From contig OX597818.1 in the NCBI GenBank assembly GCA_951406725.2, positions 16,926,001-16,990,000 of the forward strand: a stretch of 64,000 bases of DNA. The letters are read 5' to 3'. A program made the position numbers and the translations under genes. This document shows, piece after piece, positions 1 to 64,000 of this stretch; within the stretch, counting starts at the first letter, position 1, and every line of letters starts with the position of its first letter. The notes under the pieces are model-generated. The model did no database searches and was not told the DNA's origin. It saw nothing but the letters and a program-made list of their open reading frames with translations. Source of the DNA: Octopus vulgaris (Eukaryota).

Positions 1-404
1 TCCCAACACCTAGAGCAAAGAAACTCACTGTAATTTGATAGGCCATGAAACTAAACACACTAGACTGTTCATTTTCAAAATCAATTGAAGTTATATGAAA
101 AAAAAAATACATGGGTGATAATTGTTCTCACATCAACAAATGTTCTTCTCTATGTGTGATGTACCAGTTAAAACAATCCTTTGCACTTCTTGTGTGGATG
201 ATCATTCTCAAACAATTTTCAGTTCCCTTTTTTTTATATTTATCATTTCTTGTGCTCCTTCAATCATTGGTATTGTTACCGCCTTCATATATACCACATT
301 TTTTCGATTTCAATGAGCAAATCTTTATATTTTCTGACCTTGTCAATTTCATTGAGTGTGTTTGTTTGTTGTTTCACTGTTTCATTTCACTACTAGAAGT
401 GCAG

Positions 405-437
<33 letters not shown>

Positions 438-462
438 ATTGTTATGTCTTGCCTTGGTACAG

Positions 463-583
463 GTTCAAATATACAAGAAGAGGTTGAGGAAGAGAAGGGT
501 AACATGACAGCTGTCATAGTAGCTGCAACCATGGTCCCTGTCATCGTCATACTTATTATTGTCTTGGTGACACTAAGTTTCCG
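463..583 (+). CDS. Ptp99A: RPTP exon 1 (in window): transmembrane helix [41 protein letters not shown]
   Basis: Acceptor tacAG|G, donor CG|GTGAGT; ~24-residue hydrophobic stretch; phase matches next exon. Confidence 0.85.
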
Positions 584-3500
584 GTGAGTACTACTGCTAC
601 TAACACTAATATTGTAACTGTTGGTTGTTCCTTTGGCATTTTAGGTGCAGATATGGCTGTATGGTTAAGACGTTTGTTTTGCAACCACATAGGTTCAGGT
701 TTAACCCTTTAGCATTTAAACTGGCCATATCTGGCCAAAATGTTCTTCCTGTTTTATGTTGAAAGTGGCCAGATGCAGCCTCTCACACCTACCCTACAAT
801 GTTAGTCCAAAACATATACAGTCAGTCAATCAAAATCTCAAAGCTGCAAGATAATGCAGGGTAAATTCAAAATAATGTGAATAAATAAGCATTACATTTG
901 ATAGAATAATTGGAATGCTAAAGAGTTAACCCATTCTGTGGCATAATGGACAAGTGTCTTCTACTACAGCCTTGAGTTAAAATTTAGTTGACGGAAACTA
1001 CCGCAGCTTGTCGTGTGTGTTATATGAATGAGCATAAATTTTGATATTCTGTGCTTATCACTACTTCAGTAAAACAATGGTGGTAGTAATATTTCTTTTC
1101 AACATTATGAATAATTGATTTGTGTTTTAAAAGATTTCTGGAATAGAATGAATTCTTGTTTGTAAAACAGGTACGGTTTGGTGATAGGAAAAGCATCTAA
1201 CCATAAAATCCTGCTTCAGATAGTGCCTTTCTAATCTCTGCTAGCATGGAAAATTGGACATTAAATGAATATAAATTTGTGTGTGTGTGTGCACGCATGT
1301 TTTATCATCATTTAATTTTGATGTCCCATGCTGTTATGGGTTTGATGAAACCAAGGATTGCATCACACCCTGTTATCTTCTTTGGTATGGTTTCTATGCT
1401 TGATGCCCTTCCTAATGCTAACCCCTTTACAGTATGGACTAGGTGCTTTGTTTCAAGCCACCAGCACTAGTGAGGTAACCATGCAGCTCACAAGACTATG
1501 AACCCCAAGGGAGTGTGGTTTTATGCTAGGAGATGAAGGGGTTAATGTATAACTTCAAAATTAATACTGCTTAGACAGCAGTGAGATTCATTTATATGCT
1601 GCATAAACAATATATCCCTACAGCTCAATGGTTTAACATGTTAAGCCCAATGATATGATATAAAGTGGCTTACTGAAAAACAAATAAGTGTCGGCATCTG
1701 CTGTAGAATAGAGCCTTAAGATGTCTGGTCCAACCCATACCAACATGGAAAAGGTGGACATAAAAACAAAAATGAGGAAAATGTCTATTGTTTCATTGGT
1801 CCATTTCACTGCTGGAAGTGCATATTTGTGTTGTGTTTGTCGTTGAAGTAAGCATATGCACATTAAGTATTTACAGAGTACGTTGGGTATATTTTGTAGC
1901 TCTTACACTAGTGGTATTACCTTGTATTCTGTAAGCTTAAATAGTCCTCACTAGTTTATGTTGCGTTCTTGTGCTCAAGAGTGAGTGATGACAGAAGAAT
2001 CAAGATGAGTGGGGGATTGGAGCATGATCATAGAGACAGTGAGACAGATACTAATGGAGATGGGCATGGTAAGAATGAGTGATGAATGTGAATAGCAAGT
2101 GGCTTGGGGGAAAGAGAGTGGTGAATGGAAATTCAAAAATGAAGATGGTAGAACATATGATGTACAAAAAGATATGATCCAATCCTTTATACATAACTCT
2201 TGTAATGAGCAAGAGAGATGATGATGATGATAGTAGAGGCACCCTTGTTAATGATGTAAATTAATGCATGAATGAAATCAACTGAATCATATTTATGTCT
2301 ACAATAAATATAAGCTACCTTATCATCTTGTCTGCCATGTTTGAACTAAACTTGAGTTATTTATATGAGTATCTGAAGAAACTTGGTTATATAAATATTT
2401 ACAGTAAATATGGATTACCTTGCATAGTTAGTGTCTGATAATTCATTTGTCTCAGGCAAAATCTTTAGGGAATTTAGCAACATTATTAAAATGAAAAGCA
2501 ATAGTTACATTAGTAGTAACATATCTAATCTACTTATTGAATCTCTTATTACTACTTAGGTAAACACAGTGAAGAAGTCTAATAACACCAAAACCTATCA
2601 AGAGTTGTTACTCATACTTACTAAAATGATTTTATTAATGAGCTAATTTTCTTTTTCTTCACAACATAAGTAATTGTAATAAGATCTATGATGCTCCCTT
2701 ACAGTGAACATGTTAGCTGTTGTCTCATAAAATGTTTGATGAACTTGTCTGATAATCTTATGTTTCTGTCGTAAAATATTTCAGAAACTTACATGTCTGA
2801 TGTAAAAGGCTTCATAAATAAACTCATCTAACATATGTAAAACATTTGAGCTCTTCTGTTATGTGAAATGTTTGATCAACTTATCTATCTGGTGTAAAAT
2901 GTTTGTTGTGAAAGATAAATTCTGTGAAATAACAAGGAACCTTTTTGTTATGCATTTCAGATCATTGACATGCCGGGAATATTATCAAGCAGCATATAAT
3001 TATTTGGCTGTTCCCAGCCACTCACAGTCATCACAGCCGACTGTCATCCCTATACCAGAAACCTATGGTATGTATCTCTTCACTCTTACTCTTTTAGTCC
3101 TCCACAACACCTTATCTATCACATCAACACACACACACACACACAAAATTGGCTATGTTCTGTTGTAGGTAGGATGTTTGCAATGTCAGGAAACTCTATT
3201 AATGTAATTGAATCTCTAGAGAGTTTTGGAATACTAAGGAATCTTGAAAGGAAGACAAATTGTTGAACAAGCTACCCTCATTTGAAGAGTTAATTGCTGT
3301 AGATGATAAAGTAAAGTAGATGTTGGGTGAAATCTCTCCTCCAATCTGGATAAGATGTTAAGACTTATCTAGGTTAACAGGAAAACTTAACCAGAATCAT
3401 TATTGCAGGAAATGCTCATATTATGTTGTCTTATATGTCAATCAAAATATCTTTGCATTAATTTACTAAAAGAAAACATAAAAGAATGATCTTACTCTTA

Positions 3501-6500
3501 CAGTAATATTATAATGTAAAGGGTAAAGACCACTTTCGGTCATGAATGACCATGGGATTGCACCTAGAAAGTTACCGTCCAAGGCGCAAGTTCAGACTAG
3601 ATTGTTTATGGTACACCGGCAGTCACTTATGCATACCAGCCTCCTCTCTCCACATCATTGATGTTATCCAAAGGAAAGGCAAAGGCCGATACAGCTTGGC
3701 ATTCCTACAGTTGAGTGATCTGGAGTAACATGAAAATAAAGTATCTCATGATTACAGTGTAGGTTCTTAGAATGTGACTCTTGTGTGTATTGATAGAACA
3801 TGTGGATACTATAGTAACTGCTCATGTTGTTGGGTATGGGTTGATGGAATATAACTTTTCGAATATGGGTTAGTTGAGTGCTAGAATATGGGTTAATAGA
3901 ATGGTAGCTGATAACAGCTGATAACAGTCAAACCCCACACCAGTTGCCCAAGATGCTATGCAACAAGATTAAACCTGAACCCACGTGGTTACAAAGTCAA
4001 CTTCTTAATCGCACAGCCATCAGTTGTGCTATATATTTTGAGAGGAACATTTTAGGAGATATTTCAGATGACTGTCATTATGGAGAGTGACATACATTAT
4101 ATTATTTAAGAAACTTTAGTTTCATTGGTAATATTACAAAATAATTTACCAAATTTACACACAAAAAGACAATTTTGGTTTCTACACCCCATATAACCCC
4201 TCTTAACTATATATTTTGCAATTTTCAGAAAATTTTTATGAACTTTTGTACCATACACAGAAATTCATAGGATTATGAAAAAAAAATTTTTTTTATAAAC
4301 TAATAAATGAGGAAGGTATATGATGGTCGTGAATTGTGCTAAAATTAACAGCTAAATCATCTTCAAATAACACAAAAAATTTTGTCTTGCTTTTTTGTAT
4401 AATTGTGTGAATTCTCCATTTGTAGAACATAAATATGCAAAAGTTTTCTGAAAATTGCAAAAAATAAAAAAAAAGTTATTGGTGCTTAAACCAGAATTGC
4501 ACCAAAAGAAAAAATTGCTAAAAAAAAGTGTCAAGGGTCACTCATTGATGAAACCTACTCCAGACAAGGCTTAGGTCTTTTTCCTTTTGCTTTAAGAGGC
4601 TTTGTTTGTTGAATCTTTCTGAAGCACTTATTTGTTGTTAACCCTTTTATTCTTCTTTGTTTTGCAGAAGAGGCTGACTACCCTTCTATAGCAGTACGGG
4701 ATTTTATTGCTCACGTGGAAATGTTACATGCTGATAGTGACATTGGTTTCTCACAGCAATTTGATGTAAGTCACCCAGCTTTCCTACATTTTTTTGTCTT
4801 TGTTGGTAAAATTTTTCTAGCTATAAAACATCAGATTGGTCACCTTTTGCTTGTTGTACACCTAAAACAATATACTTTAGGACAGTTAGATGTATCCTTT
4901 GAGTAATATCTTCACTAGAATTCTTTAGTATGCAGGAGAGCTGGAGCATGAGTGATCTGAGGGAGTGAGTAGAGTTACAGGTATTAGCTGAGTAAAGGCG
5001 GCAAGCTGGCAGAAACGTTAGCACGCCAGGCGAAATGCGTAGCCGTATTTCGTCTGCCGTTACGTTCTGAGTTCAAATTCCACCGAGGTCAACTTTGCCT
5101 TTAATCCTTTCGGGGTTGATAAATTAAGTACCAGTTACACACTGAGGTTGATGTAATCGACTTAATCCGATTGTCTGTTCTTGTTTGTCTCCTTTGTGTT
5201 TAGCCCCTTGTGGGTAGTAAAGAAATAGGTATTAGCTGAGTATGAAGGTTAGGAAATTGTGCTGAGATGGAATTGATGCAAATGAATGATGAGCGCTGAG
5301 TGAAGAAGGCTCCTATGTTATCATTAGTGGAAGAAGAAAATATTGCTGAGGTCAGATCTCTCTCATAGAAGAGATGGTGAAGGCCAAGTGCTTGTAAGGA
5401 AAAATGTTTGGTAAAACAAAGTGAAAAAAATAATGACATTAACCTCCTTTAGCACTCAGATTACTCTGCCAAATCTAATGCTTATTTATTCACCTTGTTT
5501 TGATTTAATTATACATTGTCTTGTAGCTTCAGAATTTCGATGATATGACTGTTTATTTTTAGAATGACATTGTAGGGCAGATGTGTTAGAGGTCAGACCT
5601 TTGAACATAAATCCATAGAATATTTGGGCCAAATATGGCTGGTTTAAATATAAATTGATTCTGTATCAGAAAATATCAATAGCCTTCTTCTAAAATAATG
5701 TTGTTATAAAGGCGGAGGAGATAAGCTGGTGTTACATCTGATGAATTATAAATTTAACCTGGTTGGATATTTTACAGCTTTGGTGCAGTTTGATCTATAT
5801 ACATGTGGAAATATGTAATTAAGCATCTGGTTGTGTACATTTGTCTTTAATTTGTTTCAGTCATTAGACTGCAGCCATGCTGGAGCACTGCCTTGAAGAA
5901 TGGTTTGAATTGAGCTTTTTGAGGCAGTATTTTACAACACTGTTCTTTCTGATGCCAGCCCTTTTACCTACCTCTTATGCCATACAGGGATACAGATGGT
6001 GTACCTATTGCCAAAACCAGGATACCCATATACTGTATGGATTGATAGATTATGATTTATAGAGTATGACTTAAAGAGTAATGGTTGATAAAGTATGACT
6101 TCAGGAGTGTATTCCATTGACTCATAAAGCATGTATGAGTGCAGTCTAATGAAATTTTACACTACTAATTACATAAATTCCAATATATAAAATTAAGGAT
6201 TGGCTTAAAGATAACAATTTTACCACGGAAGCAGACATTGAAGAATAATGATAAATAAATGTGATACATCTGCTGATAGAGACCCATAGATAAGTTATGT
6301 ACTAAAAAAGAAATGAGCTTAGGAAATTGGGTGCAAATTAACATTAAAACTTGATCTAAGCTTGAAATTATATGTTAAATGGGTTAGCCATGCCAAAACT
6401 CTGTCTATTTGAATTTTGGCATTGTAAATAAATATATGCTGATATCATGTGCATAAGAAAAAAAGACTTCTGTGGTCTCTGGGCCAACCAAGTCTTTGTG

Positions 6501-9500
6501 AGTGGATTTGGTGGATGGAAGCTGAAAGAACCCCATTGTATGTATGCACGTGCATGTATGTAAGTGTATGTGTATTTGTGTCTCCTGTCTGGCCATGAGG
6601 ATACTGTGCTTGGAAGCACATAAGAGTTGACAACAGGAAGAGCATCTGGACATAGAAGATCTGCCTTAATAAACTTTGCCCAACCCATGCAGGCATGTGA
6701 AAGTGAACCTTAAAGCAATGATAATAATCAAATGTTTAGAAGCCAGTATATTACATATTTACAGAAAATCCACTATGGCTGAATCTAAACAAAAATTGTA
6801 TTCTTGTTTCTTCTACCGATTCAGTTGTGCCAAAAAAGCATTCCTGATCCCTGCTGAAGCTTTTTAACTATCCTCAACATGGCTTCTGTCCTGGAAGAAA
6901 CTCTCTGACATAGCTTCTTCAACATCAATCAAATTCTGAACCTGTCTCCTATCATGATCAAAGACTAGTCGTGCATACTTTGATTTTGCCAAAACCTTTG
7001 ACAAGGTGGACCATGGGATCTTATGCCACAAAGAAGAAAACACTGGTGCAACAATCTATAATTCACTGTAGAAATTTTAATGTTATAAAACCTCCTGTGA
7101 ATTGATAAAATATGATGGGAATTTCTTATTGAAAATATAGATTTCACAATAGACTCATGTGACTAGAACCATAGTATGTACTCTGAAGAGATGTGGAAAA
7201 TTATCACTTTTAGAAAAATGAAGTTAATCACTCCAAAGGTCCACTACCATCATCATCATCATCATCATACACCTGTTTTCTATACTGATATAGGTTTGAC
7301 AGATTGACAGCCCAAGTCAGTTCTTATTAGGCACCACTTGTAGAAGGATAGTAGGACCACACATTGCTCATGCATTCCATCTGCACCAAAACTGTAATTA
7401 GAAATACCATTTAGCTTAGCTCCAATTGTGTTTATTTATGCTATGGTGATATTTATACTGAGCAGTTTAATTTTTCTATGAATTTATTGTCTCATAATTT
7501 ATTTTCTCTTTTTTCTAGGACATAACTCAACGAACTCGGTGTGATCTAAAATCAGAGTTTTCTGCATTACAAGAGAACAAAATGAAGAATAGATATATCA
7601 ATATTGCTGCATGTAAGTAGCTGTAAACTATACCTTCTCCCTGATCTCTCTATACATAGTTATAAACTAATAGAACCTTTCTAGGCACTTATTTGATTTA
7701 GCATGGAATGTTAAACCCTGACCCCACTAACTTCTTTGTTATACTTTTTTTTATTTTAATCAGCTTTCAAATTTTTAGGTTTTGAACATCAGAATCTATA
7801 GGAAAATTTTTAAAGAATGCTTTTCTCCTGTATCAGAAACAAATTTGGGTTAGGGGATTTACAGCTGTAGTTCCTTATTTTTTTATATAAATATTTTTGT
7901 TTTGTCTTTCAAGTGCATAAACATATTTTGTTTTGCAGTTGTAATTACATTTCCATCCTTAATAACTTGATCGGGGGCAGTTTATCTATCTTTGCTTTGT
8001 GTTTCTTATACTTCATAAAATTGTGTCTGTCTTATAGCAGAAAATGCAAAATGTCATTTACATATCCAATATTGGACAATATGGGGGTAAGGGCCCAGAA
8101 TTTAATAGTTTCACTCTCTTCCATATTTTTTAATGCATTATATCTAGATCTTTATATCTCAGCAAATCAGCCTCTTCATCATCATCAACAATAGTGGAGG
8201 GTAAAAAAAGATAAAGTTACCTTCCCAAGCCATGCCAACTCATAAGGGATGGTTTCCTGATTTCCATGGTATATAAATTCTCCACCTGGATGGGATGCCA
8301 GTCCATCGCAGGATTACTCATTTTTGCCAGCTGAGTGGACTGGAGCAACATGAAATGAAGTATTTTGCTCAAGAATACAATACTTCGTCCAGTAATCAAA
8401 ACCACAATCTTATAATCACGAGTCCAACACGCCTAATCACTAAGCCAGTTTGGGGTTTACACCAGTGATTTTCAACCAGGGTCCATATGATCCCTGAGGG
8501 CCCATATAAGATTTTGTGGGGTCCTTGTCACAGAATAGTAAATTGGGGATCCACAAGTGTTTTAAGGGATCCTGAAAAAAAATTTTGCTTTAGATGTATG
8601 CATTGGTGTGTATTGCAAGAAACAGCTAGCTTTCTTTCTCTAACATTTTGCATAGTTCCAACTATGCAAGTTAATGTGTGAAAGCAAAATAGGAATTTTG
8701 ATAGAAATTTCTATAAAACTAGTTTTTAAACAGTGAATAGCTAGGGGTGGGGGTCCACCAGAATAAAATAGTAATCAAAGGGGTCCATAGATACAAAAAA
8801 AAAACAAATGGCTGAGAAACCCTGGTCTACACAATGCACTTTGTCACCTTCACCACCACTGCCTTCAGTATTACCACCATCATGGTTATTATTATCACCT
8901 CTGTAATTTAGGTAATGACAGTGGAACTGGATGTGGTTGTGCAATGTTAGACCAGCATTTAGGTACCATACCATTTGGAGTAGGTACTTTACTGTTCAGT
9001 ACTCAGAAGTTATCAGAACAAAAACTACCTTTCATATTTGTCTGAAGGTTTACAAATGAAAAAAAGAGAAAGCTCTTTCCTGAGACTCATAAGGCCAGTT
9101 TCTTGGATTCTGTAGTGTATATATTCCACCCAGGGTGGAATGCCAGTCTGTTGCAGAAATACTCATTTTTGACAGTTGAGTGTACATGAAGTGTTTTGCA
9201 CAAGAACAAATTGCATTTCCCAGTCCAGGAATCACAACTAACACCCCTGGGGTTAATCAATCATCAATACTCATTGCTTTTTTTTAAAACACCTTGTTCC
9301 TTGTTTAAAAAAAGACATCAACATCATTATTGCTTTTTTTTAATTGTGGTGGTTTTGAAGATCATGATGATGGTGGTTGTGGTAGTGATGATGTTGATGA
9401 TTATTATGACTGGCTTCCGTGCAGGTGGCATGCAAAAAGCACCAACCTGGCACCTGTGGCATGTAAAAAGCACCCACTACACTCACGGAGTGGTTGGCGT

Positions 9501-12352
9501 TAGGAAGGGCATCCAGCTGTAGAAATACTGCCAGATCAGACCGGAGCCTGGTGCAGCCTCCTAACCCTAAGCCAGATCCCAGTCAAACTGTCCAATCCAT
9601 GCTAATATGAAAACGGATGTTAAACGATGATGATGATGAAAGTGGTGAGCTGACAGAATCATTAGCATGCTGGGCAAAATGCTTAGTAGTATTTTGTCTG
9701 TCTGTATGCTCTGAGTTCAAGTTCCGCCGCAGTTGACTTTGCCCTTCATCCTTTTGGGGGTCGATAAATTAAGTACCAGTGAAACACTGGGGTCAGTGTA
9801 ATCAACTACTCTCTTTCTCATAAATTTCAGGCCTTGTGTCTTTAGTCGAAATAATTATGACTATTATTTAAAGTAGATATCTTCATAAAAGCTAAAAAGG
9901 GTTTAAATCAAAATGTTCCATCTTTAACAAAACCCCAAGCACTTCCTTCTTCAAGTATCACTCAAAATTGTTACCAACAACTATTAATTTTTATTTGTAT
10001 TCTTTCAGATGATCACACGAGATGTCAGTTGAAGCCAATAATGAGTAGGCAAAAACATTCTGATTACATAAATGCCAATTATGTTGATGTAAGTAGCATG
10101 ATATTTTAATTGCTCTTTAATGGTCATGATGTAAATACACATACACACACACACAACTTGCACTGGCTCTTATAACTGAGACATTCTAAACTTGAAGATA
10201 CTGGTTTATATAGCACCATTGATTACACATTTGTGGGCATAAGCCAACAATGGTGCCATTACTTGCTTTCATAATAGTGTATCACCTACCTTCTTACCAA
10301 AGAAGGACATATTAAAAATATAAGATGGTACTAAGTTTGCCTCCACAGGCCTGTGTTTCAGACATTGGAATGATGATGTTACAGCTAAACTATCGCTGCA
10401 CACAGGCACATGCGTGCGCATGCATGCACACTCACTCGCACACACAGACAAGTTGTCTTGTTGTTTCTATTGTATTACCTGTACTCTTCATGATACATAG
10501 AGTGCCTAGTAGTACCATTTGTTGTATGTTGTGTGGTTGTGTGTGTGGTAGTATATCAGTTATTGCTTTAAAAGCGGACTCATCATAAAAGATCAAGAGG
10601 AAGACCTCACTTTATGTACATCAACAAGCAGATACCAGTATGCCTGACTGGATGGATGAGTATGTCTCTCCTCCAGGCTGAGGGTTGGTGGGGGCTCAGA
10701 CATAACCCATCTCACTTCACCACACACCATGGTCTTGTTGCTGCTGTGCACTCCACCAGGATCCTATCTGTCCAGTCCTTGATATTTGCAAACCTGTTTT
10801 TTATCTAACTCCTGAGAATGAGTTTATGGCTTTTAGGCCCTGATAACTTGGCCAAAATATTACAGATTTTCCCCTTCTGACTACCATCACCAACTATTGT
10901 TCTTATTGTGTCATACTATACTAATCAAAAAGAGGATTGTGCTACAGTTGCTCGCAGTCCTTAAATAGCTTTGATAAGTTTATATACTAAGCTACAATAA
11001 CCTCCATAACAATTATTCTTTTGAACCTGAACTCACTTCATCTATTGTTCCTTGTTGTAAGTGACCCTCCTTTGTTGTTATTGGTCAACAATGCTACAAT
11101 TCTGTTCCTGCCTCCTCCTGGACTGAATTGTTCATTGTACGAGCAATCCACTAGATCCAAGTACTCATCTTGTACAAGACACTTAGATCATCATCAGTTA
11201 ATGTTCCTATTCCATACTGGCATGGGTTGATAGGATCTGATGAGTTCAAGGACTGCATCATGATACAATGTCTGCTTTGGCATGATTTCTACAGCTGGAT
11301 GCCCTTCCTCATGCCAACCACTTTACTGCTTCTAGCACTATTGAGATTGCCATGCAACTTGCAAGACAACAAACGGCTTGGGAAGTAGGAGTTCAGCTTT
11401 ACACTGGGATTGAGTTAGAAAATTTGCGTGCTGTAATGAACAGTTGTGCTTACTGGAGATCACTAGGAAGTATTTGAGTTCACTCATGTATTTATGCCCA
11501 CTTAAACATGGACCTTTTATTGAAGAAGTTATGTCAGAGAGTTTCTTCCATGTTGAGGATTGCTAAAAAGCTTCAGCAGGAACAAGGAATGCTTTTTTGG
11601 TACAACTGAATAAGTAGAAGAAACAAGAATATAATTTTAATTCAGACTCAGCCCTAACCATTTTAAAAGCTGGAAAAGTGGATTTTCCTATAAATATGTA
11701 ATATACTGGCTTCTAAACATTTGATTATTATCATTGCTTTAAGGTTCACTTTTCCATGCCTGCATGGGTTGGGCAGAGTTTATTGAGGCTGATTTTCTAT
11801 GTCCAGATGCTCTTCCTGTTGCCAACTCTTATGTGCTTCCAGTCACAGTATTTCCTCATGGCCTAACAAAAGACACAAATACATATACACTTACATACAT
11901 GCACATGCATACATACAATGGGGTTCTTTCAGCTTCCATCCACCAAATCCATTCACAAAGATTTGGTTGGCCCAGAGACCACAGAAGTCTTTTTTTCTTA
12001 TGCACATGATGCTGTCATCATATATTTATTTACAATGTCAATATTTAAATAGACTGAATTTTGACATGGCCAACCCATCTTACAAACTTTATTGAGGTAG
12101 ATACCTTGAGTAAAACTCTCATCATGGCTTTTTGATGTAAAATGCAATCTTGTTTATATCGCTAGTGTGGACATAAATCCCTGCCACCTCCAGCACTGAG
12201 ATCACCTGATCATGTGATTTCAACCTTTCTTGGTTTTGTCAATGATGGATGCTCAATCATTAGAGATAGCAGTAATTCATCTCCCCACCAGCAATATATA
12301 GAAAATCAGCACCAAAACGGGAACTGGTGTCGCAATTAGCTAGTGAGCTTGT

Positions 12353-12396
<44 letters not shown>

Positions 12397-13256
12397 TGAT
12401 GGAAGCAGTATTAATACTGAGGTAATATTTATACCCACTGAAATGTAGATGTTCTGTTAGAACAAGCTATACTGTGGTAGTTACCATGAGAGAAACTCTC
12501 ATATTGGCTTTTGGTGCAAAATTCACTCTTGTTTATATCGCTGTAAGGAGGAGGCAGAAGAGGAGAAGTGTATGTGTAAAACTCTTAGTCATGTGCTGTT
12601 TGTCTGCATCATTTTTAAAACCATTCCCATGGAGATCGTTTCTGTTTTCAGTTCTTACTTTCTGGTTATGTTCATTTCCAAATCTTTATATTTGAATTGT
12701 TTCTTCCTTTCTTTTAGAATTATTATTATTTCTTTGTCTCTGTTGCAGGGCTATAACAAGGCACGTGCCTACATTGCTACCCAGGGGCCATTACCACAAA
12801 CAGTCGATGACTTTTGGCGTATGGTCTGGGAACAAAACACTGCTGTGATTGTTATGATAACAAACTTAATGGAACGTGGAAGGGTAAGAATCTTTGATGT
12901 CCTTGCTAAAATACATACACTTTTCATGAGTATTGAGTCCTTATTTTCTCTGGTAAATTCAGTGTGTTATCCTTACATGTTATAGTGTGTGAGGAATTGG
13001 TTTTGTTGTGTTTTTACATGAATTTATCCTGTATTTGTTTGTCAGTCTTCTACTCTCAAATTTCCTTTTTTTCTCTGTATCTTACAAAATCAGTGAGTGA
13101 GTCCTCTTTGTGTGAGTGTTTGTATGTAGATATGTGTGTAGACCGACCACTATTTTCTTAATTGATTTTGCTTTTTTTTTTCCCTTCCTCAAGTTACTTT
13201 CAAATTCTTCAAGTGACTTAGTGTATTTTTTTAAGTATATATTTCCTAATTAATCA

Positions 13257-13289
<33 letters not shown>

Positions 13290-14982
13290 TCTCATTTACA
13301 GAGGAAATGTGACCAGTATTGGCCGAATGAAGGGACAGAGGACTATGGTGTGATGTCAGTGAGGTTACTGAGTACATTTGCACGTGCTCACTACACAGTC
13401 AGAATATTTTCCCTCAGGAATACAAAGAAAAGAAAGGTACCTTATTGATCACATGCCTGTCTCACAGAACCATAGCAGTAAAGTGCATTTTCTACACAGC
13501 TCAACTCTCTTGTGTACCTTCAACTCTTTAACTACCCCTAATTCACTAGCTGAAATCCAGTTCTATACCTGCCCCAAATCCTACCTTGCACCATAATCTA
13601 CATAAGCATAAATTCCTCAAGTCATTATTACCCCCAACTCCCCACTGCTGCTCCCACTCGCCACTACCCCCCCCCAACTCCCCACTACCCCCACTTCTAC
13701 TGCCTCCAACTCCCCACTACTCCCACTCCCCACCGCCCCCAACTCCACATCGACCCTCAAACTACTCCATCTACCCCCTAGTCTCCACCTACCCCTGGCT
13801 CTTCACCTATGCTCGGGTTTTCTACTGACTTCTTTCAACTCTAACATACCAGAACTTGCAACATAACTTCAACTTTATACCTACCAATCAACTCCTTACC
13901 TTCCCTCCACTCTCTATATAGTGTCTACATTGCCCTAATTCTCTATATACACCCAACTCATTACATGTCCAACAACTCTTCCAAGAAAATCCACAATTCT
14001 TTCATGTACAAGAATTACACTTAATAGATATTTTCCTCACTCATGACATGCAATAAAGTCACTCATATATACAATATACATTTAAGTTTATCGAAAGACA
14101 TAACATTGTATCATATACTAAGGTCACGCACTCTATAGCTTTGTCATATATACATTGTGTGTAACATACTACTCAGTAGTTGTTATACTACGCCTATTCT
14201 TTAGCACAATACCCAAAGTGTTAACTCATTAAAAACAGCTGCAAGGTATGCTTACCAAATACTGTATTAAGTATATAAATGCACAAATGATAGTATTTGG
14301 TTTCAAGGACTGTAATATGTAGTGCTTTGCTGTACTTAAAAAGCCCCACCCACACAACAGAACTGAGATCCTAAAACCAAGGTGCCACATAAAATGCACC
14401 TGTGATGGTGCCATATAAAAAACAGCCAGTACAGTGTGTGCAGTGGTTGGCATTAGAAAAGGCAACCAGCTGTAGAAATTAAGCCAAAACAGCCTTGTGA
14501 ATTCCTGTCAAGCCATCCAACCCATTCCAGCATGGAAAACGGGTGTTAAACGCTGATGATTATGATGAAATGAATCTTTAAAAACTTATGGTGTTTATTT
14601 TTGATATGTCTGTGTACTGTTTGTTGATCCTCATAATACAGCAATATATATATATATAGATGTTGTAATTCTTTTCCTTGATTTGGCCTATTAAATGCAA
14701 CATATATCTTTTAGTATATAGATTTATAAGCTTCTTTTTCAATAGTTAAGGTAATGAAAAAATTCCCTAAGGTACATTGATTTGACTAATCACAGCTGGT
14801 CTTGATCACGATTCTTGCCAGGTTCTGACTCTGAATTCATTTTAGTGATCAATATTTATAGATTATTTTTAAATTACAAAATAATAATAAACAGGCATAA
14901 AATAAAGATAAAATAGAGCTAGGCTCCTGACTAAATAGGGATGCAGGCCAGATGTCTTTCATGGAACATATGTTTGATGTTG

Positions 14983-15019
<37 letters not shown>

Positions 15020-18000
15020 TGGACAATGTGATCATGCATAATGTATGATATTGGCATACATATCTAGCACTGTGATGTACACACCATCTAGAAGTGTCAT
15101 AAAAATTACCTTGCACACTGTTGAACATTTTCATATGGTTAATACAGTGATGGCATATATTCCATACAATGATGTCATGTAAATTAATGTTGCCATACAG
15201 ACCATATAAAGATGACATAATACCATTTAAGAATGTCATTCACACCTTACTATTTTGCCCCACACATAGGGTATCACATGTTATATAATATGTATATGAT
15301 AAGTATACCATATTAATATGTGATATAATATGTGTATCATATTGATCCAGCTGTAGAAACTCTGCCAGATCAAGATTGGAGCCTGGTACAACCATCTGGT
15401 TTGCCAGCCCTCAGTCAAAATCGTCCAACCCATGCTAGCATGGAAAGCAGACGTTAAACGATGATGATGATGATGATGATTTAGATACCACTATGACCAA
15501 CAGTTATATTTTGAAGCATGGGCCAGTCAGTAGCATGATCAAATTATTAACAAACACCATACATTTGCCATACATCATCATCATCATTGTTCGACCGTGG
15601 TCGAGACAATGGAATTTACTATGCTACTCCAGGCTTCACGGTCCATCATGACATTACGGAGGTCCTGTTGCTGGATGCCTGTATCCCTGGAGATTACATC
15701 AGGGTAGGAGAGTGTGTGCCCTCTGGCATTGCGAGTAGATGGCTTCCAGAGGAGGAGAGTAGAAATTACCTCTTTTTCAGCTCTACAGCAATGTCCAGCA
15801 AACTGGACTCTCCTACCTTTCACAAGAAATGACACAGGTGGTAGTTTCCCACATATTTGCATTTTGGTTGGATGGCGCCTCCACGAGAGATTTTAAGCTC
15901 TCATAAGGAGGTGAGTGTAGGTTCCATCCAACTGCCTCTCAAGCTTCTTTGATAATGTCCAGGTTTCTGAGCCATATTGTAGAATTGGTTTGACTGTGGC
16001 TTTGAAGATTTCAAGTTTGAAGTCTCTACTTAGATTTGATGACCAGATCGTATGCCATACATACCATATACCAACATCATTATTACACACCATACATTGT
16101 ATAGATAAATGCTTTACCTGTGTCTTCTCTAAACAGAAACACTCCGCTGAGCGTGTGGTTTACCAATACCACTACACTGAATGGCCTGATCATGGTGTTC
16201 CTGATTATACGTTGCCTGTCCTTACTTTTGTGCGGAAGTCTGCTGCAGCCAACCCCCCAGGTGCTGGACCTATCGTTGTACACTGCAGGTGAGTAAAAGT
16301 CAACAATGGAGTTACTTTTTACTATTTGCCATTCTTATACATAAACACACCTTCCGGTTTAAGTTCACTAAGCATTTTCTTTTATCTGCTTTTGATAATA
16401 ATAATAATTATAATTTGAATTTTGAAATTCATTAATTTTGTTCTTCATAAGTTCTTGCATAATAAAAATTTTTGAATCAGTTCCAGTATTTTACACATAT
16501 TCTTTGCTTTATGGAAACTTTGCCTGCTTGGAAATCATAGAATAATGTGGAGTTCTCTAAAGTGAAACTCATTCTTCCGTTATTTTGGGTTACTTAGAAG
16601 TCAAAGAATAAAATTTGTTTCATGATATGGAACACCAGACTTAGAACAAATAAATGAAGATATATATGAATAAAATGGAAGTTGTGATCAGATGTTTGAT
16701 ATTCAGCATATTTTGACGGTGCTACTGATTGCTTTGTATTTCAGTGCTGGTGTTGGGCGTACCGGTACCTATATATTAATTGATAGTATGATGCAGCAGA
16801 TAAAGGAGAAAGGGTCAGTGAATGTCGCTGGCTTTCTCTTACATATTCGACAACAGAGAAACTTTCTGGTCCAAACTGAGGTAAGTCGAACACATTACTT
16901 ACTTTATCTTGTTACTTTATGCATGCTAAGTTACATAGAACAGGTAGAAATTGGGAAGAGGTGTTTGTCTGTTAGTGTACTGAATGAACAAGTGTCTTAG
17001 TGTATAGAAGAACGGATACCTGTATGTATGTGAGGATGTTGCTTATTCACCGATCACCCCAAATGAAGCTGATTTCTATCCTACCAAGGTGCTATTGTCT
17101 CCTTTTTCCTACTCTCTGCCTTTTCAAGCACTACTAACGTGACTACTACCACTCACTGGTCTTGTGCCACTTCTCCTCAGGTGCTCGAGACTCACTTGTC
17201 TCTCCTTCTCTCCAATCGTCCCTGTACAACTAATAATAGGACTTCCTTCTGAACATTGGTTTTCTGTAATTTCCTCTTTGCCCATGTTTTCCCTGATTTG
17301 TAGCTGTTTAAAAGGAACATGAACTACCATGATCTCACCAGTCTCAGAGGTAATGTGATGGCCCTGAACAAACCTAGGAAGAAGTGGAATGAGGTAGTGA
17401 AGCATGATGTTTGAACGTTGGGCCTCACAGAGCCAATGACAAGTGACCAAGACCTTCGGTGATATGCCATGCTTGAGAAGGCTTACCAAACCAAGTGAAA
17501 TCATAGTCATGGCTAATGCTGGTGTTATGTGACTGGCACTCATGTTGGTGGCACATAAAAGCACCCATGCCAGTGGCACGTAAAAGCACCCACTACACTC
17601 TTGGAGTGATTGGTGTTAGGAAGGGCATCCATCCATAGAAACCATACTAAATCAAACTGTAACCTGGTGCAGATCTCCAGTTTACTAGTTTCAGTCAAAC
17701 TATCTAATCCATGCCAATATGGAAAGCAGACACTAAATGACGATATGATGATGATATTAAAAAAATCTATGTGTGTAGGGTGAATAGATGTATGTGTATG
17801 TTGATGTGTAAGGTAAACAGATGTAATTTCAAAGAGATGTAAGTCTTTTAGAAGATGCATACATGTGAATTAGTATTTGCAGTAGAACAGTTGTTGCTAA
17901 AACATATGTGAATATGTTGGTTTGTAGCAGAACAAATATAAAAGTTTACCAAACCTAAATGAATTAAAACCAAAGCACTATTCCATGAAGAATACTGTTA

Positions 18001-21000
18001 CAAAATGTTGTTTTGCTGTGTTGTAGGACCAGTATATGTTTATTCATGATGTTCTCGTGGAATACATTCTTGGTGGTGGAGATACAGAAATACAAGATGC
18101 TAAGATAATGAAATATTTTGAAGATTTAGAAAAACCAAATGCAAACGGAGAGAACCACCTTGAAAGACAATTCCTGGTAAGTATATTGATATTACTTTCT
18201 GATGATTTGGTACCAATTTCTCTGTTAGAGCTTTTGTAATAAGTGTGATGTGTTGTGCAGTAGTGGTTGCCCAGCAACTATAAATATGGTGAATATAGTC
18301 TTGGGTGCTCTATTAAATTCCAATCCAAGACAACATGGTGAAAATAAAGGGTAAAAGGGACAACAATAATTATGATCATGTTAATAATTATCTCTCACAT
18401 AAATACAAAACCAGAAATTTGGGAGCATTAACTTTCTTAGTTTATTTTGCCAACCCCAGAGAAGTAAACAGTAATCTTGATTTTGGCCTATAAACACAGA
18501 AGGCAAGGCATCTTGCCTGACATTTTTATGATTCTACCAATCCAACAATAATACAATCAAAATGTCTAAGTGTGACTTACTATATAAACCAAATTTTAAC
18601 ACTGGCAGTGCTCCAGCATAGCCACAGCCTTTAGGCTGAAACATATGCAGTAATCCCTTGACTGTTGCAGGTGTTATATTCCAAAACACCCAGTGACATG
18701 TGAAAATCTCCGAAGTAGAAACAGTACTGTATAATTTTTTCAAATTATTTTTATAATTTGTATATATTTATTTTATTATGAATGCAAAACACCACCACCC
18801 ACTCACCTCCAGTTTCATTTTCCATACAGTCTGTGTGATTCTTTGTTTACTCATACTCATCTACAGTATGTTATGTATTTTCTTTTAATACATTTTAATT
18901 GTGTTATACAGTGCAGTACTGTACTGTATTTTTATTTATTAATGTTTAGGTGTGAAAATGCTTATTTTACCACAGAAATAATTAAAATCTAAAAAAATAT
19001 TAATCATAAATACCTGTCAGCCACAGAAACCTGCAATATACTGAGGCGTCTGCAATATAGATTTATATATATTAGCCAGAAAAATCCACAATGTACTGAA
19101 AGTATGATAGTTGTACCGTGTTATGGTGAGTGAATACTTTAAAAGAAATATATAGGTGTTAGGAAGAGCATCCAGCTATAAAAACCCTGCCAAAACAGAT
19201 AGTGAAACATGTTGCAGTCTTCTGCCTAACCAGCTCCTGTCAAACCATCTAACCCATGCCTGCTTGGAAAGCAGATGTTATATACATGCATACATATATA
19301 TATATATATAACAAAGTGAAATTGTAAGGTACTGCACGAGTGGAAATATATATGAAAGAAGGTTTGAAAATGCAATCCCAAAGATGTCCATTCACCTGAC
19401 TAGCTTCACCCCGAAGAATAAGTCCTGGGGGCGATTTGTTCGACTAAAGGTGGTGCTCCAGCATGGCCACAGTCAAATAACACCACCTCTGAGTAATGAA
19501 ATTAGGGACTACTGAACCATTTTCATATTCTTCCATAAATGAAGAGATACTAAAGAGGACTTCCAACTCAAAACAAAAAGAATTTGCTAAACTGTTCAAA
19601 CAAATCGACCCCAGGACTTATTCTTAGGGGTGAAGCCGGTCAGGTGAATGGACATCTTTGGGATTGCATTTTCAAACCTTCTTTCATATATATATATATA
19701 TATATACTATCTAGATTATCTAAACTCTGTATTGATCATATGTCACTGATTGGTGTAATACTTAAATTTCCTGCTGACTTGTATTTAATTGTGTATTATT
19801 TTAAACTGAATTTAATTGTATATCATTTCATAAGCTGTTACCTTCACATCCAAACTGTCTTGCAATTGATGTATTATTCTAATCCCACATATACTGTACA
19901 TTCATAAGCTTCAAGAAAGCTTTTTCAGTTCCTGGCAATATCATTTCAGTTAATTCACTCTTTACCCCATTTTCTCTTGTGTCAGTGGATGCGTCTCACT
20001 CGTAATGTCTTCTATACTTTCCTTAGAATGTGATACTAGTGAAGCCATAGACCCAGTCTTCAACAATGGGATTGTATTATTTTTTTTATGATGTCTTAAA
20101 TAATTTTGTATTCAAAATAGTTTTGTCTTAACTATCTTACCAAGTTCTCTGTTTTAAAGCTCAACCTCTTCTAAATGTTCACCTAGACAATTCAGGTTTC
20201 AACTGTCAAGGTATTGGTCACTCTCCAACAAATTTATAGTTGAGCCTGTGGCAGTGGAGACCTCTGGCATTCTTGGCCTCCAGACCATATCATATCCGCT
20301 CACCACTGTTGAGGTGGAGATGGCTATCCACAAATGCAAGCCCCATGAATCAGTGGCTGTTCCAGTGCATCTCCCTTGCCATCCTCTGGGACAACTCCTT
20401 TTCCATTTTCTCTGCTGGGGCCATGAGGAAATTGTATATTCCACTTCTTAAATACTTAGATCCATGCAATAGTTTATTATTTTAATTCTATCAGGTTATG
20501 AAATTTTGTTTTTCTTTTAAAAACAGTAGTTCCTTGATAACTCGTTAATTTCCTAAATCTTTAATTTCAGTTGTCAACGTGCCGTAGACCCAAAGAACAT
20601 GAGTACTCTCAGGCTGTAAAACCTGTAAATGTACCAAAGAATCGTATTCAAGAGATGCTACCTATCGATATGAAAAGGGTTCTTTTGCCTGTAAAACCTG
20701 GCGTGGACGGCTCGGATTACATTAATGCTTCATACCTGCAGGTAAGTACACCAAAACAGATTCATCATTGGTTCTTTTAATGTTTTTATTTTGGTGGGTG
20801 GAGTTCTCATTTCCCCTAACCCAGCTCCATATTGTCAAGTTTTAAACTGGTGTAGCTAATGGAGCCATTGTCATGGTTTTTTTAAAATCCACCCCCACCT
20901 ACATCTTCAGTTTCTAGTCTTTAATGTCTGTCTCACATGCTGGATTGTTGATTTGTAATAATTATCCCCCCCACCTCTCTTTCTTCCATTCTTGCTTCTT

Positions 21001-24000
21001 CCAGTTTTGCTTCTTCCATTCTTGCCTTCCATTCTTTCATGCTTGCCTCCATTCTTGCATGGATTACATGGTTATACCATCTGAACATATGTTTTGCTAT
21101 AAACAACTACTGAATTTATGCTAACATTTAATCATTTTAATGGCACGTAAAAAGCACCATCCGATCGAGGCCGTTGCCAGCCCCGTCTGGCACGTAAAAA
21201 GCACCATCCGATCGAGGCCGTTGCCAGCCTCGCCTGGCCCCCGTGCTGGTGGCACGTAAAAAGCACCATTCAACCGTGGCCGTTTGCCAACTCCGTCTGG
21301 CACGTAAAAAGCACCCACTACACTCACTGAGTGGTTGGCGTTAGGAAGGGCATCCAGCCGTAGAAGCATTGCCAGATCAGACTGGGCCTGGTGCAGCCTT
21401 CTGGCTTCCCAGACCCCAGTTGAACCATCCAACCCGTGCTATCATGGAAAGCAGACGCTAAATAATGATGATGATGATGTTCCTTAGACTCATCTGACCA
21501 ATGGGCACCTTGAGAACTGGAGCTTTACTTTTGGTTTATGATGTGAAACTGGCACTTCATTGCTTACGAAAATGAGGGTTCCTGTTGATCCAATCAATGG
21601 AACAGCCTACTTGTGAAATTAACATGCAAGTGGATGAGCACTCCACAAACATGCATACCCTTAATGTAGTTCTTAAGAAGATTCAGCATGACAGAGTGTG
21701 ATAAGGCTGACCCTTTGAAATACTAGTACTACTTATTTTTGTCAGCTGAGTAGGCTTGGAGCAATGTGAAATAAAGTGTCTTGTTCAAGGAAAGATAAAT
21801 TTTACCCTAATTAGGGCATCAGTCTAATACCAGTGAAACTCCTAGACAATCTAGTACCTGTTCTCAGCAGCTAAGTGAATTTAAATAGAATAAAGTATTC
21901 TACCACGAAACACACCCAGTGAGCAGCAATAGACACAAACAAATCAGTCCTATAATCGCCTGCTCAAAATCCAACTTTCTAACTAAAGATTATCTCTGAA
22001 ACAACAGCAGTCCTATGCATAGTGTTCACTTCCTCAATAGATTATTGAAGAATGTCAGGCTGTGCTCAACATGGAAACCTTTAAAATCCTTTTGGTACCA
22101 ACCTGCCTGAGATCATCTCTCATTCTGTGATACAAACTTCCTGACTTAGTCATTTGAATTAAAACCTTCCATTAAAACTCCATGTTAATTTGTGTTCCAA
22201 ACACTTATTTAATAAAGACAGTCATTTCATTAAAGTCTTCATTTACAATATTGATTGAAACAGAAGCTCTGTTTCTTAACAGAAATATGGTAACAAAAAA
22301 TTAAGTCATTGACTGGAAGTAGTCAATCCACAGTTATAGCAACCTAGAATGGAGTTAGCTAAATTTTAATTGTTCAAGCCCATTGTGGAGCTCACTAGCA
22401 ACAGATGCAGCAAGTTCTAAAATGTACAACTGAAGAAGCCACAAAATAGCAGCTGAAGTACAACCACACCCATACCACCTGGCTTCACATTGCCTAGGTC
22501 AGTGTCACAAGGGAAATTACTTGCATCATCATGTATGTTCATACACAACTGCAAATGTAAAATGAAACCAACTCCATTCATGAAATTTAATACAAAATTC
22601 ATGCAATTTAGAAAATTTGCTACCAACAGAAAACCAAGAGATGATGATGGAAGGACCTCAGTTTTTGATTTCTTGGGTTGTGCTTTGAGGCTACTGATTT
22701 TAAATAATCCTACAAGGTAGCTAGCCATCACCAGACCATCCTATGATCATTCAGGAAGAAGAAACAATGTGCACATTAACACCACTGTACTCTAGTTTTT
22801 CATCTTTGCTAAGGGACTATTGCAGTTGAATATACTCTAGGAATCACCAACACATCCAAATTGCAATGGCACTCCACATAATGACTCACTGCCCTTTCAC
22901 TGCTCATCGAATTTTACTAGCCTAAACGTGGGGGATCTATGGAGCAACCCCCACCCCACCCCAAGAAAGTGGACAAGTGACTACAATTCAAATTGCAGCT
23001 TTTGAGTTTCTGTTAGAGCAATCACTTGGTAAACAGAGAAACTGTATGGAAGTCAATTGTTTGTGTGGGGGTTATGTTCACGCATTTTAACACTAACATC
23101 ATTTAGCTACAAATGTCAATATTTGTCGTACATGAACAGTTTAACAGTTTATGTGGAGTCATGGAATAAAAGACGTTAGTTGAAAAACACAAGGGTTGGT
23201 TTCAGGAAAGGCATTCAGCCATAAAATATTGCCTTAACAAGTTTCATCCAACCTATGTGAGCATGGAGAAAACAATTATAGTGGTGGTGGTGGTGGTTGA
23301 CTTAAGAACATTCTTATATTTGGAATCTAGAAAGTTTTCCAGTGTACAAGACTTTTTTGAGCCTACTAGCTGAGGTGCCTGGTAAAAATTTACTGTTTTA
23401 AAATCTATATTAATGGGTAGGACCAATTTGATGAAAAAAATGAGCAGAGTATAGTAGCAAACCTGTGTCATTGTCATTTTTGTGCATATGCATAAAATGG
23501 CAAAATTTTACACTTTGGGCAGATTTTGTCAAATTGATGTCAAGATGGCTAGTGTGCAAAGTACCAAAATTATGCTTGAGAAATAAAATGCTCTTACCTA
23601 ATCAAAACCTGAAACGCTGGGGAATTTATAAAACAATGAATTGAAATAATAAGTTTTAGCAAATCAAAACAATCTGCATTGAAATGAAGAATTAGCAAAT
23701 GCTAAATAAATTACCATTAATAAGCTGTCTGTTTATACCCATGAAACATTTTTCCTCAAATTTTAGCATTTTTTGTCAAATTAATGTCAAGATGGCTAGT
23801 GCGAAAAATGCCAAAATTAGTGCTGATTAAAATCGATTTTTTAAAAATTCCAAGTGCATAAGTGACTGTATGGACATAAGTCCCACACATGTCAAGTTTC
23901 TTAAAGTTCTGTCGGATAGTCTTGGAGGAGTTAAAGTAGCAAATTCACAAACCCATAAACTTGCCATTTATTATTATAGATTACTAACCAGAATGTTTTG

Positions 24001-27000
24001 GGTAAACAGAGTTATTTTAGCATACAACACGTTTGCTGTAGTAGGGTTTAAGTTACTGAACTATCATCCGTGATGTAATCAACATTCCAGTACCTTTAAC
24101 CTCTTAGGTATTTCTGACTGTGATATGGTAATTATATTATATAATTTCTTTATTCCAGGGTTATAATCGTACAGACGAGTTCATTATAACACAGCACCCA
24201 TTGGAATCAACTGTTGAAGACTTCTGGAGAATGGTCTGGGACCAAAACAGTGCTGCGATTGTGTTGCTTACAAAAATGGATAATGATGTAAGTAATCTGC
24301 TTTAATAAACAAGCAAAATTTGGTTAATAATAAAGATCTCTTTTGCCAAGACACTAAGTCTCTAGCTGATTACAAATGCCACAATGTCTTACTGCTCCTT
24401 ATATTACTGACCCTGGCAGTATGAAAGTCCATTTTAGCTGTTGTATCACACTACAGTTTGTGTTAAATTTCCTGCTCAAAGCTCCACCAAGAAGTAAGCA
24501 GTGATGGTGGATTGGTCAAAACAAATAGATGAATTAGTGCAAATAGGAAGAGTTATTCTCCCTTGCCTTTGATTTAACTAAAGTTTTATGTGTTATAACT
24601 TCAGTGGATACAAGCTAAATGGTTAAGAAATTTGCCTCCCAATCACAAGGTTTCAGATTCGATCCCACTGCATGGCCCCTTGAACATAGAATCTTTTACC
24701 AAAGCCTGTGGGTGATCCAAACCTGTGAGTGAAATTGGGTAGATGGAAATTCTGTTGAACCCCATTGGATGGGCTGTTCCTCTTATTCAAAAGTTCAGCT
24801 TTGTCTCCTACTGTGTCATACTGATTCTCCGTTAAATTATGTTACGAATACATATGGTAATCAGTCGTTTTTGCATACTAATTTCATGATTAGATCATTC
24901 CATGTATCAAACAAATGGAATATTCATCATCAAAATTGATCTCACAAACATTTTATTTCCCATGTTTTGAAGTAAATATCGATATAAATTATACACAAAG
25001 TATTTGAACTCCAATACTAGTGAGAGATAAACTAAATACTATGAGGCATTTAGTCTAGTGCTTTACTATTTCTGTTGAAATGCAACTTAGTGTATTAACC
25101 TTTAAGCATTCAAGCAAGCCCTATTCCAACAAAAATATTCTGCTAGTTTAATGTCCAAACCGGCCAGATCTGACCTTTAACACCTACTCTACAAAGCCAT
25201 TCTAAAATTAAACAATTGCATCACCAAAATCTTATGGCTTTGATATAACGCATGATTTATTCAGAACAATGTGAATAAATAAGCATTACTTTTGACAGTA
25301 ATCTGAATACTAAAGGGTTAAACTGTAATGATATACTTGTCTGTCAAATGAATATTAGTTATTATTGTTTCATTGAACAGGACTGTAAAGAATTTTGGCC
25401 TGAAAAAGGCGATTCCATCCAAGTGGATGCTGGCAACTTTAAATTGTTCCACCGAGAGGAGGACACCAGCTTGGATCCTGTTACACATGACTTTATCATG
25501 GAATCAACACAGGTAAGAGATACCTATCACTATAGATTCTACTGTTGCTGCATAACTCTATGTATGAAATAAAAGCAAATGAAAGCACAGTATATATATA
25601 TATATGAACATAATTTTATCACTAACCCTTAACCCAAATGGTAAACCTTAACTCTAATGCTAACCCTTTTCCTAAATGTCAAGCCTTAACTGCAATGCTG
25701 AATTTTAGCCCCTCTGTTAACTTGAACTCATGTTTTTTGAGGAGTATCTGTTATTTCATTGTACAACATTGCATTCTTTCAGGATGATTATGTCTTGATG
25801 AGTCGAATTATTGCCACAACAGAGTGGCCTGATGAGTGCCAACCACTGTATACAGCTTTTGAGTTTATTGAGACTTGTAGGAAGTGGTATCAACAATATA
25901 ACAGTGGTCCCATCATAGTAATAGACAGGTGAGTTCTATTTCTTATTTGTTACTTCGTTCCTTCACCAATAACCCCACTTTTCTTTCATGGCGTTTGGCG
26001 ACGGACTTGGTAAACACCCACAAAGTTATCAACCACCTCACCAACAACAACACTGAACACCTTTTTGATCTCCATGTGTCTAACACACGTGGACACAATT
26101 ATTATTATTATTATTATTATTATATCTTGGACAGAAACTTCTTTCTTATGCTACTCTTCATGAGTATTAGTGTTTTAACAAGTCTTAGTATTTGTTTGAA
26201 CTTTGTGAGCATGTGAAGGTTTGATTTAAAAACATATCTGAATTTATAATATATAAGCCGTTTTCTTCCCTAGCACATTGTTTCAGGTTCACCTCCTCTG
26301 TGTGACACTTTGGGCAAACGTCTTCTACTATAATCTCTGGCCAAGCAAAGTCTTGTGAATGAACTTGGTAGACGGAAATTCTGTCTTGTGTATGTGAAAA
26401 TGTTGTATCTGTTTTTATAGATAGATAGGATGGAATGTATTATAAGTTTGTGTGTACTGCTGTCGACTTGACTTTGAGATTTATTCTGGGAAAACATTTG
26501 CTGGAACGTTTGAAAAATGAAGTTACATGTAGGAATTTCAATAATTAAAAGAAACTAACAGGTTGTATTTGAATATCATTGTACAGATGTGTTTTATAGA
26601 ATTGCTTGAAGAATATCTTTGAGGGTTTATGTAACTCAAGCATTCATCATACCCTTTAGGAATATATATTTTGCCTAGTGTGTTGAAGTAGCACCATGGA
26701 AGAATATGGCTTTAATTGTATCAAAACCTGTTAAATGCCATCAGCTATCTATTTAAAGCTGTATATGACTGTGGTATGTCTACACTTAGGGTTTGCATCA
26801 CCAGTCTGTTTAGCTTGTTAATCTCCTGGAAATTGTTTAGAAATGTGCAACCCGATGAATACCCACTATACTCTGAGCATCTTGTTTCCCTGGGCATAGA
26901 CACATTAAAGTTCTGACATCTGGCAACTGACTTGGTGGATACCCACAAGATTCTCCATCTTTCCAACAACCTTGGGCACTTTTGTGAATTCCATATGTCT

Positions 27001-28915
27001 AACACTTGTGGACATACTTACAAAATCAAAAAAATCAACACACCACCCATGACTTTCAGAAACATTTTTTCATGTTCAGAACTACTGAAGCATGAAATAA
27101 ACTACCTGCATCAATTGCTAGCTGTTGAGTCACTACATCTTTCAAAACTTCCATGCTTCCTCAAATTCACTATCAGTACACCTGATGCCTCTCCTCCCTC
27201 ACCCCCATTTTTTAAAGACATATTCACTCTTCATTTCCTGTGCATATTCTATGTACTCTTCATGCAGTTTTGGTTACTTTTTCTGATACAGTACTCCTTA
27301 GAACAATACAATAAATTCATTATTATTATTGTATAATACAAGATATTTAATATAAAATTGAGGGCCAAAATTGCAAAGTAGTCATTATATATTCAAGTTT
27401 AAAAAAAAACACTAATAAATGCAACAGCAAACCTTTGTAAGCAAATTTGCTGAAGGTGGTAGGCCTTAGATGCCTAATAATTTATACACTTTATTGCCAC
27501 TGTTATGAAACCCTGTATGTCTGTATACTTACTTACCTACCTACCTACCTTGGCACCAGTGATGGCACAGGTGATAGAACTGGAGCAGCATGAAATAAAG
27601 TGTCTTCCTGAAGAACACAACACAGCCTGGTCTGGGAATTGAACTTGCTACCTCTTGATTGTGACTTTGACACTCTAGCCACTCAACCATTCACCTTCAC
27701 ACCAGAATAACCAACTGATGATATTTAACACTTAAGCCTGTAAACCAAGTGATAGCCAGCCAAAATATTCTACAGGTTTTATGTTCAAACTGGCCGGATC
27801 TGACCTTTCACACCTACTCTACAATGTCATTCTAAAAGCGAACAATAACTTTATCAAAATCTTAAAGATATGAAGCGGTGCAGGATTAATTCAAAACAAT
27901 GTGAATAAATAAGCATTACATTTGACGGGGTAATCTGAGTGCTAAAGAGTTTATGGGTTGTTGTAAGGCTTGTTTCCTACCAAAAGTTATTGCTGTTAGA
28001 TGTCACATTGTATTTACATCCGTTCTCTCCTTTATTCAATGAACAGACATGGAGGATGTCAAGCTGCATTATTCTGTGCCCTGTGGACACTCTATGACCA
28101 ACTCCATCATGACAAGTCTATAGATGTTTACCAAGTTGCTAAACTGTATCACTTAAAGCGAACTGGTATTATTGGAACCAAAGTAAGTAGATTCTCTTTT
28201 ATTTTTTGTTTTTTTATTTTTTGACACAAACCATTATATATAATGTATATATGCATATAAGTTTTGGAGATAAAGACACATGCAAAGAAAAATATTAGCT
28301 TGCAGAGTGAAATTCGATGACTGGCACCCGTGCTAGTGGGGTGCAAAGAGCACCATACGAGTATGATTGCTAACAGAGCGGCTAACCCGCTTCCTTGCCA
28401 GTGGCACATAAAAGGCACCATTCAGGTGTGATCGTTACCAGCGTCATCTACTGGCACTTGTGCCCCGTGCTAGTAGGGTGCTAAGAGCACCATCCAAGCA
28501 TGATCGTTGCCAGAGCGGCTAACTGGCCTCCGTGCTGGTGGCATGTAAAAGGCACCATTCGAGCGTGATCGTTGCCAGCATCGCCTTACTGGCACCTGTG
28601 CCGGTGGCATGTGTAAAAAGATTCGAGCGAGGTCGTTGCCAGTACTGCCTGACTGGGCACGTAAAAGCACCCAGTACACTCTTGGAGTGGTTGGCGTTAG
28701 GAAGGGCATCTAACTGTAGAAACACTGCCAGATCAAGATTGGAGCCTGGTGCAGCCATCTGGTTCGCCAGCCCTCAGTCAAATAGTCCAACCCATGCTAG
28801 CATGGAAAGCAGACGTTAAACGATGATGATGATGATGATACTATATGTGAAATAAAAATGTATGTAATCCTATATTTCTGTAAACTAATCTCACATGTAT
28901 ATATACATTATTTTC

Positions 28916-28955
<40 letters not shown>

Positions 28956-31213
28956 AATTAGTCAGTAAACAAAGTACCTGTCATTGAGATTAGGATATAT
29001 TTCTGTACAGTATGGTTAATATGACTGAAATTGGCTTCAGTATCCCTAATTAATTATATCAGTAATTTTTCCATGAGATACTTGGTGAGCGTTTAAACTT
29101 TTGAAATTCAACAGTTACAGGTAAAGATTTCTGAGTTCAATCTCACCTTAGGTGTTGATGCTTTTAGGGTTTGAGAAAATATTATTTGACTGTATTTTGT
29201 GGACTATAAAAAAATGACAGAGTTAGAGGAAATAGTCCAAAATATTTCACAACTGCTAAAGTTCCATTTCACTTAAAATCAAAGGTAGGTCAACTCATAC
29301 CACTGTAACGATCTCAAGGGACCAAAAATTCCATGTGAAATACATCAGGATTTGGAAAGATGGTGACAATGTTTTAAATGTTTACACTATGTACTACATC
29401 AACTTGTCAGCTGGAAAATACAGTATCCTAAATTTTTTTTTATTTGCATTGGTACACCATATCATTGCATATCATTAGAGGTAATGAAAGATATTAGTAT
29501 CAAAAAGAGGCATTTGACCAGATAATACTGCTTTAATAATTCTCACCCAACCCATATCTGCATAGAAAAGCAGACAAAAATACAATGATGATACCCATCA
29601 CTTTTATTGGATAGGTAAAATCAGTAAGTGGTTGAACAAAATAGGTCTTTACTCTACATTCTGGGTTCAAATCTTGCTGTTCTGGCTTCATGCTAATCAA
29701 CTCTCTCCCTCATCATTCAAATTTGTTTTCCTTCTGCCTCTGTTAGCAATTAATGTTATTCAGCTTGTTAAATTATTTCAATCACTTATCAAGTGTTTTT
29801 TTGTTTGCTTCCTTCCTATAAATATCTAGAAATTAGGTGATGAAGTTAACAGTCTAAATAGTCATTATATCAATAATTCCTCAATTAAAATATGAATAGG
29901 GTATATGTTATGTTACAACTTCTCTAATCTACGTCCATCTGCATGGCCTAATGCTGAGGCAATTGAAACAAGGGAGATTACTCTACTAGTGTGTTCAACA
30001 TGAGACGCAGTTTACTCTAACAAGGAGATAAGTTTTCTGGGGTAGATTCTCAATTTTTTGTCGAGGAGGTTTTCTAATGGAATTGGCTATAAAACGAAAT
30101 CAGAATGCTCCCTTACATGTTCCAGATGCTGAGCTGTCAGTGAAAAATAGTCTGCCTGTCACAATGTTTTCATCTCACGTTTCAATGGTTCTGTTTTACA
30201 TATCTTGCTTCATGCTTCCATGACGGGCAGCAGTCAGGTTGTCAGCTGAGTTTGGTGCTACTGTTTTAGAGCTGAATTTCCTTCCTAATACAAACCCTTC
30301 AAATACGTGGTAGGATTGGAATTTGTTTTCTGGTTTTGGTCAGACAAATTCGAATAGGTAGAGTGAGGTGCCTTGATCCTGAGTACAATACAAAGAGTGT
30401 ACTCAAATATGAACTTATGGCCATGGAAGTCAGTAGTATATGTGTCATCATTATCATTGTTTAAATTCTGCCTTCAAAGTTGGCAAGGGTTAGACGCTTT
30501 CTCAGGAGCTGGCCACATAGTAAACTACACCAGGCTTCTGTGTTGTTAGGAAGGGCATCCAGCCATAAAAACTATGCCAAAACAGACAAGCACCCTGCAG
30601 AATGAACTGAGTGCTTTTTGTACGGCACTGGCACAGGTGAGGTCAGTTTTTGCAAGGTTTTTACAGCTGAATGCCCTGCCAAATGTCAACCACTTAACAG
30701 TGTGAGCTGGATGCTTTTTATGTGGCACCAGCACCAACAGGGTCACCAAGTAACTTGCAAGACAAGGAATCTTTGAGAGCGGGGAGGGGCATTGGAGGAG
30801 GTGATCTTGTGTCAGATGATGAAAGGTTAGAGTGAGACAGAGAGACAGAAACAGATGTCTTGCTATAGAGGATGTACATGGTTACCTGGCCAGAGAGAGA
30901 GAGAAAAAGCACGGGGGTTTGGGTATGAAATGGTACTGATAAATCAACAGTTACAGTTTTGTTTTTACTAATGTATAACTGCCATCCTTCCAAAATATCT
31001 TCTTTTGCATCGAACTTTAACATTGTCTATTTGTTTCTGTTGCAGGACAACTATCATTATTTGTACAAAGCAATCGACAGTCTATGTAAACACATGGCTG
31101 AGAAGGAGAAAGAAAAGGAGTCCTATCGAACTGCTACACTTCCTCACCACAGAGCCATCAAAAATGGCATGTTACCTAACTCTAACTGCAATGGGCCTTG
31201 GCCAGACATGTAG
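463..31213 (+). CDS. Ptp99A: Receptor-type protein tyrosine phosphatase, Ptp99A / PTPRG-PTPRZ (R5)-like; 5'-partial gene, 16 coding exons (TM, juxtamembrane, D1, D2, stop)
   Basis: Exons joined by hand via GT-AG introns give one frame (2090 nt, first exon phase 1). D1 motifs [73 protein letters not shown]. Juxtamembrane [22 protein letters not shown] and the D2 signature IIVIDRHGG match Ptp99A/R5 RPTPs as I recall them. Confidence 0.9.
701..929. mobile_element. piggyBac-type MITE nested in a tRNA-derived SINE
   Basis: TTAA-CCCTTTAGCATT ... AATGCTAAAGAG-TTAA; splits a SINE head (~645-700 / 930-1020). Confidence 0.8.
2961..3067 (+). CDS. Ptp99A: RPTP exon 2: juxtamembrane (R)[35 protein letters not shown]
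   Basis: Acceptor tttcAG|A, donor G|GTATGT; phases compatible with both neighbours. Confidence 0.8.
3517..3745 (-). mobile_element. SINE-like interspersed repeat remnant
   Basis: Right end resembles the core of the SINE at 59715-59957 (CAGTTGAGTGATCTGGAGTAACATGAAAATAAAGT); CCTTTAC-type tail on the minus strand. Confidence 0.45.
4668..4765 (+). CDS. Ptp99A: RPTP exon 3: [33 protein letters not shown] (wedge region)
   Basis: Acceptor tttgcAG, donor GAT|GTAAGT; R5-like HV..LHAD..GFS motif. Confidence 0.9.
4995..5226 (+). mobile_element. Young tRNA-derived SINE (family A, Meta-domain-like) with 16-bp TSD
   Basis: A/B-box-like head (GGCAGAAACGTTAG, GTTCAAATTCC); central CTTTAATCCTTTCGGGGTTGATAAATTAAGTACCAG; TSD AGGTATTAGCTGAGTA at 4979-4994 and 5227-5242. 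Confidence 0.88.
5440..5650 (-). mobile_element. piggyBac-type MITE copy, opposite orientation to 701-929
   Basis: Reverse complement of the 701-929 element; starts TTAACCTCCTTTAGCAC. Confidence 0.7.
6373..6922 (+). repeat. Left arm of ~550-bp inverted duplication (partner 11520-12083)
   Basis: Reverse complement aligns over the whole length, including non-SINE sequence; ORF track shows mirror ORFs 6368..6688(-) / 11764..12009(+) and 6405..6653(-) / 11799..12095(+). Confidence 0.92.
6970..7035 (+). mobile_element. CR1-type LINE reverse transcriptase fragment
   Basis: Translates to [20 protein letters not shown], matching the RT motif YLDFSKAFDKV. Confidence 0.7.
7519..7612 (+). CDS. Ptp99A: RPTP exon 4: [31 protein letters not shown] (D1 KNRY loop)
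   Basis: Acceptor tttctAG|GAC, donor T|GTAAGT; KNRY motif; missed by the ORF track because it is short. Confidence 0.93.
8216..8447 (-). mobile_element. tRNA-derived SINE (family F)
   Basis: Similar to 59715-59957; TGCTCCAGTCCACTCAGCTGGCAAAAATGAGTAATCCTGCGATGGACTGGCATCCC on the minus strand. Confidence 0.75.
8463..8824. mobile_element. hAT (Charlie-like) MITE
   Basis: TIRs CAGTGATTTTCAACC / GGCTGAGAAACCCTG; 8-bp TSD GTTTACAC / GTCTACAC. Confidence 0.8.
9410..9850 (+). mobile_element. Family C retroposon with (TGA)n tail, followed by a family A SINE
   Basis: GGTTGGCGTTAGGAAGGGCATCCAGCTGTAGAAA...GTTAAACGATGATGATG, then GGTGAGCTGACAGAATC head. Confidence 0.75.
10009..10088 (+). CDS. Ptp99A: RPTP exon 5: [27 protein letters not shown]
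   Basis: Acceptor tttcAG|AT, donor GAT|GTAAGT; YDHxR and DYINANY motifs. Confidence 0.93.
11520..12083 (-). repeat. Right arm of inverted duplication (partner 6373-6922)
   Basis: See left arm. Confidence 0.92.
12749..12883 (+). CDS. Ptp99A: RPTP exon 6: [45 protein letters not shown]
   Basis: Acceptor ttgcAG|GGC, donor AGG|GTAAGA; PTP motifs YIATQGP, DFWRMVW, IVMIT. Confidence 0.95.
13302..13436 (+). CDS. Ptp99A: RPTP exon 7: [45 protein letters not shown]
   Basis: Acceptor after (CT)n tract tacAG|AGG, donor AAG|GTACCT; KCxxYWP motif. Confidence 0.93.
13625..13800. repeat. C-rich low-complexity repeat (CCCCAACTCCCCACT-like)
   Basis: Repeated C-runs; G-quadruplex-prone on the minus strand. 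Confidence 0.7.
15576..16052 (-). mobile_element. 5'-truncated RTE-type LINE (3' end of ORF2 plus (TGA)n tail) with 10-bp TSD
   Basis: Translation ...[22 protein letters not shown]...[10 protein letters not shown]...[11 protein letters not shown]...; one internal stop; TSD TGCCATACAT at 15566-15575 and 16053-16062. Confidence 0.9.
16137..16288 (+). CDS. Ptp99A: RPTP exon 8: [50 protein letters not shown] (WPD loop, catalytic Cys)
   Basis: Acceptor aaacAG|AAA, donor AG|GTGAGT; WPDHGVP and VHC. Confidence 0.95.
16745..16880 (+). CDS. Ptp99A: RPTP exon 9: [46 protein letters not shown]
   Basis: Acceptor ttcAG|T, donor GAG|GTAAGT; completes [10 protein letters not shown]; Q-loop. Confidence 0.95.
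18027..18176 (+). CDS. Ptp99A: RPTP exon 10: [50 protein letters not shown] (end of D1, linker)
   Basis: Acceptor ttgtAG|GAC, donor CTG|GTAAGT; QYxFIHD.L.E and GDTEI linker. Confidence 0.93.
18648..19138. mobile_element. Tc1/mariner (Tigger-like) MITE, decayed
   Basis: Left terminus CAGTAATCCCTTG like the element at 50987-51578; degenerate right terminus. Confidence 0.5.
19346..19693. repeat. Near-perfect 95-bp inverted repeat (arms 19346-19440 and 19599-19693)
   Basis: Arms are reverse complementary with 4 mismatches counted by eye; both outer ends run into (TA)n. Confidence 0.92.
20571..20741 (+). CDS. Ptp99A: RPTP exon 11: D2 start [57 protein letters not shown]
   Basis: Acceptor tttcAG|TTG, donor CAG|GTAAGT; KNR and GSDYINAS motifs. 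Confidence 0.93.
21140..21479 (+). mobile_element. Family C retroposon with internal tandem subrepeats
   Basis: Four copies of TGGCACGTAAAAAGCACC, conserved GGAAGGGCATCCAGC body, (TGA)n tail. Confidence 0.8.
23480..23982. mobile_element. Helitron/Helentron-like non-autonomous element
   Basis: Internal ~50-bp repeats (near 23525 and 23772); TGTCAAGTTTC...GGAGGAGTT...TATTATAGAT end resembling 61344-61720. Confidence 0.45.
24159..24287 (+). CDS. Ptp99A: RPTP exon 12: [43 protein letters not shown]
   Basis: Acceptor ttccAG|GGT, donor GAT|GTAAGT; FIITQHP and DFWRMVWD, typical of R5 D2. Confidence 0.93.
25095..25322. mobile_element. piggyBac-type MITE copy
   Basis: TTAACCTTTAAGCATTC ... GAATACTAAAGGGTTAA; same family as 701-929. 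Confidence 0.75.
25381..25512 (+). CDS. Ptp99A: RPTP exon 13: [44 protein letters not shown]
   Basis: Acceptor gaacAG|GAC, donor CAG|GTAAGA; FWP and DFI.ESTQ motifs. Confidence 0.9.
25783..25928 (+). CDS. Ptp99A: RPTP exon 14: [48 protein letters not shown]
   Basis: Acceptor tttcAG|GAT, donor AG|GTGAGT; DDYVL, WP, GPIIVID. Confidence 0.9.
25963..26098 (+). mobile_element. CR1-type LINE 3' fragment
   Basis: [16 protein letters not shown]...SNTRGH; similar to 26850-27185. Confidence 0.6.
26850..27185 (+). mobile_element. CR1-type LINE 3' end (ORF2 C-terminus), decayed
   Basis: [46 protein letters not shown], resembling the CR1 TRGH...RxxFF...WNxLP tail. Confidence 0.7.
28047..28182 (+). CDS. 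Ptp99A: RPTP exon 15: [46 protein letters not shown]
   Basis: Acceptor gaacAG|A, donor AAA|GTAAGT; FCAL..L..QL and [12 protein letters not shown] motifs. Confidence 0.92.
28297..28839 (+). mobile_element. Long family C retroposon with ~5 internal subrepeats and (TGA)n tail
   Basis: Repeated GGTGGCATGTAAAAGGCACCATTCGAGCGTGATCGTTGCCAG-like units, then conserved body and GACGTTAAACGATGATGATG. Confidence 0.8.
31046..31213 (+). CDS. Ptp99A: RPTP terminal coding exon: [55 protein letters not shown]
   Basis: Acceptor ttgcAG|GAC; Y.YLYKAI end-of-D2 motif; TAG at 31211-31213. Confidence 0.85.
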   Translation, partial: DNYHYLYKAIDSLCKHMAEKEKEKESYRTATLPHHRAIKNGMLPNSNCNGPWPDM

Positions 31214-32831
31214 ACCTCAAACATCTCACTCGTTTCCCAACCCTAACCCACTGAATTCTCTCCACTACCCCACTACGACTCTGCTCTACTCTGCCTTCCT
31301 CCCTTCCTCTTATTTTATTACCCTCTTCGTTGCTGCAGATTACCTTCTACACCAACCAATGGGTCCATACACATCAGCTGTGCTAATTTGTCTCCCTTTG
31401 GTTAATTGCTTGGTTGGAGGAGAGAGAGAAAGAGAGGGAAGAGAAGGCATTCATCACCGAAATACATCCTACTTCCAATACTGGTCCTATCACCACTACT
31501 AGTATTACTACTACTACTACACAACTATTGTTACCCCTATCCATCCCCAGTCTTACACACACACACATGCATGCATGCATACACACATATACTTACACAT
31601 GTATACCTTAACAAACATACACCAGTTTCATAAACATGCCATCTGCAGTGGTTTCTTGGGTTTTTTTTCTTGTTCTCCCGTTGTCTAGACATGTGTGACT
31701 GACTGTCATATATATCTGGTGAGCGTGACGAGGCACGCCACCGAGACAGAGGTGGAGATGACAGGGAAAATGCAAAAAAGTAAAAAAATTTAAAAAATGA
31801 TAAAAACAAACCAGAAAAAAATGTATGGACAATAATAAAAAGGAAAACATAAATTAAAAAACATTTTCAATAAAATGAAAATCAAATCAAATCAACTGAA
31901 CAAAATGAAAGAAAATGCATTAAAAAGATGGATATATATACATATATATATATACACACACGCATAAATTATATATATATATATATATTATTTATATACT
32001 ATATAAGACATACATCATATATGTACATTCATAGAAAAATGAGACAGAAAAAATTTTAAAAATATTGAAAAAGACAAACAGGAAAAAGAAAAAGAGTTAT
32101 GGGTTGGGTTGGGTGTTATATTTTATTTTATTTGGAGCAGAAATGTGAATTGCAGTGTCTGTTTGTGTGTCTACTTGTCTGTCTGTCTGTCTCATAAATA
32201 CATTCACATACACACATACTCTCACACACACACACACACATACGCACCCTCTCTCTGTCTCTTTTGCTGGGCATTTTAGCAATTATTCTTAGCATTTGGT
32301 ATTTTATAAATGCATGAATATACACACACTCACACACACACATGCACACAAATACATTGTTTATATATATGTATGTGTGTGCCTGTATGTGTGTATATAC
32401 ACACTCACACAATATATGTATGCATTATATATATATATGTATATGCATTAAAAATATTTACACACTATATATATATGTATATATATATATACCTTTTATG
32501 CATTAGATATACATTATATATATACATCATATATAGCTTCATACTGTAAACCCTGTTATGCTGATCAGCTGCTTCTGTTCTACTGATGATGATGATGGTG
32601 TTGGTGATGATGATTGTGGTGCTATTGGTGGTAGTGGTAGTGGCGCTGGTCTAAACTGATGGTGGCATGATGCTTCAATTGCAAACCATGGAAAGTTATT
32701 GTTTTGTTCCTTTTTATTTTTATCATCATGTTTATATATATACATGCACACGCTTATACATGTGTGTGTGCAAATGCATTCACATATGCATATATGCATA
32801 CACATATGCACACTCACACATATGTGTGTGC

Positions 32832-32878
<47 letters not shown>

Positions 32879-35144
32879 TATACATATATTCTAACAAAGA
32901 TTTGTGTACAGTGTATGCATAATGTCAAGAATACGGAAGCTTGGTACTGTAGGCAGCGTAAAACCATTTATGTACCAGACAGTATGATGTAATTACTGTC
33001 AGTGTCAGCTTCATCTTTCAGTTCTTCAGATTGCAAAATTTAGGAATTGAAAGCTGAAACTCACAGTAACTACAAAGGTCTTATATTTTTCAGTTGATGA
33101 AGTGTATGTACAAACACAGTCACACATAAAGTGGTTGTCCATGGTAAAGTAGGCAATCAAAGCAAGAGATTCACATTCTCTTGACATTTATCTGTCTCTC
33201 TTTTCCCTGCTTTAGCTGTTTCTGTTGTACTGCCTTGTGTTCGTGATCAAGAACCCTATCTCTTTTTGACTGAGTGCACTCAGCCACAAATTGGTGTCAG
33301 ATAGTCATCCAACTCATTGCTGTAAGTAATGGCTGCATAGAAATGCATAATTGGTTTGTTACTTAGTTGGCAATAGTGAAGGTGCATAAACTTGTGGTTA
33401 GAGTGTTGCACTCAAGATTTGGAGTGTAGTTTCGATTCCTGAACTGGGCAGGGCATTGTGTTCTTGAACAAAACACTTTTCATTTCATGTTGCTCCAGTC
33501 CACCCAACAATAAAGGCGTTACCAGCAACAACCAGGAAGTTAACCTTGTGATGGACTAGCATCTCGTTCAGAGGTGTGTGTAGTAATATCAGTCACTTAT
33601 ACTCCATAGAAACCGGGTTAGCCTCCAGCCTTATGCGTCCTCATGACAGACCCATCTTAATTGACAATGCCAGGTTCAATCTTTCATCCTTCCTGTGGGA
33701 AATGCTAAGAGAACCTTGAAATACATATTGACTGTTCCCATCTATACCCTTGGTATTCACAAAAGAATGTGTGTCTGTGTGTTGGCAGTGAAAGAAAATT
33801 TTGTGCCCGCAATCATTTTCACTGTTATTTTTCTTTATCTTATTTTGTTTTACTTTCTGATTCTCTGTTTATGATAGTTTTTGTTAAGTATCTCATCATA
33901 GGAGGAAAGGTTGAGTAATAAATGAACACTGGGATTTTTTTTTTTATTTTACACTAGAGGTAGTGTCTTCTCTGTCTTACACATATACACACGCAACAGA
34001 TCTATGCCTAGATTTCACTTCACATTATATACACATACATGGGAATTCTAGAATAAAAAAACACACTGTAGAAGCTAAAAAATTTCTTATACTTGTAATG
34101 TTCTGGGGGTGTTTTTGTTGGGGGACAGGGGTTAATGTGTACTTTAAGACAGATGTGGAAAGCCTTTTTATAGTAGGCTTTATGAAGGGTATCACTTGTA
34201 AAACAATAATTTAATAATTTGATAAACATTGTATGTAGTACAGAGTACACGATATATTACATTAAGTAAATTATAAAAATTAAATTGATAAGTGATAGTA
34301 AGAGAATGAGAGAGAAATAGAAATGAAAATGCTCAAACTAACAGTTGAATATTTTTCTGAATAGATATATTTAAATAGGCATGATTTTAACGTCCCATAC
34401 AGAGTTTCAAGTTGATCAGGCCTGCATTAGGGTACATTATATACCCTGAGATTATAAATACATATACTTCATGCATACATATATTCATTCATACACACTT
34501 GGTGTAAACACAGGAATTGTATATTCATGTACTGCTTATGTGTAACTGAATGATGATGCTCTACAATAAGTCCTACCCACTGGGGGCTCTTGTTCTTCCA
34601 TTTTTTTATTTTTATTTCATCTCCTTCATTCTCTTGTAGCTCAATTCTTGGCAAGAGAACATCAAGTGTACAATGTGCTCATCATCATCATCATCATAAT
34701 CGTCATCATCATCTTATTTAGCATGTTACTATTAGTATTATTATTATCATCATTACTAATAGGGTGATAGGTTGACAGAATGCCTTGAGGCATTGTTTCT
34801 TAGTTTTATATTTTAAGTTCAAATCCCAGTTGACTTTGCCTTTCGTCTCTGCAGGGGTTATACTGAAGTCAATATAATCAACTGCATACTCTCCCTTCCC
34901 ACCTAAATTTCAGGTCTTGTGTTAATGTTTGAAACAACTATTATAATTATGACATGTGGAATTTGTTTTGGCTTCTTTTGATCTGAGTTCAGATCCTACA
35001 AGGGTCCACTTTGCCTTTCATCCTTCCAGCATTGATAAAACAAATACCATTAAAGTACTGAAGTTGACATAAGCAACTGCTTTCTCCCACTAAAACTTAA
35101 AACTTTGTTGTTATGTAAGAAATAATAATAATAACAATAATAAT

Positions 35145-35650
35145 AATAAATGTCCTGGTGCAATACCATGTACATGTTTTGTCTTGGTATAAAAGATGGG
35201 CTACAGCAAATATTCTGCTCAATACTGCAGATTTGCTTGTTGGTTTGTTTGACCATAACCAGTTGATCATGTCCCTCAGTGGCTGATGATGTGTGCATCT
35301 CTGATCATGAGCAGCAGGAGTATTGAGCATCATAGTCATGTGTTGAGAAGAATTTTGGGGGGTTTGAATAATTCACCTCTGGAAACTTAGGTGTTTCATT
35401 CATAATCCTTAAAAAAACCTTATTCAAGGATCTCTTGAGCAGGATGAACTACTCAACCTGAAGAAAATTCTAATTGGGCTCCACCTGCAAGGTCATGCAC
35501 TGTTTATTTTGATATGACATCACCATGTCACGCACATATGGTTATGATACATGTACCTGGTGTACTCTTATCAAACAGGTAGTCATAATGGGCACATTAG
35601 CCTTTGTATATTTGTACCCCAATGTCACTTTGATAGCCCTCTCACTTGAT
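35145..35650. mobile_element. Unclassified interspersed repeat flanked by (AAT)n tracts
   Basis: Compositionally distinct ~500-bp block between AAT microsatellites; class not determined. Confidence 0.35.
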
Positions 35651-38600
35651 AATAATAATGATAATTACTAATTAGTAAGGCCTGTGAAATGCAAAGCTAG
35701 TGAAGCACCAGACAGAATGTCTTATTACATTTTTAGTTAGTCTCTTCATATTTGTGTGTGTGTGTGTGTTTTTCAGATCTTCCCTGCTAGAGGTGACTCT
35801 TTGGCTTCAATCCTCCCCTGATCAATAAAATAAGTAGCAGTCTGTTAGCCATTGATCCAATTCCACTGTTCCATTATTCCTATATCATGTAGCTTTGTGC
35901 CAATGATGGAAACAATTGTTAATTTTATTCACGCCTTTTCATAGTTTGTATTCATTTGATATGTCACTGAACATCAGTTAAGAATAATTTTAAGGAGGGT
36001 AAGGCCCTGACCAAAAATCTCACTCATTATATAATATACAAGAGACATTTATTGAATGTTTTTTAGTTAGGGCCATTTGTAATATTTAGTACCTATTTAG
36101 GTAGGGTCATCAGCTATTTTTGTTTTTCCAAATGTATAAGATCGGTCAGTGCTTTCTGTTTGCCATATTTATACATTTTTTAAAAATTCTTATGTTTTTA
36201 TAATTGGTTAATTTTTTCGAAATTACTTTGATGAGACCTTGTCAAAAGAAATAGGTATAACTATTGGTAGAAAAGAGCTGTTGGTGTATACTGGGAACAT
36301 TGCTTCTGCGAGTTAAACGCATGTGTTGGTTTAGCTTACCGCACCTTATCTACTATGGTAGCTGTAAATGTCTCTAAATGCTACACAGTATATTGCTGCA
36401 TTCATATGTGCATACATTTTATGCTTGGGTATATGTACATTGAGTGTGCTGAGGTGTTATAAAATGAGTGTTTGGATAGAGGATTATTTTTTTTCTTCAT
36501 TATCCACCTGTGTTATAAATACCAGATCATATATATAGTGTTGATAACACTCATACATGTGTACATACTTATACATGATAGTGTATAAGTATATATACAT
36601 TATGTATGTTATCTCATTGAACATATCTGTGGTGAGATAATGTGTCAAGAGTTGTGGAAGGGTCCTTGATTAAAAGCTGACCCTGCTATTTGTTGACCTA
36701 CAAAATGGAGGCTACAGCCACAACTACCATCACCACCACCACTTGTCCTCCTCTTTTCAATGAATTCTTTAATCACCAACCCATGCTCTCCAGCCCAGTC
36801 CTTACACAACACCACCTAATTGTGTTCAATTCTCTGTTCACCACCCATCCCCTCTCTCTCTCATTGTCTCATTAAATATCTTGCTAATTTTTTATGATTT
36901 ATGCTGTTTCATACCATTGTGTACACACACACACACACACACAAAACCTATAACATGATGTATTATTGTTTTGCTTTTCTTCTGGATCAAACAGGTTTGG
37001 TCAAGATGAGAATAGGCATACATATACATAGCCATCCTTATTAAGTTAGTGTGTACCCCTAGCAATACACTTAAGCCTGTGAGTAGGGAGATTGCTGTTT
37101 TAATGCAGTATGTATGACAAGATTACATTAGATTATATATGTAACAAAGGGAGGCAGATAAAATCTGCCTTTTATAATAAGAGATGTGTATATTTCATTA
37201 AATACATGACTATGTTCAAGCTTCAGTTTTCTTTATTTTAGATTTTTCACTTTTTTTTTATTATCTTTTTATGGTTGGTTTAGAACAGTAAAGTTTTCTA
37301 AATCCACTTCTGACATTTCTGGATCTTCAAAGTCTCATTATCAACAATTGAATTCAATGTATTTGACATTTGTGTTGTTTCTCATAACAAACTCCAAATA
37401 TATTCAATTCAGTTACTTTAAAATGAGACTGAAGAATTGGAAATGTTGGATATGGATTTAGGAATGCTATGGTTCCAAACCAGCTGTAAAAAACTAATGA
37501 GAAAATCTGAAAGAAATCTTTAAAAAAGAAATGTATCTTGAATATTGTGCATTTAATGGAACACTATATGAGCTGCTCCACCACACACATATAGACAAAA
37601 TTGTTAATTTCTATATATATGCATGTTTTATATACCAAAGAGTTTGAGTTACTTAAATGGCTTGCCAATGTTGTCTGAAATAGAATTAGTGAGGCTGATC
37701 ATATCATTCTTGGCACTCATTGCAAATTTTATTTGGTAACTGTTTTCCATGCTAGTCATTGTTAAGTTTTAAACCATCTTAATAGCATAACAGCTTTGCT
37801 GCTATTGGAAGGGAGATAACCGTTTCTTCATAGTATTTGGCAGGATGAGAATTTTGAATTTCAAATTAAGGAATAATGAAAAGTATGCATTAACAGACAC
37901 AACAACACACACACACACACACACACACGTGCCATGCTTGACTCATACATCCATTGCTAAATTTGATAGTTTATTTACCAGAGCAATCTTTGAATTGTTG
38001 AAATGGCTTTAGGACTAACCCCCCCTCCCCAACCTTATTGCCTTATGTATTTTAGCAGTAAGTGGCTGCTTGTACACCTTAGTCAAGTACCAAGTAATAA
38101 TTTATCTCAAAACTCAAGATTGCTTATTATAAAAGCAGAGGGGAAAAGTTGAAGTGTAATGCATTTATTTGCCACATCTAACTAACCCTCAAAGAACCTG
38201 TTTTGTTTACTTGTTTTATATTTCGTTAGTGGTGTAGAAAGTTGTCATAAATATTGCTGTTCTCAGTAATTAATCTCAGCGATTTATTTAAAAAATTATT
38301 ATTTATTAAAATTGACTGACAAAAATATTTGAGAATATTTTTCATGACATTAACATATCTTATCTCTGTTCAGTGCTTTACAGTTATTGTTAGCTCCATT
38401 TTTGTCTTAGAGTGGCCTCCAACTTTTATGTAAACCACCTGTCTTTTTGTTTGTTAGTTTTTTTTTTTTTTATAATGCTGGTTTATCATGGAACACCCAT
38501 TTAGTTTGTTACCTACTGGGAGAGAGCTAACATCATCTGCTTCCTAGTTCTCATAGTATACAATCTACCTAGACATAATTATCTATCTATCTACAAACAG

Positions 38601-39371
38601 ATAGATAGACAATTATGATTTTGGAATATCTCAAAGCACACATAAAGCTGTAAATAATAGCATGTAAATATTGGGTTGAAAAAAATCCCTTTTTGGATAG
38701 AAAAAGTCGATGGGCAACCTTCAACTTCTCCTGTCCAATATTTACATGATATTATTATGTGTGCTTCAAGAAATTCCACGAAAAGAATTTGTTCACATTC
38801 TCTAAAAAGTTTACAAAATTCTTATGAATGTCGACAATCTAGGAACATTTTCACTTACTAATTATATTTTCAATTATGTTTCTATAACATCTTTTGTAAA
38901 TGATATGCCATGTGTTCATGTTTGTCCATCTTATTGTATTTTCATCACACACTCTAGCTACACAGTTCTTATAGCCAACTGCAGAATTATTTTTATCTTG
39001 ATTAGAAAGTTGGATTTTAAGAGTTTTAGACATTCCGAGCACTGATACAGTTTTCATTTGTTGTACACTTATTCTAGCATCTTCTCACCATATATATATA
39101 TTTTTCTTGCAAAAGCACCTATGCTTTTTGTTGTCAGCTACTGCATGTTATTCCAATCTTCTATAGTAATTTTATGGGATGGTATATTTGCAAAACTCCT
39201 TACAACTTAGGATAAGTGTAGTAATAACGAAAATGATTTGTGGATAGAAAGTTTTATACTTCATTAATGCCTTGCAACATGTCTCTGCACAGAACTTACA
39301 TGTGCTATACAGAAACATATGCCACAAGGCATTAAGTATAAAAATTTCCATCCACAAATCATTTTTATTAT

Positions 39372-39404
<33 letters not shown>

Positions 39405-39408
<4 letters not shown>

Positions 39409-39585
39409 ATGTTTGTATATTTTATTGTTGTGTATATAAACAGATTGGCCACTTGTTTCTCTGGGGTGGTTTCAAGTGATGTAGACACCTGATGAGACCC
39501 CAATAAGGGTCAAACATCAATTAAGGCTGTTCATCATTTGCTTTCAGTGTCTGGAGAAATAGTTAAATTTACCATGTTTGTATAT
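39405..39585 (+). ncRNA. Degenerate hammerhead-ribozyme-like unit (Penelope pLTR / retrozyme-like)
   Basis: CTGATGA-GACCC-CAATAA-GGGTC-AAAC at 39489-39515 (G of GAAA missing); AGACAC/GTGTCT possible stem I; 16-bp direct repeat TACCATGTTTGTATAT at both ends. Confidence 0.5.
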
Positions 39586-39957
39586 CTACTATGTAGGTTT
39601 ATATCTATAATGATTTCATTTAGGCATAGGGATACTAGTAACCAGTAGTTAGAACTCGATATACATACAACATAAGAAAAGCTTGAGCAGTAGATAAGTA
39701 TGTTAATTGCACTGTTGTGCCTCTGTTTTGGTTTATTTTGCTGCTTTTGTACCTGGTACAATGTTCCATTATGCCAGGATAGAATCCTATTTTATTAGAT
39801 ATCATGTTCCATCCTATTGTTAATCACTTGAATGTTAAATAGGAATATAATTTTCTTGTTTTCTAGTCAGACAGCCACTTAAGCAGTCAGTTATGCCCCT
39901 TAGTAGTTCCAAATTTGTGACCATTTAATTCATAGTCCAGCTCTAACTTCGATTGCC

Positions 39958-40031
<74 letters not shown>

Positions 40032-43000
40032 CACGCGCACACACACACACTCAAATACATATACACATATTTATTATACATCTACAAATACACATCCCTT
40101 CCTTGCATTCCCTCCAACACATGCATACACACACTGCAGTTCCAGTTTCTCAAGTCACTCTCTCTCTCTCTCTCTCTCTCTCTTCCTTTTTAATCAGTTG
40201 AAGTAGTTTGTCACTTGAAAACTTAAGTGCTATTTTTAATTATGAATGTAAATCTTATATATCTATCTAAAATCTGTCTTTCATCTATGAAAGCAAGTTT
40301 CCCATGCATAGTTGGCCATTTGTTGGAGTCTAGGACTTCTGCATCAGCAACCACTTGGTTGTTTTTGTTTGTTTTTTCTGTTTTGTATTTGTTTTTGTTT
40401 CCCCCCATTTCTCACATACTCCAGAAAACCCATTTCTAAGTGCTGTTATGAGATAGTATATCTTCTGTACTATCTTGCCTTGCTGCCATATTTGCATTGT
40501 GCGCGTGAGTGTTTGTGAATATACATACATAGTCTTAGACTCATTTCCCCCATCACTGTAACTCTAATTATATCAATCATGGCCAGGTGTGTAGTATAAT
40601 TCTGGGTGTGCTAGGTCAGCACCACCCAACCCACCGATGGTTAATTTCTTTTTATAATAATTCTGTTCTCACAGTACCATGATATAATCTGGCTATAATT
40701 TGTTTTCAGATCTAAGCTAATAACACTCATAAACAGATTAGGTCAGTTTGAAGTTATGTATAGAAATAAATTAAAGTTTGCATTGTTTACAATTATACCA
40801 GTTGTAAGCTCTGCATGATGGCACACCCTGTGACATACACCACTATCTACCACTCATCACAACCTTGCTGTATAGTTCTATAAATTTTACATCAAACCAT
40901 CACACCACATTTCTTCACAATATTCATGTATATGAAATCATCCATCATTCTTACTGTGTTACATCATACCCAGCAACCTGCACATAGCTTTCATATTGCA
41001 CACCATATTCTATGATATTCTAACACGCAACCCTTTTGCTCAAGTTTCTTGCCCGTAACACCTTGCTTGCTTGGCTTCGAGTCAAGTATGAAAAGCTTAC
41101 TCAATGCCATAAGAAATGTCTTCACCCTGCCATGTTATATCTGACACTCATGTTGTAATCTCATAACTTCATCTATAATCTTCTTCAGTTCAAGATTATC
41201 TACTGGTTTTAATTGAAAATCAAATCTAAGTGAATGTATGTGTGCGTATGTATGCAAATCATTGAAGTGTATATAAGGTGTATTACAAAAAATCTATCTT
41301 GATATTATATATATTATACATCATTGGAGCTTTACATATGGGTTTTTACACACCTCGACGTAGTGGTCAGTTTTGATTCAGAGTCAGAACAGTTATAGTT
41401 ATATTCTTTACACTGTAGAGGAAGATATCAACAACATCACATTCCCAATGTAGCATCTTGTCCTTAAGGACAAATTCATTCATAAATCTAAATATTGATT
41501 ACTAAACTGAGATTTTTATCTTAAGCCAAACTTTTGACAGTGTTCTTCTCTCTGGAGCATCCTCAAGCAGCATTGGTGCTACTCTTGGAGTTTTCATATT
41601 CTCTAGATCTGACATCTGTATTCATATATTTATAATTGAGATATGACTATAGTATCCGAATTTGTTTTGAAGTTGATTTCCTCTTTACTTACTTATGCAG
41701 GTCTGTGACACACAGTCAACTGTCTTGTGTTATAGAATCAGATATTAGTAGAAATGCATTTAAAATGTTCAATACATATTTTTCATTTAAATTATCTTTC
41801 TTTGTACTGTGTAGCACAAGTTAATTAGTAAGTGAAGTCTCATCGACACTTTTCACTTGCAAATTCTTTAAGTTTTTGGCATTTAAAAAAAAAAACCCCC
41901 AACAAATATTGTTTTTATTCTCTAAGGCCCTGACTGCAGTTAAATGGACGTTATTGCCACTCTGTCTGAAGATGAACCTGTTTTGATTTATCTTTTGATG
42001 TGAACTGGTGTGTGTGTGTGTATGTGCTGTTTAAATTAAGTGTAAAAGTGATGTGCTTTGTAACATAGTCTAGAGCTCTTCATTGTGCATATGGCTAATG
42101 AATTTGTGTGTACCTGAGAGATAGAATACTCCCCCTCCTCCACTGCCATTGCTAGTTGCAAAGGTTTTATTATTTTTTTTTACCTATTTTTGTCTGTCTG
42201 TCTGTGTGTGTGTGACATAATATGGCTGATGTAACACTTCTAACAAGCATTTGATTCAGGTATTGAAAGAATATAGCAGTTGCAGTTTTTTTTTTCCCCT
42301 TAAGGTATTTTGGTATATCAGAAAACTTCACTATGTACAGTATATATTTTTGAATTTGTCATTGGTTCTAAACTTGTTTTAGCCACCTTCACAATCTAGA
42401 TAGCAGTGCAGAGTGAAAGCAGATTTCTTTTTCTTATTTCGCTTCCATCATATCTTCAACTTTATTCTTCCATTGTATTTTCCTAACATTAACTAAACAC
42501 ACCTTGACTATTGTCACTCCATCATTGCTTCATCTCTCTCTCTTTCTCTCTCAAAACATTTGAGCATCTCACAACAAAATCACTCTCGGCTACCAAAAAG
42601 CTACCACCATCAGCTCTGACTATCATTAATACTGCTACAACTAATAATATTACTGCTATTATTACTACTACTTCTACCTTACCTCCTCCTACTGCCACCT
42701 CTAACACCACTATTTATTTATTCCAATAATGATTGTATTGGGTTACTTTGAAATCTAGTCATCGGAAACTGTCCAAAAGTTATGCATTAGTCACATAAGT
42801 GAATTGTTATAGACACCCAGTTTTACTATTCTTTAATATTCATACATACTGTGTGTATACACATGCACACACACACAAACAAATGTGTATTTATACAGCC
42901 TTGTATGTATGTAAATACATATACAGTCACGTGTGTGTGTGTGTAAAGTATGTGTATGTATGTGTGTGTGTGTATATAAATATATATATAAAATATATAC

Positions 43001-43392
43001 AATTACATATATAATTCATTTGAATATCATTCATAAGTACACCTATTCATGCACACACATACACACACAGTACAAAGATTGTAGTTTTAGTTTGTTTTTA
43101 TTTATTTATGATTTTTTTCATCTTCTGTTTTGTTTTTTTATTTATTTATTTCTTTTTATTTGTAAATCAAAAATCAATACTGCTTGGAACAAAAACAGAA
43201 ATGGATTTCAAAAAAAAAATTAAAATAAAAAAACAAAAAAGTTACAATAAAACTGGAGATATCAAAAAAAAACCAATAACAGCAAAAAAACCCCACCATG
43301 CTTAAAGTCAAAATTTTTTTTTTCTTCCTAATCATGTCTCTAACTGGCCATTTACAAACTGACAAAACAACCAACAACTACAGTATATATAT

Positions 43393-43470
43393 AATAAAAT
43401 CCAATGAAACGAAATAAAAACAAAAAACAAAACTTGCTGTTGATTCATGGAAATTATTTTGTTACCTCTC
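43393..43470 (+). terminator. Candidate distal polyadenylation site
   Basis: Tandem AATAAA (43393, 43413) then TTGCTGTTG...TTATTTTGTT downstream element. Confidence 0.35.
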
Positions 43471-44249
43471 CATGGTAACAAGGAAATGTTTAATTACATA
43501 GGTGATTATTGTATTTTTCTTTTGTTCTTTTTAAATTATAATTATCTTTGAGTTGATTTGTTTGCTTTTTCAAAAATGACAATAAATGAAGTCAGTGTGA
43601 GAATTTGTGTGTGTGTGATTAGTACAAAGAGTATTTAATACATACATGTACACAGACACATGTAAAGTTTTTTTTAGGAATACTGAGTTGAAAAATCCTT
43701 TGAGATAGAAAATGTTGAAGGCTACTTGTGGGACTTGAACCCACATCTCCTGTAAACATGACAGACAAGTCTTCTGCCATTGGACTAAAGTAATCCTTTC
43801 AACATCAGTATCCATTTCAGAAACCATATTTTTACCAGTGAGAATTCTATGCTGCTGACGTTATAAGAATTTAGAAATTTCAAGAACATGAAATTCTTTT
43901 AGTTTATACACACACATACCCTCTGGTGCAGGCATGGCTGTTTGGTTAAGAAGCTGCCTTTGCAACCAAGTGGTTTTGGGTTCAGTCCCACTGTGCAGCA
44001 CCTTGTGTAAGTGTCTTCTATAATCACAGGCCAACCAATGCCATGTGAGTGAATTTGGTAGACAGAAACTGTGGAAGCCTATCATATATGTGTGTGTGTA
44101 TGTTTGGCCTCCCTCCATTGCTTAACAACCAGGATTGGTTTGTTTATGTTCCCATAACTTAGCAGATAATGAAGATACAATTCATAGATGTATCATAAGT
44201 GATGTTCTTCATGTACATCTGTTAGAAGTCTGTTTTAAATCTGTGTGTG

Positions 44250-45020
44250 TGTTCAAATATGAATTAGAAGCAATGCTAGTGTTGTAAAAATTATCAACCA
44301 CATATACTCAATGTATATTCCTCGCTTTTTTGCCAACAGATGTTAAAATCCATGGAAGTATTGGACAGGTGAGACAATCTATCTCAAATTCAGGAGCAAT
44401 GGACATTGATGTTTTACCATTTTTGTGGCTTATCACATACCTGAACCGAATTGAAGACGAACTGAATCACCAATCCATGACTATATACAAATAGTGTAAA
44501 AGCCATTTGCCAGTATGCCTTAATGGTGTATACATAAGAATAAGTTCAAATATGAATTCGAAGCAGCGTTATTGTTATAAGCATTATCGACCACATATTC
44601 AATGTATGCACTTTGCTTGTTTGCTAGTAGGCTGCAAATTGTCATGGTGGAGATGACTCCTTCAAAGTACCAGAGTGTTAAAACACATGAAAGTCATAGA
44701 TTAGTGAATCAATTCACCCCAAGTCCCATTCAGAAGTGTTGGGCATCAAATTTCTGCCATTTTTGTGGCTTATAAGCCTCACATACCTGAATTGCCAGTC
44801 CATGACAATATATATTGTAAAAACCATTTGTTGGTATACCTTGACAATGCATACATAAGAATAAATTGAGATATGAATTAGAAGCAGTGCTAATGTAAAC
44901 ACTATTGAACACATTCTCTGTGTATGTGCTTTGCTTTTTTGCTAGTAGGCTGCGACTTAGCACTGTGGGGATTACTCCTTGAAAGCACCGAGTGTTAAAA
45001 CACCTGAACAGTATAGACAG
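44250..45020. repeat. Diverged tandem triplication, ~290-320 bp unit
   Basis: ATATGAATT(A/C)GAAGCA anchor at ~44257, 44550 and 44871 with similar downstream sequence. Confidence 0.7.
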
Positions 45021-47387
45021 GTATGTGTATATATATATGTATGTGTGTTCATATTTAAAGATGAATATGTATTAATTATGCTTAGTTGCTTTTATTGCAA
45101 CGGTTCCCTATAAATGATTGAAATTATAGATCTTATTTAAAAGAAAAAAGACCTGTCTCAATCTAACTGTCAGATGTGAGATCATTAGAGCGTTAGTAAT
45201 GAGATAGGAGAAATAGTGATGGGTTGTAGACCCAAAGAAGTTACAGGGACACTTTTGGGTGACCGTATGACAAATCTCTGTCACTAACATTACCTTGTAT
45301 TGACCTCGGAGCTGCTACATGTTTGGTTTACCTTCTATAAATATGATCAGACCACAGACCACACCTCCACTCATGGTTGAAAAAAGTTCATATTTCATAA
45401 TGAGGTCAGGTCTTTCATTTCTTGCACAGGAAAAAGATGACGATCACGGTTGGAATGTCTTTGATCATGTCTGATCAAGGCTGACCTGGGGCTAAACTAC
45501 TGCTACCACCACCTTCGCCTCACCTTCATTAAGAATATTTCAGTGAATCATTTTCATTATTAATATCACCAACATGATTTTCTATGTGGTTGTTGAACAT
45601 GCTAGAAGTAGCAGGCAAATCACCATCAAACCACATCCTACCATTTTTAAAAGCAGGCACATCAGATAATGTAGTCCTAGGTACAGTATTGCCTTTTATC
45701 ACAGTTCTGTTCAATCAGGACTAACATTCAGTTAAGCAATACCAGCAATAGCATCATTCTCTTTTAATATGTTTACCAAGGAATACAGTCATCGAATGTG
45801 AGGTATTTCACAATTGCCACAGTCTTCACAGCTATCAACACCATCATCAACCCGACTATTACTGTCTCTGTCATACAACCACAAATAGTACTAATGCACT
45901 CACCACTACCACGATATTCATCATTCCCAGATCACCAACTACCTTCCCACCTCCTTTACACAATAAGCTTTGTCTGTATCACTATTGTATACCCTGCCAC
46001 TCCACCACTCCCCACAATGCACCACCCCATCTTCTTAGTATCAGCAATTAAACTCAAGCTCATATTCTTATATTTATTCCCACCCATGCTCTGCAGCCTT
46101 GATGTTTCTCTTAATCTTTTTGATACCAACCCATCTAAGACTACTCCCTGGATCTATGATACAAACTTTCTGCTATAGAGTGTTTCTAAATTAAAAACTT
46201 CCATCAAAATATCAATGTTAATTTGCATTTCAACCACCAGCTTAATAATGAGACAATTATTTTACTAAATACTTCTGCTATTTAAAAAAATTGGCTGAAC
46301 CAAAGGCAGTGTTTCAACAAATATAGCAACAGAAGTTTGTTTCAACCTTGGGCTCCTATTTCTCTCAGAAGATGCATGCACACTTACCTTACAGAGCAAC
46401 ATAGCAACACATCAGGTGTATCAAAGTAAAAATGATCAGACCTTGTACAAAATGCAGGAAGAAAAAACTGACAGAAATAGTAGTGGATGGCAGAAATCAA
46501 AGAATACCAGTTGAGATACTTTGGATTACCTTAATGATATCACCTTACATTCATATCCTGTCATGATCAACTTTGTTTTCCATCTTTAAAGTCAATAAAG
46601 TACCAAATAGAGTACAGCCCATTACCTGGGGGCTATTTTCTATAAGTGTGAGAGAAGTGCTACATTTTCAATCCCCACAGTGCCTAGTCTTCAAAGCCCC
46701 AGCATTCTTGGCACAATTGGGAAGCCTGTCCAACTGTGATGAGATACTACTCTGCTGTGACGCCTTCCTCCATACTAGATAGTTTAATTTTAATGTGCTG
46801 TCACACCTTTATTACTTTGTGTTAACACCTGCCCTCCTAAACTGTAACACCATTGTGCAATGAAAGTCAAACACAGTTCACTCTCACTAGCATCACTGTT
46901 CCTTGCTTTGCTTGTAATGCTTATGCAGTTGAGGAATACATGACTGTTGCAGCTCCCTGTTTCTTCTCCCCGTCTTTAAAACTGATGCTCTAGGATAGAA
47001 GTAAACAAAAAAATAATAAATCTGGTTTTAATATTCCTGACTTAAGCTAAGACTTGAGCTAACACTTCAGAAATGTATGAACATTACAATTTATTTTTTA
47101 AATTATAACAAAGAAATGTAATCATTTTATATATCATTTAACTGCTAAATGGTTTCCTGAATCATACATAAGATCTGTAATTCCTAAGATCTCACTCCCC
47201 CAACTTGCTCTATTAAAGTTGGCTTTGAGCTTAATCAAAAGTAATCATTATTTTTATCATTATCATTGGGGGTAATGTGGCAGAATTTAGTAAGTACCAG
47301 ACAAAAGGCTCACCTCTATATTTTGAGTTGAAATCTCAAGATCAGTGATCCAATAAGTATTTGTTGCAATGCTGGGTTTGCTTTAGT

Positions 47388-47977
47388 CAACTCCTTTCTC
47401 ACCCTACCAAATTTATCACCTTGTGGCAGTGTTAGAAAACCTCATCATCAATATGGTGAAAGGCAGAAACAGTAGCATTCCAGATTAAATGCCTTGCAAT
47501 ATTTATGGTATTTTACAATTTTTGAATTAAAATCCAACTCCTTTCTCACCCTACCAAATTTATCACCTTGTGGCAGTGTTAGAAAACCTCATCATCAATA
47601 TGGTGAAAGGCAGAAACAGTAGCATTCCAGATTAAATGCCTTGCAATATTTATGGTATTTTACAATTTTTGAATTAAAATCCAACTCCTTTCTCACCCTA
47701 CCAAATTTATCACCTTGTGGCAGTGTTAGAAAACCTCATCATCAATATGGTGAAAGGCAGAAACAGTAGCATTCCAGATTAAATGCCTTGCAATATTTAT
47801 GGTATTTTACAATTTTTGAATTAAAATCCAACTCCTTTCTCACCCTACCAAATTTATCACCTTGTGGCAGTGTTAGAAAACCTCATCATCAATATGGTGA
47901 AAGGCAGAAACAGTAGCATTCCAGATTAAATGCCTTGCAATATTTATGGTATTTTACAATTTTTGAATTAAAATCCA
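47388..47977. repeat. Perfect tandem array, 4 x 147 bp
   Basis: Unit starts CAACTCCTTTCTCACCC at 47388, 47535, 47682 and 47829; no differences seen. Confidence 0.95.
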
Positions 47978-47999
47978 TCAGGATCAGTCAAATTTGCTT

Positions 48000-48620
48000 A
48001 TCAAATCCCCCAGCATTTCCTCATTATCAAGGATGTTTTCATTTTTGTGATTTTTTTCATCACTCTATGGCCATTTGGTAGTAAACTGGATCAGTGTCAA
48101 GAAGTTGCAAGTTCAATCCTCGTAGTGATCAACTTTCAAATCCCTAATATCAAAATTGTGTTGAGACAATGGGGGGGAAACCTGTTCAATTCTTGAGGGA
48201 TTCTCGTCCCACTGACTGCTGTAGTCTTCCACGATGCTTTCTCTCAAAGCACAAAGACCAATGGCAGCCTGTGACACTACTTTGATAGCTGTTATTTTTA
48301 GTTTTGTTGGGTTCTCTCTCAAATCTTCCCAAGGAACAAACTTGAAGGGCTTAGCTACCAACGTTTTGGCTATGGAACAGACTGTGGAGGTACACATTAC
48401 ACAACCAGTAACTCAAATACTCCATGGATTTGGTTTATTCACATGCCAGATGAAATAAAAAAATACCAAGTTAAATCTATTGCGCTTTCTTCCAAAAACA
48501 TTTGTGGTTTATTCTAATGATAGAAAAATGCTTGTTTTGTCTATCATCTGCTCAACATCCCACCTTCTTCTACTGTAATTTCACCTTCATCTACTCAAAC
48601 TGTCCTGAGTTTATTTGGAT
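48000..48620 (-). pseudogene. Heavily decayed coding relic, possibly an ancient LINE reverse transcriptase
   Basis: Fragments DEGEITVEE, VCSIAKTL and IGLCALRESIVE loosely resemble LINE RT N-terminal motifs; multiple stops and frameshifts. Confidence 0.3.
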
Positions 48621-49233
48621 TTTTTTTCTTTTTTGCTGAAAGAAAGCTATTTTGGTTGGAATATTTTAACAATTTTCTTTTCTCCCTCACTTGCTGTCAT
48701 GTCTTCACTATGTGAAAACCAGTCTGAATCAGCCAACATCATGTCTTAATAATTTAAAAAACCTCCACTAAGACCCTACCTTATCACACTTAAAAATTTA
48801 AAAAAAAATTTAAATAAATAAATAAACGTTTTCTCTATTTCCCTAGACACACAAATCTCCCCAGTCCAAACATGAATTTTTCCCTCCCCCTCCCTCCATT
48901 TTTCAATGTGTTGAAAAGAAAATTTAAAGTTGCTGAAATAATAAATGAAATAAATAAAAATATATCTTCTTTTACTTATATATGTATATATATATATATT
49001 TTTTTTTTTTGTGTGTGGTTTGTCTCAATCTTCAATATAGTGAAATAACAGAGTGAGTTAAATAATTAATTAACGACAGTTATCCCACCTAGTAATGTTA
49101 GCAGGAATCAGATTAGAGAAGCAAAAGAAAGATCATGTGTTGTATTATGAGGTTAGAGATTAACTAATATTTTGTTAACAGGATCTTTTGCCAGAAGTGG
49201 TGTTACTTAGCCTGATTCAGCTCTGATCAAGAT

Positions 49234-49462
49234 TTAACCCTTTAGTGTTTAAACTGGCCAAATCCGGCCCAATATATTCTACATGTTTTATATTTAAACT
49301 GGCGATGACTAGTCTCTCACACCTAACCTACAATACCATTCTAAAAATAAGTAATCACATCATTGAAACCTCGAAGCTGTAAGATGATCCAGGATTAATT
49401 CAAAACAATTTGAGTGAAAAAGTATTACATTTAACAGAGTAATCTGAACACTAAAGGGTTAA
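49234..49462. mobile_element. piggyBac-type MITE with perfect TIRs
   Basis: TTAA-CCCTTTAGTGTT ... AACACTAAAGGG-TTAA. Confidence 0.88.
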
Positions 49463-49704
49463 GATCAAAAATATCATCCTACCTTTTTTTTTTCTGCCTA
49501 GAAGCAGTCAATCAGGATCACTTTAACATGCTTCTGTTCTAAGACTGCAGGGTGTGATTTGAAGGAGATTTGAACAGTATTTCTAGCAGGTTAAACAATC
49601 ATCAAGAAGCTCCTTGCTGGCACATTTTAACAGAATAGAATGGTATTGTACTACAGACCTAAATCTTGGTATGAAATCTTTTGGAAACATCACATTTTAT
49701 TGTT

Positions 49705-50985
49705 ATCATTAGCATGCTGGACGAAATAATTGGCAGTATTTTGCCCGTCACTATGTTCTGAGTTCAAATTCTGCCAAGGCTGACTTTGCCTTTCATCCTT
49801 TTGGGGTTGATAAATTAAGTACCAGTGAAATTCTGGAGTTGATGTAATTGACTAATCCCTTCCCCCAAAACTTCAGGCCTTGTGCCTAGAATAGAAAGGA
49901 TTATTATTATTATTATTATTATTTAAGGCAGTGAGCTGGCAGAATAGTTAGCATGCTGGATTGGTATTTCGCCTGTTGCTACATTCTGAGTTCAAACTCT
50001 GCAGAGGTCGACTTTGTTTTTTATTCTTTTGGGGTCGATAAATTAAGTACCAGTGAAACACTGGGGTCGATGTAATCAACTAGTCTCCTCTTCCTAAATT
50101 TCAGGCCTTGTGCCTATAGTAGAAAGGATTATTATTATTATCATTTAAGGTAGTGAACTGGCAGAATCACTAGCATACTGGGCAAAATGCTTAGTGGTAC
50201 TTTGTCTGCCGCTATGTTCCGAGTTCAAATTATGCATAGGTTGACATTGCCTTTCATCTTTTCAGGGTTGATGAATTAAGTACCAGTTGAGTACAGGGGT
50301 TGGTGTAAACCCTATCACTGCCCCCCCCCCCACAAAATTTCAGGCCTTGTGTCTACAGTAGAAGGCTTATTATTATTATTATTATTATTATTGCAGCAAT
50401 ATGGCAGTATCATTAGCATGCCAGGCAGAATGCTTAGTGGTATTTCATCCATCTTACATTTTGATTTTGAATTCTGCCAAGGTCAACTTTGCCTTTCATC
50501 CTTTCAAGGTCGATAAGTTAAGTACCAGTAGAGCACTGGGGTGGTGGGGATCAATGTAATCGGCTTAATCTATCTGTTGAAACTGCTGGTCTTGAGACAA
50601 ATATAAATATATTATATTCTTTTCTATACTAAATGCAAGGCCCGAAATTTTTGGGAAGGGGGCCAGTCGATTAGATCAACTCCAGTACGCAACTGGTACT
50701 TAATTTATCGACCCCCGAAAGGATGAAAGGCAAAGCCGACCTCAGCAGAATTTGATCTCAGAACATAAAGACAGACGAAAATATATCATTAATATTATTA
50801 CGGTGGCAAGCTAGGCGAATTGTTAGAACGATGGAAAAAATTCCTAAGGGCATGTCTTCTTGCTTTACATTCTTGAGTTCAAATGTTGCCTGAGGTTGTC
50901 TGCTTGTTTCAGAGTTGATAAAGTAAGAACCAGTTTGATGCAATCAAGTAGCTCTAACCAACAAAATTTATGGCATTATGCCTAT
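49705..50985 (+). mobile_element. Cluster of family A SINEs: four head-to-tail (+), one inverted (~50630-50775), one more (+)
   Basis: Repeated heads (GGCAGTGAGCTGGCAGAA), CTTTCATCCTTT..GGGGTCGATAAATTAAGTACCAG cores and (ATT)n tails. Confidence 0.85.
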
Positions 50986-50986
50986 A

Positions 50987-51578
50987 CAGTAATCCCTCAC
51001 CATGTCACAGTTCACTTATTGTGGTTTATTATTTAAGCTTATGTCAATTCCTCTGTGGTGTTGTTTTGCAGCCTCATCTGGCCCCTGTGCCGGTGGCACA
51101 TAAAAAGCACCCACTACATTCACGGAGTGGTTGGCATTAGGAAGGGCATCCAGCTGTAGAAACACTGCCTGATCAGACTGGAGCCTGGTGCAGCCTCCTG
51201 GCTTCCCAGACCCCAGTTGAACCGTCCAACCCATGCTAGCATGGAAAACGGACGTTAAACGATGATGATGATGAATATGCACCCAACACCAGAGCTGAAG
51301 ACACCTCCAAAAGTGGGGGCCCCACCACGTCAAAACGGTAGAGTAGGGGCCGAAACCGGACGTGATTCCTCCTGATTATGTCTTGAGCTAACTGGATCCT
51401 ATAAAGGAGCTGTTGTGGTAGCAGACCAAGAAACATGGTTGAAATTCCCCTAGCTATAAACAAATTATAAAAATAATAAAATAAGTATACAGTATAATAA
51501 TGTTTCTACTTCATGGATTTTCACGTATCACAGGGCGGGGGGTGGAACATAACACCTGTGATAGTTGAGAGATTACTG
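50987..51578. mobile_element. Tc1/mariner (Tigger-like) MITE with a nested family C retroposon (~51060-51273)
   Basis: TA-CAGTAATCCCTC ... GAGAGATTACTG-TA. Confidence 0.75.
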
Positions 51579-51941
51579 TAGCAGAAATGATTGTTATTTT
51601 GAAGATAGTGAGCAGGTAGAATCATTACTGCATCAGACAAAATGTGGCATTTCTTCTGACTTTTGAATTCAAAATCCATCCAAGATCAGCCTTGCTTTTC
51701 ATCCTTCCAGAATCAAAAGAATCAAGTCAAATACTGAGATCAATTTAATCCACTAATCCTCACCTTCAAAATTTTGGACCCCATGTCTGTTCCAAAACAA
51801 TTGAGGACTGGCAGAATTATTAGAGCACCAGAAAAAAAACATCCAAGTAACATTTCTTCTGGCTCTCTGCATCTTAAGTTCAAATCCTACTCAGATCAGT
51901 TTTGTCTTTCATCCTTCTGGAGTCGATAAAATAAAGTACTA

Positions 51942-52340
51942 TTTTTACTCTTTTACTTGTTTCAGTCATTTGACTGCGGCCATGCTGGAGCACCGCCTTT
52001 AATCGAGAAACTCGACCCCGGGACTTATTCTTTTGTAAGCCCAGTACTTATTCTATCGGTCTCGTTTGCCGAACCGCTAGGTAACGGGGACATAAACACA
52101 CCAGCATCGGTTGTCAAGCAATGCTAGGGGGACAAACACAGACACACAAACACATACACACACACATATATATACATATATATGATGGGCTTCTTTCAGT
52201 TTCTGTCTACCAAATCCACTCACAAGGCATTGGTTGGCCCGGGGCTATAGCAGAAGACACTTGCCCAAGATGCCACGCAGTGGGACTGAACCCGGAACCA
52301 TGTGGTTGGTTAGCAAGCTACTTACCACACAGCCACTCCT
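51942..52340 (-). mobile_element. Young tRNA-derived SINE (family B, CORE-like), full length
   Basis: Head AGGAGTGGCTGTGTGGTAAG...GGTTCAGTCCC, TTGGGCAAGTG core, internal (TA/TG)n, GTAAAAGA tail; CpGs retained. Confidence 0.85.
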
Positions 52341-54659
52341 TAATATATTTGATAAGACACTCCCCAACACATCTCAGGCCTTGTGCCTATGTTATGGTGG
52401 CAGAGTGCAATATATTAACAAAATAGGTAGGGTGGAATTTAATTATAACTGTATATGGACCAAGTTCAACTTTGCTTTTCATCCTTTCAGAGGTCAGTAA
52501 AATAAAATATGAGTCATGTATTGGGTTTGGTATCATTAACTGTTTCCTCACACTAAAATGTGGGGCCCTGTGCTTATGTTGTAAGAAACTTCTTTTTGTT
52601 AGAAGACCAGCAACTTGAGGGGCAAAACGATTACATGAACCTCAATTCTTGACTATTATTTAATCAACCCTAAAGAATGAAAGGAAAAGTCAACCTAAGT
52701 ATAATTTGAACTCAGACTCTATGTTAGAAGAAATGGTACTAAAAACACATCATTTTGTCTGATACCATCACAATTCTGCCAGCTCACCATCTTATGTTAA
52801 AAACTAATATGATGGCAAGATGACAGAATTGTTAGCAAACTGAGCAAAATACTTTGAGATACTTTGTCTGTCTTTACATTCTGAGTTCAAATTCTGCCAG
52901 GGTCAACTTTGCCTTTTGTCCTTTTAGGAGTCAATAAAATAAGTACCAGTCAAGCAGTGATATCAATACAACTGACTTACCCAACTCCCAGAAATTGCTG
53001 GCCTGGTGCCAAAATTTGAAACCAATATTATAAGGTCAGTGAAGTAGATTTCTTTGTCTTTTTAGATCTTCTCAAATAGGAACAAAGGATGATTCAACAC
53101 CATTCAGATCAGTTCTTTCCTCATCTTAGATGCATTTCTCTCAGTTCACCTAACTGTATGCATTCCTATTCTGTTATATTGTCTGATTTCAGATAGTTCT
53201 GGGGTTGATTTTATCTGTAGTACCTTTGTTTTACCTATAACACCAACCACAAGGCATAACTGAAGAATTGGCCCCTTTTATCCACACCAACTATAGAATT
53301 TACAGAACAGAACTCCACCATACTATCTCTTCCTCGACTGCCACAAGATTGAGAAGATGGAGAAATTTTTCCCTAAGGAAGATAACAGGATGCCCTATGC
53401 AATGAACTTAGCAGACAGTTGGAGCCTTCCTATACAAAGATAACTTTTTGATGTAGGAATTTTTGTGATCATGCAAAGCAGCAAGAAATAGTAGCCAGAT
53501 TCCCTTAAATCACAGTCTATTATCTTCAAAAACGATAATGTGGTCTTACATACAAGGAGTAGGATGGTTATGGGTCTTCTCAGTCAGGGATGATCTGGGA
53601 CTAAACAACATCCTTGATCAGGTCTGCTTGCTGGATGACAGCACTGTGAAGTCTATGGTATTTACTTTAATGTGACATGACTTGGGTGTCTTGTAAGGTC
53701 AGAGATTTTTCTCTGAAATAAAAGAAAAATATGGTGTTCAACAGGTCTATATTGTGACTTAGAAATAATCCTTTATAGAATAAGCAAAGGAAAAAGTTCC
53801 AACTGCAAGACTAGACCCCTCAATTAAGAGGGTGGGGAGTAATGAGGGAGACAGCTTTATGCTAAATAATGAAAGATTAAACTACAGATAGAGGGTTTTA
53901 TGTGAACACACACACATTAGATATATATATATAAACTGAAAAATGATATCTGAATTTGAAACCAGGTCTTGGTTTCAATCAACCAGCACTCATTAATTTC
54001 ATCAGTAAGTTAAATTTGACCAAGAGCAAAAAATAAAATTGAACTTGTAATTGTAAGCTTAGCAACTTAACAACTCAGCCCTCCACTTCTCTGGAAATTA
54101 GAACATCTGCAAATAGTACAAGACTGGATACAAAAATATGTTTGACAAAAGTAAAAGAAGGAAGTCAATGGTACATGGAGATAAATTTCAAAAACAAAAG
54201 AAAAAGAAAAAAACAAATAGAAAAAATTAAATTTTTATTTTTATTTTGAAAATAATTTTTTTCTAAGGAAAAATATAAAACGTTTCGAGAAGTCTTTGCT
54301 GTTGCCATCAGAGGCCCCCCAACTTTTTGTTCACGTCACTATCGTTGTTGATACAATCTATTTGATGAGAATCAGATCTTTGTTAAAATGAGGTTTGTAG
54401 TTGAACAATCTGGAATAACGCTGAAGAAGAGTCTTCCAGTAACACGTGATGTCTTTCATTCGCAGATGGTTCCAGATATGTTTACGGCCCCTATAACAGA
54501 AGAGAAGACACTATAATGCTATCCAAAATGATGCTATGTTTAAAACGGGTTTATATAATATAGCAGGGACATGCTTGCAGTGAGGCTAACACCAGAAGGT
54601 AGGGAGAAACAAAACAAAAATGACGATATTGAAGATACAGATTATATTTCTGCTATAAA

Positions 54660-54891
54660 AGGTGGCGAGCTGGCAGAAACGTTAGCACGCCGGGCGAAAT
54701 GCGTAGCTGTATTTCGTCTGCCGTTACGTTCTGGGTTCAAATTCTGCCGAGGTTGACTTTACCTTTCATCCTTTCGGGGTCGATAAATTAAGAACCAGTT
54801 AGGCACTGGAGTTGATGTAATCCACTTAATCCATTTGTCTGTCCTTGTTTGTCCTATCTGTGTTTAGCCCCTTGTTGGTAGTAAAGAAATA
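54660..54891 (+). mobile_element. Young family A SINE with 17-bp TSD
   Basis: TSD TATATTTCTGCTATAAA at 54643-54659 and 54892-54908; close to copy 4995-5226. Confidence 0.88.
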
Positions 54892-55162
54892 TATATTTCT
54901 GCTATAAATATTTTTTAAGGCACATTAATATAGACACATCTGAGACATTCTTCAAATTAGATGGGTGAATAAGAATAAAAAAAAAGAGTTATGGCAGAAA
55001 GAGTGGTTGAGACAGAAGCTAGTGGAAGAACAAATCCTGAAGTTCAAGCGAGGATAGACAGGCCACACCTGACCATTTTGTTAGCATATCTATATTCAAA
55101 TATACTGCTTTTGTTTCAATTAAGACAATGAAGACTTTATTAAAATGATTTTGTCATTATTA

Positions 55163-55517
55163 CAGTGCAAGTGTGCCTGTGTGGTAAGAAGTTTGCTTCC
55201 CAGCCACATGGTTCTGGGTTCAGTTCTACTGTGTGGCACCTTGGGCAAACGAAAGCCTTGTGAGTGGACTTGGAAGACGGAAACTGAAAGAAACCCGTCA
55301 GGTGTGTGTGTGTGTATGTGTCCCACTACCACTTGACAACCAGTGATAGTGTGTTTACATCCTTGTAACTTAGATGTTCAGCAAAAGAGACCGATAGAAT
55401 AAGTACAAGGCTTTGAATAAAAAAGGCCAGGGGGTGGATTTGTTCAACTAAAATGCTTCAAGACAGTGACCCAGCATGGTTGCAGACAAATAACTGGAAC
55501 AAGTAAAAGATGAAAGA
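55163..55517 (+). mobile_element. Family B SINE, older copy
   Basis: Similar to 58702-59092 along its length. Confidence 0.7.
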
Positions 55518-56146
55518 CTAAGCTGGTGTTTGTAACATAAATTAACAAGAAAATTTGATGGAAAGTTTCAATTCAGATCACTTCAAAACAGGGAGCTTGT
55601 ATCATAGAACTAAGGTGAGTCTCAGGTGGGTTGATGTCAGAAAGATTAAGGAAACTAACATCCTGCATTGCACATCAGAATGACCTTTTGTCTTGAGTTC
55701 AAACAATTCTGCCAGCTTTATTATATTACTAGCTGAAAAGCCGTACTCTGTGCAGACCTTTAAGCTAGCTCCTGTGGAGGGCTAATTGCACCTGCAGCCC
55801 AAAACTAAAGAGAGCTAAATAGCATGCCTATAATACGACTATGTTGAATATATGCCCTGGTGGTGTTTGATCAGAGGTTAAGAACAGGTGAGAATTAATT
55901 CTGTAATGCAATCATTCTATTGCTCCAGTCCCCACTTGAATTCCATATTTAGAAACGTTTTCGCAGAATAAATGTTTTTGTATTATAGTTCAATTGAAAA
56001 TATATTGGTATACGTATTTTTAAGGTGAGTTTGACATATATAATATATAATATGAGCATGGCCACAGCTCGTGAGCTCAAACTAGATTAAATAAAAAAAT
56101 AAAAATAAAACCAGATAAAATAAATAAAATTTAAAAAATTAAAAAA

Positions 56147-56344
56147 CTGGCCCTTGTGCTGGTGGCACGTAAAAGCACCCACTACACTCTTGGAGTGGTT
56201 GGCATTAGGAAGGGCATCCAGCTGTAGAAACTCTGCCAGATCAGATTGGAGCCTGGTGCAGCCTTCTGGCTCACCAGTCCTCAGTCAAACCGTCCAACCC
56301 ATGCTAGCATGAAAAGCAGACGTTAAACGATGATGATGATGATG
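56147..56344 (+). mobile_element. Family C retroposon, short form
   Basis: One GGTGGCACGTAAAAGCACC unit, conserved body, (TGA)n tail. Confidence 0.8.
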
Positions 56345-57171
56345 TCAGTACAGTTACAGAGCATACATAACATGGTGACTGAAAACGTCTGCTTTAGCTG
56401 TTTTAGCTATATTCTTAAATTTACAGTGAAAAAAAGACAAGATTTTGTGATTGTTATATATTTTCTCAAGGATGTGTAATCAAAAATACTTCCAATCTTT
56501 AATTAAAATCAATTCAATGGGTTGGGAACTTATCTTTTATTCTAATAATGTGGGGTTTTTTTAGGAAAAAGGTCAGTTTGGGAAAATCTATTGGAATGCA
56601 TATTTAATGGCCCCAAAACTCCAGTTTATAAAATAAACTTTGAAAAATATAATAAAAGGCAAAGTTGACAAAAGAGTTGAGATAGGGGGGGTGAGGTAAA
56701 GGGAATACACTAAAAATAGCTAAAGGTAGGGGACTGAGGCAGAGCAAAAAAACAACAATCAAACCAAAGTCAAGAAGAGTGGAGAAAAGCACTCAATGGC
56801 CTGTGCTCTGCAGGGAGGAAGGGGCTTAAATAAGAAAGTAATATGGACACATGATGTGACCAGATGATGAGTGCTCAAGTCAAAGAATGTCTAATGCCAG
56901 TGACCAGAGGCTACAGAAGAAAATATGTTTGTGAAGCAGCCTTACAAATGGGGATGGCAACTAGCAGATTATTGACAATGTATTATACAGCAGAGATAAA
57001 GATGTTAAAAAAAATGGTAAATGTTGGAGAGGGGTATCATGTCTACGGACATATGTAGGGTTTCCTAGTTTGGAAGATTAGAGACAACAAATTGAGGTTA
57101 GTGGTGTTAATACACTTTGTAGGTCATTGGTTTAAGATGGAGGGAAGATGAAAGGAGAGAAAGAAGGGAGA

Positions 57172-57495
57172 GAGTGTGTGTGTGTGTGTGTGTGTTATGT
57201 GTGCAGTATATGTGTATGTGAGCTGCATGCACATGTGTATGTGAGCAGCATGTTTGAGTGTGCTGCATATGTGTGTATATGCACTGCATGTGTGTATGTG
57301 TGCTGCATGTGTGTATGTGCATTGCATGCATGTGATATGCACTGCATGTATGTGTGTATTGCATGTTTGTGTGTATGTGCACTGCATATGTGTGCATGTG
57401 TATGTGTGCATGCTACATGTGTTATGTTGTTTGTGCATGCTATGTGTGTTGTGCTGCATGTGCATGCTAAGTGTGTTGTGCTGCATGTGTAGGCT
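57172..57495. repeat. Alternating purine-pyrimidine (TG/TGCA) low-complexity tract
   Basis: TGTGTATGTGCACTGCATG-like repeats. Confidence 0.85.
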
Positions 57496-58350
57496 ATGTG
57501 TCTTTGTTTTCTCTCTACTTACCTATCAGCAATCTTTTTCACTATGTCATCATTTTCCTGAGCAAACTCCAAAAGCTCTCTGTAACAGTGCAATGAACAA
57601 AAGAAACAGTTTAAAACCTTGCAATTATACTGGTTCAGTTCTTGTCGGGTCATTAGAAATATTCCTTACGAATGGTCATTCCAATTAAGGAAATAACCTT
57701 ACTCTCACTCTCTCTCGTCATCATCTGATCACCCAGTTCCTGAGTCTTAAATCCTACTACAGCCTTTTGTGTCATAAGTACATAGGTAACTCTCCTTACT
57801 TTAGATTGCTTGACTAGTTGTCACACAATGCTGGTCACAATGCAATTTGCATCATTTTAGCCTTCAAATGATGCCACCCTGCTGGCTAGATGAGCAGGCC
57901 AACATCTTCCCCAATCGAAAGGTAGGCTGGGCAGGAACAAATTGAAATGAAGTGTTTTGCTCAAGAGATCAACATGCCGCCCAATCTGGGAATCAAACCC
58001 ATGATCTAGTAACCATGAGTGCAACAGCCTAACCGCTAGGCTACTAACATACAATGCTTAAATCAGGCTAATCATTCAACAATTTAGTCTTCAAAATATG
58101 CTAATTTTTCACACCTACTCTTGAATAATATTGTACAACTACTTTGGGATCCTCTCACCACTATTTTGCTAAATACAGTGAAGTATATCATTCGATGAAG
58201 AGGTTTAATAAGATTGAAAAGTACCCAGAGTTATTTCCCATACTTGATAGAATTATTAAAATAACATACATTGAACTAATAGTGTATCTTCCTCACTGGA
58301 AAATTGTTTTTTAAACTCATGACATTAAATATGGTCACACTGCATACTGT

Positions 58351-58564
58351 TTAACCTTTAGCATTCAGATTACTCTGTCAAATGTAGTGCTTTGTTTTGA
58401 ATTAATCATGCATTATCATGTAATTTTGAGATTTTGATGATGTGACTGTTTACATTGAGTATGACATTATAGGGTAGTTGTGACAGGCAGATATGCCTAG
58501 TTTGAACATAAAACTGGTAGAATATTTTGGCTGGATGTGGTAAGTTTAAATGCTAAAGAGTTAA
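58351..58564 (-). mobile_element. piggyBac-type MITE copy
   Basis: TTAACCTTTAGCATT ... AATGCTAAAGAGTTAA. Confidence 0.78.
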
Positions 58565-58701
58565 TTACAAGGAAATGTAATTTTTTATATTTTTACAATA
58601 TTTCATAACCAAACTTTAATATTTAACTCTCATCTTATTTAAATATCCTTGAAACTATGTCAAAGATACAAAATAAAATATGTTCTTAAATTATGAAAAA
58701 T

Positions 58702-59092
58702 GTGCAGGAGTGGCTGTGTGGTAAGTAGCTTGCTTCCCAACCACATGGTCCCGAGTTCATTCCCACTGCATGACACCTTGGGCAAGTGTCTTCTACTATA
58801 GCCTTGGGCCAACCAAAGCCTTGTGAGTGGATTTGGTAGACGGAAACTGAAAGAAGCCTGTCGTATATATGTATGTGAGTGTGTCTGTGTTTGTCCCCCC
58901 GCCCAATGTCGCTTGACATCCAATAGTGGTGTGTTTACGTCCCTATAACTTAGCGGTTCGGCAAAAGAGACGAATAGAATAAGTACTAAGCTTCCAAAGA
59001 ATAAGTCCTGGGGTCGATTTGCTCGACTAAAGGCGGTGCTCCAGCATGGCCACAGTCAAATGACTGAAACAAGTAAAAGGGAGTAAAGAGTA
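58702..59092 (+). mobile_element. Family B SINE, full length
   Basis: Reverse-complement match to 51942-52340. Confidence 0.85.
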
Positions 59093-59714
59093 CTTCTAGT
59101 GGTGCATACAGTGATTGTGTGGTGGTTAAAATGTTTTAACAGACAAAACATCAGACCTACCTGACATTTGACATATCATTTGGAACTGGTATATAGTGAA
59201 CCCAGGGTTTGAGAGAAGGGTAAAAGAACTCCAGCCAATCACTGCCAACATGGAAGACTAAAGAGTCACAGATGAAAAGGTGCTTTAAGCGAAAACTGGC
59301 AGCCACACCTCGGAAGTTGAATAAATATCTGTTGGAATTAGAAAAGAATATAAATTTACCTTCAGTGCAAGCATGAGTGAGTGGTTAAGAATCTAGCTAT
59401 GCATATGGGGTTTTGAGTTCAACCTTACTGAGCAGCAAACTTTGTCAAATGTACTCTACAATAGTTCCAGAACAACCAATGTCTTCAAAGTGTGATAGCA
59501 TGTGTGTTTGTGCCACACACCAATCATCAATCTGTGTCGATTCGTTTAACCTTTACCTTTCTATATTCCTTTTAACATGTACTGCCTTTGTTTTAACTCA
59601 TTTTTAAAATAATGAAGAATTTAGTAAAACTTCCTCATAATTAAGCTAGGGTCTGGAACAATTTAGCATAAAACTTTGATGGAAGATTATAATTTTAAAA
59701 AAAAAAAATTTTTT

Positions 59715-59957
59715 TTCTCAAGCCATGCCAGGCTCATAAGGGCTGCTTTCCCGGTTTCAGTGGCGTAGAAATTCCCCACCTGGACGGGACGCCTATACGT
59801 CGCAGGATTACTCATTTTTGCCAGCTGAGTGGACTGGAGCAACGTGAAATGAAGTGTTTTGCTCAAGAACACAACACATCGCCCAGTCCAGGAATCGAAA
59901 CCATAACCTTACGATTATGAGTTCAACAACCCTAACCACTAAGCCATGCGCCTCCAC
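59715..59957 (-). mobile_element. Young tRNA-derived SINE (family F) with 13-bp TSD, nested in a MITE-like repeat
   Basis: Head GGCGCATGGCTTAGTGGTTAG...CTCATAA...GTTTCGATTCC; TSD AAGATTATAATTT at 59683-59695 and 59958-59970. Confidence 0.85.
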
Positions 59958-60300
59958 AAGATTATAATTTAAACCACTTTAAAACAGTTAGTATATGTTA
60001 TACAACCTGGGGTTGTCTCAGGTGGGTTGATATCAAAAGGGTAACTTATCAGAATGAGGATTAGACTTAAAATAAGTAATCAGGGTTGATTTCAATGATT
60101 ATATCCTTCACAGTGGTGCCCCAGTAATGGCTGCAATCCAAGACTGAAACTAATAAAAAAAATTCCACAATGATCTACATATTGGTACTCTTGTCTCTTT
60201 ACTTGAAATACTGTGTAGTGGCACCACCTAATTACAAAATCTCATTCCATTGTTTTCATTATTATGTCTTTCTGAAAGGCAATGATCTGGCAGAATTGTT

Positions 60301-60591
60301 AACAATTTCATGCTAGCAATATCTTAACACTTTGGCACTTACAACCATTTTATCTCTGAAGGCAGTGAGCTGGCAGAAACGTTAATGTGACGGGCAAAAT
60401 GCTTAGCGGTATTTCATCTGCCGTTACATTCTAAGTTCAAATTCTGCCGAGGTCGACTTTGCCTTTCATCCTTTCAGGGTCGATAAATTAAGTACCAGTT
60501 ACGCACTGGGGTCGATGTAATCGACTTAATCCCTTTGTCTATCGTTGTTTATACCCTCTATGTTTAGCTCCTTGTGGGCAGTAAAGAAATA
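60301..60591 (+). mobile_element. Family A SINE with 55 bp of extra 5' DNA, inserted into an older SINE
   Basis: TSD AGAATTGTT at 60292-60300 and 60592-60600. Confidence 0.8.
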
Positions 60592-61343
60592 AGAATTGTT
60601 AGCATTCTGGCCAAAATGCTTAGTAGTATTCCATTCAGAGTTCTGAGTTCAAATTCTGCCAAGTTCAGCTTTGCCTTTCATCCTTTCAGGATCAATGAAA
60701 TAAATACCAGTTGAACACTGGGGTCAATGTGAATTTCAGGCCTTTTGTCTTTCTGATAGTTATTGCAGAATTTACTTTCGCCTTTTCCTGCATTCTAGTT
60801 TGCAACGTAACCAAGAAACATACAAAACAATTTCATGCTAACAATATCGTAACACTTTGTCACTTACAAACCATTTTATCTTTGAGTTCCAACTTTAATT
60901 AAAAGAAGGACATAGAGTGGAATTAATAGATAATATAGCTCGGAATAACACAGTTATTCAGTTACATGACAGTGCTAATAATAAAATACATCAGAAAGGA
61001 CTACAACACTCTTAGAAGGGCAAACTCCTATGATTGGTATGATAACAACCTGTGGACCCAGAAATCAATATAAAAAAAAAAGGGTTTCAGGGAAGTCATT
61101 TTACTGGTTCAACTGATTTAACATACCTTCTTCACTAAGTATTATATATGTTAGTTAATCATATGAGGGCTTATTATTAATTATTAATTTTATCCTTAGT
61201 GTCTTCCATACCTTAATGCTTTTGAAAATTGACTTTCTGAATTTTGAAATATGTTGACATATAATTATAAACATGGAATTCTTTTAACCTGACAAGCAAG
61301 CTTAATATCTGCATTGATTTAAAAACTGTGTGTATATTATATA

Positions 61344-61720
61344 CTAGCAGTATCGCCCGGCGTTGCTCAAGTTTGTAAGGGAAATAACTATAAAGCATTT
61401 TTAGAGAGTTATAGCTAAAAAATAGCAAAAAAATGGGAAAAAATGATGGTAAATTTTTTTTGAGATTAAAAAAAGGTGGAGTTGTGTCCCCTAGACAGTT
61501 TGTGGTTCCTGTTTCTGATTCTCGACCCCATGTCGAATTTATTGATTTTTTTCAGAACTGGGGAAACTTTTCAAAATTTTCGCTGCGTTAGTTTTGAATT
61601 ATGACATTGGGCTATGTGTGTGTCAAGTTTCATCAGAATCGGTTGAAAGCCGTGGTCAGGGTGAGGGTACAAGCAAACAGACACACAGAAACACGCACAG
61701 AGAGAGATATATATATAGAG
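61344..61720 (-). mobile_element. Non-autonomous Helitron-like element
   Basis: Minus-strand 3' end GCAACGCCGGGCGATACTG-CTAG|T (GC-rich subterminal motif plus CTAG); 5' end in a TC/TA microsatellite. Confidence 0.7.
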
Positions 61721-62689
61721 AGATATATATATAATTTTTTACTAGTTTTATTTTGTCTTTTTGTCTTCTCTCCTTGTGCTATATGAACACTTAAGGTGAT
61801 TTTAGAGTCAGTTTCCTGGCTGCTATTTTCAGCATGGCAGTATCTCGTAGATACCCTAAGTTATAATTTTAATAACAATTATTACCTTTGAAGGTTTTTA
61901 TTTCCATGCTGGCCACTTGATATGATCGTTATTTAATTTAAATTAATGATCTTACCTATATATATATATATATTAGTACAGGGATTAATTTATTTTATAT
62001 TTTATAATATATAAAAAAATTATTTCATACATGTTTATTAAGCTGCAAAACAATTGTTAAATACAAATATCCATTGGTAAAATAAATTTTATCATAGTAT
62101 ATTTCTCTATTTATAATTTTATAGACTCCTTGAGTTTTTCTTTTGTATCGTACTATATATGCTAAAGTGTTTTGTAGAATGATATATGAAAGAGCTTTTT
62201 CCATGAGTACCACCAGATTATTTGAATCCAGATATAAACTACAGCAAAAAACATGACTGTATAATATTTGGAAAAGAAATTATTTTAATGTTTGCTGTCA
62301 TCATCATTTTAACTTTCACTTTTCTGTGCTTCAAAGGCCAGAAGTTTGTTGATGCAGATTTGTTCTTCCTGTCATCAATCCACAACTGCTTTCATGAAGA
62401 TTACAAATAAACGGCATTGCTTAGATAAATGGTAACCATTTCAGGAAACAAATATCAAGTAGAGAAGACACAAACACAGACTTACATATATCTTTCTCTT
62501 TTATATATATATTATATATAAAACCACTATTAGGCAAATCAAACAGTGAAAATCATAAGCCAATACATAGAAATAAAATTAATTAAAAAATATATAAAAA
62601 ATATAAAATTCCAAACTAAAATATTTAAATTAAAGTTAAAATTTAAAAAATTATTTAAATTAATAATTTAAACTTATAAATTTTAAATA

Positions 62690-62813
62690 TATATATATAT
62701 TTTATTATTATTATTTTATTTATTTATTTTATTATTATTATTTTTATTTATTTTTTTTTATTTATTTATTTTTTATTATTATTATTATTTATTTATTTTT
62801 TATTTATTTATTT

Positions 62814-62844
<31 letters not shown>

Positions 62845-62915
62845 TTTATCTTTATTTTTTATCTATTTATTATTTTTTATTTATTTATTTTATTTATATA
62901 TTTTTTTTATTATAT
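62690..62915. repeat. AT-only low-complexity tract (TTA/TTTA)
   Basis: Direct inspection. Confidence 0.9.
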
Positions 62916-64000
62916 AACTATCAAAAAGTATTAAAAGTTTAATATAAGATAAAGAGTATATATATTTTCACTTTAATGTCCACTTTCCCATGCTTGCATA
63001 GGTCAAATGGAATTCATTAAGGTAGACTTTTTTTTGCCAACTATTATTTACTTTCAAGTAAGGTAAAATTTCTCTATAACCTGACGTGTTTACAGGGAAG
63101 ATTGGAAATGAATGACCTCCCCCCCACTTAACATTAATTTACAACTATTAAGTATGTCAAAATAAGGAAACACAAACAACAGAGTTCTGCACAGTTTCTG
63201 TGAACCAAATTCATTTAAGTTATTGATTAGCCTGAAGCTAGAGTCAAAGACACTTGCCCAAGATGCCACACAGTGGGACTGAACCTGTAAACACTGGGTT
63301 GCAAAATGAACTTAACTATACAGACATGCTTGTGATAATTCAATTAACTGTTGATTCATCAATTTGCTCTTTCTGTTTTTCTTTTTGTCAAACAGTTATT
63401 TGAAATATATTCTCTTTTGTTCAGCTGTGAACATACCAACCCTGCCAATTTTAAAAAGCCATAATTCACATTAACTTGTAAGGCAAGTGCAACAGGTAAA
63501 AAAAAACCAAAAAAAAGCTGCAATATGATCCATTAATTTCTTAAACACCCATACAGCACTAAATGATCTCTGAATGTGCTTAGTCACTTGAAATGAAAGA
63601 AGGTTATAGTGTATAAACAAAGGCATTACGATACAAACTTGTATTTACAGTGGTCCTCCAGTTTCACTTCCTCAGCTGGCTTTTTGCCTAAAGTGTCCTG
63701 CAATCAGACAATATTCCTGCTTAAACATTTATATTGTATTTCCATGTGATATGATTAAAGCATAAATTAATTGAAACTTTATAATTAAATCTGAAGACAA
63801 ACATTTAGATATAATTTTTCATTCTGGCTTGTAAATTCCCTATTAAAATTACATCATTATGAAGTGAGCTACTATCACATTTATAACTTACCTAGTCAGT
63901 TAGAGACCAGTATAGTATATATGTTTATACACACAAACAAACAAGAGAGCAGGCATCATCATCATCATCATTTAATGTTCACTTTTCTCTGTAACAAGGG

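What the first reader, a model, noticed from the sequence alone, without database searches (positions are those of the whole stretch)
6373..12083. ~550-bp inverted duplication brackets exons 4-5: an in-frame cassette and a potential stop-free circRNA
Seen: 6373-6922 and 11520-12083 are reverse complements (roughly 85% identical by eye). They share non-SINE sequence and chimeric SINE junctions, so they look like a local inverted duplication, not two independent SINE insertions. They enclose exactly two exons, 94+80 = 174 nt, entering and leaving in phase 0. Known: complementary flanking introns promote back-splicing and exon skipping and are ADAR substrates, and coleoids edit RNA heavily. Inference: (i) skipping would delete 58 aa including the KNRY pTyr-recognition loop and DYINAN, giving a catalytically crippled receptor; (ii) the back-spliced 174-nt circle would have an endless frame with two Met codons (DITQRT...KMKNRY...ANYVD repeating); (iii) A-to-I editing of the duplex could tune the choice.
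Basis: partly seen in the sequence, partly recalled or inferred. Interest (0 to 1): 0.8.

Follow-up and report, generated by a model that had tools for sequence, protein, structure and literature searches.

The report
Inverted intron copy in octopus phosphatase
A 565-base piece of one intron of an octopus receptor-phosphatase gene was copied backwards into a nearby intron, likely as a DNA-repair scar; the pair could make two exons loop out, but normal splicing is what was seen, so it is probably ordinary.

Summary
6373-6922 and 11520-12084 are inverted copies (494/577 identical); full-length copies were found at these two places only. They flank exons 7519-7612 and 10009-10088 (174 nt) of a PTP99A-like gene. 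The direction of copying is shown. The left arm is the donor: it ends inside a decayed LINE-like relic that continues only there. The right arm is the insert: it splits an older repeat, with 2-3 nt of microhomology at each junction and about 3 nt lost. That is the signature of a microhomology-templated insertion. The functional story is weak. In-frame, stop-free blocks are the base rate in this gene (48 of 105 blocks; 8 of 13 two-exon blocks are in frame). Equally strong inverted pairs occur about 7 times per Mb. A stronger chance pair of transposon copies brackets another in-frame cassette of the same gene. The arms show no G-U bias (14 vs 17). One run showing the gene's junctions gave all three normal ones; no skip or back-splice was among the 15 of 384 joints shown, but contigs drop minor forms. 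A candidate A-to-G recoding (Met to Val) at 10041 turned up. Verdict: real, likely neutral; a low-level circle is untested.

The parts
6373..6922 (+). Left arm, the donor copy, in the intron before exon 7519; ends 596 nt before the 3' splice site
11520..12084 (-). Right arm, the inserted inverted copy (565 nt), in the intron after exon 10088; starts 1431 nt after the 5' splice site
6477..6728 (.).
   Evidence: (hits to arm positions ~95-358, 75-84%)
6875..7047 (+). Decayed LINE-like reverse-transcriptase relic; runs through the left arm's end at 6922 and is cut off in the right arm, which also lacks 12 nt of it
   Evidence: tblastx E 6.6e-17 to another relic; the LINE label is recalled from the motifs, and a Pfam scan of a 30-aa piece was blank
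11489..11519 (+). Left piece of the dispersed repeat split by the right arm
   Evidence: 17 of 24 other copies align to this piece up to the junction
12085..12330 (+). Right piece of the same dispersed repeat (1287 candidates in the genome, about 80% identity)
4668..4765 (+). PTP99A-like exon upstream of the cassette
   Evidence: joint 4765>7519
7519..7612 (+). First enclosed exon (94 nt), carries the KNRY motif of phosphatase domain 1
10009..10088 (+). Second enclosed exon (80 nt), carries DYINAN
12749..12883 (+). Exon downstream of the cassette
10041..10041 (+). A read as G in the spliced contig of run X1: candidate A-to-I recoding, Met to Val; a SNP is not excluded
   Evidence: table 3 (one contig, depth 186.1 of 186.1)

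Best explanation
The right arm is a 565-bp inverted copy of intron DNA 4.6 kb upstream that splits an older repeat, likely pasted in by microhomology-mediated template switching during DNA repair, and it is likely a neutral scar that would at most yield by-product amounts of circular or skipped RNA. Shown: two full-length copies; donor and insert; about 3 nt lost and 2-3 nt of microhomology at the junctions; normal splicing through both enclosed exons. Inferred: a broken end in the intron after exon 10088 annealed to nearby DNA (or nascent RNA), copied 565 nt backwards and rejoined its own site; the arms have since drifted apart (K2P 0.087) without selection for pairing. Predicted, untested: the arms can pair in the pre-mRNA; splicing of the intervening introns and ADAR melting would keep back-splicing low.
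For: Two full-length copies among the matches; both flanks match only the arms. The LINE-like relic continues past 6922 only in the left arm. The right arm interrupts a dispersed repeat: 17 of 24 other copies align to the left flank up to the junction, and 14 of those 17 have exactly 8 bases where the arm sits. Among 15 hand-picked copies with that offset (those 14 plus L151), 12 match the arm's first 2-3 bases and 12 its last 3. Substitutions between the arms: 14 give G-U and 17 give A-C in the sense duplex (p=0.72), and divergence does not differ between segments (p=0.45). Base rates: 49 of 105 exon blocks are frame-preserving and 48 give a stop-free circle with Met; 7 inverted pairs of 680 bits or more within 5 kb lie in 1.0 Mb of unselected sequence. 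A chance pair of transposon copies upstream in the same gene is stronger (1159 bits) and also brackets an in-frame 399-nt cassette. Run X1 has the three normal joints at depth 186-206. All 16 of 21 cluster proteins that span the region keep the 58 aa. Octopus circRNAs are few (296) and low (PMC9699675, passages).
Against: It is by far the strongest inverted intron pair in the window's part of the gene (680 vs 155 bits), and only 1.2% of sampled bases lie between arms this strong and this close. A duplex with a 106-nt unbroken stretch is the kind that promotes both back-splicing and skipping (PMC8330042, abstract). True two-copy local inverted duplications may be rarer than the pair count suggests: of 9 background candidates I tested 4; 1 was two-copy and 3 were transposons. 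The G-U test has only 31 transitions. The RNA test rests on contigs of one run that cannot show minor forms. Microhomologies of 2-3 nt can be chance.
Confidence: 0.72

Rival explanations
1. Same origin, but the arms do drive an appreciable 174-nt circRNA and/or skipped mRNA in some tissue, as an unselected by-product.
For: Strongest complementary pair in this part of the gene, strong duplex, canonical splice sites. Complementary matches promote both events in C. elegans (PMC8330042, abstract). Contigs could hide such forms.
Against: The assembled path in X1 runs through both exons into the next. The arms lie 596 and 1431 nt from the splice sites. Octopus circRNAs are reported as low and few.
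Confidence: 0.17
2. An adaptive switch: the duplex, tuned by ADAR, controls a phosphatase-dead receptor isoform and a rolling-circle-translated circRNA.
For: The frame is kept and the circle has no stop. Endless-frame circRNAs exist (circEGFR, circTau 12-10; PMC11724312, passages).
Against: The frame property is the base rate here. No G-U bias. None of the 16 proteins that span the region lacks the cassette. The 58 aa include core motifs, so the skipped domain would more likely misfold than act as a tuned decoy (inference from recalled PTP structure). One of the circle's two Met codons reads as Val in X1.
Confidence: 0.04
3. The long duplex works as an editing inducer that recruits ADAR and raises A-to-I recoding at 10041 (Met to Val) in the enclosed exon.
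For: A>G at 10041 is the assembled letter in X1, whose intronic records 1-7 show 0 differences over 3597 letters, so a SNP is less likely. The local fold around the site is no better than shuffles (z -0.36 and 0.08), so a local hairpin does not explain it.
Against: One contig of one run, with no matched DNA. The site is about 1.5 and 3.1 kb from the arms and does not pair with them. Recoding is widespread in coleoids without such arms (PMC9068888, passages). The residue lies in a variable loop where Val occurs in homologues.
Confidence: 0.05
4. The arms are two chance copies of a composite repeat, or the terminal inverted repeats of a DNA transposon.
For: Three of four tested background pairs were transposon copies. 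The core of the arm is high-copy.
Against: No third full-length copy; the flanks match only each other. One arm is continuous with its surroundings and the other interrupts a repeat, which terminal repeats of one element would not show.
Confidence: 0.02

Closest known systems
Microhomology-mediated templated insertions (MMB-TI / MMBIR; PMC8421209, abstract and passages)
   Same: Insert copied from a nearby template, short microhomology at both junctions, return to the original site, kept as a germline variant that does not break the gene.
   Different: The template is 4.6 kb away and the insert 565 nt, whereas that study searched for templates within 100 bp. This event is old (K2P 0.087 between arms), so the repair pathway cannot be named.
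Reverse complementary matches flanking circRNA exons (C. elegans zip-2, PMC8330042 abstract; inverted Alu pairs, recalled)
   Same: Complementary sequence in the introns on both sides of a two-exon block with canonical splice sites.
   Different: Here the match came from one local duplication. No back-splice or skip product is shown; the zip-2 match is conserved across species, and conservation was not testable here.
Endless-frame circRNAs (circEGFR, circTau 12-10; PMC11724312 passages)
   Same: Length divisible by three, no stop, frame of the host protein.
   Different: Those have detected circles and translation evidence. Here the circle is only predicted, and 48 of 105 exon blocks of this gene share the property.
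PTP99A / PTPRG-type receptor tyrosine phosphatase
   Same: The spliced window exons give a protein identical to the matching part of the annotated Octopus vulgaris PTP99A-like protein P0126; P0126 is 47% identical to chimpanzee PTPRG over 679 aa.
   Different: Nothing unusual in the protein; no isoform lacking the cassette among 16 spanning proteins.

Membership tests
Microhomology-mediated templated insertion | Insert has a nearby genomic template | tested here: met
   donor 4.6 kb upstream, continuous with its flank
Microhomology-mediated templated insertion | Microhomology at both junctions, small loss at the target | tested here: met
   2 nt left (up to 4 against the repeat's usual letters), 3 nt right, about 3 nt lost; short enough that chance is possible
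Microhomology-mediated templated insertion | Made by replication-based template switching rather than another repair route | not testable with these tools
   old event; a DNA template and a nascent-RNA template cannot be told apart
Retroposed copy (target-primed reverse transcription) | Target-site duplication and poly(A) end | tested here: not met
   an 8-mer lies at both junctions (168 of 20000 random pairs), but the two copies map to different parts of the split repeat; no poly(A) at either end
DNA transposon with terminal inverted repeats | Full-length arms are multi-copy and both are inserted ends | tested here: not met
RCM-driven exonic circRNA | Complementary sequence in both flanking introns and canonical splice sites | tested here: met
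RCM-driven exonic circRNA | Back-splice junction present in RNA | tested here: inconclusive
   not among the 15 of 384 joints shown; contigs drop minor forms
RCM-driven exonic circRNA | RNase R resistance; loss when an arm is deleted | not testable with these tools
   needs bench work
Endless-frame (rolling-circle) circRNA | Length divisible by three with no stop | tested here: met
   true of 48 of 105 blocks of this gene
Endless-frame (rolling-circle) circRNA | Ribosome loading or a junction-spanning peptide | not testable with these tools
   no ribosome profiling or proteomics available
ADAR hyper-edited intronic duplex | Clusters of A-to-G in both arms | tested here: inconclusive
   contigs of depth 2-4 over all of the left arm and 237 nt of the right arm show 0 differences, but they may be DNA and singly edited reads are dropped; 40 of 123 differences were shown

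The most novel reading that the evidence does not exclude
One DNA-repair scar created, in a single step, a long intronic duplex that now makes two catalytic-domain exons of an octopus receptor phosphatase circularise or skip at a regulated level, with ADAR setting the balance and recoding a Met in the same exon: a lineage-specific RNA switch born from a templated insertion whose donor, target and junctions can all be read.
Probability: 0.05. Interest if true: 0.65.

Novelty: new member of a known kind. Interest (0 to 1): 0.2.

Why it matters
As a neutral scar it matters little, but it is a clean example: the donor, the target and both junctions are readable, which shows that local templated insertions, and not only transposon pairs, create long complementary intron matches in octopus. 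If back-splice or skip reads turned up, it would be a natural test of whether a single new duplex is enough to make a circRNA in an animal with very high ADAR activity. The candidate Met-to-Val recoding in the phosphatase domain is cheap to check.

Tried and rejected
Run search: no RNA holder listed on record; the runs were guessed to be RNA. Of the four laid, only X1 showed exon junctions; X2-X4 had depth 0 in the bin of exon 7519 and were mostly repeat-derived, so they say nothing on splicing. The tables were cut (15 of 384 joints, 40 of 123 differences, 32 of 50,674 pieces), partly because my low likeness setting (88) let in other repeat copies. No skip or back-splice was shown, which is not evidence of absence. 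Target-site duplication: the flanking 8-mer looked significant but was rejected once the split repeat was aligned. The second inverted pair at 51934-52355/58691-59095 is two copies of a high-copy repeat, each closer to distant copies than to the other. One search's count (56 of 91 blocks) used a wrong exon start and was replaced. A local hairpin for site 10041 was not supported. No list of octopus circRNAs was found: supplementary PDF passages, table zip without hits, data zip unreadable. No PTP99A editing entry in the readable supplements of PMC8382921, PMC4384741 or PMC8891338; those files are short and may hold no site tables, and the spreadsheet of PMC9068888 was too large to read, so unseen tables may list the site or the circle. 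Literature searches: Ptp99A + circRNA, 0 papers; cephalopod + circular RNA + back-splic, 4 papers, 2 listed. The event could not be dated: the paper sought for a substitution rate is not held. No related octopus genome is available here. The earlier-findings look-up was empty. The split repeat could not be classed (7 of 24 loci had any inverted partner).
Full report
Observation. The window's self-alignment shows 6373-6922 matching the reverse complement of 11520-12084 over 577 columns at 85.6%. In the 2.8-Gb genome G000 (the window is C5:16926001-16990000) a search with the whole arm gave 42 matches. Only the two arms are full length; the rest cover arm positions ~95-358 at 75-84% (40 of 2947 candidates scored). 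Each flank matched only the two arms. The search skips common words, so this is strong support for two copies, not proof. Contigs of other samples match each arm exactly over 161-237 nt (X2 on the left arm, X3 on the right), so both arm sequences exist outside this assembly.

Host gene. The exon at 12749-12883 is identical to that of an Argonauta PTP99A-like protein. The spliced exons from 4667 on give a protein identical to the matching part of the annotated Octopus vulgaris PTP99A-like protein P0126. At least eight coding segments lie upstream of the window. The arms enclose exons 7519-7612 and 10009-10088: 174 nt, phase 0 at both ends, 58 aa holding the KNRY and DYINAN motifs of phosphatase domain 1. 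The circle frame is open, with two Met.

Origin. The left arm's 3' end lies inside a decayed reading frame with LINE reverse-transcriptase-like motifs (6875-7047; tblastx E 6.6e-17 to another relic in the sampled DNA; the LINE label is recalled, and Pfam on a 30-aa piece was blank). The relic continues past 6922 only at the left arm; the right arm cuts it off and lacks 12 nt of it. The right arm, in turn, sits inside a dispersed repeat (1287 candidates). Of 24 other copies, 17 align to the left flank up to the junction, and 14 of those have exactly 8 bases where the 565-nt arm now lies. In 15 hand-picked copies with that offset (the 14 plus L151), 12 match the arm's first 2-3 bases and 12 match its last 3. 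So the left arm is the donor and the right arm the insert, with about 3 nt lost and 2-3 nt of microhomology per junction. An 8-mer at both junctions first looked like a target-site duplication (168 of 20000 random pairs), but its two copies map to different parts of the split repeat. This anatomy fits microhomology-mediated templated insertion (PMC8421209, abstract and passages). The pathway, and whether the template was DNA or nascent RNA, is inferred and cannot be tested here.

Is the arrangement more than chance? Within the window's part of the gene the pair stands out: 680 bits against 155 for the next. It could form a duplex with 106 nt paired without a break, and only 1.2% of sampled bases lie between arms this strong within 5 kb. 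Against: ten 100-kb blocks taken at round coordinates hold 7 such pairs, and 43 pairs of 300 bits or more within 10 kb, enclosing 11% of the bases. Of 9 background pairs that looked locally specific I tested 4: one was a true two-copy local inverted duplication and three were transposon copies. Upstream in the same gene, two copies of a high-copy element form a stronger pair (840 columns, 90.5%, 1159 bits, 9.1 kb apart) around three exons of 96+176+127 = 399 nt, also in frame. Most introns of this gene are phase 0, so 49 of 105 internal exon blocks keep the frame, 48 give a stop-free circle with Met, and 8 of 13 two-exon blocks are in frame. A stop-free circle follows automatically from any in-frame coding block. 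The 44 substitutions between the arms show no preference for G-U over A-C (14 vs 17, p=0.72) and no difference between segments (p=0.45); K2P is 0.087. The G-U test is small.

RNA. Four runs were laid on 4400-13500, all as assembled contigs and all only guessed to be RNA. X1 shows GT..AG joints 4765>7519, 7612>10009 and 10088>12749 at depth 186-206, so both enclosed exons are in the assembled path. No skip or back-splice is among the 15 of 384 joints shown; contigs drop minor forms, so this is inconclusive. Contigs of depth 2-4 cover the whole left arm and 237 nt of the right arm with no differences; they may be DNA, and singly edited reads would be lost, so this too is inconclusive. All 16 of 21 cluster proteins that span the region keep the 58 aa. 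In O. vulgaris, circRNAs are reported as low, with 296 called (PMC9699675, main-text and supplementary passages); I could not see the list.

Side finding. The spliced X1 contig reads G at 10041, turning a Met codon into Val. X1's intronic records 1-7 match the genome over 3597 letters without a difference, which favours A-to-I editing over a SNP, but there is no matched DNA. The site is in a variable loop where Val occurs in homologues, has no stable local fold, and removes one of the circle's two Met codons. Recoding is common in coleoid neural tissue (PMC9068888, passages). A link to the arms is not shown.

Comparison and verdict. It works like a reverse complementary match of the kind that promotes back-splicing and skipping (PMC8330042, abstract), but membership among circRNA loci is untested: no junction has been seen. 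Endless-frame circles are known (PMC11724312, passages), and most circRNAs are argued to be splicing noise (10.1101/2023.11.08.566217, abstract). A search for Ptp99A with circRNA found no paper. Best reading: a neutral templated inverted insertion, 0.72; an appreciable by-product circle or skip, 0.17; an editing inducer, 0.05; an adaptive switch, 0.04; chance repeats or a transposon, 0.02. It is a new member of a known kind; interest 0.2.

Noticed in passing
window:10041: A read as G in the spliced contig of run X1 (depth 186.1 of 186.1): candidate A-to-I recoding Met to Val in phosphatase domain 1; a SNP is not excluded.
   Followed up: partly
G000:C5:16889830-16890649 and 16899740-16900579 (L021, L022): Inverted pair of high-copy element copies (90.5%, 1159 bits) around three extracellular-domain exons of the same gene, 399 nt, in frame; the local partner is the top hit among 39 others scored, by a small margin.
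   Followed up: partly
window:19346-19693: Hairpin inside one intron: 98-nt arms, 95% complementary, 152-nt loop, partly repeat-derived; a likely ADAR substrate.
   Followed up: no
window:47388-47977: Perfect tandem array with a 147-bp unit, about four copies, 100% identical; recent duplication or assembly feature.
   Followed up: no
window:51934-52355 and 58691-59095: Second inverted pair (82%), downstream of the gene's last coding exon; two independent copies of a high-copy repeat.
   Followed up: yes
G000:C13:40022797-40023556 and 40023820-40024558 (L107): Another two-copy local inverted duplication, 760 bp, 83%, 264 bp apart.
   Followed up: partly
G000:C5 about 16905090-16905155 (L022): Short alternative exon just before the transmembrane exon, present in isoform X1 of O. 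sinensis (P0123) and absent from P0126.
   Followed up: no
G000:C2:90053760-90056841 (L050): High-copy element with 576-bp terminal inverted repeats about 1.9 kb apart; other copies also occur as inverted pairs.
   Followed up: no
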